Source: Malacoraja senta
Taxonomy: Eukaryota
Assembly: GCA_038087875.1 (NCBI GenBank)
Contig: CM075989.1
Location: 25,236,001-25,300,000, forward strand
DNA: 64,000 nucleotides
Direction: 5' to 3'
Translations under genes and position numbers: made by a program
In this document: piece after piece, positions 1-64,000 of the stretch
Position numbering within the stretch: position 1 is the stretch's first letter
Layout of the letters: each line of letters begins with the position of its first letter
Notes under the pieces: model-generated
Told to the model about the DNA's origin: nothing
What the model saw: only the letters and a program-made list of their open reading frames with translations
Databases searched by the model: none

Positions 1-127
1 GGTCAGGTAAAGGTGTGACTAGTGTGATGGGTCAGGTAAAGGTGTGATTGTCAGGTAGAGGTGGGTCAGGTAAAGGTGTGTCTCTGGTGTGGTGGGTCAG
101 GTAAATGTTCGATTCCTCTGCCCCCAG

Positions 128-291
128 CGCCGAACTGGATTGGATTACGAAAGCTGAGCGAGATTGATGTGTCTGACAACAGACTGGCGATCTTGCCAAC
201 GTCCTTGCTCCATTGCTTCAAGTCCCTCAGCTGCCTCATTGCTGCTGGGAATGTACTCAGATGCTTTCCTGAACCTTGGGCCTGTGGTTTG
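128..291 (+). CDS. LRRK1: LRRK1 coding exon (first in window, LRR domain; upstream exons lie outside the window)
   Basis: cccccag acceptor, gtaagt donor; [36 protein letters not shown]...FPEPWACGL resembles vertebrate LRRK1 WIGLRKLQELDISDN...PWACPL. Confidence 0.92.
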
Positions 292-556
292 GTAAGTGCG
301 TGCTGTTTATTCACAATGATTACATTGCTGAAGCAAGAGGCCGCGAGGTTCTGTTTTTTAGTATTTGTGCTGAAACTTTGCAGATGCTAGATGTCTGAAA
401 TAAAAACAGAAGGGTCTGTGAGATCGAGGCTTGACGTTGCCTGTTCCAGTGGCGATAGTTGCATCACGGCACTGGATAGGTTATATAACAGATTTATAAA
501 CAGTGCCGTGTGGAAGATATCCACTTTAATATGGACAGTTCCATCTGAAGAAAGCA

Positions 557-2023
557 TGTAGAGTTACTGCCTCACAGCGCCAGAGACTGGTTCAATCTGA
601 CCCCGGGTGCTGTCTGCGTGGAGTTTGCACTTTCTCCCTGTGACCACGTGAGTCTCCTCCGGGTGCTCCGGTTTCCTCCCACATCCCAAAGATGTGTGGA
701 TTTGTAGGTTAATTGTCCCTCCGTAAATTGCCCCCTAGTGTGTAGGGAGTGGATGTGAATGTGAGATAATGGGTGATTAATGGTCGGCATAAACTCAATG
801 TCAAGTCAAGTCACATTTATTTATATAGCACATTTAAAAAACAACTCTCGTTGGCCAAAGTGCTTTACATTTGTTATAAGAATAGTATAAACAAACAAAC
901 TACATACTATATACATATAGCCCTCGCTCAGAGGACGTCATGAAAGGCTTGGGAGAACAGATATGTCTTTAGTCTTGACTTAAAGGAGTCGATGGAGGGG
1001 GCAGTTCTGATGGGAAGGGGGATGCTGTTCCACAGTCTAGGGGCTGCAACCGCAAAGGTGCGGTCGCCCCTGAGCTTATGCCTAGACCGCGGGATATTCA
1101 GCAACCCCAAGTCGGCCGATCTGAGGGACCTGGAGGTGGAGTGGTGGGTGAGAAGACTTTTAATGTAGGTGGGGGCAAGCCCATTGAGGGCTTTGTAGAC
1201 ATAGAGGAGGATCTTGAAATGTATACGGAACCGCACAGGGAACCAGTGGAGAGAGGCCAGGATCGGGGTGATGTGGTCCCTTTTTCGGGTGCCCGTCAGG
1301 AGTCTCGCTGTGGCGTTTTGGACCAGTTGCAGGCGGGACAGGGAAGATTGGCTGATGCCAGTGTAAAGGGAGTTGCAGTAATGGGGTAAGTAGTGGGGTA
1401 AGGCTTCCAAGGCTGCCTACTATCATTTTGATTGAGTCCGAGGGGCCGAGAAGGATGACCTCAGACTTACTCTCGTTTAGTTGGAGGAAGTTCTGGGCCA
1501 TCCAACACTTTATATCCTCGAGGCAGCGGGTAAGGTTAAGCAGATTTGATTGTTTTTTGGGCTTCAGGGGGAGATAGAGTTGTGTATCGTCTGCGTAGCA
1601 ATGGAAGGAAATGCCGTGCCTTTCAATGACTTGGCCTAAGGGAGAAGAGAATGGGGCCAAAGATGGAACCTTGTGGAACCCAGAGCAGAGATTAGCTGGG
1701 GAGGAGAAAGAGTTGCCTATGTTTGTCGAGAAACTCCTACCTTTGAGGTAGGAGATGAACCAGCTCAGGGCAGTGCCATCAATACCAACCCCGTACCGGA
1801 GACGGTCAATTAGGATGGTGTGGTCGACGGTATCAAATGCTGCGCTGAGGTCAAGAAGGAGCAGGATTGCACAGTCGCCGGAGTCAACGGTGAGCAGTAG
1901 GTCATTATGTACCTTCAACAAGGCAGACTCTGTGCTGTGGTGAGCCCTGAAACCTGATTGGAAAGTTTCCAAGATAGTGGGCCAAAGGATCTGATTACAC
2001 GCTGTATCTCTAAACTAAACTAA
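557..2023 (+). mobile_element. HE1/V-SINE-type tRNA-derived SINE split by the L2 insertion
   Basis: SINE body 557-800; its 3' end (gtgggccaaagg...gctgtatctctaaactaaactaaa) resumes at about 1976-2023. Confidence 0.8.
800..1975 (-). mobile_element. 5'-truncated, frameshifted L2-clade LINE fragment nested in a SINE
   Basis: QSGFRAHHSTESALLKVHNDL, LLDLSAAFDTVDH, CYADDTQLY, YCNSLYTG...HITPILASLHW, FKSRLKTYLF; (TTGAC)n tail at 800-813. Confidence 0.9.
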
Positions 2024-2944
2024 ATGAGTACTCTTTAATTGTGTTGTAATGAGTCATAGACTTGCATTCTGCATGAAGGTGTGAAAATGTGTTTTGCAAG
2101 AATTATTGCGTGTTTGTAATCAATGTAGAAAAACACGGGATCCTGGCTGCCTCTCAGCAACAAATGGCTGTGGAGAATGTAGACATTAGTCTCCAGTGCA
2201 TGATGGCTTCTCATCTACTGACATGGAAAGCTTTGGTTCATCACGTCTATGCCAGCTCTCAACACGACCCAACTACCCCATTTCCACATTCGTTTCTCTG
2301 TGATGTATTGTCCTGCATGTTGGGCAAATTTACACCAATCAGGATGTCTTTGGGAGACACAAGGAACTATAGACGTTGGAATCTTGAGCAAAGCACCGTG
2401 TTGGAGGAACTCAGCGGCCAGGCAGCATCTGTGGAGGAAATGGACAGATGATGTATCGAGCCAGACTGAAGAAAGATTCTGATCCAAATCATCATCTGTC
2501 CATTCCCTCCACAGATGCCGCCTGACCGCTGAATTCCTCCAGCACTTTGCTCGAAATACGTTGAAGAAATAATATATTGTGGACAATAATGATCCAGTTA
2601 ATATATTATTCTTGGATTTCTGGGAGACATTTCTGATGTTGTTTCACGGAAGGTTGTTGTGAAGAATCTAAACTGGTGTAGTAGGTAGTATATTGATTGG
2701 ACTGGATAGATCAACACGTTAGCTGGATGTGAGAAGAAACTGAAGAACCCGGAGGAAACTCACACAGTCATAGAGTCATAGAATCATATAGTATGAACAC
2801 AGGCCCTTCGGCCCAACTTGTCCATGCTGACCCCGATGATAGTAGTCTCACCTGCCCGTATTTGGCCCATGTCCGTCTAAACTGAGGTTTGTTAGAGACA
2901 AATTCTACCTGACTAACTTAACTGAATTACTGAGGAAGTAACAG

Positions 2945-3250
2945 ATTAAGGTTTTAGTTTCGTTTAGAGACAAAGCATGGAATTAGGCCCCTTTGGCCCA
3001 CCAAATCCACGCTGACCATCGATCACCCATTCACACTCATTCTATGCTATCAGACTTTCTCATCCACTCCCTGTACATCAGGGGCAATTTACTGAGACTG
3101 ATTAACCCATCAACCCACATATCTTGGGATGCGGGAGGAAACTGGAGAGGAAATCCACGCGGTCACAGGGAGAACGTACAAACTCCACACAGTGGAACCC
3201 GAGTATCTGGCGCTGTGAGGCAGCAGCTCTACCTGCTGCGCCACTGTGCC
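2945..3250 (-). mobile_element. HE1/V-SINE-type SINE
   Basis: Reverse complement of tRNA-like head ggcacagtggcgcagcaggtagagctgctgcctcacagc, V-core and CR1-like tail. Confidence 0.75.
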
Positions 3251-4048
3251 ATACCATTGTGTTAGCACCTTACTAGAGTAGAGTAGTGGCGCAGCAGGTG
3301 GTCCTGATGCCACAGCTCCAGTAACTTGGGTTTAATCCCAACATCTGCTGCTGTCTGTGTGGAGTTTGCATGTTCTCCCTGTGACCGTGTGAGTTATCTC
3401 CAGGTGCTCTGGTTTCCTCCCACATCCAAAGAATGTTCGGGGTTGACAAGTCAATTGGTTCGTGTAGATTTCCCCCAGTCTGGTGACGGGTGGCAGTGTG
3501 GAGGACAAGATGGAAACGTGCAAACTCCACACAGACTGCAGCCAAGCCAACAAGGGAGTAGTCAGGCTGGAAACAGTGGGGTTGTCTGTCTTAGGGCAGT
3601 TGGGAGAGAATGTGACAGGAATGTTGTACACAGTGTGCTGGAGTAACTCAGCAGGTCAGGCAGCATTTGTTGGCACAAGTCTGACGTAAGTTCTAATGGT
3701 CTATTCCTGCTCCATTCTCCATTGTCTATGGCTTGGCAAAGAGGCAAAAACAACACTGTTCTCATTAGTCAGAAAGGCTGCAAAGCAGAGAAGATAAATT
3801 GAAGGTTTTACTGGAAGAACTGAGTAACACGAGAGAGTCGACCCAATGTTGGCGGAAATGTTGGTGGAAGGTTCCGTCACGGCTTTCCCACAGGATGAGT
3901 TGTGTAATTGAAGGCTCCGTAAGGCTTGGGGATAGGTCCATGGAGTGGGACCATCTGAACGGCCTTGACCTGATATCCCAAAAGGCTTTCAGTCTGGTAC
4001 TGACTTTCCTTCTCCATTCCAAGGGGAACAGCTGATTTCTCTGATGAG

Positions 4049-4510
4049 CACAGAGTGCTGGAGTAACTCAGCGGGTCAGGCAGCATCTGTGGAGAACATG
4101 GATAGGTGACGTTTCACAGAGTGCTGGAGTAACTCAGCGGGTCAGGCAGCATCTGTGGAGAACATGGATAGGTGACGTTTCACAGAGTGCTGGAGTAACT
4201 CAGCGGGTCAGGCAGCATCTGTGGAGAACATGGATAGGTGACGTTTCACAGAGTGCTGGAGTAACTCAGTGGGTCAGGCAGCATCTGTGGGGAACATGGA
4301 TAGGTGACGTTTCACAGAGTGCTGGAGTAACTCCGCGGGTCTGGCAGCAGCTCTGGGGAACATGGATATGTGACAGTTCAGGTTGGGAACTTTCTTCAGA
4401 CTGGTGCCAACTCTGTACTTCACCTACTAATGTTCTCCAGAGATGCTGCCTGACCTGTTGAGTTACTCCAGTACTTTGTGTCTTTTCTTTTGTAAACCAG
4501 CACCTGCAGT
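4049..4510. repeat. Five tandem 66-bp units of a Penelope-derived repeat followed by an inverted arm
   Basis: Unit cacagagtgctggagtaactcagcgggtcaggcagcatctgtggagaacatggataggtgacgttt starts at 4049, 4115, 4181, 4247, 4313; similar arrays at about 13700-13867 and 23780-23923. Confidence 0.85.
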
Positions 4511-5025
4511 ACCATGTTTCTCTTTTATAATTTGTATGGAGTTTGTACGTTCTCCCTGTGACCACATGGGTTTTCTCCAGGTGCTCCGGTTTCTTCCCAC
4601 ATTCCAAAGATGTGCAAGTTTGCAAGTTGAATGACTTCTGTAAATTGTCCCTAGTTTTTCAGGGTGTGAAAGTGGGATTACATTGAACTAGTGTACGGGT
4701 GATCGATGGTTGACATGGACTGGGTCGACCAAAGGGCCTGATTCCTCACAGTGCTCATACTAAACTAAACTAAACATAATGAATGCCTCCATTTGTAAAG
4801 CCTCTGATCCTATGAATTATTTGGAACAACCTTCTCTACTTCCTTGGCTTCAGTCTCGTTCCCATTCCACCTGCTGTTTACTCCTGCCACTTTCTGTTTA
4901 ATTGTTCTGTTTCCTTGCCTTTGGCTGCGCACAGTCCTGGGTCTCACTAAAAAATACATTTCACTTCTATTTCTCAACAGAGGTGATAATAAAGCCCAGC
5001 TAAAATACATATTCTTTTCTTCCAG

Positions 5026-5163
5026 AAATTCTGCAATGTTTCCAGAAATTCATTGGAATCTCTACCAAACAGCCTTTGTGTCTTCTGGAAGAACTATCTG
5101 AAGGAAGCAGATTTTTCCAACAATTTACTGAAGGAGTTACCATCAAACTTCTTTGAGCTTCAG
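5026..5163 (+). CDS. LRRK1: LRRK1 exon (window exon 2, LRR)
   Basis: ttccag/gtattt; KFCNVSRNSLESLPNSLCVFWKNYLKEADFSNNLLKELPSNFFELQ; phase 0/0. Confidence 0.92.
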
Positions 5164-5794
5164 GTATTTCTCAGAACTGTAGTATTTGACGGCCACAGTC
5201 TATATATGGATGAACTGGGAGCAGAACTTTTATCAAAGTCCCCACCTACCTACCTGTTCCAATATAATAGTTAACACAGAGGTTATGGGGAGAAGGCAGG
5301 AGAATGGGGTTAGGAGGGAGAGATAGATCAGCCACGATTGAATGGCGGAGTAGACTGGTTGGGCCGAATGGCCTAATTCTGCTCCTATCACTTATGACCA
5401 TGTGAATAATGATATGCAAGTATATAACTTTAATTCTCCTGCATCCCTGGAATGAAACAATGACATTCTCATTTGCCGGAGCTTTAAGGGCACATTAATT
5501 AATGCAACAACAACAAATAAATATACAATAATCAATTTACTCAGAGCTGCTGTAGATTTGGAAGCAACAGCAGGTGAAGATTAGCAAGAGAAAACACTGA
5601 TTGGCTCTAGCCCAAGAGGGAGCAGAGAAGTGAGTCAAAGCGGGGAAAACAGTTGAAAACTGAGGAATTTGGATTGTAAATTGGTAAATTAGGCAATTTA
5701 TCAGTCAATATAAGCAAGACTGCTCTTAGGGAGCGGCCTTGTGAGGGAAGTGTGAGTCTTTGGCTCGAGAGTCTTCGGCGAGGAGGCTGAGGAG

Positions 5795-6766
5795 ATGAGG
5801 CTACGCAAAACACTGCAGAGGGAGAGACGAAAGAAGGAGATGTCAGGCAAGCTGATTCAGTGTGATGCTTGCAGTATGTGGGAGGTCAAGGACACTGCTG
5901 GTGCCTCTGGCTGCTACAAATGTGACAAGTGCATCCAGGTACAGATCCTGAAGGACCGTGTTGGGGAACTGGAGAAGCAAGTGGATGACCTCAGGTTTGT
6001 CCGAGAAACGGAGTCGTTCCTCGACAAGTCCTACAGTAAGATTGTTACACCTAAGGTACTGGAAGAGAGAAGGTGGGAGACAGTGAGAAAGGGAGGGAAG
6101 CATGGAATGCAAACGTCCCCGGGTGTTGTACCTGTTGTGAACAGGTTCACCCACTTAGAAGCTGTCGGGACAGAAGACGTTTTAACACTGAGCGGCAGAC
6201 TGGCTTGCGATGCGAATAGGGCTGTTGAGCCAAAACCAAAAAGGCCAAAGTCAGGCAACGCCATTGTAGTGGGAGACTCCATTGTGAGAGGTACGGACAG
6301 GGGTTTCTGCGGCAACAGACGGGATTCGAGGATGGTGTGCTGCCTTCCTGGTGCCAGGATCCAGGATGTCACGGACAGAGTGCAGAAAATCCTCAAGGGC
6401 GAAAGTGAACAGCCGGAAGTGGTGGTGCATGTCGGCACAAACGATGTCGGAAAGAAGGGGATGAATAATCTGCAGCGTGACTTTAGAGAGCTCGGAAAAA
6501 TGCTGAAAAGCAGGACCTCCAGGGTTGTTATCTCCGGTTTGCTTCCAGTTCCTCGTGCTGACGAGAGCAGGAACAGGGAGATACGGGACCTGAATGTGTG
6601 GCTGAGGAACTGGTGCACGGGGCAGGGATTTAGATTCTTAGATCACTGGGATCTGTTTTGGAGTGAAAGGGAACTGTACAAAAGGGACGGATTGCATCTT
6701 AACAGGTGGGGGACCAGCATTCGGGCAGGCAGGTTTGCCACTGCTACACGGGTGGTTTTAAACTGA
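5795..6766 (+). CDS. CR1 ORF1p: CxxC/CxxC zinc finger, coiled coil, SGNH esterase domain
   Basis: CDAC...CDKC, heptad LKDRVGELEKQVDDL, SGNH blocks GDSIV, PGA, HVGTND, DGLHL; alternative ATG at 5840. Confidence 0.9.
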   Translation: MRLRKTLQRERRKKEMSGKLIQCDACSMWEVKDTAGASGCYKCDKCIQVQILKDRVGELEKQVDDLRFVRETESFLDKSYSKIVTPKVLEERRWETVRKGGKHGMQTSPGVVPVVNRFTHLEAVGTEDVLTLSGRLACDANRAVEPKPKRPKSGNAIVVGDSIVRGTDRGFCGNRRDSRMVCCLPGARIQDVTDRVQKILKGESEQPEVVVHVGTNDVGKKGMNNLQRDFRELGKMLKSRTSRVVISGLLPVPRADESRNREIRDLNVWLRNWCTGQGFRFLDHWDLFWSERELYKRDGLHLNRWGTSIRAGRFATATRVVLN

Positions 6767-9603
6767 ATAAGGTGGGTGGGGTGTCAAATGGGATAGTTGA
6801 GGATGGAGTTAAAGGGAAAGGGTTTCTTAAATGTGTGGGCGTAGAGACAGAGGGGTGTAAAATGAGGGTAGAAGCAATCGGTAGCAAGGTGAAAAGTAAA
6901 AGTGGCAGGCAGACAAATCCAGGGCAAAAATCAAAAAGGGCCAATTTTCAACATAATTGTATAAGGGGTAAGAGTGTTGTAAAAACAAGCCTGAAGGCTT
7001 TGTGTCTCAATGCAAGGAGCATTTGTAATAAGGTGGATGAGTTGAATGTGCTGGTAGCTATTAATGACTATGATATAGTTGGGATCACGGAGACATGGCT
7101 CCAGGGTGACCAAGGCTGGGAGCTGAACATCCAGGGATATTCAATATTCAGGAGGGATAGACAGAAAGGGAAAGGAGGTGGGGTAGCGTTGCTAGTTAGA
7201 GAGCAGATTAACGCAATAGAAAGGAAGGACATTAGCTTGGAGGATGCGGAATCGATATGGGTAGAGCTGCGAAACACTAAGGGGCAGAAAACGCTAGTGG
7301 GAGTTGTGTACAGGCCACCTAACAGTAGTAGTGGAGTTGGGGATGTCTTCAAACAGGAAATTAGAAATGCATGCAACAAAGGTAAAACAGTTATAATGGG
7401 TGACTTCAATCTACATATAGATTGGGTGAATCAAATTGGCAAGGGTGCTGAGGAAGAGGATTTCTTGCAACGTATGCGGGATAGTTTTCTAAACCAACAT
7501 GTAGAGGAATCAACGAGAGAGCAGGCTATTCTAGATTGGGTATTGAGTAATGAGGAAGGGTTAGTTAGCAGTCTTGTTGTGCGTGGCCCCTTGGGCAAGA
7601 GTGACCATAATATGGTTGAGTTATTCATTAGGATGGAGAGTGACATTGTTAATTCAGAAACAAGGGTCCTGAACTTAAAGAAAGGTAACTTTGAGGGTAT
7701 AAGAAGTGAATTGCCCAAGATAGACTGGCAATTGATTCTTAATGGGTTGACGGTAGGTATGCAATGGAAGGCATTTAAAGACTGCATGGATGAACTACAA
7801 CAATTGTTCATCCCAGTTTGGCAAAAGAATAAATCAGGGAAGGTAGTGCATCCATGGATAACAAGGGAAATCAGGGATAGTATCAAAACAAAAGATGAAG
7901 CGTACAAATTAGCCAGAAAAAGCAGCCTACCAGAGGACTGGGAGAAATTCAGAGTCCAGCAGAGGAGGACAAAGGGCTTAATTAGGAAAGGGAAAATAGA
8001 TTATGAAACAAAACTGGCAGTGAACATAAAAACTGACTGCAAAAGCTTTTATAGATATGTGAAGAGAAAAAGATTAGTTAAAACAAATGTAGGTCCCTTG
8101 CAGTCAGAAACAGGTGAATTGATCATGGGGAACAAGGACATGGCAGTCCAATTGAATAACTACTTTGGTTCTGTCTTCACTAAGGAAGACATAAATAATC
8201 TGCCGGAAATAGCAGGGGACCGGAGGTCAAATGAGATGGAGGAACTGAGTGAAATCCAGGTTAGCCGGGAAGTGGTGTTAGGTAAATTGAATGGATTAAA
8301 GGCCGATAAATCCCCAGGGCCAGATAGGCTGCATCCCAGAGTACTTAAGGAAGTAGCCCCAGAAATAGTGGATGCATTAGTGATAATTTTTCAAAACTCT
8401 TTAGATTCTGGAGTAGTTCCTGAGGATTGGAGGGTAGCTAATGTAACCCCACTTTTTAAGAAGGGAGGGAGAGAGAAAACGGGGAATTACAGACCAGTTA
8501 GTCTAACGTCGGTAGTGGGGAAACTGCTAGAATCATTTATTAAAGATGGGATAGCAGCACATTTGGAAAGTGGTGAAATCATTGGACAAAGTGAGCATGG
8601 ATTTATGAAAGGTAAATCATGTCTGACGAATCTTATAGAATTTTTCGAGGTTGTAACTAGTAGAATGGATAAGGGAGAACCAGTGGATGTGTTATATCTG
8701 GACTTTCAGAAGGCTTTCGACAAGGTCCCACATAAGAGATTAGTATACAAACTTAAAGCACACGGTATTGGGGGTTCAGTATTGATGTGGATAGAGAACT
8801 GGCTGGCAAACAGGAAGCAAAGAGTAGGAGTAAACGGGTCCTTTTCACAATGGCAGGCTGCGACTAGTGGGGTACCGCAAGGCTCAGTGCTGGGACCCCA
8901 GCTATTTACGATATATATTAATGATTTGGACGAGGGAATTGAATGCAACATCTCCAAGTTTGCGGATGACACGAAGCTGGGGGGCAGTGTTAGCTGTGAG
9001 GAGGATGCTCGGAGGCTGCAATGTGACTTGGATAGGCTGGGTGAGTGGGCAAATGCATGGCAGATGCAGTATAATGTGGATAAATGTGAGGTTATCCACT
9101 TTGGTGGCAAAAACAGGAAAGTAGACTATTATCTGAATGGTGGCCGATTAGGAAAAGGGGAGATGCAACGAGACCTGGGTGTCATGGTACACCAGTCATT
9201 AAAAGTAGGCATGCAGGTGCAGCAGGCAGTGAAGAAGGCGAATGGTATGTTAGCATTCATAGCAAAAGGATTTGAGTATAGGAGCAGGGAGGTTCTACTG
9301 CAGTTGTACAGGGTCTTGGTGAGACCACACCTGGAGTATTGCGTACAGTTTTGGTCTCCTAATCTGAGGAAAGACATTCTTGCCATAGAGGGAGTACAGA
9401 GAAGGTTCACCAGACTGATTCCTGGGATGTCAGGACTTTCATATGAAGAAAGACTGGATAGACTCGGTTTGTACTCGCTAGAATTTAGAAGATTGAGGGG
9501 GGATCTTATAGAAACGTACAAAATTCTTAAGGGGTTGGACAGGCTAGATGTAGGAAGATTGTTCCCAATGTTGGGGAAGTCCAGAACAAGGGGTCACAGT
9601 TAA
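6757..9603 (+). CDS. CR1 ORF2p: AP endonuclease plus reverse transcriptase (C-terminal 65 aa displaced by a 1-nt deletion; start uncertain)
   Basis: EN motifs NARS, TETW, YRPP, GDFN, SDHN; RT motifs YLDFQKAFDKV, GVPQGSVLGP, KFADDTK; first in-frame ATG at 6862; start given at the slippery site. Confidence 0.9.
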   Translation, partial: FKLNKVGGVSNGIVEDGVKGKGFLKCVGVETEGCKMRVEAIGSKVKSKSGRQTNPGQKSKRANFQHNCIRGKSVVKTSLKALCLNARSICNKVDELNVLVAINDYDIVGITETWLQGDQGWELNIQGYSIFRRDRQKGKGGGVALLVREQINAIERKDISLEDAESIWVELRNTKGQKTLVGVVYRPPNSSSGVGDVFKQEIRNACNKGKTVIMGDFNLHIDWVNQIGKGAEEEDFLQRMRDSFLNQHVEESTREQAILDWVLSNEEGLVSSLVVRGPLGKSDHNMVELFIRMESDIVNSETRVLNLKKGNFEGIRSELPKIDWQLILNGLTVGMQWKAFKDCMDELQQLFIPVWQKNKSGKVVHPWITREIRDSIKTKDEAYKLARKSSLPEDWEKFRVQQRRTKGLIRKGKIDYETKLAVNIKTDCKSFYRYVKRKRLVKTNVGPLQSETGELIMGNKDMAVQLNNYFGSVFTKEDINNLPEIAGDRRSNEMEELSEIQVSREVVLGKLNGLKADKSPGPDRLHPRVLKEVAPEIVDALVIIFQNSLDSGVVPEDWRVANVTPLFKKGGREKTGNYRPVSLTSVVGKLLESFIKDGIAAHLESGEIIGQSEHGFMKGKSCLTNLIEFFEVVTSRMDKGEPVDVLYLDFQKAFDKVPHKRLVYKLKAHGIGGSVLMWIENWLANRKQRVGVNGSFSQWQAATSGVPQGSVLGPQLFTIYINDLDEGIECNISKFADDTKLGGSVSCEEDARRLQCDLDRLGEWANAWQMQYNVDKCEVIHFGGKNRKVDYYLNGGRLGKGEMQRDLGVMVHQSLKVGMQVQQAVKKANGMLAFIAKGFEYRSREVLLQLYRVLVRPHLEYCVQFWSPNLRKDILAIEGVQRRFTRLIPGMSGLSYEERLDRLGLYSLEFRRLRGDLIETYKILKGLDRLDVGRLFPMLGKSRTRGHS

Positions 9604-10128
9604 GGATAAGGGGGAAATCTTTTAGGACCGAGATGAGGAAAACATTTTTCACACAGAGAGTGGTGAATCTGTGGAATTCTCTGCCACAGAAGGTAGTTGA
9701 GGCCAGTTCATTGGCTATATTTAAGAGGGAGTTAGATGTGGCCCTTGTGGCTAAAGGGATCAGGGGGTATGGAGAGAAAGCAGGTACAGGATACTGAGTT
9801 GGATGATCAGCCATGATCATATCGAATGGCGGTGCAGGCTCGAAGGGCCGAATGGCCTACTCCTGCACCTATTTTCTATGTTTCTATGATGCAATGAATC
9901 AGTAACACAAGGTTACCAGACTATTACAATACAAAATGCAACCAAAAAGCCAAGAGCTGTTTGCTGCTGATGTTAGTTGTGTTCAACACCCTGATTGTTG
10001 CTGGGAAGAAGCTGTTCATGTAACCTGGAGGTCACGGTTGTGAATGCTTCAATTATTCTTTATTGTCACGTGTACCGAGGTACAGTGAATCGCTTCTGTT
10101 CTGCACACACCCGGGAGTACCATGCAGC

Positions 10129-10414
10129 GCACCTGATGTAGGCAGCACACCTGATGTAGGCAGCCGCACCTGATGTAGGCAGCCGCACCTGATGTAGGCA
10201 GCCGCACCTGATGTAGGCAGTCGCACCTGATGTGGGCAGCACACCAGGTGCAGGCAGTCGCACCTGATGTAGGCAGTCGCACCTGATGTAGGCAGTCGCA
10301 CCTGATGTAGGCAGCACACCAGGTGCAGGCAGTCGCACCTGATGCAGGCAGCCGCACCTGATGCAGGCAGCCGCACCTGATGTAGGCAGCCGCACCTGAT
10401 GTAGGCAGTCGCAC
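10129..10414. repeat. 19-bp minisatellite
   Basis: Unit cacctgatgtaggcagccg, about 15 copies. Confidence 0.9.
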
Positions 10415-10928
10415 CAATGGACATGTGTCTGGCGTCAACAAAGTTACAAAGAACATTATGTCTACAATTGTGTCCCCACAGGTGGCATCACCCCCCTCCG
10501 GGCCCACCCTCCGTCCGTTCTCCCTTAGTTCTGGGCGGCCCCACCCCCACTGGGTCGCCCTCGCTCTCACCCCCCCCCCCCCCCCCCCCCTCGCTCCAGA
10601 TCGACACGCGTGTTGTATTAATCCTTCCCATCTGCAAGTCGGGTCACTTGCCGTTGCAGTTCTCCTGCATGACAGTAGATGGAGCTCCAGTCCAGCCTGC
10701 ACCAACACACCTGATGTCCCATTCCCACTCCATTCCCATCCCATTTCCACCCCATTCCCATCGTGTCCATGTCTACCTGATGCCCCGTCTCCATGTCCAG
10801 CCCCTGAACCCACCCACACATCTGACATTGCCCTGCATTGCTGATAGCAACCAGTGCATACTCTGATGTTAGTTTGAGCTGTGATCTTGCATCTAAACAA
10901 TCTCAGAGCTGTGTTTTATTTATACCAG

Positions 10929-11041
10929 GCACTGAATTCGCTAAAGCTCTCAGGCAATCAGTTGCAGTCACTTCCCTCCGTGGGCAGCTGGCAATGCCCC
11001 AGCCTCAGGTCGCTCGATCTCTCTCGAAACCAGTTTGGAAA
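10929..11041 (+). CDS. LRRK1: LRRK1 exon (window exon 3, LRR)
   Basis: ataccag/gtaagt; ALNSLKLSGNQLQSLPSVGSWQCPSLRSLDLSRNQFG; translated by hand, this frame is not in the ORF track. Confidence 0.9.
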
Positions 11042-11059
11042 GTAAGTAGTGTGGGTCAT

Positions 11060-11247
11060 GGGGGGCTGGGTCAGTGGGGGCTGGGTCAGTGGGGGCTGGG
11101 TCAGTGGGGGCTGGGTCAGTGGGGGCTGGGTCAGTGGGGGCTGAGTCAGTGGGTCAGTGGGGGCTGGGTCAGTGGGGAGTGGGTCAGTGGGGGCTGGGTC
11201 AGTGGGGGCTGGGTCAGCGGGGGCTGGGTCAGTGGGGGCTGGGTCAG
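11060..11247. repeat. 15-bp G-rich minisatellite
   Basis: Unit gggggctgggtcagt. Confidence 0.9.
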
Positions 11248-11323
11248 GGGAACGTGCCCCTTCCCACGGTATGGGATCTGATTACAAGCCGTGACTCACA
11301 CGTGTGTCTGTTTCTGTGTGCAG

Positions 11324-11394
11324 GGGAGAGGAACCGGCCAAGACCAGAAGAGTCACTTTCTTTACACCACGACTGAAGAGAGGGTTGGACACGA
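11324..11394 (+). CDS. LRRK1: LRRK1 exon (window exon 4, LRR loop)
   Basis: tgtgcag/gtaagt; (K)GEEPAKTRRVTFFTPRLKRGLDT, similar to human KTKRIAFFTTR; phases 2/1 fit neighbours. Confidence 0.85.
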
Positions 11395-12334
11395 GTAAGT
11401 GGTCCCTCTCTGACCGCGGGTTGTTGGGCAATGAGGAGCTGAGCGCGTGGAGTTTGGACCGAGATGGATTGGGTGTCTAGTCCCTGCCTCGTCCAGCCCA
11501 GCTTGGACACAGTGAATGACTTAATGACCCACTTTATAGCCATGGAAGCTATGTGGTGACCTCTGGAAATTAAAGTTAATAACCCACTTCATAGCCAATC
11601 AAACTATGTCCAACATCAGTGGGAAGATGTCAAGTACGAAGTATGTTTGTTATTTGAGTTGTGGAGAAGGGCATCGTCTCAGGAGATCCACCTGTACATG
11701 TGAGAAACATTGGAACTCTACAGCAATGCCCTCTGCACTGGTCTATGTAGACTTGGTTTGAGATGGATGGTTCTATGTTCAGCAAAAGGAGAAGAGACAA
11801 AGGTCTGACAATATTGTCAGAGATGAACCATGATCTCCTTGAATGTTGGGCTCAGTTTGAATGTTGTAATGTTTCTGTTTTTCCCTTTTATGCTCCCATT
11901 TCCCAAACCTCTGACCAGAACAACCGATCTTCTCATATTTACATCAAAATATCTCTTAAACTTAACTAAATATATTAGGTTTGCTCAGCTTTCCCCACTC
12001 CATGAGAAACAGCGATAACCTGGAGTGACTCTACACACTCAAATATTAAAAACAAAATACTTGTAGCCGGATCCCGTGAAGGAAAGCTAAACGCTTCGAC
12101 TGTTCCTGGTTGTTTCAGAATAAGTTCTGTTCATGTCACACGCGCTGGTCTAGCTGGGAAGGGGACTGAGCACAGAGCCTTGGGCTGAGTGCTGCTGTCA
12201 TTGTGTGGTCCAGAGCCAAAGGCCTTGTGCCAAGTGACCACAGACCTCTGAGACAAAAGCAACCTGTTGCCAAAAACAAAAGTAAAATGCTATTACAAGC
12301 TCATCAAGTGAAGTACATTCATCTCTGTTTGCAG

Positions 12335-12464
12335 TTTCAGCGATTGAATTCCCACACATCCTGGGCGAATGTTTGGAGATTCTGCACCTGGACGGAAATT
12401 TCCTGGACTCAGTCCCACCATCGGTGTGTTCGCTGCGTACACTCTCCGAGCTCTACCTTTCAAA
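12335..12464 (+). CDS. LRRK1: LRRK1 exon (window exon 5, LRR)
   Basis: tttgcag/gtaagt; [42 protein letters not shown]; an alternative in-frame acceptor would start the exon at 12341. Confidence 0.88.
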
Positions 12465-12808
12465 GTAAGTTAGCTGTTGTTCATCATGGACATGAGAATC
12501 CTGCTGAGAAAGGTGGATTACTTTTAAAAATTAAAGTTGCAGCCTCATCCTTGAAGTTTTGCTGCAGAAACTATCATTGCCAAGTCGAAATGCGTCACAT
12601 TGTCCTCATTGCATTGGCCGATGGAATGGAAAAAGTCAACCTATTAAATCTACTTCCACTGAGTAGATAAAGTCCATTTTAATGTATTTAACATGCTTCA
12701 CAGGAGCAAAATTCAATGAAGTTTGACATAAAGTGTCCCTAACCTGAGTTGGTGATTTAGCTGGTGGTGGCTGTGGTGGGTTTGATCTGTCTGTATGTGT
12801 CCCATCAG

Positions 12809-12921
12809 TAACCCTGGCATCCGGGAGCTTCCGGCCGAGCTGGGCCAGTTGTCTAATCTCTGGCAGCTGGACATCGACCAGTTAAACATCTCAAACGTAC
12901 CGATAGAGATCAGGAATCAAG
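12809..12921 (+). CDS. LRRK1: LRRK1 exon (window exon 6, last LRR)
   Basis: catcag/gtaaat; [37 protein letters not shown]. Confidence 0.92.
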
Positions 12922-13972
12922 GTAAATAAAGCTTTGTTGTTCAATCTTACGTTTTCCTTAATTACAATTGATTTAGTTTCTGGCTGAGCCAGAGAACAAG
13001 TCCTGGGTGTGGGAGAACAAGCCATCTGCCCTCCCTTCTAGTGCTCTGCTGTTCGATGAGATCATGGTTGGTCTGGGACCTGACATCCACAACAGTGAAC
13101 AAAAATCTCTCAATGTCTAAATAATGGAGCTGGCAACAATGACACTCTGTAGGAAAGATGCCAAACTTTTGTCAACGTCTGCACTTCTGGAACACAACTA
13201 TGTTCAATGCTCGCTTCTTGAGAGTCTTTGCTTCAGAGTAGATGGGATTTAAACACTGCTGTGCATTGGGGGGGGGGGGAGGGGGTCACCTAAACACTGC
13301 TGTGCATTAAGGGGGGGCGGGTTACAGAGGCACTGCGGCGCATTAAGGAGTTGGGGGAGGGGGTCACACTGACAGTTTGTCCCAAGTGGCATTACGGCCA
13401 TCAGCTGAATATTGTATGTTGGTCTATAGGAGAGAATGAGTGAGAGAGATACAGGGATCCACAGGATAGACAACACTGCAAGAATGACTGGATGTTACCA
13501 TGCAGCAGCTGCAATAAAGCTAATGGTTTGCTGGGCTTTACTGGAACAACTAGAGACATCTTGCATCAATTATGTAGGGAGGAACTGCAGATGCTGGTTT
13601 AAACTGAAAGTAGACACAAAAAGCTGGAGTAACTCAACGGGTCCGGCAGCATCTCTGGAGAAAAGGAATAGGTGACGTTTCAGATCGAAAGGGTCTCGAG
13701 CCGAAATGTCACCTATCCATGTTCTCCATAGATGCTGCCTGACCCGCTGAGTTACTCCAGCACTCTGTGAAACGTCACCTACCCATGTTCTCCAGAGATG
13801 CTGCCTGACCCGCTGAGTTACTCCAGCACTCTGTGAAACGTCACCTATCCATGTCCTCCACAGATGCAAAGGAAAGGTTAATTGGCCTGCTGCTGACCTG
13901 TCCATGCACCCCCATCTCCCTGGCCCACGCTGTGGTTTAGACCTCCACTGACCATCATGTTCGTTCCCGCAG

Positions 13973-14187
13973 GACCCACGGCAGTGCTGGCCTTCCTCAG
14001 AGCACACCTGCGGAAAGCTGAGCCATGCCGGCTGCTGAAGATGATTGTCGTTGGACCACCTCGCCAGGGGAAGACCACGCTCCTGGAGACCCTTCAGACG
14101 GGGAAACCCCCACAGCCCATGTACAAAGAGAGTAGCATTCACACCACTATCTGGGAACTGCAGCGACCTGCTGCAGTGAAGACCAAG
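13973..14187 (+). CDS. LRRK1: LRRK1 exon (window exon 7, ROC GTPase P-loop)
   Basis: cccgcag/gtactg; [39 protein letters not shown]...[13 protein letters not shown]-loop GPPRQGKT. Confidence 0.95.
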
Positions 14188-15094
14188 GTACTGTTGCTGT
14201 TTGTGTTATTACACAAGAGCAGGTTCATACTGTAGTTAAGGATCGCGTTATGCTGCTTTACCTGTTCCTCCAGCAACCTTCTAATGAAGAGAGGATTTGG
14301 ACCCCACCCTCTTTCAGGCAGTTGCTGGGGGAGACTGGTGTTCCCCACAATACCAACAGTGATGCCACACCCACACCTCCTCAGTGTTACCCTAAAAATG
14401 ACAATTCCCATTTATTTGTGAACAACCTGTTTTAATCCAGTTTCTCCTGAAGCCGCTCTAACAGCCAACACTCGAGCTTCACCTTTACTCACTAAGATCT
14501 GACCCTCCACAGTTTCAGGTACACCCTCACCCGCATACCCCACAGGTACAACACTCACATCCACAGGTACACATCACCCACATACCGCCCACAGGTACAA
14601 ACTCGCCCATAGCCACAGGGTTGTGTGGAGAACGGCTCCAGGCTATGAGAAGGGCAGGCTCTGTCTGGTAATCAGGAGGTGACCTGCAGCAAGGGGTCTG
14701 GTCCCATCAGACTATCCTTGACCTGGCCACACCTGTATAACTGAAGCATCCTTGAGCTGCCTGTATACAAAACCCTGCCAGTCACATCTGTGAACCTCTG
14801 ACATGGTGATTTTTAACGTTGCCTCGCTCTGGTGGGAAAGGGTTAAATATGACTCTGACACAATGAACAATGTGTCAGAACGTTAAACAGCAGGAAGAAG
14901 GGAGAATAATTTTCATCTGACAAATATTCTAAAATGTTTAATTCTTTTGCTCCTTCAGCCACATCTGGGACAGAGTAATTAGGACCAATAATTCGAGAAA
15001 GATATCGGGCCAGAAATCCTTCTGCATCCACCCTCACACCAGTTATTGCAGCAACTGTAAATGTAATTGGGGTTGTCTTTGTGTTATTTTATAG

Positions 15095-15259
15095 GTGGAT
15101 TCTGTTGTGTTTAATGTTTGGGACATTGGAGGTGCTGCTAAAATGGCCACGGTGAACCAGTGTTTCTTCACGGAGAAGGCCCTGTATGTGGTGGTGTGGA
15201 ACCTGGCTCTTGGTGAGGAAGCGGTAGCCAACTTACAGTCGTGGCTCCTCAACATTGAG
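15095..15259 (+). CDS. LRRK1: LRRK1 exon (window exon 8, ROC switch II)
   Basis: ttatag/gtaagg; [55 protein letters not shown]. Confidence 0.95.
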
Positions 15260-15649
15260 GTAAGGCTCGGCACGGCCAAACAGCACACGCCGTGCAGGGC
15301 TCTCACTTAATTTTTTTCGCTGTTACCAGCCGGGCAACCTAGGCAGCTCTTTAGGTTGCCGAATGACAGTTTAGGTGGTCATTTAAGACGGCTTGCATGA
15401 CGCGTGCGATAATGTGCTCGGACGAAGTGCGTAGTTACCAGTCGGAATTGGGCTCAATGAAGCATTCACATATTATTTCTGCTTCAAATAAAGTCACAAA
15501 CTAAACATATTCACCAATCAAGACATGATATATCCCACAATGACATGCAGCAAAATTATAATACAGTATCTCAACTCTTTTTACATGTTGCAATGATTTC
15601 TTTCCACTTCCAAACAAAAATGTGGTTGGATTATTCAGCGTATGATCAA

Positions 15650-16078
15650 CCTCGGTGAGACCAAGCGCAGGCTCGGCGATCGCTTTGAACAACACCTCCA
15701 CTCACTTCGCAATAACCAACCTGATCTCCCGGTGGCTCAACACTTCAACTCCTCTTCCCATTCCGAATCCGACCTTTCTGTCCTGGGCCTCCTCCATGGC
15801 CAGAGTGAGGCCCACTGCAAATTGGAGGAACAGCACCTCATATTTCTCTTGGGCAGTTTACACCCCAGCGGTATGAACATTGACTTCTCCAATTTCAGGT
15901 AGTCCCTGCTTTCTCCTCCGCTTCCCAGCTCTCCCTGTCTCCACCTCTTCCTTTCTTCTTCCCGCCCCCACCCTCACATCAGTCTGAAGAAGGGTCTCGA
16001 CCCGAAAGGTCGCCTACTTCCTTCGCTCCATAGATGCTTCCTCGCCCACTGAGTTTCTCCAGCATTTTTGTCTACCCA
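15650..16078 (+). mobile_element. Penelope-like element 3' fragment (GIY-YIG endonuclease C-terminal half plus 3' end)
   Basis: GETKRRLGDRFEQHL...PVAQHFNS...LEEQHLIFLLGSLHPSGMN; followed by ctgaagaagggtctcgacccgaaa. Confidence 0.85.
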
Positions 16079-17507
16079 TTCACACAAGTTCTGTTATCCT
16101 ACTTTCCTCACCCACTCCCTACACATTAGGGGCAATTTTACAGAGACAAGTTAACATACAAAGCCAATGCGTCTTTGGGATGTGGGAGGAAACCCACACG
16201 CTTGCAGGGAGAATGTGCAAATTCAACACAGACAGTGCCCGAGGACAGGATCGAACACAGATCTCTGGCGTGTGAGGCAGCGAGTCTACCAGCTGTGCCA
16301 CTATATTTTGTTTTCCAACACACAAAAAATTATACGTTGATAACTTTGGTTACTAAAAAAAAATAAACTATCCATTTTCAGTCTTAAATGTCTAAGTGAC
16401 GCTATGTCCCCCTTTACAGCTACTGTATGTTTTAATTCAGTTCAAGACTATGGGGCAGTACATTGGCCATAAAGTTGCTGCCGAAAAGTGCCAGAAACCC
16501 GGAATTGATCCTGAATATGGGTGCTGTCTGTATGGTTTGCTCCTTTTCCCTTTGATCACATGGGTTTTCTCCGGGTGCTCTTGTTTCCTTCCACATTCCA
16601 AAGGTGTGCAGGAACCTATTTCAGACCCAACCCAAAACGTAATATTTTCCTTTTGTCCAGAGATTCTGTCTGACCTGTTGAGTTACTCCAGCTTTTTGTG
16701 TCTATCTTCAGTTTAAACCAGCACCTGCAGTTCTTTCCTACACACACGATACTATACGATAGAACTTTATTAATCCCAGGAGGGAAATTGTGTGTGTATG
16801 TGTGTGGTTATATATATTACACACACACACATACACACACACACACACATCTTTATATATATATTCATGTATAAATATACGCTGTTTTGTTTTCTCGTTT
16901 ATAACATTGTTACTATGTTTGCATATTCTGTTGTGCTGCTGCAAGTAAGGATTTAATTGTTCTAACTGGGACTTGAGAGAATAAAACACTCTTGACTCTT
17001 GACTTACGTCGCTAATGTGTGGGATAGAACTAGAGTACGGGTGATCGGTGGTCAGCGTGGGTTCGGTGGGCCGAAGGGCCTGTTTCCACGCTGTATCTAT
17101 AAATTGAACTAAAACCACTAAAACCAGAGGAAATCTAAAGAAGGGTCTCTACCCGAAACGCCACCCAATTTCTTCTATCCAGAGATGCTGGCTGCTCCAT
17201 GGAAATCCCCCGCACAATTAAAGCATGAAATAGTCTTCACCCTACCATAGTTACCTAACCAGACGCAACTAAATTTAAGGTAGCTCTTTTTTCCCAAGAG
17301 CCCTTTTTTCCCTTAAGTCCAAGTCAAGAGAGTTTTATTGTTGTGTCCCAGATAGGACAATGAAATTAGACAATATTCAGTATTCAGTATTCACTTTATT
17401 GTCATTTCACTGAGTACTTGCATACACAGAAGAAACGTAAAATTGTTTCTCATCAGTTTTGTCATCAATGCAATTAATAAAAACAGAAATAAATACTTAC
17501 AAGTTAA

Positions 17508-18390
17508 AAATAGACAATAGACAATAGGTGCAGGAGTAGGCCATTCGGCCCTTCGAGCCAGCACCACCATTCAATGTGATCATGGCTGATCATCCCCAAT
17601 CAGTACCCCGTTCCGGCCTTCTCCCCATATCCCCTGACTCCGCTATTTTTAAGAGCCCCATCTAGCTCTCTCTTGAAAGTATCCAGAGAACCTGCCTCCA
17701 CCGTCCTCTGAGGCAGAGAATTCCACAGACTCACAACTCTCTGTGAGAAAAAGTGTTTCCTCGTCTCCGTTCTAAATGGCTTACCCCTTATTCTTAAACT
17801 GTGGCCCCTGGTTCTGGACTCCCCCAACATCGGGAACATGTTTCCTGCCGCTAGCGTGTCCAAACCCTTAACAATCTTGTATGTTTCAATAAGATTCCCT
17901 CATCCTTCTAAACTCCAGAGTGTACAAGCCCAGCCGCTCCATCCTCTCAGCATATGACAATCCCGCCATCCCGGGAATTAACCTTGTAAACCTACGCTGC
18001 ACTCCCTCAATAGCAAGAATGTCCTTCTTCAAATTAGGGGACCAAAACTGTACACAATACTCCAGGTGTGGTCTCACTAGGGCTCTGTACAACTGCAGAA
18101 GGACCTCGTTGCTCCTATACTCGACTCCTTTTGTTAAAAAGGCCAACATGCCATTGGCTTTCTTCACTGCCTGCTGTACCTGCATGCTTACTTTCATAGA
18201 CATGAACAAGGACCTCCTGATCCCGTTGTACTTCACATTTTCCCAACTTGACACCATTTAGATAATAATCTGCCTTTCTGTTTTTGATACCAAAGTGGAT
18301 AACCTCACATTTATCCACATTTAACTTCATCTGCCATGCATCTGCCCACTCCCCCAACCACCCTGCATTCCAAGTCACCCTGCATTCTCA
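17508..18390 (-). mobile_element. CR1 LINE 3' fragment
   Basis: RT C-terminus RPHLEYCVQFWSP, RTRGHSLRIRGKPFRTE...GEKAGTGY*; (TATTGTC)n tail. Confidence 0.9.
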
Positions 18391-20335
18391 TAGTAATTCT
18401 TGCTTACTGCAGCACAACAGAATATGTAAACATAATACAGGAGATAAAAGTTCAGTGTGTCTATATACCATAGACCATATATATATATACACAATAAATA
18501 AACAGATAAAGTGCAATAGGCTGTTATTTTTCAGAGTTTGGAGTTTGGTGATGGAGGGTCCACCAGTTTAAATTCCATTTGGAATATTTTTGGAGGACCA
18601 GGAAACCAAGAAGCAAGTTACTCCAGGGAGTTACTCCAGCTCCAGGGAGTGATTCTGCGTTGTTTTTTCGCGGTCGCGGCGAGGCGGCGACCGGAGAGCA
18701 ATGGTGGCCAGATCTCCCACAATGCAAAGGGAGGGAGAAAGTGCCTGGCGCCGACCAGTTGCCATGGCAGTGCGCATGTGCAGGGCGGCACATGCACACA
18801 ACCACGGCCGATGATGCGCTGGCCGTGGTTTGTGCGCATGTGCAGGGGGAGGATGTGCAGGCCGTGGCAGTGCGCATGTGCAAGGCGGCCGGCCGTGCTG
18901 GCGGATGAGGAGCTGGCAGAGAGCGGAGAACAGGCGGCCCGGACACGGATGGCGGGCGGAGACGGAGAGTGACAGAGAGACAGAGAGATAGAGAGGGGGG
19001 CCCACTCAGAGTTGAACGATAGGTGTCCCGGGTGCTTGCCAAGCCGGGCAAAATTGCACGGCTTTTAGGTTGCCCGGCGGGACTTTATGTCGCCATTGGC
19101 ACCCGGGCAACCGTTAATTTCGAGCCCTGCACGCGTGTACATAACATGCCTAAAACAGACGTGACGGTTGGGCTGAATGTCAGAGTAGCACCGTGTTACA
19201 CAGAAACACACCTGGAGCATGGTGTGAACACGGACAACTACTGAATGTACGTATGCAGAAACACCTAGTGTGGGCAAACGCGTACTGTTGTGGCGCTACA
19301 CCAGAGCTACACACACCCACCTTCTCTCCTGACCACCGCTGCTGCCTGTGTGGAGTTTGCACATCTACCTGTGACTGTATGGGTTTCCAGGTTTCCTCCC
19401 ACATTGCAGTGATGGGCTGGGGAGATCATTGGCTGCTTTGTATTAGTGTAGATAATCACAAACAAGATGGTGTGTGGGAGAGTAAACGTTGCAGACAGCA
19501 TGAACCCAATGAGATGAACAGCCTTGTTCTACATTGTAGAAAGTAAGTACAGTACATCTAAAGGCAAGATAAGCGCATGCTGCAACTGTGGTAATATCTC
19601 ACAGTGGTAATTGCAAACGTATAGTCCAAAGGTGGTGATGTTCTGGGTGTAGACACAGCGAGCCCTCACACCCTGCCTCTCATTCCTGACCCAAGATGGC
19701 TGCTGGATCATCGTGGGCTCCAACACAGATACTGGAGCCTCACACCCATGGAGTCACTTGTTGGTTTATCCAACGCTTGGCTTCCAGGATCTTTGGACTT
19801 GCTGCCCCTCTCTCTCCCCCCCCCCCACTCCCCCTCTCTCTCCCCACTCCCCACATTCCCACCTCTCTCCCTCTCCCAAAATCCCCACCTCTCCACCCCT
19901 CTCCCCTCGCCCCCATCCCCACCCCTCCCCCGCCCCTCTCCCCTCTCCCCCATCCCCACCTCTCACAGTGCCCACGTGCTCATTGATCCAGCTGTGACAG
20001 CCTCCCACACATCCATGTGGACCTGCAGTTCCTGCTCTACTGTCACCAGGTCCCGTCCTGTGATATTAGCGTTGGTCTTTCCCCAGTTGAGGCGCTTGGT
20101 TCCAACCATTCTCATCCTTTCCCATAACTACTCAGCTTGTCAGAGTGGTTGGTGCTCACTGTCTGAGACGGGCTCTGTGAGACAGCTTACACTTCCTGAC
20201 ACAGTTCCAGTCCTGCCGTTCCTGCACATGACTGTCTGCAACTGGATCCGAAGGTTCTCCAGGATGCGTTAGTCTCCCACCGCCTCCGATTACTGTGCAT
20301 CTCCCTCATCCATCCCTTTGCCTATGTATTCCTCG

Positions 20336-20438
20336 GTACACCTGCCTGTACACCTGCCTGTACACCTGCCTGTACACCTGCCTGTACACCTGCCTGTACA
20401 CCTGCCCGTACACCTGCCCGTACACCTGCCTGTACACC
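20336..20438. repeat. 12-bp minisatellite
   Basis: Unit tacacctgcctg. Confidence 0.9.
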
Positions 20439-20621
20439 TCTCTGTTGCTGTTTCCCTTCTTGCCCTGTTGACTCTCGCACCATTCTGTACATCTCCATTC
20501 TGCTTCTCTTTGCTCTTTCTCTCTTCCACTGAATATTATTTGTGTGAGTTTGAATTAAATTGCCAGCAGCAGGTGTGATGTTGAATGTTTACAGAGTGTG
20601 TCTGCTTGTGTTTTGCTCAAG

Positions 20622-20794
20622 GCCAAGGCTCCGAATGCCACTGTGATTGTGGTGGGTACTCACCTGGATTTGATCGACACCAAGTTCCGCACAGAGAGGC
20701 TCGCGACACTGCGCGCGTACATCCTGGCGTTGTGTCGCTCCCCGTCTGGGCCCCGAGCGAGCGGATACCCTGACATCAGCTGCCGGAACCTACA
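20622..20794 (+). CDS. LRRK1: LRRK1 exon (window exon 9, ROC)
   Basis: ctcaag/gtgagt; [58 protein letters not shown]4 motif THLD. Confidence 0.93.
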
Positions 20795-20874
20795 GTGAGT
20801 CCAATCGTTCTTGTATTGACCTTCCCCCACCCACAACATCATGGTTACAGCATCAAAGGAGGCCATTCACTCCA

Positions 20875-21158
20875 GGGCAGCACGGTGGCGCAGCAGTGGA
20901 GCTACAGCCTCACAGCACCAGAGACCCGGGCTCAAGCCTGACTACGGGTGCTGTCTGTACGGAGTTTGTGTGTTCTCCCTGTGACTGTGGGTTTTCTCCA
21001 GGAGCTCCAGTTTCCTCCAACACTTCAAAGACATGCGGGTTTGTAGGTTAATTGGATTCTGCAAATTGTACTTTGTGTGTAAGATAGTACTATTGTACGG
21101 GTAATCGCTGGTCGGCGCGCACTCAGTGGGCTTAGTCTCTAAGCTAAACTAAACTAAA
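20875..21158 (+). mobile_element. HE1/V-SINE-type SINE, near full length
   Basis: A-box tggcgcagcagtgg, degenerate B-box, core gggtgctgtctgtacggagtttg, (CTAAA)n tail. Other copies at about 3285-3480, 4530-4775, 16080-16300(-), 25010-25290, 35000-35150, 39160-39440, 41550-41710(-). Confidence 0.8.
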
Positions 21159-22552
21159 TCCTTACTGATGCAATGCAAAAGCTATCCATAGCTCTGTAAA
21201 TTCATCACTCATCCAGCACCTTATTGGACCCTACAGGTGAATCTGCTTCTGTATTCCAGTCCCCGATTACCTGCCAGCCACCTTTATAGGGCCCTGGTAA
21301 CTCCACCAATAGCAATGGCTTTGATCTGCCAGCCATGGTTTTGGATTCCTCTATGACCTCTCTGCAGCCACAGAGAAAACCTTGTCAATGAACATAAAGA
21401 TGTCCCGCTCCCTAGAATCACCTGTAATTCTCTCCTCTACCCCACCTTCAACGGGAAATACTGTAAACATTCATCTGGTCAGGCAGCATCTGTGGAAAGA
21501 GAAAAGCAGATTACTCTTTGCTCTGGATTCTGGCATCTGCAGGCTCTGACATCTCATTTGTTTTCTGGGTTAAGTTACCATCTCTCGAAGGTCCTGTCCG
21601 TGTCCCCAGCAGATGCAATACTTCCTCTCTTGCTGAGATTAGTTCATAAATCATAGGAGAAGAATTAGGCTATTCGGCCCATCGACTCCACTCCGCCATT
21701 CAATCAGGGCTGATCTATCTCTCAACTCCCCTTCTCCCCGTAACCCCCGACACCCGGACTAATCAAGAATCTGTCATTCTCCGCCTTCAAAATACCCACT
21801 GAATCCCACAGATTCACCACCCTCTGACTAAAGAAATTCCTCCTCATCTTCTTCCTAACGGTACATCCAGTTAGCATCAACACCAAATAGTTTTATGTGA
21901 ATTGGTTTGAGACTCATTTTGTGTAAAGCTCAAAAACCTTCATTCTGGAACAAGTTGCTGCCAGAAGTTGTTCTGAACTTCCCTTTACCGGGTGTTGCTG
22001 TTAAACATCTGAGAATGATTTGTGTTTCATTAATCCCAATAATCACAAACAAATGAGACAAATTCATTCAAGGGTGAGTTTAAAAGAACTGCATATTGCT
22101 GCCTATGGTATGGTTTGAGTTGCAACGAGCTAACTGTGTTGCTTCCTCAACAAGGATGTTATCAGAGTCTTCTGTCTTGTTCCTATCTTGTCTCTGTTCT
22201 GATGAAAAGTCATTGTGCTGGAATATTCACTGTCTTCCCCTCTCCACAGATGCTGCCTTACCTGCTGACAATTCACACACTTCTGTTCTGTTTTTATCTT
22301 TTCAGCATCCCCAGTTTTGTTTTGTTGTTAATTTATTATAACTCTGCCACTTAGTTCCTGTCCCGTCTGCTTTGGCAAACAGACCCAAATAGTTTGCTCA
22401 GCCAGCTGTGGATGATCAGCCATGATCACAGTGAATGATGGTGCTATCTATTGTCTATTGTGTTCCAAAGGGAATGACCATGACCTGTCCAAGCCTTCAC
22501 CGTGAGCTTACATTTCCAATCCTGGCAACATCTTGGCTCATTGCTGTCCGCT

Positions 22553-23514
22553 GCCCCCTGTAATCCCATCTACACCCGGCCCTGTAATTCCATCTACACC
22601 CTGCCCTGTAATCCCATCTACACCCTGCCCTGTAATCCCATCTACACCCTGCCCTGTAATCCCATCTACACCCTGCCCTGTAATCCCATCTACACCCTGC
22701 CCTGTAATCCCATCTACACCTTGCTCCCTGTAATCCCATCTACACCCTGCCCCCTGTAATCCCACCTACACCCTGCCCCCTGTAATCCTATCTACACCCG
22801 GCCCTGTGTAATCCCATCTACACCCGGCCCCCTGTAATCCCATCTACACCCGGCCCTGTAATCCCATCTACACCCTGCCCTGTAATCCCATCTACACCTT
22901 GCTCCCTGTAATCCCATCTACACCCTGCCCCCTGTAATCCCATCTACACCCTGCCCCCTGTAATCCTATCTACACCCGGCCCTGTGTAATCCCATCTACA
23001 CCCGGCCCCCTGTAATCCCATCTACACCCGGCCCCCTGTGATCCCATCTACACCCGGCCCCCTGTAATCCCATCTACACCCGGCCCCCTGTAATCCCATC
23101 TACACCCTGCCCCCTGTAATCCCATCTACACCCGGCCCTGTGTAATCCCATCTACACCCGCCCTGTGTAATCCCATCTACACCCTGCCCTGTAATCCCAT
23201 CTACACCCGGCCCCGTGTAATCCCATCTACACCCTGCCCCCTGTAATCCCATTTACACCCGGCCCTGTGTAATCCCATCTACACCCGGCCCTCTGTAATC
23301 CCATCTACACCCGGCCCTGTGTAATCCCATCTACACCCGGCCCCGTGTAATCCCATCTACACCCGGCCCTGTGTAATCCCATCTACACCCTGCCCTGTGT
23401 AATCCCATCTACACCCTGCCCTGTGTAATCCCATCTACACCCTGCCCTGTGTAATCCCATCTACACCCTGCCCTGTGTAATCCCATCTACACCCGGCCCT
23501 GTGTAATCCCATCT
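22553..23514. repeat. 24-27-bp minisatellite, about 960 bp
   Basis: Unit ccctgtaatcccatctacaccc(t/g)g with variants. Confidence 0.92.
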
Positions 23515-23585
23515 TTACTGGAATGTAGTGACCAGAACTGCATGCTCATTGCTCCCACGGTTTATGTTGCAATGTTTTCTTGCAG

Positions 23586-23706
23586 TGAATTATCGTGCAG
23601 GGCCCTGGATGGGCTGGAAGGGCTTCGTAAACTGATCTTTCAAGTTGCGTGTGGCATGAGAGACGCAGGGAGTGTAATGGCTTCACAGAAGCTGGTGGGA
23701 AGACTG
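23586..23706 (+). CDS. LRRK1: LRRK1 exon (window exon 10, ROC end)
   Basis: ttgcag/gtgagt; ELSCRALDGLEGLRKLIFQVACGMRDAGSVMASQKLVGRL. Confidence 0.93.
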
Positions 23707-23923
23707 GTGAGTAGCTGCTTTGTGGAGAGTGTGTAGGAAAGAACTGCAGACCCTGGTTTACACCGAATGTACACACAAACTGCTGGAGTAACTCAGCGGG
23801 TCAGGCAGCATCTGTGGGGAACATGGATAGGTGACGTTTCACAGAGTGCTGGAGTAACTCAGCGGGTCAGGCAGCATCTGTGGGGAACATGGATAGGTGA
23901 CGTTTCACAGAGTGCTGGAGTAA

Positions 23924-24080
23924 AGGGCCTGTCCCACTTGGCCGTCATTTACGCTACAGGCCGGTCGTGACTGACGCACGCGTCTTCATGCGTCAGCACA
24001 GCCGTCTGGAGCGAGTGACGTCATCTGAATACCCAGTTTATAATATTTATCCAGTTTATGATATTTATGGTGATTTTCTA
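23924..24080. mobile_element. Truncated PIF/Harbinger-like MITE (one arm only)
   Basis: TAA then AGGGCCTGTCCCACTTG; internal cagccgtctggagcgagtgacgtcat matches the reverse complement of 61990-62025. Confidence 0.6.
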
Positions 24081-24193
24081 AAATGTTCCCGTTTCTTGAG
24101 TGGTTCTAGCAATTGGAAAACTGCAGATGTAATGCCCCTATTCAAAAAAAGAGGTGAATGAAAAGTAGCACGCTGCAGACCAAATTAATCTGT

Positions 24194-24405
24194 AGGAAGG
24201 AACTGCAGATGCTGGTTTAAATTGAAGATAGACACAAAATGCAGCAGTAACTCGGCAGGATAGGCAGCATCTCTGGAGAGAAGGAATGGATGATGTTTTG
24301 GGTCGAGACTCTTCTTCAGTCTGAAGAAGGGTCTCGACCCGAAACGTCACCCATTGCTTCTCTCCAGAGATTCTGCCAGTCCCGCTGAGTTACTCCAGCA
24401 TTTTG
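24194..24405. repeat. Penelope-derived palindromic (fold-back) repeat with hammerhead-like core
   Basis: Two inverted arms meeting at cttcttcagt|ctgaagaag; related copies at about 2380-2550, 13575-13770, 26730-27020, 43088-43230, 61805-61985. Confidence 0.8.
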
Positions 24406-25365
24406 TATAGCTTATCTGGTTTGCTCTTCCATTTCTACCAACTGCAACCTTCTCATGTCATTTGTTCATCCAGCTGTAGGAGATACAACATTTGTCTTGT
24501 TAACCTCTTCCTTACCCACAATCCAGGGACCCAAACAGTCATTGTAAGTGAAGCATCAATTCACTTTTGCACTTTCCGGTTTAGTATATTTTGGTGTTCA
24601 CCACGTCGTTTTCTCTACGAAACTGTGCAAATTTTTAAATCGCGCACGCTTATATCCAGCACGGTGTGAAACGTCACCTAACCATGTTCTCCATAGATGC
24701 TGCCTGACCCGCTGAGTTAGTCCAGCACTAGGCCAGTCAGGAGTTGCAGAGAGGGAAGGGAACTTGTTGTATAAGAGTAGATATCATTACTTGTAGTTCA
24801 TTCTCTTTGTAAAAACATCTGGAGCATTGCAAAGTTCACCGATCCAGCACTGTGCACAACAAACAGTAGCAAATGAAAAGCAGATTGTAAGAGGGAGAGA
24901 GTGGGCAGAAACTAGATGTAAAACCTCTACAGGAATGGAGAATTAACAGTTGGGCTGAGGAGGATTACAGGAGCAGTAGGAATAAAGCACATCGATCCCA
25001 GAGAGGTGGACAGCACAGCGGGTAGAGCCACTGCCTCATAGCACTGGAAACCCGGGTTCAATCCTGATCTCAGGTGCTGTCTGTGCGGAGTTTGCACGTT
25101 CTCCCTGTGACGGGCACTCCGGTTTCCTCCCACATCCCAGAGACATGTGGGTTTACAGGTTAATTAGCTTCTGTAAATTGCCTTAGTGTTGGGAGTGAAT
25201 GAATGTGGGAGAAAATGTAGAACCAGCATGTGATTGCTGGTTGGTGTGGACTCAATGGGCTGAAGGGCCTGTTTCCATTCTGTATCTCTAAACCACAGTA
25301 AGCTAATCAGAGGGGGGTCGTGACCTCCCCCTGTGCTGAAAAATTCCCTTTGACCCCTGTTCCAG

Positions 25366-25525
25366 ATACCCAGGAGTTACCTCAAGCTGCGGACCGCTGT
25401 TCTAGAGGAGCAGCAGAGACGGAATGACCACGATGAGGTCCAGTACATAACTGACCAGCAGCTGCAAGAGATGGTGCAGCACACTCCGGACAATGACATC
25501 AACGACTTTGAGGACCTGCAGGCTG
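25366..25525 (+). CDS. LRRK1: LRRK1 exon (window exon 11, COR-A)
   Basis: ttccag/gtaatt; [53 protein letters not shown]. Confidence 0.93.
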
Positions 25526-26009
25526 GTAATTGTGTTGGTGTTTCCACAGCCTTGCAGAGAGATTCAGCAACAAGCCCTTCCACCCACCCAATCCCTTATG
25601 CCCATCAATAACATGGCAACACCCTAACCCTTCCATTTCCTCCCCGCATTGTTCCACTCACTCACTCACACACTGGGGGGTAATTGGCCAGATACCAACC
25701 TGCACCTCGTTGAGATGTGGAAACATCCGGAACATCCGGAGGAAGGTCACAGGGTCACGGGAAGAGTGCGTGCACTCCACATGGGCGGTCCGGAGCATGG
25801 GCAGGGTTGAAACTGGCTCACTGGTGCTCTGAGGTACACCTCTACTACCTGTGGCACCTGATCAGGTGAGACCCAAGTCCTTTCACTCAACCTTCTTCTG
25901 ACACTGTGATTTTTCGGCAAAATCATGAAATCCTCAAATGAAATCAGTTCCGACTGGAATCAAATATTGCAAGAAAGACAATTAGTAACACAGCATGTAA
26001 CAATTAGTA

Positions 26010-26322
26010 ACAGGCCCTTCAGCCCATCAAGTTCATGCTGACCAATGATCACCCGTTCACACTAGTTCTACAGTATTTTATCCCACTTTCTCATCCACTC
26101 CCTACACACTAGGGACACACTAGGGACAATTTACAGAAGCCAATTAACCCACAAACCTGCACGTCTTTGGGATGTGGGGGGAAACTGGAGCACCTGGAGA
26201 AACCCACGTGGTCACAGGGAGAATGTGCAAACTCCGCACAGACAGCACCAGAGGTCGGGATCAAACCCTTGTCTCTGGCACTGTGAGGCAGCAGCTCTAC
26301 CCGCTGCACCACTGTGCCGCCC
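26010..26322 (-). mobile_element. HE1/V-SINE-type SINE
   Basis: Reverse-complement full SINE ending in gggcggcacagtggtgcagcgggtagagctgctgcc. Confidence 0.8.
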
Positions 26323-26388
26323 ACAGGAGATAAAATGCCAGAGGTGAGAGGCCAAGATTATGCTGAATAATTTCTCCTTGTTTGGCAG

Positions 26389-26665
26389 CCCTAGCCTTCC
26401 TCATTGAAACAGGCGCTGTCCTGCACTTCCCAGACACCAGCCATGGGCTGCGCAATCTCTACTTCCTGCATCCCGTCTGGCTCTCCGAATGCTTGGAGAA
26501 GATTATCAATATCAAGACGTCACGATCCCTTGCCATGAACGGAGTGATCCGGGTGACGGAGCTGCGGAAACTGCTGGTGGGGACAGGCTTCACGCAGCAG
26601 ACCGAGGAACAGTACTTGCAATTCCTGGCCAAGTTCGAGATCGCCCTTCCCATCGCCAATGACAG
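26389..26665 (+). CDS. LRRK1: LRRK1 exon (window exon 12, COR-A)
   Basis: tggcag/gtacac; [27 protein letters not shown]...[15 protein letters not shown]. Confidence 0.95.
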
Positions 26666-28132
26666 GTACACTCTGCTCATCTTTGTGCTCACGTTTGCAT
26701 GATTAACAATTAATTGTCACCATTAATGTGTAGGACGGAACTGCAGATGCTGGTTTACACTGAAGATAGACACAAAATGCTGGAGTAACTCAGCGGGACA
26801 GGCAGCATTTCATGATCATGTGATAGGAGCAGAATCAGGCCGTTGGGCCCACAAGTCTACTCCTCCATTCAATCATGGCTGATCTATCTCTCCCTCCTAA
26901 AAGATACTCAGTCTGAAGAAGGGTCTCGACCTGAAACGACACCCATTCCTTCTCTCCAGAGATGCTGTCTGTCCCGCTGAGTTACTCCAGCATTTTGTGT
27001 CTATCTTCAGTTTAAACCAGCATGAACACGTTCTGCCTCAACACTGGTCAATGTGAGATTTACAACAACATTTCATGAGATACATGGATACGATTGGTTT
27101 GGAGGGAAATGCGGGCAGGTAGGACAAGTGTAGCTGGGACATGTTGGTCAGTGTGGACAAGTATGGGCTGAAGGGCCTGTTTCCACGCTGTAAGACTAGG
27201 AAATGAAAGCTGGCGATGCAGGTGGTGACATGTTGGCACGGCGACTAGCTGGCTACCAGGACGCAGTGGGCAGAATAAATCTTTGTCTGTTGGAATGCAA
27301 TGACTGGAGTGTCGCGTCTGGACTTCGACTTTCTCCAATTTAAATAGGCAGGAAAAAGGCTCATTGCTTAGGTTGCTCGATTGGCAGGTGACAGGTAGGT
27401 AGAAAATTGATTTTGAAAAGAACATTAAGAGGATACAAGGGGATATCGATAGGTTCAGCAAGTGGGCAAAGATGTGGCAAATGGAGGGTAATGTAAATGG
27501 AGAAATGAGAAGCTTGGCTAAGGCAATTAAAGAACGTATTTGGTTGAGATTTTGAGAGAATGCAGAGATCTGAATTGCAGAAGGATCTAGTGCCCAACTT
27601 ACCTTTTACAGGTAATTAACAGGTAATTTAGGAAGCTGTTGGGATGCGGGGGACGGGGGGGGGGGGGGGGAATTGAATACAAAAGTAAGGAGAATTCTTT
27701 AGTTCAAAGGGAATTAGTGAGGCTCCATTTGGAAGAGGGTGTGCAGTAGTGGTTTGCTAATTTAAGGACTATGTTCCAGGTAGCTTTAGTGGACTGATAC
27801 CTGAACGGTTGACTGATGGGCTTTAGATGAGGGATGTCCATAGGTTGGGTGTGGTGTGCACATTCCTCGTAAGAGAATCTTGAATGGGGGTCAACAGTTT
27901 AAGAGACAGCTGAGGTGAATCTTTCCCCCTCAGATGGTCGAGAATCTTGTCGATAAAGGATGGTGGAGCAGAGATTGAATATTTTCAAGGCGGGGTAGAT
28001 GGATACTTGAGAAGATGGGGATTGCTGCAGGTGAACCTTCACCTGGCTACACTGCTACACCTTCATAAGTGATCATGAAGGCTACACCTTCACAGGCACA
28101 ATGACCAATGCAACCCATGCCTCTGTCCCCAG

Positions 28133-28304
28133 CTACCTCCTCCCTCACCTACTGCCGTCCAAGCCGGGGATCGACAGCAGCAAGCTGCAGCGTCCGGGCA
28201 CCTGCACCATCCAGAGGCTTTTCAAGATGAATTTTGTGCCCATTGGTTTCTGGCAACGGTTTATCGCCCGAATTTTGATCAGCCTTTCGGACATGGACGC
28301 ACAG
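28133..28304 (+). CDS. LRRK1: LRRK1 exon (window exon 13, COR)
   Basis: ccccag/gtatga; [13 protein letters not shown]...[28 protein letters not shown]. Confidence 0.94.
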
Positions 28305-28562
28305 GTATGATCTCCCCTCCTCTACCCCCTCTCCTCCCTGTCTCCCCATCACATGTCATTCCTCCTCTCTCCTAATCTTACACCCTTTTGTCCTTTTTAC
28401 ATCTCAAACCTTTGTCCATCCATCTGCCACTAAACATCCCTCTCCCGATCCACATATCACTGGCCAGGCTTTCTCCCCCCTACGATCAGTCTGAAGAATG
28501 GTCTCAACCCGAAACGTCACCTATCCATGTTCTCCAGAGATGTTGCCTGAGCCGCTGAGTTA

Positions 28563-29338
28563 AGGGGCTGTCCCACTTGGGCGACCTAATCTGCGAGTTT
28601 AGAAGAGTGTCTTCGACCTTCAAACTCGCAGTATGGTCGACACGTGGTCCTAGGAGGTCCTATGAGGTCGCTGGAATTCTCCTTCATGCTCGAGGGAAGT
28701 TCCCGAATACTCGCGGCCTCAGCTAGGTCGCGGAAAATTGTTCAGCATGTCGAAAAATGTTCCGCCAGTAAAATTTGGTCTGGTTGTGCAGTGGAGTGGG
28801 GTCGCTATTTAGTTACAGGCAGTCGAGGGCAGCCGTAGGCAATCTCCTTCACTGACCGGGCATTTTGATTGGCTCATTGGAGTTTTCAGTACCAAGGAAA
28901 ACCGACCGGTAAGTAAAATGCCCGCTAAACTTTATTACACTTCTTTAAAGTGTCTCCACTTCTTCTCCCCATCTTCTCCCCCCATTTCTCCCCGCCCCCC
29001 CTCTTCTCCCTCCACTTCTCTCCCCCCCCCCCCTCTCCGTGCTCTCTAAAGGACTTACCGTACACTGTGCAGCCGTTTTACCTTCCTCTTCATCGCAGGT
29101 GTGAATTTCAGACAGCACTCCCCCCCTGCTTTCCCTGGCCTTTGGTGTGCGTGTGTGTGTGTGTGTGTGCGTGTGCGTGTGTGTGTGCGTGTGTGCGTGT
29201 GTGCGTGTGTGCGCGTGCGCGTTCCCCCGCCCCGTGGTTTCAAAGTGGACGGTCAATCCACGCGAGTGCCCTCGAGCTTGAATGCCGAATACACTCTTCT
29301 GAACTCGCGGATTACGTCACCCAAGTGGGACAGCACCT
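28563..29338. mobile_element. PIF/Harbinger-like MITE
   Basis: TIRs AGGGGCTGTCCCACTTGG / CCAAGTGGGACAGCACCT; flanks TTA / TAA; contains a GT-rich microsatellite at 29146-29219. Confidence 0.75.
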
Positions 29339-29504
29339 TAACTCCAGCGCTCTGTGCAACGTCACCTATCCATGTTCTCCAGAGATGCTGTCTGACCCAC
29401 TGAGTTACTCCAGCATTCTGTGTGTTTTTTGCTGATGAACCAGCATCTGCAGTTCTGTGCTTCTCCGTTGAGCTGATGATATGTGTGGCTTCTTTCTTGA
29501 CCAG

Positions 29505-29674
29505 CTTGTTGAAAATGAAAAGAATGTGAAGCAGTGCAGAGGGAGCCTGGCTTCAGTTTACAGCTTCACCGGGACCCGGAGGCGAAACCGCTGCAGCACC
29601 TTCCGAGTGAAACGGAACCAAACCATCTACTGGCAAGAAGGTTTGCAGCTGACCTACGAGGGGGGCTGCCTCAG
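29505..29674 (+). CDS. LRRK1: LRRK1 exon (window exon 14, COR-B loop)
   Basis: gaccag/gtaatc; [56 protein letters not shown]. Confidence 0.93.
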
Positions 29675-29755
29675 GTAATCAGCTACTCCATCAGCTCTTG
29701 GGACTTGTGCCCAGCTGTGGCCCTTGATCCTCAACAACTCTCCCCCTTCCTGCAG

Positions 29756-29895
29756 CGTGGAATCCTCGGAGATGAACTGGAAAAGGAAGAAAAGTGCTGG
29801 AATAAAAATCGTTTGCCAGTCGGAAACGCGAGACTTCTCAGCCGTGGCCTTCATCACTGATCACGTCAACTCTCTGATTGACCAGTGGTTTCCAG
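29756..29895 (+). CDS. LRRK1: LRRK1 exon (window exon 15, COR-B)
   Basis: ctgcag/gtgagt; [47 protein letters not shown]; preceded by an 81-nt intron. Confidence 0.94.
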
Positions 29896-30624
29896 GTGAG
29901 TTTCCAGAGCTTGGTGTGAAGTGGTGACTCGTCATGCTCCTGTTGACAAGACTGAAGGTCATGAGATCACTGAAGACCACTGGTCCACCTGAGCCGCTCT
30001 GGCAATGAGTGAGACTTTAATGCAAGGCCCAGCGATGAATATAAACAGTCCTATTGTTTGTCCACATTTTCCAGTTTCCTGCTCCACTAAATGACACAAC
30101 GGTATCTGGTCATCAACAACAGTTAGTGTGTGTGGCCAGATCCAGCATCGTGTTTAGGAAGGGGGAGTCGAGAGGTTATGGGGCATTCACCAGCATATCC
30201 TTGGGGCGAGGGGTCACGAGGGGTCACTACCCAGCGGGGGGCAGCGTTATAGCAGTGTGTCTGGGCCACTCACCAAACCCAGTCGACCAGAAGGTGCCGG
30301 TCAAGGGGCAGCTCACCCCCCCGTCCCTGTCCCTGTCCCTGTCCATCCCATCCTGCAGCGGAAGTTTCCTGGCCCATTGACTCTGTCCCAGCTCTCTGCA
30401 GGAGTGGCCAACCTACCTGTACCACAGACCTGTAATTATTTTACCCAATATTACCGAGCCAGCAGTTCATAAATGTTTAAACATCAGATTTCTTTCTCCA
30501 TAAATGACCACTAAGTTAAATCCCTGCGTTGATCTTGCCCCCTGCAGCTTTCAGTATCTTTGCTTTGTGGATATGAGGCTCCATATTAGTGTGGTGGAGG
30601 GTTAACCCTTTGTGTGCCCCACAG

Positions 30625-30874
30625 CTCTGACAGCCACAGAATCAGACGGGAGCCCGCTGGTTGAACAGTACGTTCCCTGCCCTCACTGCTCACTCCCGGA
30701 CACACAGCGAGGGCAGGCACATCTCCAGGGACAAGGTCCACACTACTTCAGCATGGAGGACTGTCTCCTCACTGCCATCGAGCACACGGACATCTCCTGT
30801 CCAAACCACCCCGCCACCCCCGTGCCTCTCCATGAGTTGGTCCCAGAGATCTTCATGACCGACTTCCCATCACG
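30625..30874 (+). CDS. LRRK1: LRRK1 exon (window exon 16, COR-B)
   Basis: cccacag/gtaagt; [22 protein letters not shown]...[13 protein letters not shown]. Confidence 0.94.
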
Positions 30875-31474
30875 GTAAGTGTAGGAAGTTGCAGGAATAA
30901 CAATGTTATTTAACTTCAAATCCAGTGGAATGACCACGAGGATGCAAGGCTGCAAACAAAGCCACAGTACCCAAACTAAGAGCCCCCCCTCCCCAGGTGA
31001 CACGCGTGCGCCAGGTAACTTCCTCCAGGAGCGGACTCGACAAACACCCGACATACATCTACAGTACGGAACCCCGGCCTGCATCGGCATTGGAACTGGA
31101 TCCAGGACTGACTGCTCCTGAGTAGATGGGATTAGTACGGGTGTCTGGGGAGAAGGCAGGAGAAGGGGGTTGGGAGGGAGAGATAGATCAGCCATGATTG
31201 AATAGTGGAGTAGACTCGATGGGCCGAATGACCTCATTGTCCGCCTAAGTCGTATGATCTTATGAACGAACGAGAGTTGTTCTGGTAGAGATCTAGTGCG
31301 GGTGCAATGGGCAGAAGGGTCTCATTCAGTGCTGGAACCACTCTATGATCCAGCTCCTGATATGATCCAGTTCACACTGATACAACTGGTTGGCATCTTG
31401 TGGATACCTTATTCATTATCTGAGCAGTTTACTGCAACGTCCTTTTTGTAACTATATTTAATACTGTTTAACAG

Positions 31475-31644
31475 GTTATTTCTGGATGTGAACAGTTTGG
31501 AACAAAATGAAACTTCAGACCATATCCTGGGTCAAGGAGGGAGTGGAGCGGTCGTGTACAAAGCAAAGTACAGGAAGATACCTGTAGCAATCAAGAAGTT
31601 TCATTTCAAAAATTACCAAGCATTATCTGGTAATTCTCGCACAG
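31475..31644 (+). CDS. LRRK1: LRRK1 exon (window exon 17, kinase N-lobe)
   Basis: taacag/gtaaat; RLFLDVNSLEQNETSDHILGQGGSGAVVYKAKYRKIPVAIKKF; Gly-rich loop and VAIK lysine. Confidence 0.95.
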
Positions 31645-31899
31645 GTAAATATCTTGCTAAAAAGCTCGATAACTTGCATTGCAATATAACAAATGTAATC
31701 TTTAGTGCTGAGTTTTTCTTCTTTACAAAATAATATTGATGCAATGTAGGTGGGATTGGTGGGGTGAAGGAAGAGATCTCGGATTCCAAAGGCTCGCACA
31801 CTTACAGACAAAAACACTTGGTGATACCAACAGATCACACAGAAGCTCACCGTTATACCACACTTACACTAACACTTACACAGATTTACCACCTGGACC

Positions 31900-32410
31900 T
31901 AGCTGATCTCCCAGTTGCCAAACACTTTAACTCCCCCTCCCATTCCCACACTGACCATTCTGTCCTGGGCCTCCTTCATTGTCAGAGTGAGGCCCAGTGC
32001 AAATCAGAGGAACAGCACCCCATATTTCGCTTGAGCAACTTACAGCCCAGTGGTATGAACATTGACTTCCATAACTTCAAGTAACCCTTGCTTTCCCTCT
32101 CTCTCGATCCCTCCACCACCCTGGTCGTACCAGCTTCAGTCGTCTTGTTGAGTCTCATTGTCTGTAACTCATTCTCACCTCGCCCACAGCCAACAGTGGC
32201 CTGTTTCCTTTATCATCGTTACTTTTTTGCATATCTTTCATTCATTTGTTCAAAATCTCTCTACATCACCGTACATATTTCTCGTTTCCCTTTACCCTGA
32301 CGCTCAGTCTGAAGAAGGGTCTCAACCCAAGATGTCACCTATTCCTTTTCTCCAGAGATGCTGCCTGAGCTGCTGAGTTACTCCAGGGCTCTGTGTCTAT
32401 CTTCGGTGTA
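31900..32410 (+). mobile_element. Penelope-like 3' fragment
   Basis: DLPVAKHFNSPSHSH...EEQHPIFRLSNLQPSGMNIDF GIY-YIG C-terminus plus the typical 3' repeat. Confidence 0.8.
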
Positions 32411-33003
32411 AACCCATACATATTCCTTGAAGGCAGAAAAACAGGACAGGGAAAGTGACCCCACCACAGATCACGGTAGTGTTTGGTCAAAGACAAAAGC
32501 TTACAATGTTACCAAAAACAGCAGTAACCTGAGCTTGGAGAAATGTTAGAATTCAACAAAGCAGCAGCTAGACATTGATGAGCCAAGAGACAAGAGTGAG
32601 CTCGTGAGATAGACTCTAAAAGCTGCTTTGCAACAGGGTTCCTTACACTCTGACAGGGGATGTATTAAGGAATTAGAACATGGTAATGAACTTAAATAAA
32701 ATAATTTGTACCTGTTTTCATGGAAGAAGCCACGATAAAGGGTAACCATGGAGATCTGCATCTCGGGTGTCCACGGAGATGAAATAAGTCAGCTATAATT
32801 TTAAAATGGTGTTGAAGAAATTAATGGGGCCAAAGTTGTTAAAAATCCTCACTACCTACTGCCCAGCATTGTCAGGTTTTGGAAAGTGGTCCAAGCCCTG
32901 TCTCTCATTAACTAATTCTACCATTGATGCAGCATCCTCATGTAGATAGATCCCTGGTCCCTGCTGCCCGCAGTAACAGAGGTCCACTGTGTACTCTCAC
33001 TAG

Positions 33004-33201
33004 ATTCGATGTTGCGGCACCTGGAGGCGCTGGAGGTGATGCGGAGTTTCTCGGAGTTCCGCCAGGAGAGCAGCATCCTGCACTCGCTGCAGCACCCGTG
33101 CATCGTGTCCCTGGTCGGCCTCTGCATCCACCCGCTCTGCTTCGCGCTAGAGCTCGCTCCCTTGGGCAGTCTCAACAAAGTGCTCAGACAGCACTCGAAA
33201 G
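33004..33201 (+). CDS. LRRK1: LRRK1 exon (window exon 18, kinase)
   Basis: cactag/gtaaca; [61 protein letters not shown]. Confidence 0.95.
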
Positions 33202-33914
33202 GTAACAGAACACACACACCAGCAGCCAACTGCATGTGCGGAAAATGCTTCCAGAAACGGCCATTACTGGGAATGTGAGGACTTTCAGAGGGTGTCAAGA
33301 GCTGTGGGGAGAAGGCAGGAGAACGGGGTTAGGAGTGAGAGGTAGATCAGCCATGATTGAATGGCAGGTTAAACTTGATGGGCCGAATGGCCTAATTCTA
33401 CAAATCTTATGATCTTATGACGGAATTAGCAACGCTGTGCGATGGAAATTAAATGTTCAAAGACACGCGTGGGTTTGCTATTTGCAGTGAATAATGATCA
33501 GCTTGTTTAGGAGCGGTGACTACCTCACGCGGACATTTGTCTCTGGAACTTTGTGTCACACACACGGGAAGGTGGGTGTGTGCAACGAGCTGCCAGAGGA
33601 GGTCGTTCAGGCAGAAACTATAATAACATTTAAAAGACATTTGGCCAGGTGCATGGATAGGGACGAGTGTAGATGGGGCATGTTGGTCAGCATGGGCCAA
33701 CTGGGCAGAATGGCCTTTGTTTCCATGCTGGGTGACCCTATAACTGATGCGCTACAATGCTGAGAACTATATTCTACACTCTGTATCTTCCCCTTTGCTC
33801 TACCTGTTGTACTTGAGTTTGACAATTATATTCATGTATAGTATCTGATTTGATTGGATAGCGTGTACCTCGACTGGTGCTGTGAATGTAGATTAACCGT
33901 CTCCTCTCCAATAG

Positions 33915-34192
33915 GAACCTCCTTCATGCCCTTGGGCCACATGCTGACCTACAGAATTGCCTACCAGATTGTTCTGGGCCTGGCCTATCTCCACAGGAAG
34001 AAGATCATCTTCTGTGACCTGAAGTCTGATAATGTCCTGGTTTGGTCTCTGGATGTCTCGTGCCCCGTCAACGTGAAGCTCTCAGACTATGGTGTGAGCC
34101 GACAGTCCTTTCATGAGGGGGCTCTGGGGATAGAAGGCACTCCGGGTTATCAGGCCCCAGAAATCCTGCCCGGCATTGTTTACGATGAAAAG
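33915..34192 (+). CDS. LRRK1: LRRK1 exon (window exon 19, kinase catalytic and activation loops)
   Basis: caatag/gtatga; [12 protein letters not shown] (LRRK1-type FCD catalytic loop), [15 protein letters not shown]. Confidence 0.96.
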
Positions 34193-34297
34193 GTATGAAA
34201 CCAAACGCTCTCGCTCAACAAACATGCTTTTAAATGTTGATCAGATGTAATCGAGCAGTTTACAGTAAAAGCACCAGCTCTGGTGACCTGTGTGAGC

Positions 34298-34690
34298 GTT
34301 GGTACACGGGGTATTGACAGTGTTGGTACACGGGGTATTGACAGTGTTGGTACATGGGGTATTGACAGTGTTGGTACACGGGGTATTGACAGTGTTGGTA
34401 CATGGGGTATTGACAGTGTTGGTACACAGGGTATTGACAGTGTTGGTACACGGGGTATTGACAGTGTTGGTACACGGGGTATTGACAGTGTTGGTACATG
34501 GGGTATTGACAGTGTTGGTACACGGGGTATTGACAGTGTTGGTACATGGGGTATTGACAGCGTTGGTACACAGGGTATTGACAGGGTTGGTACATGGGGT
34601 ATTGACAGTGTTGGTACATGGGGTATTGACAGTGTTGGTACATGGGGTATTGACAGTGTTGGTACACGGGGTATTGACTGTGTTGGTACA
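34298..34690. repeat. 24-bp minisatellite
   Basis: Unit gttggtacac(g/t)gggtattgacagt-type, about 16 copies. Confidence 0.92.
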
Positions 34691-34751
34691 CTTGCTGGTC
34701 TGGACTCCTGTTCCGTTACCGCTGTGTGACCTGTTCCTCCCATCCTCCCAG

Positions 34752-34946
34752 GTGGACCTGTTCTCGTTCGGCATGGTCCTGTACGAGCTGCTGTCTGGAC
34801 AGCGGCCGATCCTTGGCCACCACCAGGTGCAGATTGTGAAGAAACTGTCCAAAGGCATCCGACCTCTGCTGGGATCGCTGGAGGAGGTGCAGTTCCACCC
34901 GATGCAGAGCCTGATGATCGAGTGCTGGGACACAAAGCCGGAGAAG
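34752..34946 (+). CDS. LRRK1: LRRK1 exon (window exon 20, kinase C-lobe)
   Basis: tcccag/gtaaag; [38 protein letters not shown]...ECWDTKPEK. Confidence 0.95.
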
Positions 34947-35280
34947 GTAAAGAAATGCCAGAGACGGGGCCGTGGAAATGGAAGGCTAGCATGCCGGGCA
35001 GCATGGTGGTGCAGCGGATAGAGCCACTGCCTCACACTGCCAGAGACCCGGGTTCAATCCCGACCTCAGGTGCTGTCTGTGTGGAGTTTGCTGATCAATG
35101 GTCAGCATGGACTCAGTGGGCCTAAGGGTCTGTTTCCATGCTGTATCTCTGAACTACTAAAGGATAGCAGTGGGGCATCAGAAATGACAGCAGGAGTCTG
35201 AAAACCCACCGACTGAAGGTGCAGAACAGGCAAACAAAGATGGAATTTAACAAAGAATGCAGTAAACACTCAGCCGGTCT

Positions 35281-35361
35281 CAGCGTGGTGAATATCAAAG
35301 ATACTAGTATCTTTGGTGAATATTGACCAAGGGCTGATACAGCTTGACCACACCAAGTTGT
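35281..35361 (+). pseudogene. Decayed partial copy of LRRK1 window exon 22, interrupted by a 20-bp TIR footprint
   Basis: cagcgtggtgaatat[28-bp insert]tgaccaagggctgatacagcttgaccaca matches 37099-37142 cagcgtggtgaatattgacaaagggctgatagaggttgaccaca. Confidence 0.8.
35296..35315. mobile_element. 20-bp perfect palindrome of two transposon ends with an 8-bp TSD (excision footprint or minimal MITE)
   Basis: GTGAATAT-CAAAGATACTAGTATCTTTG-GTGAATAT. Confidence 0.8.
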
Positions 35362-36014
35362 GAAATGTTCATCGTTTCACCACAGCCCTTCCTATTGGGC
35401 ACTTCCTGCATCTCCTGGTTTTACTTCACATCTGCAGCATCTGCAGTTGTTGACATTGACTATTGCCGTTTGTTAACTTCTCGCCAGAGAATGGCTGGAG
35501 GTTCCAGTGCAATCTCTCTGCCTCAAGTACGCCAACTCAAGTACAATAGGTAGAGCAAGGTTAGAGGTGACAAAAGACATTTATGGTACTATTTGTGATT
35601 GTAAATTTAGCTCAAGCAGCCTCTCCCGTCAGGCAGAAGCTTGAAAGCCCGCACCACCAGACTCAGGAACAGCTTCTTCCCCTCTGTTATCATGCTTCTG
35701 AACGGTCCTTCCATAAGCTAGGGTACTGTCCTATCCACCTCTACCCCATTGCGGACATTGGACTTTGTCTCTGGAACTGATGCTCTACAATGCTGAGAAC
35801 TATATTCTGCACTCTGTATCTTCCCCTTTGCTCTACCGATTGTACTTGAGTTTGACGATTATATTTATGTATGGTATTATCTGAACTGTTTGGATAGCGT
35901 GCAGAACAAATCCTTTCACTGTAGCTCGGTACACGTGGCAATATTAAACCTGGACCTAAACCCTGACCTAAGAGGTTTATACTGACTATTCATTTTCCAC
36001 GTCTCTCTGCCCAG

Positions 36015-36166
36015 CGGCCGGCAGCGAGCTGTATCGTCAGGTTGATGCGAGATCCCAGCTTCCCAGTCTTCATGTACACCCTGCAGACGGGTAGACAACA
36101 CCTGTTCTGTCCTTCACTCGACCACGAGCGCACCGTCATCTTCTGGAATGAAGAAGGAAGCAAAAG
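36015..36166 (+). CDS. LRRK1: LRRK1 exon (window exon 21, kinase end and WD40 start)
   Basis: gcccag/gtacgt; RPAASCIVRLMRDPSFPVFMYTLQTGRQHLFCPSLDHERTVIFWNEEGSK. Confidence 0.9.
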
Positions 36167-36175
36167 GTACGTCTG

Positions 36176-36797
36176 GCAGCATCCGTCCACACACTCACCT
36201 GGTGCAGCATTTGTCCATACACTCACCTGGTGCAGCATCCGTCCACACACTCACCTGGTGCAGCATTTGTCCATACACTCACCTGGTGCAGCATTTGTCC
36301 ATACACTCACCTGGTGCAGCATCCGTCCACACACTCACCTGGTGCAGCATCCGTCCACACACTCACCTGGTGCAGCATTTGTCCATACACTCACCTGGTG
36401 CAGCATTTGTCCATACACTCACCTGGTGCAGCATCCGTCCACACACTCACCTGGTGCAGCATTTGTCCATACACTCACCTGGTGCAGCATCCGTCCACAC
36501 ACTCACCTGGTGCAGCATCCGTCCATACACTCACCTGGTGCAGCATCCGTCCACACACTCACCTGGTGCAGCATTTGTCCATACACTCACCTGGTGCAGC
36601 ATTTGTCCATACACTCACCTGGTGCAGCATCCGTCCACACACTCACCTGGTGATGCATTTGTCCATACACTCACCTGGTGCAGCATTTGTCCATACACTC
36701 ACCTGGTGCAGCATCCGTCCATACACTCACCTGGTGCAGCATCCGTCCACACACTCACCTGGTGCAGCATTTGTCCACACACTCACCTGGTGCAGCA
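36176..36797. repeat. 28-bp minisatellite
   Basis: Unit gcagcat(cc/tt)gtcca(c/t)acactcacctggt, about 22 copies, starting about 10 nt after an exon donor. Confidence 0.92.
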
Positions 36798-37092
36798 ACC
36801 AGCAGAATGTGTAGTTTATCTTGGATCCCTGTGTTACATTACTCAGTAGATGGAAGAATGGGAATAGAAATAACCAATACCTGTTTGTGAACAACCTATG
36901 ATGTAATGTGATGACGTGAGGATCACAGGTTGTTATTGTACCTCAAAGACTGGGTTTAGGGGTGTTATTGTCATTCCTCATGTTCTGATGAAGTGGGATG
37001 AAGGAAGTTCCGTGGTGTCGGGATGTGTCGGGATTTCTTAGACCATCACATTCCCATCAAACTGACGTTGTGTGTTTGTGTGAAACCGGCAG

Positions 37093-37210
37093 GAACTACA
37101 GCGTGGTGAATATTGACAAAGGGCTGATAGAGGTTGACCACATCAGCTGTCCAGGAGCTGGGCTGAGCTGCCAACTGAAGCTTCACACTGCGCTGTGGAC
37201 CGCTACTAAG
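37093..37210 (+). CDS. LRRK1: LRRK1 exon (window exon 22, WD40)
   Basis: cggcag/gtgagc; RNYSVVNIDKGLIEVDHISCPGAGLSCQLKLHTALWTATK. Confidence 0.92.
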
Positions 37211-37237
37211 GTGAGCATTGTGGCGGTGAGTGTGGGC

Positions 37238-37353
37238 GCCAGAGTAGCCAGAGGAGGCTGGCACTGTAGCCAGAGGAGGCTGGCACCAGAGTAGCCAGAG
37301 GAGGCTGGCACCAGAGTAGCCAGAGGAGGCTGGCACTGTATCCAGAGGAGGCT
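37238..37353. repeat. About 25-bp minisatellite
   Basis: Unit ccagagtagccagaggaggctggca. Confidence 0.8.
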
Positions 37354-37739
37354 GACAGTTCTATCCAGATGAGACTGGCAGCTCTGTATCACGGCAGCAC
37401 AGGGCAGCTCTCCATTTGTATTCTGTAACACCGACAGCTCAGTTATATTTATATTGCAGCTCATTTACACGTTATTAAGCTGTTTGTAACCACTAGGCAT
37501 TGCCATGGGTGGGTGGATTATTCGTGGCCCTGACTTCCAATGCAGAGTAGGTTGTGTTTTACGTTCTGGGCGATAGAGACCAGGCGGCTTTGTACTTCTT
37601 ACTCCCGGTCAGAGAGAAGATGACATCTGAGGAAGTTCTCTCCTCCTTCTAAGCTCGAGTGAGAACAGGCCCAGCACCGTCAAGCTGTACTTTGATGAAA
37701 GAACCTTGTGTTGGTGACATGCTTCTTGTTGACATGCAG

Positions 37740-37856
37740 GACCAGAAGATCCAGGTGTACAGTCTGAAGGGGATGTGTCCACTCAAGGTGCCGCTCCGCG
37801 TACTCGATGTTCCTGCCGTCGTCACCTGCTTCCTGTCCGTATCCCGTGGAAACCAG
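37740..37856 (+). CDS. LRRK1: LRRK1 exon (window exon 23, WD40)
   Basis: atgcag/gtaacc; DQKIQVYSLKGMCPLKVPLRVLDVPAVVTCFLSVSRGNQ. Confidence 0.92.
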
Positions 37857-39527
37857 GTAACCAGCATCCTCCCAAAGCCTGTCCCAATTGGCCGACTGAC
37901 CAGAGGGTGGTCCAGTGGTGGAGTTATAATCATTGTCCCATCATATCAGGCCGACTACGTCTAGTTGGAAGCTGCTCTCGATGCAGAACCATGAGAGTCC
38001 TGATCCCACCTCCTTGTGCTGATGTTGGCTCTGCCGCTCTCTCTGAGGCCCGGCAGCTGACAGCGATCCTTAAAGTCGAATAATCTTCCTCAAGCCCTGA
38101 CCCGCTCCATGATCAGCGGCCGTAATGTTTGGAAACTGTAGAGTGCTGGGAAATGGGGCTCGTGTCAATAGATGTTTGAGGGCCAGAATGGGAAGATGTA
38201 CCGAAGGGCCTGTTTGCATGCTGTTGACTCTGACGACACCATCCTCTCCCGCGCCTCCCTGCAGCTTCAGCAGCAGACGAACCACATTAATGGGTTTCTG
38301 GCTCTCCAATGCTGTTCTTCTGGCACCAGATACGAAGACTGTTGCAATTCACCATCCATATGTGAATAATTAGACCACTGGCAAATTCTGAAATGTAATA
38401 TGTTCTACTCCTCCTGCAAACTTACCCTCAAAGACTTTAATTTAATCCGAACAAAGTTAACAAATGAAAAGCAGTTCCTGCCTGTTCCCGGTCCTTGTTG
38501 TAAACAGTTGTGTCTTCACTCTCCCATCTTCCATGTGCACCAGAGTCACCATTCTTTACCTGCGCTTGGAAGAAGGGTTTTAAACCAAAACATCATCTGC
38601 GCATTCCCTCCACAGATGCTGCCTGACCTGCTGAGTTCCTCCAGGACTTAGTGTTTTGTTTAAGATATCAGCATCTGCAGTTTTATTGAATCACCATTTT
38701 ATATCTGTTTATTTTAAGAATGGTGAACTGTGGGGTGGTCAGTGTAATTCGCAGCCATTCTTGGAGCAGGTACTTACTAACCTGTGGGATGTATTCAGTT
38801 CATTGTAGCTGGGCATCACATTGTCGCTGCCCAGTGGGATAGGGAATATAAACATCACTGGTGTGGTGGGCTTATGGGAAGTATTCGCCCAACTTTGGTG
38901 GCAATGTTCTCTTGAGTGTGTAGTGTTCCCGTACAGGGAGTGTTTGACCTTGTACTTGGACTGCCCCAGACCCAGCCCTGTGCACTGAGACCCAGTGGCT
39001 CGGGCTTGTTCCACACTGCAATGATCCACATCCTCACCTGTGAAGAACCTTTGGTTCCTTCAGGAATTCGACCGACGGATGAGTTGACCTACACATCTGG
39101 TTTGGTCAGCTGCCCAAGAAGTTTTGTTGTGTTATTTTCATTAGGACAGCAAGGTATCATAGTGGGTCGAGCCGCTGCCTCACAGGTTCAATCATGACCT
39201 CGGATGCTGTATGTGTGGAGTTTGCATGTTCTCCCTGTAACTGTGTGGTTTTCCCCAGGTGCTCTGATTTCTTCCCACATCCCAAAGTCGTGCAGGTTTG
39301 TAGGTTAATTGGTCTTCTGTAAATTGCCCTGTTTGTAGGGAGTGGGTGAGAAAGTGGAATAACACAGAACCGGTGTGAATGGGAGATGAATGGTTGGTGT
39401 GGACTTGGTGGGCCGAAGGGCCTGTTTCCATGCTGTATCTCAATGATTCAATGATTACCGGCTGGGTAAGATGAATCAGTCACAGCCATTTTCTGAGCGT
39501 GCATGTCTGTTGATTTCTTTGCCACAG

Positions 39528-40324
39528 AAGTCTCCGCTGATGCTGGCGGGTATGGCGGATGGGATGGTTGCTGTTTATTCCTTGGCCAGTGAACTTCCCT
39601 GCGATTGGTCTGCCTACCTGTGCTCACGTTCTGCAAACAACCTGCGCTTTAAAATTCCCGACAGCGACCGGAGACAGAATGCTTACCCCGTCACCGACAT
39701 CTTGGCCGTCAACAATGAATCGGAGGTGTGGTACACCAATGGTCCTGGGATCCTGGTCATTGACACACTGACAGTGGAGATCAGTCGCCGGCTAGAACCT
39801 TACCAGCCGCCCTCCCAGGTCATCTCCATGGTGTCTAACCTGGGCTGTGATGGAGAAGAGACAGTCTGGTGTCTGGATGACAAGACAAGTACCTTGATCA
39901 TGTACCGTGCCTACCAGGTGTGTGCCCATTATGCCTGCAATGACTGCAATCCATTGAGAGACATGTTTCCCATCCAGCGTCCTGTTGGTGCCATGGCAAC
40001 ATTAGCCATCCAGGACAGCAGTGAATCCCATCCCACGGATACAACCTTCATCTTCACTAATGAGGTTGGGACACAGATCTTACGGCATTGTGACTCTGTG
40101 ACCGATTACTGTTCAATATCCTCCTGCTCTTCCTCCTCCAACAACAGAAACATCCGTTTCCCCTCCAGCCCAACCAGTATTCCCAATTCTCCCGACTTCG
40201 AGGGACCAGGAACGCTGAGCGTTCTGGGCAGTGGGTCCCAGGACATCACCCCAACAGCAGAGAATCGCCAACAGCTGCGGGCTGTCAAAGTGCTGGCCGT
40301 GAGGGACACACTATGGGTTCCCAG
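39528..40324 (+). CDS. LRRK1: LRRK1 exon (window exon 24, large WD40 exon)
   Basis: ccacag/gtgagt; KSPLMLAGMADGMVAVY...SEVWYTNGPG...LRAVKVLAVRDTLWVP. Confidence 0.94.
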
Positions 40325-40796
40325 GTGAGTGAGTGATGGGCACAAGGTGAGGATCCAGGTGAGTGAGTGAGGGGCACACTGTGGATCGGGGTGAGCTTCA
40401 CTCACTCGGGTCCAGACACACATGGTGTTAGTGTAGGATACACACGTGTGATGTGTAGATTGTACATGTTTCCAGGTCCAGGGTACATGTGTGATGTGAG
40501 TGTATGTTACACAGATGTATGTGCAGGATACACATGTACCTGAGTCCAGATACACATGTAGATTACTGAATATTCCCAGGTCCACGCTAAGGATTTCAGG
40601 TACATGAACAAATCGAATGAATGAATGAACGATGTTTTATTGTTACATGTGACAAGTCGCAGTGAAACTCTTGGCTTGAATACCCAAGGTATGCGATTAG
40701 TGGCCACATAAAGGGCGCTGACAGTTACAAAGCACTCGCTCATGGCGGCCCCCTCACCACACCGCCCCCCCTCCCCATACCAACCCACTGCATAAA

Positions 40797-41070
40797 TCCC
40801 TCCCTCTCTCCCCCTATTCCCCCCCTCCCTCTCTCCCCCCTCCCTCTCTCCCCCCTCCCTCTCTCCCCCTCCCTCTCTCCCCCTCCCTCTCTCCCCCTCC
40901 CTCTCTCCCCCTCCCTCTCTCCCCCCTCCCTCTCTCCCCCCTCCCTCTCTCCCCCCTCCCTCTCTCCCCCCTCCCTCTCTCCCCCCTCCCTCTCTCCCCC
41001 CTCCCTCTCTCCCCCCTCCCTCTCCCCCCCCTCCCTCTCTCCCCCCCTCCCTCTCTCCCCCCTCCCTCTC
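40797..41070. repeat. Pure polypyrimidine 14-15-bp repeat
   Basis: (ccctctctcccccct)n. Confidence 0.9.
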
Positions 41071-41125
41071 CGACCCACTCTCTCCTCCCCCCCACTGACG
41101 TGTTGTTGCCATGTTCCCCCTACAG

Positions 41126-41227
41126 GGAGGGTGGGGACATTGTGGTGATCGAGCTGCAGACACAGATTGGCGGTGAGTCGGGCAGAGTGGTGTCAGTGCT
41201 GAAGGCCGGAGGAATGAATGAGGACAG
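41126..41227 (+). CDS. LRRK1: LRRK1 exon (window exon 25, WD40)
   Basis: ctacag/gtgaga; (R)EGGDIVVIELQTQIGGESGRVVSVLKAGGMNED. Confidence 0.9.
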
Positions 41228-41235
41228 GTGAGAGG

Positions 41236-41362
41236 AACACGCCCAACACACGGCACCCACACGCCCGGCACACGGCACCCACACGCCTGGCACACGCCCG
41301 ACACACGGCACCCACATGCCCGACACACGGCACCCACATGCCCGGCACACGGCACCCACACA
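41236..41362. repeat. About 22-bp CA-rich minisatellite
   Basis: Unit cacacggcacccacacgcccgg. Confidence 0.8.
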
Positions 41363-41837
41363 CGGTGTCCCAAACACACAGCACCAATACACACACACCA
41401 CGACCCAAACGGGAGTCGCACTCATTTACGGTCCCAGATGGAGTGGTTTACTGGGTCAGATTATAATTTAACCGTGTTTATAAAACAGAACTTTGGCAAA
41501 TGTATAAACTTGGAATATTATACAATCTTATCCTTATTTGTTCACCAGCTGATTTAGAGTTTAGATTCAGTACGAAAACAGGCCCTTCGGCCCACAGAGT
41601 CCGTGCCGACCAGCGATCACACTAGCATGAACCTACACACTAGGGGCAATTTACAGGCCTGCATATCTTTGGCCCGGCTCTCTAGCAACTGTGAGGCAGC
41701 CGCTCTACTGGTTTTATTTAATTTTACAATTGGTTTTCTAAAGCACCCCAACCCTCACCCATTGATACTGACATTGATACTGATATTGATACTGCCATTA
41801 ATACTGACACCACTGCCTGCTGTCCCGTTCCCCACAG

Positions 41838-42015
41838 CTCCCTGGTTGAGGCTGCCCTGGTGGCACAGGACACGGTGGTCTGCTGTCTGGTGGACGCGGC
41901 TGGAGAGTGGCGGCTGTGTGTGTGGAGGGGCTGGGGCTCCCAACAGTTCCAGCTCTTCTACCAGTCCTTCGAAGAACTGGGGACGATGGAAGTCAGCATG
42001 CGCAGACGGAGGTAG
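41838..42015 (+). CDS. LRRK1: LRRK1 last coding exon (WD40 end, C-terminal helix, TAG stop)
   Basis: cccacag acceptor; SLVEAALVAQDTVVCCLVDAAGEWRLCVWRGWGSQQFQLFYQSFEELGTMEVSMRRRR*, similar to human WRGWG...FYQSYEELG. Confidence 0.93.
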
Positions 42016-42144
42016 CAGAGATGGAGGCAGCAGATGGAGGCAACGGTGGGAACTCACTTTCCTCTGATCTGGAGATCATGGTTTCCATCAGCACAAAGGC
42101 AGAAAAAGATCTGTGAATTAATGCTTAACGACAAAACTTAAAAC

Positions 42145-42391
42145 AATAAAAGCGACCCTTGCCTTTGAGTGAAGCCTCTGACACTGGCCGAGAAGCTAAG
42201 GCAACATGTGGAGGAAGTTGGAGGAATCTGTAGCCTCTTGTAATTCATTCACCACCGCGGTGAACGGCAGCCTTCTGCTGACACACGGCTGAACTGTGGC
42301 GTCATCTCAGTCACATCCTCCTCAATGTGGAAAGCCACAGAGATCGTATGCAAAGAGTTTAAATGGACTAATTTATTTATTATGCAATAAA
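42145..42391 (+). terminator. Candidate LRRK1 polyadenylation signals
   Basis: AATAAA at 42145-42150 and 42386-42391 downstream of the stop; AU-rich ATTTATTTATTA just before the second. Confidence 0.45.
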
Positions 42392-42832
42392 TACAATGAA
42401 GACATTAATTGTCAGTGTGAGGTGTTGACAGGTGCGGCGTTCTGAAGTCAAAATCTCCCTCAAACCAGGAGAGCTGTGTCCTTCATCTCCAGTGAAGCCG
42501 GGCACTGGGTCAGGGGTCAGGCACTGGGTCCGGGGTCTACAGTGAGGGATTTAGGGGCTCTTACAGCTTTTATTTCATTTGTGAACATCCAAGATGAATC
42601 TGCTTGGGACTTGGCTGTGTGAATTCAAAGCTCAGGTCCCCATGAATTGGTGAATTAGGACAGGCTGGTTACAACAGATGCCCAGGACTCCTAAAATTAC
42701 CCCTGAATGCCGTGTACTAATGGGGAAAACACCATGATCAATGCCTTTTACGGACACATCATAGCATAAAGGGGCCCTTGAACGTCATACAGCATATCAG
42801 GTGCCAGATTACAAGCTATGCAAGTGACACAT

Positions 42833-42951
42833 CTTCTTGCATATGGCGTGCACAGCCTAAAGTTGTCGGACAACTTGTTTTATTTGATCTTATTTGATTG
42901 TGCATTCGTCGAAACAGGGCGGACCAGGTGAAGGTTGCAATCTCCCACCCC
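42833..42951 (-). mobile_element. Short retroposon with AAG-repeat tail (RTE-type 3' end or SINE)
   Basis: cttcttgc tail; flanks caagtgacac / caagtgtcac (TSD with 1 mismatch); a similar-tailed insert at 49244-49330 is flanked by aactaaag(c/t)cc. Confidence 0.5.
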
Positions 42952-44685
42952 AACAAGTGTCACTGAATATTTATGAGGAAGCAAAGCACTTTGGGTTCAA
43001 CTCGACCACAGCATTTTGAAAGGATGCAGGGACCAGCAGGGGGGCACTAATGAGCTCCACATAGAAATGATGAGTGAAGGTGAACATAGGAAGGAACTGC
43101 AGATAGACATGAAATGCTGGAGTAACTTCAGACCTGAGTCTGAAGAAGGGTCTCGACCCGAAACGTCACCCATTCCTTCTCTCCAGAGATGCTGCCTGTC
43201 CTGCTGAGTTACTCCAGCATTTTGTGTCTGATAATCATTCATTTCCACAAACGTTGATCTGGTTCCCTCCCTCTCCACTTTTAGTCATAGTTCTTTATTA
43301 TCAGTCCTATATGCTTCCGATGCCATCCATTACAATTCTGTGGCGGTAGTTACTATATCGAGATATTTTTGTTTATTTTTCAACATATGGAACCAAATTA
43401 GCTTCAGGACGTCTGTAAATCTCAACCTGTTTCTTTACCCAGGGACAGCCTGCATCTGAAAGGGAATTGGATACTCTCAAAATAGGGTGAATTAGGTTGT
43501 TTGATCAGAGTTATGGCTCATGCATTAGGGCCATTGCATGCTTTTACAACTCTTTGACTATTTGCAGTATTTCTGTGTCCTGGTTGTAGACCCTTCTACT
43601 CTGGCTTCATTGACTCCAACCACTTTGGTACTTAAACAATTATACCCATACACTCTGAGTATGTCTAAACTCTGCAACTATGTTCTTTACCAAGATTCTC
43701 CTGGAAACAAAGGATAAATTATTCAAGTGAACACAACCAAAACATTTGTAAATTAAAGAACTAAAGAATTGCAAGAAAACGATGTCTCTTTAAAAATAGG
43801 CATTCCAAGTGACAACTGGATAGATCTGGTTTTGTTTAGCATTGCACATTGGCCTGTCATTGACACCATTGTTGTTTTCTGGCACTCTGCTCAGCTTGCC
43901 ATTGCTGGCACCACATTGCACCACCTTTTGGCACAATTGTTTACAGCTTTTAGTTTTTAGGAACAGTAGTATAAATATGAAACTGCAATGAACAAGGAAT
44001 CTCTTTGTTAAAATATTATCTTGGCCTTTGCTTAGCAATGGGTTCCCTAAAGGTTCAACTTTTAAAGGAAAGTTCCAAATGCTCAGTGCAGTATTTTTAA
44101 TGATTCCTGGTGCTTTCTAGGTTGAGTAATCACTGCATTCAGGAGAGTGAAGACACAAAAGTAGCTGAGAACACTGGATCACAGAATCGAAGGGGAGAGA
44201 GACCATATCATTGCTTGGACGTCCTCACTCCCAAAGGCATTGACTCAGGATGGAGTCATGTATTTTTTCAGAATAATAGGTCTGACATTAAATTGCAATG
44301 AACAAGGAATCGTTTTGTTAAAATCATATCTTGGCCTTTGCTTCACTACAGGTTCCCAAATAGTTCAGATATAAAGAAAAGTTCCAAAACCTCTCATGGG
44401 ACTTGGCATCTTTTCTACGCGCTGTGCCCAGACTTGAGCTCAACAAGCCAGCTTTAAAAAAAAAAACCAAGTGCTGGAGTAACTCAGCGGGCCAGGCAGC
44501 CACTCTGGAGAAAAGGAATAGGTGATGTTTCAGAGTACTGGAGTAACTCAGCAGGACAGGCAACATCTCTGGAGAGTGACCATGAGATGCTGCTTGGTCC
44601 ATTAAGTTACTCCAGCATTTGGGGATTTTATGGTAAACCAGCATCTGCAATTCTTGTGTCTACAAGTCAGCTTTTCAATCAATGT

Positions 44686-44814
44686 GTTAAAGAAGGAACT
44701 GCAGATGCTGGAAAATCGAAGGTACACAAAAATGCTGGAGAAACTCAGCGGGTGCAGCAGCATCTATGGAGCGAAGGAAATAGGTAACGTTTCGGGCCGA
44801 AACCCTTCTTCAGA
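44686..44814 (-). mobile_element. Short Penelope-derived insertion with a 15-bp TSD
   Basis: TSD cttttcaatcaatgt at 44671-44685 and 44815-44829; the minus-strand 5' end starts tctgaagaagggtttcggcccgaaacgtt. Confidence 0.8.
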
Positions 44815-47800
44815 CTTTTCAATCAATGTTAGCTTAACTTGTTTATTTTTAACACTGGCCCAGCAAGGTGGATTGGATTAGCTTTTTGTGTACAGCACAA
44901 TTTTACAATTTGTCAGATTGATGCAATTGTGATGGGCGTATTGAAAACGAGCCATAATTAGATCTATTGCATGGCTCTAGTACTGTGGTCTGGTGCGGCT
45001 CACCTTACTAGAACTGGTGCTCTCAATCAGATTTTAAATTAATGTTATCTGAATCAATTTGGTTGAGGACATTGATGGTCATGCAGTTGTTTAATGCATC
45101 CAACACAGCAGGACTTTGATCTCATCCCTGTTTCAGAACACAGATCTGTCAATTGCATACATGTTTTGTCATCTTGCAGCATCATCTGTTGGACAGTTCC
45201 CTTTCCTGATTAAGGGTTTAGACCCAAAACATTAACTACCCATGTTCTCCAGAAATGCTGCCTAACCCATTGGAGTTATTCCAGCATTCTGTACTTCCCT
45301 CTGAGCCACTGTTGGTCACCTGCCATGACTGTAATAATATGTGGCATATTCTGGGCCATGACATGACAAATTAGGGTTGTATAGAAAGACTGTTGTAGAA
45401 GGCTCCCAGCACCTTACAGATATGTAGATCTGAAGCACAGGATCTGACTAATTGGTCCCTTTTAGCTGTGGCAGCAACAAGCAACTTTATGGAGGATGTC
45501 CTCAGATACAATTGTTTATCAAAGTAGCTCCTCCACTGCATGAACTGAAACCCCAACTTTCACCACTGACTGACACATACAATAGGAAAGACTTTGCAAT
45601 GTCCAAATGTGGTGTGGAACAAACATGAATGCTGGATGATTGAAGTCAACTGAAAGTTACTAATCAATGATAATGGGGCCAGCTCACTCCTGTGCCATCC
45701 TTTGGTGATAGATTTCCAACTTGCTTGACTTTATGTGGCACTTCTGCTTTGGCTGCAGGCAGACCAACACTGTAGGCTTGTTGAAGACAAAAGGATGCAG
45801 ATGCTGGACTCCAGAGTGCAGGAGTAACTCAACGGGTCTCCAATCCGTGGATAGACATTTTAGGTCAGGCTGAGTTTGAATAAGGGTCCTAACCAGAATC
45901 TTTCCCTAGCCATATACGCCAGAGATTCTGCCTGACCCACTTAGATACTCCAGCACTTGGTGTTCCAGACTTGCTGAACATACTCACTGTTTCGAGAAGA
46001 CATTTCTGGGGATCATCCAACAGGGTTCTGAGTGGAACCGAGAAATCGGAATGGGGTGATCACTTATTTTGAGTTATAGGCCTCATAAACTCAGTGGTAA
46101 TAAGAGGAAGACATATGTATAGATATCAGAGACCTGGAAGAACATATGGTTATAATAGTGGTGTATTTAGTCTTCTTCAGCCTTCTTAAAGTCTCCATCA
46201 GATTTGTCCCACTTGCAGCAACTTCTTTACTGGGCCACCATCTCCCCTTGCTGAATCAACTCAACGCCATCTGACAGCTGTGTCTACAATAACCAGCAAT
46301 CAATTCAGCTGGCCACCAGGCCATTGCGGCTGCAATCATGCTTCAGCCTGCTGCTTCTAGCATTGGCCTGCAGAAGTGAGAGCAGTGCATTTGTGAACAA
46401 GTTGCAATGGGTTTGAATGGTGAAAGATAATATATGGGTCCCGATTGATGAATATTGTTGGTAGGAGAAGGATGGAAATATAATACATGAAACAGTATGC
46501 AGTTAGTGGTGCAGTTGTTAGATGTGAAATGTTGTCCTTCAATACACATGTAAACGTAAGTCGTAGATAGAAACAAAATGCTAAAGTAACTCAGTGGGAC
46601 AGGCAACATCTCTGCAGAGAAGGAATGAGGACGTTTCTGGTTGAGATCTTTTTTCAGACGCAAGTCGTAATGTGCCGGAAGAAACTGCAGCTTCTGGCTT
46701 AAGCCAAACATAAGTCACAGGGTTAATATCTTGCTGTCATTATCTACTCTCAGCCAGTCAATGAGATGTCCCTTGTCTCCCAGGTTCTCACTTTTGCTTT
46801 AGATGCCGACATGGTGGCAGTCTGCTCCACTTTAAAACTCATTAAAATTAGTTTTTAAATATCATATTTATTGATAAATAAATCAAAACAAATTTTATTC
46901 AAATTCAATAAACCAGTATGGAGACAAGTACAAAGGAATTAAAATTTTGCATGGTGATTTAAAGTTACAATTGTGCAATGCAAAAGATGGAAAACAATAG
47001 ATAAATATTAAATTGCATCACATTTTAAAAACTAATAAATGAATTGTCCCAATGTGAGACTCACTCCAGATCTGGAGATATTCTGGCTGTGAAGATAGAG
47101 TTCAACATTGCAAGCACATCCACTCTGAAACTGCAAATCCATGACAAATAAAATTAGTTTTCCACACGTGGTGAATTATGTTCACTTAAATTCCAAATGG
47201 TGCCACAAATAATGTTTAAATAGTATGGATTATGGGATAGTATAGATGGTACATGAAGATCTGTTTCCATGTTGCATCACTGTTGATGCTAGATGTTTTG
47301 AAATAACAAACAGGAAATTGCTAAAGTTCTATCTGAAGTTTCAATTGGGCCCACCACATGTGCACAAACCTCCACTTCTGATCCAAAATAAAGTTTGCAA
47401 CATTACCCCTGGGTGGGCGTCAGAACACAGAGCATTTGAATTGTGAACATTATTATTAATGAGCACGTTGAAGCACATTTTACTCACTCATTCACTTGGA
47501 GCCTAATAACCTGGGAACTTACAGGTCTTTTGTACATCACATTAAAACTCAATTCAAGGGTTAGAAAATTGTAGGGAATGTGGAAATAAATGCAGAATTT
47601 GGTCAATACACAAAACAAAATGAAGCACTAATATATTGTATCCGTTTGTACATTAATATTTAAGTGTGTCCATGCAAATTCTCACAGGCAGAGAAATGAT
47701 GAGGCGAAGCAATCCTTGTTTTGTCAGTAATAAGCTCTGGGTCTTATCCAATCTAATGTAGGTGGTCACTCAGTACTGCACTGGATCTAGATTTATGTCA

Positions 47801-47823
47801 CCTGGAGTGGCTGCTGTCAAAAC

Positions 47824-48211
47824 CAAAGATCCTATAGCGAGCAAGATAGTCCACTCGACGAAAAAGACGTGGTACGGTCATGGGCAGACTCATGGGTAAT
47901 TTAAGGCCCCATTTCCGTAACCGGCTATCGTCTCCGCACCAAATATCCCATAGGATAATAGTGCAGAGACGGAAGCCGGTTACGGAAACATCCTCCTAAA
48001 AATAAAAGTTATTTGGTAAAAATCTTCTCATTTTCAGAAATTTAATTTATTAACACAAACTGTTCCCCCGCAACATTGATTACACTGCAAGTCGGGTCGG
48101 GTCACGGAAATGGATGAAAAAAAAGGCCCACGTTCCGTTCCGTTGCGTACTACACGTCAGCCTCTGGCATTTAGCAGGAGTGGTCTATCTTGCTCCGCTA
48201 TAGGATCTTTG
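47824..48211. mobile_element. 388-bp non-autonomous TIR DNA transposon (P- or hAT-like)
   Basis: About 33-bp TIR CAAAGATCCTATAGCG(G)AGCAAGATAG(T/A)CCACTC; perfect 8-bp TSD GTCAAAAC at 47816-47823 and 48212-48219. Confidence 0.88.
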
Positions 48212-50483
48212 GTCAAAACCACAACACAGACACAGGAAGCTACCCCCTCCCTCCCCTCTTCAAGAAAGTTAAAGGAATGTTAATTTGTACTAAGGTGTTG
48301 CTGAATGGCTTCATTATTTCTCAGGATGTCCTCTCACAGTCTTCTGATAACAAGCTCTGTTTAACATAGAGGTTGGCAGAAAATGTAGAAAGTGATTTAA
48401 ATACGATGCAAATATCAGTTGATAAGTTGATACGATTCAACTGAATGTAGCTCTGAATTGTACGGATGACATCTCGGCAAATAAAAAGAGAAACTGTAGC
48501 CTAGAGTGGACTTTACTCCACAACAGTGCTATAAAGTATTGACATTTCAACAAAGATGGGATCAGTAGATAATTTCATACATAGTGAAAGCCAGGAGGAA
48601 ATCACCATGGCGCCGAAAAAGTTAAGATGTTAGTTTGAAGCTAAGTGAAGCTAACCACTCTCACTTTTAACAGAGCCAGATATTTCTATGATTGTTTGCA
48701 TAAAGTATTCACTCAGACCTCAATTCCTGAGATTATGCAACCAATAACCATGCTCCAACACTCTACTGATATATACACACATTCTACTCCCAAACAACTT
48801 TTCCTTTAACACTAGCTTTAATAAAGCAGCCCATAAATTTAAATGGCTTCTTCAGCTTACAGTAAACGAACAGCACATACATGAACAGATGCCTCGGGGA
48901 GGGAGTTAATTTGGAGTCAAATAAAATCCTTGGAATGCAAGATGGATTGGCTCAATCCATGAGAAGGGATTGATGATCAGGAATGGAGCCTTGAAGTACT
49001 GGATCAAACAACAATTGACCGAGTGGAAGAGCCAGACTACAAGGTAGAATTTTCAAAACCAAGCACCAATGCATGATTGATTGTAATGGGCTGGCTTGGC
49101 AAGGCAAGCCAAACGCAAGGCAAGCCAAAGGCCAACTCTGGTGGTAATGCACATCAAGATGTGCCAGTGATCCCAAAGAAAATATGGTCCGTTCTCTTCT
49201 GTTCAATTTTCTTCTGAACTATTTTGTGGCCAAACTAAAGCCCTTCTTCTTCTTGCGAATGAAACATAAACCAAAGGAATAGTTAGATCTCAAGCCGGGT
49301 GTTGAGCAGCCAGGTTGTTGTCTCTGTGTCAACTAAAGTCCAAGATCTACACTTTTGGATTAGGATGGAGTGTTGGGGTCTGGATCCCGTCTCAATATTT
49401 TAAAGGATTAACCAGCATTTCTTTTCTAAGCAAACATTACAAAAGGGTTAAAACCCCTATGTTCTAGATCTATGGCTCAAATAAGTGAACAACATGAATG
49501 GAGAAATTTACTTTGTGGAGGAAGGATTGGGCAGGAGATGAAAGCATAGACTTTAGAAAGGCCAGTATATGCAACACAATAAAATGAAGATACTGCAAAA
49601 GTGGACCCAAATTAATGTAAGGCGATAGGACAAGACAGTGAATCACAGCAATGATGAAATTAAACCAAAGTTAGTGGAGAAGATGGCCACCAATCACCTC
49701 CATAAAAATCCATAGCCTGCTAAATTTACACAACACTTGATGAATAAACAAATTATAACTTAGTCATTGCTTCACTGTTGGCATCTAAAATCTATACATT
49801 ATGACAAAAAGTAACAAGGTTAACAACTGAAGTCTGATACATTAGCTAATTGACCAAAAGTTAAATAAAAGTAATGGAGTAACAACCAAGTTGATGTGCA
49901 ATAGCCCCTCAATATTAAAGGGGCTTAAATCCTTTCAGAAATTTAATTATCATGGCCAAATTATTCACATTATAAATGGAGATACAAGTAACTGCAGATG
50001 CTGAAATCTTGAGCAAAATACAAAGTGCTGGAGTAGATCAGCAGGTTAGGCAGCATCTGTGGCGGGAATGAACAATTAACGCTTTGGTTTGGGACCAGAT
50101 GTTAGTTGACAAATGGATGGAAGTCTGGAGTACAGTCCCGGCCCAAAGCGGCACCTGTCCACTGCCTCCACAAATGCTGCCTAATCTGCCGAGTTACTCC
50201 AGCACTGTGTTTCATTCACATGAGAGTTAGATGTTGTAATCTCGGGGAGCTGGACGGCCATGATTTTACCCCTCTGCTCCTCGACCTGGAGCACTGTAAA
50301 TGTGCCGCGGGTATAAATCAGCCCACCATTCACCACAATATTAAACAGCCCATGTGTGGCCACAACGTTCCTTTATTCAAAGTAAAAGGTCTTATCTGTA
50401 AAACGTTTATTTACAATATAATCAATTTACTTTATAAAAAACATTAAAAAATAAATTATGAAGTTCTCCAGCCGAGCTGGATA

Positions 50484-52073
50484 TTATGCTGTCCTCTTTG
50501 AACTATCAAGTGTGCTGGCGTTGCTGGGACTGGGCCGATGCCTCTCCAGCCACAGCTCGGCTAGCTGCTGCGTGGAACTGTATGTCGATGCTCGCGACGC
50601 CAAGCACATTTTGTATTGATTAGGTTCCAAATTTGGGTCACAGTAGATTGGATGATGGATATGAATGATTCCAACTTCTTGACTCCTGAATGGTTTTAAA
50701 CCAACCTGAATGACTTTGTTGTAGAGATCTACGTCCTCCATTCCCCAGCCCTGGATCGAGATGTTGAACCCACCAGCAAATAGAAGATCACTTTTGTACA
50801 CACATGTGATCCCAAAGCCATAGTGTCTCCAGAATCCAGTCTTCATTGTAAAAGCAGAATTGTTGTCACTGGGAGGTTTGCCAGCATGTACAATCTTGGG
50901 GTCAAACTGGGTAAAGATAATTGGAAAATATACTTGCTTCCCTGGCACAGCATTAGTTCTGCAACGCTGCAGAAAATCCACCGTAAAGATCAAGTCAACA
51001 TCACAAAACAGAAGTAGGGAGTCATTGCTAAACTGGGCAGCTCCAAGGTGCAGAGCAAGAGCTCTTGAAAACTGCCCCAGAACTGCCCGGACCTGGATCT
51101 CTGCTTTGGGATATTTCACCTGATAATCTCTTGTCAACTCAAATTGTTTTATTTTGTCTGGATTTGAATCGGAATTGAGTAGCAATATAACTAACCTGAC
51201 ATTTTGATTTGTAATCAGACAAGTCCTTTCAAAGTTTTCCATGAATCTCACAAACATTTCATAGCGACCAGACAGAGGGACCAAGACGTTGATTTTCTGA
51301 TCTTTGGGCTTATGTTCAACATTACTGGCTCCAAGTTGGAAGGGGACAAATATTTGGAGTGGGTTTGAGAGGATGGAGAGAGATTGTGAGTTCCTGTTAA
51401 TTTGGTTAGCCAAGTCTGCAGCATCAATCTCTTCACTCTCATAAAACTGGACCTTGCTGAATGTTTGCTGCAGATAAGCATGTCTTCTTACAGGGACAGT
51501 CATCTTCTTTCCCTTGTGCTTTTTATAGAGAAGGAGCAGGTCAAGTACATACTCTGCCCCATACATAGGGTTAACCCTTCTGTAGCCATACTGAATTTCT
51601 TTGAAGTCAATAATGCGGCCTCTAGATTTGGCGTTGGCATTAATCATTTCCATCAACTGCATGATGATGTCATCTAAAGCTTCTTTCTGAGACAGATCCA
51701 TCCCCTTTCTTGGCGGCTCTCCATCAAAAGCCGAATAAAGGTGTTTCCCCGTCAGGAAGTCCCATTCCAGAACCTCGTCCCTGTTCCCAGGCTGGAAGCG
51801 CATAAAGGAAGGTGGAATTCCCAACTGGATGTCATCTGGGTGAAGCTCAGTGTTGGTGTACTTGCCCATGAGTGCCACCTCCCGGTGAAGCAGTATGGTG
51901 CGGTGACGAAACTCAGACATTCGGTGGCTCAGCATGTAGCGGTGGAGGCGGTATTGATATTCGGGGCTCTTGTTTGGATGTAGCGTGATTGCACGCCGGA
52001 TCTTGGTGTTGTGGAGGTCCTGGATATAACCTTTTTTGTTCTGTTCGTAGTTTTCATAAAATAGCTGCTGCAT
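50484..52073 (-). CDS. CHSY1: Chondroitin sulfate synthase 1, last coding exon (upstream exons not found in the window)
   Basis: Pyrimidine tract plus CAG acceptor at 52074-52076 (minus); MQQLFYENYEQNKKGYIQDLH...QYGYRRVNPMYGAEYVLDLLLLYKKHKGKKMTVPVRRHAYLQQTF...FCDVDL (DxD)...GWGMEDVDL...RTA*; convergent with LRRK1 as in human. Confidence 0.96.
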   Translation of the reverse strand: MQQLFYENYEQNKKGYIQDLHNTKIRRAITLHPNKSPEYQYRLHRYMLSHRMSEFRHRTILLHREVALMGKYTNTELHPDDIQLGIPPSFMRFQPGNRDEVLEWDFLTGKHLYSAFDGEPPRKGMDLSQKEALDDIIMQLMEMINANAKSRGRIIDFKEIQYGYRRVNPMYGAEYVLDLLLLYKKHKGKKMTVPVRRHAYLQQTFSKVQFYESEEIDAADLANQINRNSQSLSILSNPLQIFVPFQLGASNVEHKPKDQKINVLVPLSGRYEMFVRFMENFERTCLITNQNVRLVILLLNSDSNPDKIKQFELTRDYQVKYPKAEIQVRAVLGQFSRALALHLGAAQFSNDSLLLFCDVDLIFTVDFLQRCRTNAVPGKQVYFPIIFTQFDPKIVHAGKPPSDNNSAFTMKTGFWRHYGFGITCVYKSDLLFAGGFNISIQGWGMEDVDLYNKVIQVGLKPFRSQEVGIIHIHHPIYCDPNLEPNQYKMCLASRASTYSSTQQLAELWLERHRPSPSNASTLDSSKRTA

Positions 52074-53339
52074 CTGTGAAGAAAGGAAAACGCAGAGATC
52101 AAACTTCATAGATGTGTGCATTGTGCTGTCTCTACATTAAAAAAACAGGCAGGAGTAGGCCATTTGACCTCGAGTCTTATCTACTATTTTAATTCGATCC
52201 AACTGATACTCAAATTCAGTACGCCGTTCTAGCTTTTTCCTCATATCCCTGCTCTCTCTAACCTCAAGAAAAATTAAAAGATACGGTAATGTATTGAGTG
52301 CGTTTGCAGCCGTCACCCTCCACACACAATCATTCTTTGTGTTTCAGGTGACACTAATGGAGGTGCTGAGTCAAGTACAATGGTGATCAACTCTGTGACC
52401 AGGATCGGCACTCCTGGACCACAGGCACAGGCTGGGCTGACACTGTTCCATCGGCCAAGGACAGATTGGCCTAAAACTGGGCCCCTTTTGGCCTATGCTG
52501 CTCAGATGGTGCACTCATTTGCTGACTGGATTTTGAATGAGCCATTGCCCCAGGTGCCAAAAAGTGTGCCTGCTCTCTGATAAACCTCTGCTTGTTAGGA
52601 ACATTATGCACTAATCACCCATGGAAAACTTGACCTACATATCAGTATCGTGCTGTAGTAAGAAAATACAAATTGCGTCTCAAAGGAGTTTGAAAAAGGC
52701 AGAAGCAAAGCACAGAATGACAGTGTATTTTCAGCACAGCGTTGCCACAACCAGACAATTCTAACCCAACATTTATATTCAACGCCAGCTTCCCTTCACG
52801 CAAACATTTGATACGGTGTTTTTAGTAAACGCTTGCAATATAAGATTTAAGCAGCACCATATATATTTCAGGCATCATCTTCCTTTGTGCTCCGTGTTGA
52901 TGCCCTCTATGGGCACTGTGTTGATGCCCTCTGTGGGCACACTGCATGCAGCAGCACCCCAGCTTCACCCATCCAGGAGAAGATTCAGTACACAGGTCTC
53001 CTCAGCTTCATGTTTGATTCATCTTCTATCTCGGAGTAGCTGAATGATTTAAAATGATGCCATAGCCCCTAACATTGCCCCAAAGATACGAAACACTCCA
53101 AAATACTAGCAGCATAAATAGTTCCAATGATAGGTGATGGAGCTGAAACATAACCGTTTCACGCTTCACTAGCACTGCCCAATTACAGAGTATACGACTA
53201 TGTTCCTAATTGCCCATTACACCCAAGTCCAATGATTTAGGATTCAAAAGGCCACGTATCAGGACTTGAAACATTTCTCACTTTTGTTTTCCTTTTTATT
53301 AAGTAAAGCCAATTTATGGTACGGGAATAAAAATGCTTC

Positions 53340-55410
53340 ATAAGATCATGTAATTGGAGCAGTTAGGCCATTCGGCCCATCAAATGTACTCCGCCATTCA
53401 ATCATGGCTGATCTATCTCTCCCTCCTAGCCCCATTCTCCTGCCCTCTCCCCATAACCCGTACTAATCTACTATCTCTGCCTTAAAAATATCCACTGACG
53501 TGGCCTCCAGCCTTCTGTGGCAAAGAATTCCACAGATTCACCACCCTCTGACTAAAGAAATTCCCTCTCATCTACTTCCTAAAGGAATGTCCTTTAATTC
53601 TGAGGCTATGACCTCAAGCCCGAGACTCTCCCACAAGTGGAAACATCCTCTCCACATCCACTCTATCCAAGCCTTTCACTATCCTGTGTATTTCAATGAT
53701 GACCCCCCTCATTCTTCTAAACACCAGTGAGTACAGGCCCAGTGCTGTCAAACGCTCATCATTCCTGGGATCATTCTTGTAAACCTCCTCTGGACCCTCC
53801 CCAGAGCCAGAACATCCTTCTTCAGATATGGTGCCCAAATTTGCTCACAATATTCTAAATGCGGCCTGACCAGTGCCTTATAGAACCTCAGCATTACATC
53901 AGGTACACAAAAATGCTGGAGAAACTCAGCGGGTGCAGCAGCATCTATGGAGCGAAGGAAATAGGCAACGTTTCGGGCTGAAACCCTTCTTCAGACTGAT
54001 GGGGGAGTGGGAGGGGGCAGGGAGAAGAAAGGAAAAAGGAGGAGGAGCCCGAGGGCTGAGGGAGAGCTGGGAAGGGGAGGAGACAGCAAGGGCTAACAGA
54101 ATTGTGAGAATTCAATGTTCATGCCACCAGGATGCAGACTCCCCAAGTTGAATATGAGGTGCTGTTCCTCCAATTTCCGGTGGTGCTCACTCTGGCCATG
54201 GAGGAGGACCAGGACAGAGGTCGGATACGGAATGGGAGGGGGAGTTGAAGTGCTGAGCCACCGGGAGGTCAGGTTGGTTAATGCGGACCGAGCGGAGGTG
54301 TTCGGCGAAACGATCGCCAAATCTACGCTTGGTCTCACCGATGTAGATCAGCTGACATCTAGAGCAGCGGATGCAATAGAAAGTGCCCGGGGAGGGGGTG
54401 GTGCGGGAGGGAAGGGAAGAATTGACAAGGGAGTTACGGAGGGAGCGGTCTTTGCGGAAGGCAGACAGGGGGGGAGATGGGAAGATGTGGTGAGTGGTGG
54501 GGTCACGTTGGAGGTGGCGAAACTGACGGAGGACTATATGTTGTATGTGATGGCTAGTGGGGTGAAAGGTGAGGACTAGGGGGACTCTGCCCTTGTTGCG
54601 AGTGGGGGGATGGGGAGAGAGAGCAGTGTTACGGGGTATGGAAGAGACCCTGGTGCGAGCCTCATCTATAGTAGGGGAGGGAAACCCCCGTTCCCTGAAG
54701 AATTAGGACATTTCCGATGCCCTGGTGTGGAACACCTCATCCTGGGAGCAGATGCGGCGTAGACGGAGGAATTGGGAATAGGGGATGGAGTCCTTACAGG
54801 AAGCAGGGTGGGAAGAAGAGTGGTCTAGATAGCCATGGGAGTCAGTGGGTTTATAGTGGATGTCGGTCAGAAGTATATCACCTGCGATGGAGATAATGAG
54901 GTCAAGGAATGGTAGGGAAGTGTCGGAAATGTCCAGGTGTATTTGAGTGCCGGATGGAAGTTAGTGGTGAAGCGGATGAAGTCAGTTAGTTGTGTGTGGG
55001 TGCAGGAGGTGGCACCAAAGCAATTGTCGATGTAGCGGAGGTAGAGGTCGGGGATGGGGCCCTGGTACGCCTCGAACAAGGATTGTTCGACGTACCCGAC
55101 AAAGAACCTCCTCTCTCAGCATTACATCCCTGTTTTTGTATACAAGCCCTCTCGAAATAAATGCTAGCATTGCACTTGCTTCCTTTACTAACCGATTGCG
55201 ACTTGCAGATTAACCTTTTGGGAATCCTGCACCAGCTAAGTCCATTTGCACCTCTAATTTCTGGATTCTCTCCCCATTTAGAAAACAGTCTACACCTTTG
55301 TTCCAACTACCAAAATGCACGACTCCACACTTTACTACACTATATTCCATCTGCCACTTCTCTGCCCACTCTCCCAACCTGTCCAAGTCCTTCTGCGGAG
55401 TCCCTGTCTG
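53340..55410 (-). mobile_element. Degraded CR1 fragment interrupted by a Penelope-like insertion
   Basis: CR1 RT remnants (DLDRLGEWAEKWQMEYSVVKC, ERLTALGLYSL) on both sides of the insert. Confidence 0.8.
53901..55114 (-). mobile_element. Penelope-like element fragment (RT C-terminus plus GIY-YIG) with TSD
   Basis: YLRYIDNCFGA (YIDD-like), FHPALKYTW, KLEEQHLIFNLGSLHPGGMN; TSD ctcagcattacatc at 53887-53900 and 55115-55128. Confidence 0.85.
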
Positions 55411-57309
55411 CCCTTCACCTATTTTCTTGGGGAGGGAAACTAATAACATACAAGTAATGTTAAGAGACCAACGTGATCCTAGAATGCACGTCTTCAGATT
55501 CCCAATATTGAAAAGGCAAGTTTTCTGAACCAGCTTAGCCAAATCACAATACGAGAGCCATTCATGCTACAATTATATACAAATAATTACTGTTAAACCA
55601 CCACAAGGAGGATGTGACAGCACTAGAATTGTAGAGTAAGTTGATGAGAGTCACGCAGTTCAAGTCACCATATCTGCAAGAACATTTGTAGATTATCATC
55701 AGGAATACGGCTCATCGACCTATAGTGCTAAAGTACTTTAACAAGGTATCCAACAAAAAGTTGTCAAACATTTTTATACTTTATACTAAAATCAGATTCA
55801 CACTTCAGACCAAATTGTCAGTTAAATTTGAGAGATTACTCCATGATCAATTGTTTACCGCTGTAAATATGAGTGCCTCTCTCCGCCCACCATTAAACCT
55901 TTTTGTAATCAATTCAAAAGAAGTTATTTTTGCACATCCCACGCCAGGTTATTCGAGACCATAGGCAGAGGTGAAAACAGAATCTGTGATTGATGAGGCA
56001 GGATCTGGAATAGGCTTGAATTAGCAAGGAATGTGCAGTTTACTTTACAGTGCGTCTGACACATGAAGCAGAGGCATAGAAAGTGCTTTGTTTTTAGTTG
56101 CTGTGAACAAGATTCGTTTATGCAGTATGCAGAATATCAAGGCACCGGCTCCCAACACCTTCGTAAGTGCAACTTGCCTTCTTTCTAGGTAGACTTGGAC
56201 AAATTCAGAGAAACGCATACTGAGATTTCCCCCTCTATCCCTGGAGAACGACAGACTAAAATAGTATAGACTGTACGGCCATGTCCAGCCACCAGAGTTC
56301 CATAGGTCTCACAAAGTGCAAAATTTAATGAAAATGTTTAAAATATTATCAGCAATACTCAGCTTGAAACCATCAGCAATTTAAAATTGTTGCAGGCCAA
56401 CTGCTGGTTAGTTGGGAGGGAATCTTCCTTGGACATTATGCACAGTGAACAGAATGAATAGTTCCCAGGTTTAATTAAGGGAGTTTGAATCACAGCATAT
56501 TTTGTGAAAATAGGTTAATAACTAAACAAAACAGTAAACCCAGGCTTGTATCCAAATCTAAACTGGATTCAAAACCTAAAGCAAGATTTAAAACATTGCT
56601 CCGTTATGTTAATTTGAGGTTGCTGGCCTAATCAATAATCAATGTCGCAACTCTTGAGGTTGGCACTGGATGTACTATTGTTTGGCTTTACCCAAAATCA
56701 TATTCACGACACATGCTCACTCAAACTGGAGTGCATGTTTTCTCCGCACAGTATCCAGTTAATGGTGACAACTGGAAGTGGAATAATACAACCCTTATAT
56801 TATAGCTACAATGTTTTGCCATTAAAAAAAACCTTGACATTTAAATATCAAATGCAGAATTCGTGTGCACGGAGATGGTTATGGTTAAATAATGGAAAAA
56901 GGAAGAGCCGATTAATACCAAAATGATTGCTCATTCTCAAATGGAGTTCATGAAACTGGATTGTCAACTTTGCTTCTGGAACTGGTACTCTGTACAGAAA
57001 AAAAGAGACTCGGTTATATTTGTGGATGATGCCATAAAATATGTACTTTCCTACCTAATAATTATTTTTAAAAAGTGAACCTCCATTTGAAGATTCATAT
57101 TTTTTCATGGTGCACACACATCATAGATTGTAATAACCCAAGCCCAGGGCAGTAGGGCCTTGAAGGTTAGAGCATGCTATTCAACTGATTGAAGTATATA
57201 GTTTACCAATGCAGCCTGTATAAGTTTGCATTGACCTCCTTACTCATTTGGGCAGAGCCTGCATGGATGGAATAAACCCCTTGCTTTATCCATCCACAAG
57301 CAAATAGTC

Positions 57310-58520
57310 AAAGAGTGATAGTGTGGAAACAGGCCCCTCCATGTATATGTCTAACTGTTTCTTAAATGCTGGGATAGTCCCTGCCTCAGCTACCTCATCT
57401 GGCAGCTTGTTCCATACAACCACAACCCTTTGTGTTAAAAAGTTACTTCTCAGACTCATATCAAATCTTTTCCCCCTTCACCTTAAACCGATGTCCTCAA
57501 TTCACCAACTCTGGGCAAGAGACTGTGTGCATCTACCCAATCTATTCCTCTCATGATTTTATACATCTCTATAAGATCACCTCTCATCTTCCTGCACTCC
57601 AAGGAATAGAGTCCCAGTCTACTCAGACCCTCTAGTCCGGGCAACATCCTCGTAAATCTTCTTTGATACCTTTCCAGCTTGACCTCTTTCCTATAGCATG
57701 GTACCCAGAACTGAACACAATACTCTAAATGCAACCTCACCAATGTCTTATACAATTGCAACATGATTTCCCAACTTTTATACGCAATATTCTGATTGAT
57801 GAAGGCCAATGTGCCAAAAGCCTTTTTGACCACCCAATGCGACTCCACCTTCAAGGAACCATGCACCTGCACGCCTAGATCCCTCTGCTCTATAACACTC
57901 CCCAGAGCCCTACCATTTACTGTGTAGGTCCTGCAATTGTTAGACGTCCCAAAATTCAACACTTCACACTTCTCTGTATTAAATTCCATCAACCATTCCT
58001 CAGCCCACCTGGCCAATCGATCATGATCCTGCTGCAATTTTTCACAACCATCTTCACTATCTGCAAAACCACCCACTTTTGTATCATCTGCAAACTTGCT
58101 AATCTTGCCTTGTATGTTCTCATTCAAATCATTGATGTAGATGACAAACAGTAACGGGCCCAGCACCGAACCCTGAGGCGCACCACTAGTCACAGGCCTC
58201 CAGTCCGAGAAGCAACCTTCCACCATCACCCTCTGCTTCCTTCCATGAAGCCAATTTTCTATCCATTGAGCTATCTCTCCTTGGATCCCATGCAATCTAA
58301 CCTTCCATAGCAGCCTACCATTCAGCACCTTGTCAAATGCTTTTCTGAAGTCCACATACACATCTACAACTCTGCTCTCATCGACCTTTTTGGTCACCTT
58401 TTTTTCAAAAACCTGAGATTTGTGAGACACAACCTCCCACTTACAAAACCATGCTGACTATCCCTAATCAGCCCTTGCCCAACTAAATGCCTATATATCC
58501 TATCCCTCAGAATATTCTCT
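57310..58520 (-). mobile_element. CR1 LINE 3' fragment (RT)
   Basis: YVDFRKAFDKV, GAPQGSVLGP, KFADDTK, RLHLEYCVQFW; internal deletions. Confidence 0.9.
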
Positions 58521-61453
58521 ATTCCATTTCTCTCAATTCTATTCCCTTTCTCAAGGGATCTAAGTTTTAGGCCCTCAAGTTAGACTATTGCGATAACTTT
58601 CATTGCTGTGCTCGTTTCCATGCTTGCTGGCCAACAAACTTGGTCCACTCTGAAGTTCACGCATTAGGTCCAACTGAGATTGTAATAATCAATACTGACA
58701 CAGTTAATCCCATGTTGGTATTAATGTCCTGGTTTCTGACAAAACTCCACCCATCCAAGCAGGTCCACTCCTACGAAGTTTAAAAATCCCAAACACTAAA
58801 TTCATTCACTTTTCTTTAATGAATGTTGTCAGCCAAGATTGGCTGTTCAATGTGCCAGGATTTGCTGTCCAGAGGCCCCCTCCGAATGCTGTTCAATGAG
58901 GCAAATTTTCAGACAGAGAAACTATTGTTTAGCTTTTAATATAAAGTGTGACAGAGCAAAACTGATATTTTAAAAGCAAATGACAATATTATATATTTAT
59001 ACACACATCAACCACATGAGGAATTTAATAAAAGTAATCAAATGAAAGTAGTAGGTTTATTCTCCCTAGGTTCAATCTTCTTCCAATTCTCAAAAATACT
59101 ACATTAGTTTCATGTTTACTTTCAAACCAGCCCAGGGGCCCGTTTCCCCAAGCATATTTTGTACAAATCAAGAACTTAAGACTGTTATTTTGCGACCACG
59201 CCTATCAAAAAATGTTGTTCAATTGGTTAATCCTCATTCTATAATTATTGAAAATGAGAACAGTTCTCAGAATCTAAAAGCAGAGAAAGGAAAATTAAAA
59301 AAAATTAAAGACCTTCTGGAGCACAAACGCTTCCAAGCTTCAATGAGCAACAGATTCTAAAAAAAAGGTCCAGAATGCAAGGGAGTCGAGGATGGCTGGG
59401 CTGAATACGACATCTCATCTAATTCTAGTTCCATACAACCCTGGTGCTAGGCAGCTCCAGAGAAAACAAGGAGACAAGACACTGGAGTTATTGGAATCTT
59501 GAGCAAAAAACACAAACATCTGGAGGAACTCAATGGGTCAGGCGTCTGTTGAGGAAATGCACAGACAATGTTGTGTCTTGACCCTTCTTCGCACTCCCTG
59601 TAGAAATAGCTTCACTGTATCCATCCTGCTGAGGTTCCCAATAGTTTGTTTAGATGAAATCAGCCCTCTTTCTACAACTCAGGGACCCTTTCTGCTCATT
59701 CTTGAGATTAAATTAATTTCAATAACAATTTTAATGAAGCTTCACTGCATTGTCCCAAATGCAGCACGCGCAAGTTCAAACTGTGTACAGTACTCCAGAG
59801 ATGTTTGCATAGAATCAAAATCCCGTAACAAGGGGTTACAAAGGGGATGGAGTACCAGTGAATGTGCCTTCCTAATTACTTGCTCTACCTGCATTCCAAA
59901 ACTTGCAGATTGAATAAATCTTAATATAGAAGACCGAAGAAAATGTACGCATTTTGATATTCTATTCCTTTTACCAAAGTGGATACACTCGCATTTCCCC
60001 TTATTATATGTCAATGCCATATTTTCACCCATTCAAGCCAAGTAACTTCCTCCTCATTCAAACCCGTGTTCCCATCTGTCACGGACGGCTGAACCCTGAA
60101 TTTGCCCTTTAGCAAATTCATTAACAGATTGAAGCACCACTACATTCTGGGGTACAACAATAATTTAACTTTTATCCACTGAATGGCCCATTTATTCCTA
60201 CCATTTTCTATTAATAACCAATCCTCTACTAATACCAATACTTTACCACTAACCAATCCTCTACTAATTCAATACTGTACCAATAACCAATCCTCTACTA
60301 ATGGTCCATTCTTTGGAAAGTGTACCAAAATGTTACACACGTGACCAATCATATTTGACCTCTTACCTTAAACAAACATTGTCAGCATAACATAACATTT
60401 TCACTTGATAAACTGAAAAATAAGAATCATACATGCAGTGAAAAACAATATACCTGTAAAGCTTTCAGAATTAGAAGAGAGGTATTCTACAGTTTTTCAT
60501 CTTTTTGGTCACACACGTAACTAAGAATTGGCCTAATACCAATACCACCTTCAATCCCCTGACATTACCTTTTACAAATACTTCTGGCATGTCAATCGTG
60601 GTATTTTTACATCCAAATCCCCACTTGCATCCACAGATGTGACAATAGTGGCTATGCTAATGAAGTAGGAACAAGGGCATATTGCAAATACTGCAACAAA
60701 CGTAGGGAAGCTTCAATTAAAATCATTAAATGATGCCAGAATGAAGCACTGGTATCAAGTACAGTGGCCAGTAAACTCAGCCTGACAAAAAGCACAACCG
60801 ATTCACTAATATTCTTCAGGAAATACCACCCTTGTCTCGTCTGACCAATGTGGTTAACTTTTAAATGCTTCTTCAATTCAGGATCACCTCAGGAGGGAAA
60901 ACAGACACCATTGTTGTCAGTGGTAGACAAAAATGCTGGAGAAACTCAGCTGGTGAGGCAGCATCTATGGAGCGAAAGAAATAGGCAACATTTTGGTCCA
61001 CGACCACAGTTGTCAGTCATGTCCATGACTCATGATCAAAATCTGTCAAGGCTTTTCATTTAATGTAACTTTGCAGACAATCTCTAGACCCTACCTGGTC
61101 ATGTTATGGTTTCATATGAACCGTTATCACTTAGCATTTTCCCGACAATCAATATTGTGCTCATCCTCCTGCAGGGTAATGCTTTCTCCTTCCTTCCATT
61201 TATGGATGGCCATCTTAGACTGCAAAATGGCAAATATACAGGGGCCTTTGACAATTTACAACAAAAGTACCAACATCTTTTAGAACCCGGATGTGCAAGT
61301 TATCACATGCAATACATCTGTCAGCCTTGGTCTCATTAGTTTATGTGGCACATTTTCTCATGATGGATTTTCATTCTTTTATTTTCCTAATTCTTGTATT
61401 GTCGTTAATCTGTTTTAAATCTTCTCGCATTTCAGCTCTAAGGGAAACACTTA

Positions 61454-62128
61454 AGGGCATGTCCCACTCGCGTGTCCTTGCCACGCAAATTTCGCAACCT
61501 CGTGGTCACGTTGAGGCGTACAGGCATCGTATGGCCGCGCGGGGCCGGTCCCACTAAGAAGCGCGGAGGGGTATGGAGTTGTGCGCGGTATCGCGCGGGG
61601 CTCCGAAATCTTTGTAGCGAACAAAATCTTCGCGCGCCAACGGCCTGTCGCGGAACTGACGGCCCAAGACCCTGGCGCGACGCAACGTCTCACCTGCAAC
61701 AGCAGCAGAAGCAGGCAAACGATCGCCGAACTCGGCCTGGGGCTCACGGCCGTTGCAGTCCGGATCCGCCCCCGCTTCTACTCCCAGAGCGGGGCCAAGA
61801 AAATTGAAGATAGACACAAAATGCTGGAGAAACTCAGCGGGACCGGCAGCATCTCTGGAGAGAAGCAATGGGTGACGTTTCGGGTCAAGACCCTTCTTTT
61901 CAGACTGAAGAAGAGTCTCGACACGAAACCCATTACTTCTCTCCAGAGATGCTGCCGGTCCCGCTAAGTTACTCCAGCTTTGTGTCCATATTCAAATGAC
62001 GTCACGTGCTCCAGACGGCTGTACGGTCGAATGAAGTCACGCACGACCTTCGCGGGACCGTCGCGGCTCAACGCGACCACGAGGTCGCATAATTTGAGTG
62101 CCAAGGACACGTAAGTGGGACGGGCCCT
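61454..62128. mobile_element. PIF/Harbinger-like MITE carrying a Penelope-derived palindrome
   Basis: TIRs AGGGCATGTCCCACT / AGTGGGACGGGCCCT; TTA TSD at 61451-61453 and 62129-62131; CpG-rich, suggesting a young element. Confidence 0.82.
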
Positions 62129-63129
62129 TTACTTTGGCATTTAAGCATTAAAGGTTTTGTAAGAGTTTCAAAGCAAGTTTCTTGTCAATTTACTTCTACT
62201 TTCTTCCACTGTCAATGACCTAATATTATCTGCTTATTCGCCCAACTCTGGCTTACTACTTTTGCAACTTTGAGCTTTCTCCAATCGGATATCCCAAGTT
62301 TAGTTAACCATAGTAGATCCTTATTTCCACAGTCTTTATTCCATACTGGGATACACATATGTTAAGAACTTTAAAGTTTATATACACCAAAACTATTGTT
62401 TGTTGGTTTCTAAGATTCTCCTACAGGCTCAGTTTCCTGGAACTTCCTGAGCTGTTTTCAATCCAATATTCTTGAGACAGCACTTACCCACAGCGGCATT
62501 TCTAATTCTCAATGTTATTTACTTGTCTAGAGACTTTTCTACGAACCTGTCTACTGCGCTTCGTTATCTTGGCTTTAGGACTATAGTTGCCAATTTATAT
62601 TGCCTGGAGCAAAGATACCATCATTATTGCATTACCTTAGTTACAAACCCATTTCTATTACATGCATCAGTATTGCATTGCACAAAGAAACTGCATGCTC
62701 TGATATAGAAGGTAAACTGATTTAAATGTTCTCTTACGGGAAAAACGGGACCTACCTCTGCTCCTATTTTTACCTCCCAAAACATATACTATCAAATGCT
62801 GCCTTGATGTCAATGTCCTTGGCCAATTGTTGGATCATGTTTTAGGAAAGTCTTGGTATCCCATCCTCCACTTTAATGGTTTATGACTAAAGGCTACATG
62901 ACTGCACAGCTTGTTTCAATGTGTTGGTTGCAAGGACTGTTGGCTCCATCATATGCTACTCAGCACAAATGTAGCCCTGTGTTGCAGTTTCACCAGCTAG
63001 GACTTCCTTGTTTCTTCATAAGTACACCTTGTGCTAGTCTTGACTAAACCCTTCACCATGCCTCTGAATCACAGCTGTTCCCCAGTTTGACTGCAACAGG
63101 AAGGTGAGGGACACATCAGGCCATGTAGG

Positions 63130-63423
63130 TACATAGATACATAGAAATTAGGTGCAGGAGTAGGCCATTCGGCCCTTCGAGCCTGCACCGCCATTCAATA
63201 TGATCATGGCTGATCATCCAACTCAGTATCCCGTACCTGCCTTCTCTCCATACCCCCTGATCCCTTTAGCCACAAGGGCCACATCTAACTCCCTCTTAAA
63301 TATAGCCAATGAACTGGCCTCAACTACCCTCTGTGGCAGAGAGTTCCAGAGATTCACCACTCTCTGTGTGAAAGTTTTTCCTCATCTCGGTCTTAAAGGA
63401 TTTCCCCCTTATCCTTAAGCTGT
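63130..63423 (-). mobile_element. Young CR1 3' end, near-identical to 9600-9888
   Basis: The minus-strand ORF at 9527-9820 and the plus-strand ORF at 63200-63418 translate almost identically; same octamer-like tail. Confidence 0.88.
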
Positions 63424-64000
63424 GAGGTAGAGATAGCGATGTACATTTCTGCAGCAGATGGCCCACAATCTTCATGGATACCAACCTGAATTGCCAGATG
63501 TGTAGGGTCATTTCCATTTAACTCATTTGTAGTTCCACACAAATCAAAAGTGTTTCCAAAATGTTAATATGGCATGTTGTCTCAACAATAACTGTGCACT
63601 GATCACGTCTACCAATGATGTCACGAGCAAAATGGATCAGCCACAGGAGGAGATGGTCAATTGGGTTTTTACTTCATGCTCAATCATTACTTAGCGCAGG
63701 TCTAGTTTACATCTTCAACATTTAGTACTGGACCAGCTTGTCAGAGGTGGTGTTTATAGAAGCAGTATGGAGGACATTCACCGTGGAAGAACACAGGATC
63801 CATTCAACAGCAAGTGAACAGAGGTGGTGGCAAATCAGAATTTCACCTCTGGTACATCCTGCCAATGGGACGGAACACACAGGAAATGTGATGGAGTTCA
63901 GAATATTGTCCAAGGCATAATTCCCTGGGTACAACCATGTCAGCCTCAACATGTCGACACCATTGTGCCCCGAAGTCAACATTGACATACCTCTCCCAAT

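What the first reader, a model, noticed from the sequence alone, without database searches (positions are those of the whole stretch)
6751..6800. Candidate -1 programmed ribosomal frameshift fusing CR1 ORF1 to ORF2
Seen in sequence: ORF1 ends GTT TTA AAC TGA, so a T_TTA_AAC heptamer (6757-6763) sits in the correct phase directly before the stop. ORF2 is open across this site in the -1 frame (TTT AAA CTG AAT AAG...). After a 7-nt spacer come four G-runs (GG T GGG T GGGG TGTCAAAT GGG, 6771-6792). Established: U_UUA_AAC is the coronavirus-type X_XXY_YYZ slippery site, stimulators usually lie 5-9 nt downstream, and G-quadruplexes can stimulate -1 shifts. Studied LINE ORF2s (L1, SART1) are translated by reinitiation or translational coupling. 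Inference: this CR1 family may make a Gag-Pol-like ORF1-ORF2 fusion. Competing explanation: the in-frame ATG at 6862 lies before the endonuclease domain.
Basis: partly seen in the sequence, partly recalled or inferred. Interest (0 to 1): 0.75.

Follow-up and report, generated by a model that had tools for sequence, protein, structure and literature searches.

The report
Conserved ribosomal frameshift in CR1 LINEs
The first gene of this skate-type jumping gene (a CR1 LINE) ends in the slippery sequence TTTAAAC plus a stop, as it does in relatives from sharks to crocodiles, and its reverse-transcriptase gene continues one base back, so the enzyme is likely made as a retrovirus-style fusion protein by ribosomes slipping back one base.

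Summary
Observation confirmed: T_TTA_AAC (6757-6763) is in ORF1 phase before TGA, and ORF2 is open in the -1 frame. The signal is conserved. 97 of 148 ORF1 homologues with a normal C-terminus end in Leu-Asn-stop; the residue before it changes often but is almost never one that cannot end in T (1 of 29 changes). Published CR1 consensus sequences from sharks, rays, chimaera, coelacanth, bowfin, frog, lizard and crocodilians carry the heptamer at the ORF1 end, mostly followed by a G-run (read by eye). A 42%-identical relative has no ATG before the endonuclease motif. A sister clade ends in Gln-Gly-Asn or Lys-Asn, fitting G_GGA_AAC and A_AAA_AAC (protein only). Best reading: programmed -1 frameshift giving an ORF1p-ORF2p fusion (0.85); not shown experimentally. 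The four-run G-quadruplex is not supported: only two G-tracts are conserved. The 6862 ATG is kept in this family, so reinitiation is not excluded. Not found in print in my searches. This scan noted the same signal on two other genomes (e1-8041403, e1-9568866).

The parts
5840..6766 (+). CR1 ORF1 (308 aa from ATG 5840; an upstream in-frame ATG is at 5795): N-terminal Cys motif and predicted coiled coil, C-terminal SGNH/GDSL esterase; ends ...RVVLN-stop
   Evidence: Pfam PF13472 E 8e-13; homologues start near the 5840 Met; coiled coil inferred from the alignment, not computed
6757..6763 (+). Slippery heptamer T_TTA_AAC in ORF1 phase
   Evidence: conserved
6764..6766 (+). ORF1 stop codon TGA directly 3' of the heptamer (TAG or TAA in most relatives; its T is also the second base of the -1 frame Leu codon)
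6771..6792 (+). G-rich 3' element, candidate stimulator. The tracts at 6774-6781 follow a 10-nt spacer, the register of the G-run in the best-resolved relatives. The 6790-6792 tract is not evidently conserved
   Evidence: G4Hunter-type score 1.52, second highest 25-mer in the element; no G4 in the minimum-energy fold
6757..7002 (+). -1 frame linker (Lys/Gly-rich, about 82 codons) from the shift site to the start of the endonuclease (CLNARS); contains the family's in-frame ATG at 6862 and out-of-frame ATGs at 6788, 6803, 6831
6703..9603 (+). CR1 ORF2 frame: APE-type endonuclease and reverse transcriptase; ends early at 9601-9603 in this copy because of a 1-nt deletion, with the remaining C-terminal codons in another frame up to about 9797
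   Evidence: Pfam PF03372 E 6e-13, PF00078 E 2e-32
9798..9889 (+). 3' untranslated end of the element, closing in short TTCTAT-type repeats; 81% identical over 387 nt (with the ORF2 end) to another copy in the window

Best explanation
This is a near full-length CR1 LINE whose ORF1 ends in a slippery heptamer plus stop that is conserved across vertebrate CR1 lineages, and its ORF2 is likely translated by a programmed -1 ribosomal frameshift at that site, which would give an ORF1p-endonuclease-reverse transcriptase fusion like retroviral Gag-Pol. Shown: heptamer, phase, adjacent stop, -1 overlap, open linker, conservation, and the lack of a shared start codon. Inferred steps: (1) most ribosomes stop at TGA and release ORF1p; (2) a minority, with tRNA-Leu and tRNA-Asn on UUA AAC, slip back to UUU AAA and continue CUG AAU AAG, giving ...RVVLN-LNKVGG...; (3) the pause probably comes from the stop codon next in line plus the G-rich element about 10 nt downstream, which I think is more likely a protein-binding site or a weak two-tier or intermolecular quadruplex than the three-tier quadruplex proposed; (4) no protease domain was found in either ORF, so the fusion would stay joined, fixing the ORF1p:RT ratio and tying the RT into the ORF1p particle.
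For: (a) Window anatomy. (b) ORF1 C-termini: 50 of 55 close homologues and 97 of 148 in the pooled set end in Leu-Asn (the 148 are those of 223 proteins that have the DGLH-like motif and end 18-40 residues after it). (c) Codon shadow: the residue before Leu-Asn takes 13 different values, yet is E/Q/K/M/W (no codon ending in T) in 1 of 97, against 120 of 679 at positions -4 to -10. On a tree of 95 of them, 1 of 29 changes at that position lands on such a residue against 49 of 202 elsewhere (p 0.008), and C/D/F/H/N/Y versus E/Q/K/M/W is 12:1 against 24:49 (p 7e-5). (d) DNA: L002 (ORF1 42% identical) ends CAT TTA AAC TAG; ORF2 is -1 and open, and its first Met lies 8 residues after the NARS motif. 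(e) PMC13343379 Supplementary Table 2, first 400 nt of each consensus only, read by eye: 17 of 23 TTTAAACTA hits and 2 of 7 TTTAAACTG hits are ORF1 ends. Searches anchored on other motifs, not on the heptamer, gave it in 7 of 7 rows where the ORF1 end was visible (DGLH codons) and in 3 of 3 fully visible junctions found from the endonuclease side. (f) In-frame fused copies read exactly as a one-base insertion in the heptamer predicts: P0037 ...REG-FKL-N... and P0085 ...RY-LKL-V..., the latter with no Met before CLNARS. [quoted passage not shown] (h) Distance from first Met to the NARS motif varies from 12 to 96 residues in ten named or close ORF2 homologues, and the stork protein P0159 starts after the motif. 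(i) Sister subfamilies in the laid runs keep the same frame with a linker about 16 codons shorter (table 7 read by eye; P0119).
Against: No translation data of any kind. The in-frame ATG at 6862 lies 47 residues before the endonuclease motif, has A at -3, and is kept in P0118 and P0119; no variant at it is among the 40 rows shown of 328. 3 of 21 consensus junctions, and P0119, have the SART1-type TAATG stop-start at the site. No stem-loop, pseudoknot-like pairing or quadruplex was predicted 3' of the site (-4.6 kcal/mol for 67 nt), so a classical stimulator is missing. Family polymorphisms between the stop and the 6862 ATG show no clear protein-level selection (2 of 5 polymorphic sites at third positions). 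51 of the 148 ORF1 ends are not Leu-Asn, including two whole clades (9 and 11 rows) with no terminal Asn. The supplement consensus sequences are gappy, so their frames could not be followed to the endonuclease, and most were found by searching for the heptamer itself. The G_GGA_AAC and A_AAA_AAC readings rest on protein only.
Confidence: 0.85

Rival explanations
1. L1-type reinitiation: ribosomes end at the ORF1 stop, stay on the RNA and restart at the 6862 ATG (or at a non-AUG codon in families without one), making a free ORF2p.
For: ATG 6862 is in frame, upstream of the whole endonuclease and kept in the family. L1 uses reinitiation across a 63-nt spacer (PMC5972666, passages). That L1 ORF2 can be made without its AUG is recalled (Alisch 2006), not read here.
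Against: It does not explain the fixed codons, the conserved T before Leu-Asn, or the -1 overlap. Three out-of-frame ATGs come first, one with A at -3 and G at +4 (6803). L002 and P0085 have no Met before the endonuclease motif. Met position is not shared between families.
Confidence: 0.07
2. SART1-type stop-restart at the junction: the conserved bases mark a termination-reinitiation site and ORF2p starts right at the ORF1 stop in the -1 frame, from AUG where UAAUG exists and from a near-cognate codon elsewhere.
For: TAATG is present in ScyCan_CR1-1a, SquAca_CR1-17a and SquAca_CR1-6c and implied by P0119. SART1 needs a downstream RNA element (PMC5972666), as a conserved 3' G-run might be.
Against: Only 3 of 21 consensus junctions have it; 12 use TAG and 1 TGA, as does the window. 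Sister subfamilies show ATG or ATA at that place (table 7). It does not predict the X_XXY_YYZ pattern or the switch to Gln-Gly-Asn and Lys-Asn endings.
Confidence: 0.05
3. Protein constraint or another nucleic-acid role: Leu-Asn is needed at the esterase C-terminus, or the motif acts in splicing, RNA processing or polymerase slippage, and the overlap is incidental.
For: Terminal Asn is invariant in alignments A1 and A2, and the last helix of the esterase ends here.
Against: A protein need cannot fix synonymous codons (TTA AAC in every junction seen) or bias the preceding residue toward T-ending codons. One-base indels at 6757-6766 are not among the listed indels in DNA or RNA runs (12 of 13 rows shown).
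Confidence: 0.03

Closest known systems
CR1 LINE with esterase (type IV) ORF1, 'canonical CR1' of vertebrates (PMC4120745 passages; PMC13343379 section 15)
   Same: ORF1 with Cys motif and SGNH esterase, ORF2 with APE endonuclease and RT, short-repeat 3' end; closest named proteins are from the little skate (89% ORF1 identity).
   Different: Neither paper's main text contains the word frameshift; how ORF2 is translated is not addressed in the passages seen.
[quoted passage not shown]
   Same: Same heptamer, same phase, structural-type ORF upstream and polymerase ORF in the -1 frame.
   Different: Host-genome non-LTR element; no stem-loop or pseudoknot predicted; stop codon directly after the heptamer; no protease domain found to cut the fusion.
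Dictyostelium TRE5-A and TRE3-A non-LTR retrotransposons (PMC5911963 figure legend)
   Same: APE-type LINEs stated to require a -1 frameshift for ORF2 translation.
   Different: Unrelated lineage and ORF1. I saw only the review's statement, not the primary evidence or the shift site.
Arterivirus protein-stimulated frameshift (PRRSV; CCCANCUCC 11 nt 3' of the shift site; PMC5009743)
   Same: Short unstructured motif at a fixed distance of about 10 nt from the shift site.
   Different: Here the motif is G-rich and no binding protein is known; the analogy is an inference.
SART1 UAAUG coupling and L1 reinitiation (PMC5972666 passages)
   Same: Bicistronic LINE RNA; UAAUG occurs in a minority of shark CR1 subfamilies.
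   Different: Both give a separate ORF2p; neither involves a conserved slippery heptamer.

Membership tests
CR1 LINE with esterase ORF1 | ORF1 with SGNH/GDSL esterase | tested here: met
   PF13472 E 8e-13
CR1 LINE with esterase ORF1 | ORF2 with APE endonuclease followed by RT | tested here: met
   PF03372 and PF00078; weak match to L1 endonuclease structures, E 0.02
CR1 LINE with esterase ORF1 | 3' end of short tandem repeats, no poly(A) | tested here: met
   sequence at 9870-9889; the defining role of this feature is recalled
CR1 LINE with esterase ORF1 | RT phylogeny within the CR1 clade | not tested
   no RT tree built; assignment rests on domain content and on junction similarity to consensus sequences labelled CR1
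Programmed -1 ribosomal frameshift | X_XXY_YYZ heptamer in the upstream ORF's phase | tested here: met
Programmed -1 ribosomal frameshift | Downstream ORF open in the -1 frame from the heptamer | tested here: met
   window, L002, fused copies P0037 and P0085
Programmed -1 ribosomal frameshift | Conservation of the site at nucleotide level beyond protein need | tested here: met
   codon shadow; consensus DNA, by eye
Programmed -1 ribosomal frameshift | 3' stimulator (structure at 5-9 nt, or bound protein) | tested here: inconclusive
   no stable fold or G4 predicted; a run of 4 or more G starts after a 6-13 nt spacer in 16 of 21 consensus junctions, and after exactly 10 nt in six well-resolved ones and in L002
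Programmed -1 ribosomal frameshift | Transframe product shown by reporter, ribosome profiling or mass spectrometry | not testable with these tools
   none available
G-quadruplex-stimulated frameshift (PMC3919603) | Four G3 tracts beginning 6-8 nt after the heptamer | tested here: not met
   window copy has GG, GGG, GGGG, GGG; relatives conserve two tracts; ViennaRNA with G4 allowed predicts none
SART1-type UAAUG coupling | Overlapping stop-start UAAUG | tested here: not met
   window has TGAAT; present in 3 of 21 consensus junctions

The most novel reading that the evidence does not exclude
A -1 frameshift is the ancestral way esterase-ORF1 CR1 LINEs make their reverse transcriptase, kept from a pre-vertebrate ancestor and switched between U_UUA_AAC, G_GGA_AAC and A_AAA_AAC in sister lineages. 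The product is an uncleaved ORF1p-EN-RT fusion, and the shift is driven by a protein (a host G-tract binder or ORF1p itself) that binds the G-run 10 nt downstream, which would make it a protein-stimulated, possibly self-regulating frameshift in the dominant LINE of most vertebrates.
Probability: 0.3. Interest if true: 0.92.

Novelty: new variant of a known kind. Interest (0 to 1): 0.8.

Why it matters
CR1-group elements are the dominant retrotransposons in most vertebrate species (PMC13343379 abstract), and how their ORF2 is translated is not addressed in the papers I read. The studied LINE models (L1, SART1) make a separate ORF2p by reinitiation. A conserved -1 frameshift would add a third route, put a Gag-Pol-like fusion in a vertebrate LINE, explain why bird- and reptile-type ORF2 predictions start at a Met inside the endonuclease, change which copies count as intact, and offer a natural vertebrate frameshift signal with an unstructured G-rich stimulator. 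A 150-200 nt reporter tests it directly.

Tried and rejected
No whole genome is held for this window, so copies could not be aligned directly; one read-laying run served instead (4 of 21 listed runs). It shows no variant at 6757-6766 among the 40 best-supported rows of 328, but with 38 positions listed over 701 nt that is expected by chance about half the time, so I do not count it. The poly(A) run X21 has reads on both strands and says nothing about translation. Scans for junction DNA: metagenome contigs gave 5 loci, of which only L002 is of this lineage; L003 and L004 (ORF1 ends ...SKH-stop) and L005, L006 lack the signal and are distant, 27-36%. Genome contigs gave 2 bacterial loci, not examined further. 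Viral contigs gave nothing useful; the heptamer-plus-G-run pattern hit 3 loci with no CR1 protein match, taken as chance. Plasmid and phage collections: no match. Local RNA structure and a long-range partner for the G-run: nothing convincing; best duplexes are G-U rich and had no shuffle control. Three-tier G-quadruplex as the conserved stimulator: rejected as unsupported. The tree is the quick tree; the careful search did not finish. Literature: searches found no paper describing CR1 frameshifting; the one paper with all terms (PMC11835228, passages) refers to ALV gag-pol. Older CR1 papers in subscription journals and Repbase reports are outside the library and may mention the overlap.
Full report
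Observation. The window holds a near full-length LINE on the + strand. ORF1 is open from 5756 to 6766 and ORF2 from 6703 to 9603. ORF1 (308 aa from ATG 5840) carries an SGNH esterase and ORF2 an APE endonuclease and a reverse transcriptase. The closest named proteins are from the little skate, so the host is a skate-like cartilaginous fish (inference). ORF1 ends GTT TTA AAC TGA; 6757-6763 is TTTAAAC in X_XXY_YYZ phase, and ORF2 crosses it in the -1 frame. Canonical heptamers in phase are rare here: 2 in 309 ORF1 codons, 0 in 967 ORF2 codons. The frame stays open for the 32 codons before the first in-frame ATG (6862), as 5.7% of shuffles do. Three out-of-frame ATGs precede that ATG. This copy is probably dead: a 1-nt deletion near 9601, seen against a second copy in the window, ends ORF2 early.

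Protein-level conservation. I pooled 84 homologues of ORF1 and 150 representatives at 50% identity, 223 distinct proteins. 161 have the DGLH-like esterase motif and 148 end 18-40 residues after it. 97 of these 148 end in Leu-Asn (50 of 55 in the close set), including named proteins from rays, sharks, coelacanth, turtle, frog and monitor lizard. The residue before Leu-Asn supplies the first T of the heptamer through its third codon base. It takes 13 different values, yet is E, Q, K, M or W in only 1 of 97, against 120 of 679 at positions -4 to -10. Because the sequences are related I recounted on a tree of 95 of them: 1 of 29 changes at this position lands on such a residue, against 49 of 202 at the others (p 0.008); the ratio of pyrimidine-ending to purine-ending two-codon residues is 12:1 against 24:49 (p 7e-5). 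Selection therefore acts on the nucleotide, not only on the peptide. On the quick tree (C-terminal tail left out), 73 of 89 rows of the clade holding the window's relatives end in Leu-Asn; 9 of the 16 exceptions form one long-branch group with no terminal Asn, which I take for L2-type esterases without having tested it. In the other main clade of unnamed proteins, 22 of 57 end in Leu-Asn, an 11-row group has no signal, and an 18-row group has 8 endings in Gln-Gly-Asn and 2 in Lys-Asn. Those fit G_GGA_AAC and A_AAA_AAC, which PMC5009743 names with U_UUA_AAC among the most shifty heptamers (passages). I could not get their DNA.

DNA-level conservation. L002, a metagenome contig whose ORF1 is 42% identical, ends CAT TTA AAC TAG; its ORF2 is in the -1 frame, open, and has its first Met 8 residues after the NARS motif at the start of the endonuclease. 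That this Asn is the conserved catalytic-site residue of APE-type endonucleases (L1 N14) is recalled; one search gave only a weak alignment. Supplementary Table 2 of PMC13343379 lists CR1-group consensus sequences; the tool shows the first 400 nt of each, and I read them by eye. 17 of 23 TTTAAACTA hits and 2 of 7 TTTAAACTG hits are ORF1 ends, from alligator, crocodile, bearded dragon, bullfrog, coelacanth, bowfin, a halosaur, elephant shark, stingray, sawfish, catshark and dogfish, going by the row labels; the other hits lie in 5' regions or in L2 and Rex1 rows. Those searches were conditioned on the heptamer, so I also searched from the esterase motif (7 of 7 rows with a visible ORF1 end had it) and from the endonuclease start (3 of 3 fully visible junctions, plus one row cut inside the heptamer). 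Of 21 distinct junction rows, 12 have TAG, 6 TAA, 1 TGA and 2 are too gappy. A run of 4 or more G starts after a 6-13 nt spacer in 16 of 21, and after exactly 10 nt in six well-resolved rows and in L002. These consensus rows have gaps, so I could not follow their frames to the endonuclease.

Start codons. No Met position is shared between families: the first Met lies 12 to 96 residues before the NARS motif in ten close ORF2 homologues, and after it in the stork protein P0159 and in the bearded dragon consensus. Two database proteins are in-frame ORF1-ORF2 fusions that read as a one-base insertion in the heptamer predicts: P0037 from a stingray (...REG-FKL-N...) and unnamed P0085 (...RY-LKL-V..., no Met before CLNARS). 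They are probably mutated copies or annotation products, but they show the -1 frame is open from the site. Against the frameshift reading, the window's own family keeps ATG 6862 (P0118, P0119), and 3 of 21 consensus junctions have a TAATG stop-start.

Within the family. Contigs of three DNA-type runs and reads of one RNA run were laid on 6500-7200. T6756 varies to C in about 39% of depth in one run, changing the residue before Leu-Asn from Val to Ala while the heptamer's first T stays. T6773 is G in about 99% of depth, so the family's first G-run is longer than in this copy. None of the listed substitutions between the stop and 6862 makes a stop in the ORF2 frame, but only 2 of 5 polymorphic sites are at third positions, which is uninformative. 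Frame-breaking deletions there are rare (for example 1 nt at 6770: depth 47 of 825,245 in X1, 3 of 51 reads in X21). Loose ends at 6843 show sister subfamilies that read Ile- or Met-Trp-Gln-Gly-Asp-Gly in the same frame, with a linker about 16 codons shorter (by eye; agrees with P0119). Only 40 of 328 substitution rows were shown.

Stimulator. Folding the 67-197 nt after the heptamer gave no stable local structure and no quadruplex when quadruplexes were allowed. PMC3919603 (passages) shows that four-G3 quadruplexes 6-8 nt after UUUAAAC give up to about 7% frameshifting in vitro. Here only two tracts are conserved, mostly at 10 nt. That spacing recalls the C-rich motif 11 nt after the PRRSV shift site, which binds a protein complex (PMC5009743). 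I therefore favour a protein-bound or weakly folded G-rich element acting with the adjacent stop codon; this step is the least certain.

Mechanism. Most ribosomes would stop and release ORF1p. A minority would slip from UUA AAC to UUU AAA and read on, giving ...RVVLN-LNKVGG..., a Lys/Gly-rich linker, then endonuclease and RT (about 1,250 aa in this copy). Pfam finds no protease, so the fusion would remain joined. I put this at 0.85, L1-type reinitiation at 0.07, stop-restart coupling at 0.05 and non-translational explanations at 0.03. Reinitiation at 6862 could also run beside frameshifting in this family.

Comparison and novelty. The element is an ordinary esterase-ORF1 CR1 (PMC4120745 passages; PMC13343379 section 15 and passages). 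Neither main text contains the word frameshift. The frameshifting review PMC5009743 (passages from the first 300,000 of 449,034 characters) has no mention of CR1 and describes L1 as not using this route. L1 and SART1 use reinitiation (PMC5972666 passages). The nearest precedent is the statement that Dictyostelium TRE5-A and TRE3-A need a -1 frameshift (PMC5911963 figure legend; primary papers not seen; PMC5006619 passages added nothing). Eight searches found no report for CR1; older subscription papers and Repbase are not covered. Two earlier notes of this scan describe the same signal on other genomes; they are unchecked and I do not count them as evidence, though one gave me the TRE lead. 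Verdict: real, conserved, most likely a programmed -1 frameshift; a new variant of a known mechanism in a major vertebrate transposon family, awaiting a reporter test.

Noticed in passing
P0276, P0281, P0282, P0285, P0287, P0290, P0344, P0353; P0328, P0363: Unnamed ORF1 esterases ending Gln-Gly-Asn-stop (8) or Lys-Asn-stop (2), fitting the alternative slippery heptamers G_GGA_AAC and A_AAA_AAC; no DNA obtained.
   Followed up: partly
P0301, P0304, P0351, P0375: In the same clade some ORF1s end ...FFR...FFH or ...GFLGRV, which could hide a U-rich shift site such as U_UUU_UUA; unverified.
   Followed up: no
window 9595-9797: 1-nt deletion in a T-run near 9601 ends ORF2 about 63 codons early in this copy, compared with the copy at 17510-18359 (-).
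   Followed up: yes
P0013 and P0073: Proteins labelled Pseudomonas aeruginosa SGNH hydrolase and Tanacetum hypothetical protein are vertebrate-type CR1 ORF1 or ORF1/ORF2 sequences, probably contamination in the databases.
   Followed up: no
window 5326-5388, 17510-18359 (-), 53481-53900 (-), 55114-55395 (-), 57383-58522 (-), 63132-63425 (-): Older or 5'-truncated CR1-like fragments; none reaches the ORF1/ORF2 junction.
   Followed up: partly
window 10124-10415: 19-bp tandem repeat, 15.6 copies, 89% matches, about 230 nt after the element's 3' end.
   Followed up: no
PMC13343379 Supplementary Table 2, row AldAff_Crack-2: A consensus labelled Crack carries an esterase-type ORF1 end with the heptamer and stop, although the paper reports no ORF1 for vertebrate Crack elements; possibly mislabelled.
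   Followed up: no
PMC13343379 Supplementary Table 2, rows SquAca_CR1-18 and SquAca_CR1-3: TTTAAACTA also occurs, followed by a G-rich stretch, in the 5' untranslated region of two dogfish CR1 families; role unknown.
   Followed up: no
P0029, P0067, P0068, P0070, P0091, P0093: CR1 ORF1 pieces are merged into host gene models (ribosomal protein S24, TMEM204, NCOA5, collagen XVI, mesothelin); probably annotation artefacts or exonisation.
   Followed up: no

Follow-up and report, generated by a model that had tools for sequence, protein, structure and literature searches.

We identified a short scar in an LRRK1 intron of the window (the whole stretch of DNA that was analysed, 64,000 nucleotides) that resembles a P-element excision footprint in each of the features accessible to testing: a target site duplication (TSD) of 7 or 8 bp, remnants of both terminal inverted repeats (TIRs) between intact TSD copies, and microhomology joints. 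The scar is very probably what remained of a longer TIR element after its excision or collapse.

At positions 35288-35323 the window holds one copy of GTGAATAT (35288-35295, + strand), a perfect 20-bp palindrome (35296-35315) and a second copy of GTGAATAT (35316-35323, + strand). This bore out the original prediction of a 20-bp palindrome with an 8-bp TSD at this place. Both copies of the 8-bp TSD are whole, the insert between them is TIR-like, and its CAAAG end agrees with the terminal motif YARNG. The palindrome is the longest perfect one in the 64-kb window, and its 20-mer has no second match with three or fewer mismatches there (0 in 100 shuffles). We read it as two overlapping TIR remnants. 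The first 12 nt of the left TIR (35296-35307, + strand) are the same 12 nt that open many TSD-flanked cores in metagenome contigs, and the first 12 nt of the right TIR (35304-35315, − strand) follow from the palindrome (12 + 12 − 4 = 20). The two remnants overlap at a self-complementary CTAG (35304-35307), the putative 4-nt microhomology that joined the ends and the best-scoring join predicted from two 17-nt tails. The direct repeat reaches 2 bp further upstream, and the site alone would also allow a reading of 10 + 18 bp; the edge of the palindrome and the related sites favour the 8 + 20 division. Two other palindromes were noted in the window. A perfect 18-bp palindrome without a flanking duplication lies at 11804-11821, and a 12-bp TTAA-centred palindrome, for which no paired ends were found, occurs twice (30598-30609 and 51567-51578), with its second copy inside a chondroitin-synthase ORF; this repetition is probably due to chance.

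The sequence that received the insertion is a 47-bp intronic duplicate of a piece of an LRRK1 exon, split by 28 bp (35281-35355, + strand) and located 1.8 kb upstream of that exon. The coding exon is bounded by AG and GT (37093-37210, + strand), and its translation matched the solved LRRK1 chains 8e04, 8e05 and 8fac (phmmer, E 4e-10). Its empty copy of the site (37099-37145) contains one GTGAATAT and is identical at 43 of 47 positions to 35281-35355 without the 28 bp. Because the exon copy has one GTGAATAT and no insert, the 28 bp represent an insertion that duplicated 8 bp of the target. An uninterrupted source at 37099-37142 had been part of the original prediction. Its single GTGAATAT and the inserted nature of the 28 bp held, and the source itself turned out to be LRRK1 coding exon, not a repeat. 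At position 35340, three related organisms have the letter of the exon. The duplicate shows a weak likeness to the end of the preceding exon, which makes a processed fragment a possible origin.

The target is a near-palindrome within a small duplicated fragment. We considered this near-palindrome as a P target motif and rejected it, since the TSD lies 2 bp off the centre of the target. The nature of the target, together with a direct repeat that can slide to 10 bp, would also suit a local accident of repair or replication (a templated insertion with duplication), or plain chance, with no transposon at all. We regard such an origin as hardly credible. A palindrome of at least 20 bp is expected 0.06 times per 64 kb and one with an adjoining 8-bp direct repeat about 1e-6 times, and the inserted 20 letters have no local template in the window and equal a TSD-flanked core that recurs in metagenome contigs.

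The scar locus is intronic and probably neutral. On its + strand the window contains exons with COR, kinase and WD40 matches, and on its − strand the chondroitin-synthase ORF. The LRRK1 introns also hold minisatellites at 22551-23514, 34298-34691 and 36176-36797 (units of 26, 24 and 28 bp in 38, 16 and 22 copies), which are young and GC-balanced, two of them lying within tens of bases of exon edges. Two overlapping long ORFs at 5756-9603 (336 and 966 aa between stops) read like what we take to be a nearly intact CR1-type LINE, and an ORF at 54190-54702, whose GIY-YIG match is weak and falls short of the cut-off (E 0.0009), is perhaps a Penelope-like fragment.

Inert and non-coding, the scar is probably of sufficient age for at least one related organism to have it too. 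The region 34700-36170 is partly present in 20 of 23 sequencing runs, and we compared four of these, each with a different organism code (X1, X4, X15 and X16; all contigs). Over 35099-35669, the X1 contig differs from the window by 21 substitutions and 30 gap letters, which arithmetic divides into 20 put in and 10 left out. Because only 10 letters are left out, the 28 bp cannot be missing from X1 in one piece, and the scar probably predates the split from the X1 organism. The X4 contig has 32 letters left out, which is compatible with an empty site. The X15 contig shows no difference and no gap over 35127-35474; it may come from the source species or sample, and so is not independent. X16 has no cover at 35200-35249 and a contig start at 35326, and was not counted as evidence. 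Extra contig depth was observed over the palindrome in the compared runs. No allele with a full element appeared among the matches listed for the four runs, which were dominated by high-copy repeats in the stretch and include none at the scar itself.

We next turn to the short cores of the same kind in metagenome contigs, which were scanned with the pattern CAAAGAT[A/C]CT, 0-16 bases, AG[G/T]ATCTTTG (core lengths of 20-36 bp). The scan returned at least 120 loci, and after 12 had been dropped as the same site seen twice, 108 distinct sites remained among the matches listed. At the edges of these 108 listed cores, perfect direct repeats of 7 bp were present at 24 sites and of 8 bp at 9; allowing one mismatch added 11 sites at 7 bp and 9 at 8 bp, and perfect repeats of 5, 6, 9 or 10 bp occurred at none. 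Shuffled flank pairs gave means of 0.24 (7 bp) and 0.10 (8 bp), with maxima of 3 and 2 in 5000 shuffles. In controls with a slightly stricter pattern, none of 13 prokaryote-genome matches and not the one viral-contig match carried a TSD. The identical 20-mer was found at eight of the 108 listed sites, seven times with a TSD whose copies differ at no more than one position (one perfect 8-bp, four 7/8, one perfect 7-bp, one 6/7 and one 6/8 among the eight), and had 0 matches in viral contigs. The motif and its length variants thus recur with TSDs, as the check proposed for them had anticipated, and they do so in metagenome contigs, that is, in the DNA of other organisms and not in the Malacoraja senta genome.

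Among the matches listed, TSD-bearing loci of at least 1 kb have a median long-ORF cover of about 0.3, compared to 0.76 for the rest, and the 38 ORFs beside TSD-bearing cores gave two reverse transcriptase matches and one SH3 match. With few long ORFs and these ORF matches, the TSD-bearing loci look like animal host DNA. No match of at least 45 bp between these loci and the window was present among the matches listed; they therefore probably belong to another lineage. Judged by these contigs, the identical scar apparently occurs in the DNA of other animals, unrelated to the host. Three further observations concern individual loci. At L063 (255-302) two 22-bp cores of the family are separated by 5 bp, the arrangement that would result if an element had moved to a position next to its donor site and then undergone a second excision. 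The core at L114 (301-327) internally repeats its own arm and is followed by a further partial arm downstream, resembling a templated insertion during end joining. A 30-bp hairpin with 12-bp arms and no TSD is conserved in seven cyanobacterial genomes (L121, L124, L127 and L129-L132, 301-330), and its resemblance to the ends of the scar family is probably a matter of chance.

The presence of a TSD appears to depend on core length. Among the matches listed, perfect TSDs flank 33 of 92 cores of 20-34 bp and none of the 16 cores of 35-36 bp (Fisher p 0.002); when one mismatch is tolerated, 51 of 92 and 2 of 16 qualify. This apparent ceiling of 34 bp (2 x 17) is drawn from two lengths above it (35 and 36 bp) in the DNA of other organisms. 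In the two longer cores that passed, L007 and L102, the inverted repeat extends into the flanks; L007 is also surrounded by prokaryote-like ORFs. Joining two 17-nt tails at microhomologies of at least 2 nt yields four products of at least 20 bp, namely 20, 26, 26 and 32 bp. The 17-nt end was taken from the 32-bp core itself, which makes the 32-bp rung circular and leaves the 20- and 26-bp rungs free of this. Exactly these products were observed at 17 of the 108 listed sites, 15 of which have a TSD. They rank as the three most frequent TSD-bearing cores among the matches listed (8, 6 and 3 sites). The top prediction is the join that gives the 20-mer, at the self-complementary CTAG of positions 9-12, the longest of the microhomologies; because this join needs the first 12 nt only, several sister families can yield the same 20-mer. 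In total, 90 distinct cores occur at the 108 listed sites, most of them private, asymmetric or with filler. Mostly private joints are what independent repair events should produce.

The presence of the same 20 bp at 8 of 108 independent listed sites, with 7- or 8-bp TSDs, could also be taken to mean that the 20-mer is a micro-element in its own right, which is mobilised in trans and inserts in its present form. We consider this quite improbable. Such an element does not account for 90 distinct cores with lengths of 20-34 bp and private joints among the 108 listed sites, and one favoured microhomology explains why the 20-mer recurs. The size of the 20-mer is a further difficulty, as the binding sites of P-type transposases reach well beyond 10 bp. 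Subterminal binding sites are required by these enzymes (PMC7776569).

When the window was searched for short TIR elements that have CA/TA-type ends and an 8-bp TSD, two came up, the scar and an intact, non-coding 388-bp element at 47824-48211 (47816-48219 with its 8-bp TSD, GTCAAAAC). The TIRs of this element are 33-34 bp long with 94% identity. It contains an internal inverted repeat of 77 bp (47912-47988), an 11-bp subterminal motif is present three times, and the element folds far better than its shuffled versions (z −11). Patterns for what we presume to be the THAP-site consensus gave one match each for two patterns and were uninformative. According to the original prediction, the CAAAGAT ends of the scar match the TIR of this element. 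The agreement is exact over 7 bases, with 10 identical among the first 11, and the 8-bp TSD is likewise present, but position 8 differs in both arms. Moreover, microhomology joining of the first 17 nt of the element predicts a 22-mer or a 12-mer and not the 20-mer. The 388-bp element therefore cannot be the direct parent of the scar, and its end sequence points to a sister family of that parent. Among the matches listed, the arms of the short metagenome cores L006 and L013 equal the first 16-17 nt of the 388-bp element, and two close variants of such cores (L054 and L077) have perfect 8-bp TSDs. The exact 26/27-nt end of the element had 0 matches in metagenome contigs and 0 in prokaryote genomes. 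As an intact copy, the element is a candidate substrate for an excision assay.

A scar of this kind could also arise without a transposase when a longer TIR element, be it P, hAT or another, collapses or its gap repair is aborted: the arms would pair, and slippage or end joining between the CTAGs would remove the interior. This process resembles the "nearly precise excision" of bacterial Tn10 and would leave the superfamily of the parent open between P, hAT and others. It has several points in its favour: the CTAGs of the two arms form a direct repeat that would give exactly the same 20-mer, the 8-bp TSD and YARNG ends suit hAT as well as P, and long-armed elements of such a kind fold strongly, as the z of −11 for the 388-bp element illustrates. 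Collapse predicts no 34-bp ceiling, however, in conflict with the 0 of 16 against 33 of 92 perfect TSDs among the matches listed. Filler or asymmetric joints, which are typical of end joining, occur in many cores, and the 7-bp TSDs on cores that share the first 10-12 nt point to the P/1360/Galileo group. We therefore judge collapse to be an unlikely origin. With regard to hAT, the 8-bp TSD and the YARNG end weigh against a P assignment inasmuch as they also fit hAT, and both are present at the scar; yet most related cores have 7-bp TSDs. A hAT footprint, which forms by the opening of a hairpin, would moreover be expected to consist of flanking DNA only, with no TIR left, and what we observed is a TIR-like insert between two whole TSDs.

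We propose that the scar was formed by excision. A P-superfamily DNA transposon of the cut-and-paste type, its ends starting CAAAGATACTAG, would have entered the LRRK1 intron and duplicated 8 bp of its target. A later staggered cut about 17 nt inside each end would have left a single-stranded tail of the terminal repeat on each flank; we infer the length of this tail from the biochemistry of the Drosophila P element and from the apparent 34-bp ceiling of the related cores. With end-to-end pairing of the tails impossible, they would have annealed at the CTAG of positions 9-12, and trimming and ligation would have given a joined product of 12 + 12 − 4 = 20 bp between intact TSD copies.

For an autonomous partner, the terminal sequences at issue are CAAAGATACTAG or CAAAGATCCTATAG. 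Pfam scans detected no transposase in 135 window ORFs of at least 85 aa outside the long LINE/CHSY ORFs and tandem arrays, and none in the 38 ORFs beside TSD-bearing metagenome cores. In the viral and prokaryote collections, 17-nt end patterns matched 18, 7 and 8 loci; a second end together with a TSD was seen at none of them, and these lone end matches were taken as chance. A full-length parent element was not found in the window, the metagenome contigs, or the prokaryote or viral collections searched. The original prediction of a P-element-style excision footprint is supported by the 7/8-bp TSDs, the apparent 34-bp ceiling and the microhomology ladder, and its P/THAP9 transposase is a deduction from these for which no autonomous partner was found. 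We think it likely that a P-type transposase made the cut and that the parent belonged to the P superfamily. A staggered cut by such a transposase would depend on GTP. The mechanism is established already; the end sequence and the host of the scar family appear to be new. Judged by titles and the opening lines of abstracts, the papers listed for these subjects contained nothing on these end sequences or on P elements in skates or cartilaginous fish, and Repbase or Dfam may already catalogue the family. More tentatively, and with somewhat more doubt than belief, we suggest that the cores could belong to an undescribed clade of the P superfamily with CAAAGAT[A/C]CTA ends and 7- or 8-bp duplications, active in this vertebrate lineage, whose repeats point to a skate or ray, and in unrelated, probably invertebrate hosts, possibly by horizontal transfer, and leaving a ladder of fixed scars of 20, 26 and 32 bp.

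Excision is one half of the life of a cut-and-paste element, and genomes rarely record it. If the cores are P-type scars, the long staggered cut of Drosophila would be common to distant P relatives, and P activity in vertebrates would widen beyond the zebrafish and medaka cases. Scars of 20-36 bp are normally overlooked by repeat annotation; if our reading is true, such a pattern with a 7/8-bp duplication would serve as a cheap marker of a past element, its end sequence and its repair route. Should the undescribed-clade reading be true as well, the ladder of scars would record the 17-nt stagger, and past excision rates and end-joining choices could be read without an active element.

We finally compared the scar and its related cores with known systems, as far as these are described in the available parts of the papers cited. 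Footprints of hAT elements differ in structure. Those of Ac/Ds are deletions or palindromes of flanking DNA (PMC5873905), and hAT footprints derive from flanking DNA (deletions, P-nucleotides) and not from both TIRs between intact TSDs. The scar shares with hAT elements the 8-bp TSD and the YARNG terminal motif, as in anole hATs (PMC3014272). This motif is cited for P (PMC2820524) as well as for hAT (PMC3014272) and does not discriminate between them, and the 7-bp TSDs seen in related cores are not described for hAT in the parts of PMC5873905 and PMC3014272 at hand. Among fish, zebrafish Pdre2 (PMC10983969) and medaka Izanagi (PMC2820524) are P-like elements with 8-bp TSDs, and Pdre2 is excised by zebrafish THAP9 (PMC10983969). 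Both resemble the present case in their vertebrate hosts, 8-bp TSD, CA-starting TIRs and non-autonomous copies, but their printed TIRs diverge from the scar ends after the first 2-3 bases (PMC10983969, PMC2820524). The same two papers, in their available parts, report no natural footprints of Pdre2 or Izanagi. Within the P superfamily, TSDs are 8 bp for P and 7 bp for 1360 and Galileo (PMC3698922, PMC1562414). The 7-bp TSDs at 24 of the 33 listed cores with a perfect TSD are like those of 1360/Hoppel and Galileo, unlike the 8-bp TSDs of the scar and the 388-bp element; this comparison is by TSD and not by sequence (PMC3698922). For the Drosophila P element, excision leaves 17-nt non-complementary 3' tails, and at donor joints the 8-bp TSDs are kept and the remnants of both tails are connected through short microhomologies, by blunt joints or with inserted sequence (PMC2895639, PMC7776569). 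The scar and its relatives differ from these footprints in their end sequence, in being represented by a natural fixed scar in a vertebrate-type genome, and in related cores with both 7- and 8-bp TSDs. They agree with them in a TSD kept on both sides, in remnants of both TIRs, apparently of at most 17 nt each and with microhomology joints, and in a few recurrent lengths accompanied by filler variants (PMC2895639, PMC7776569).
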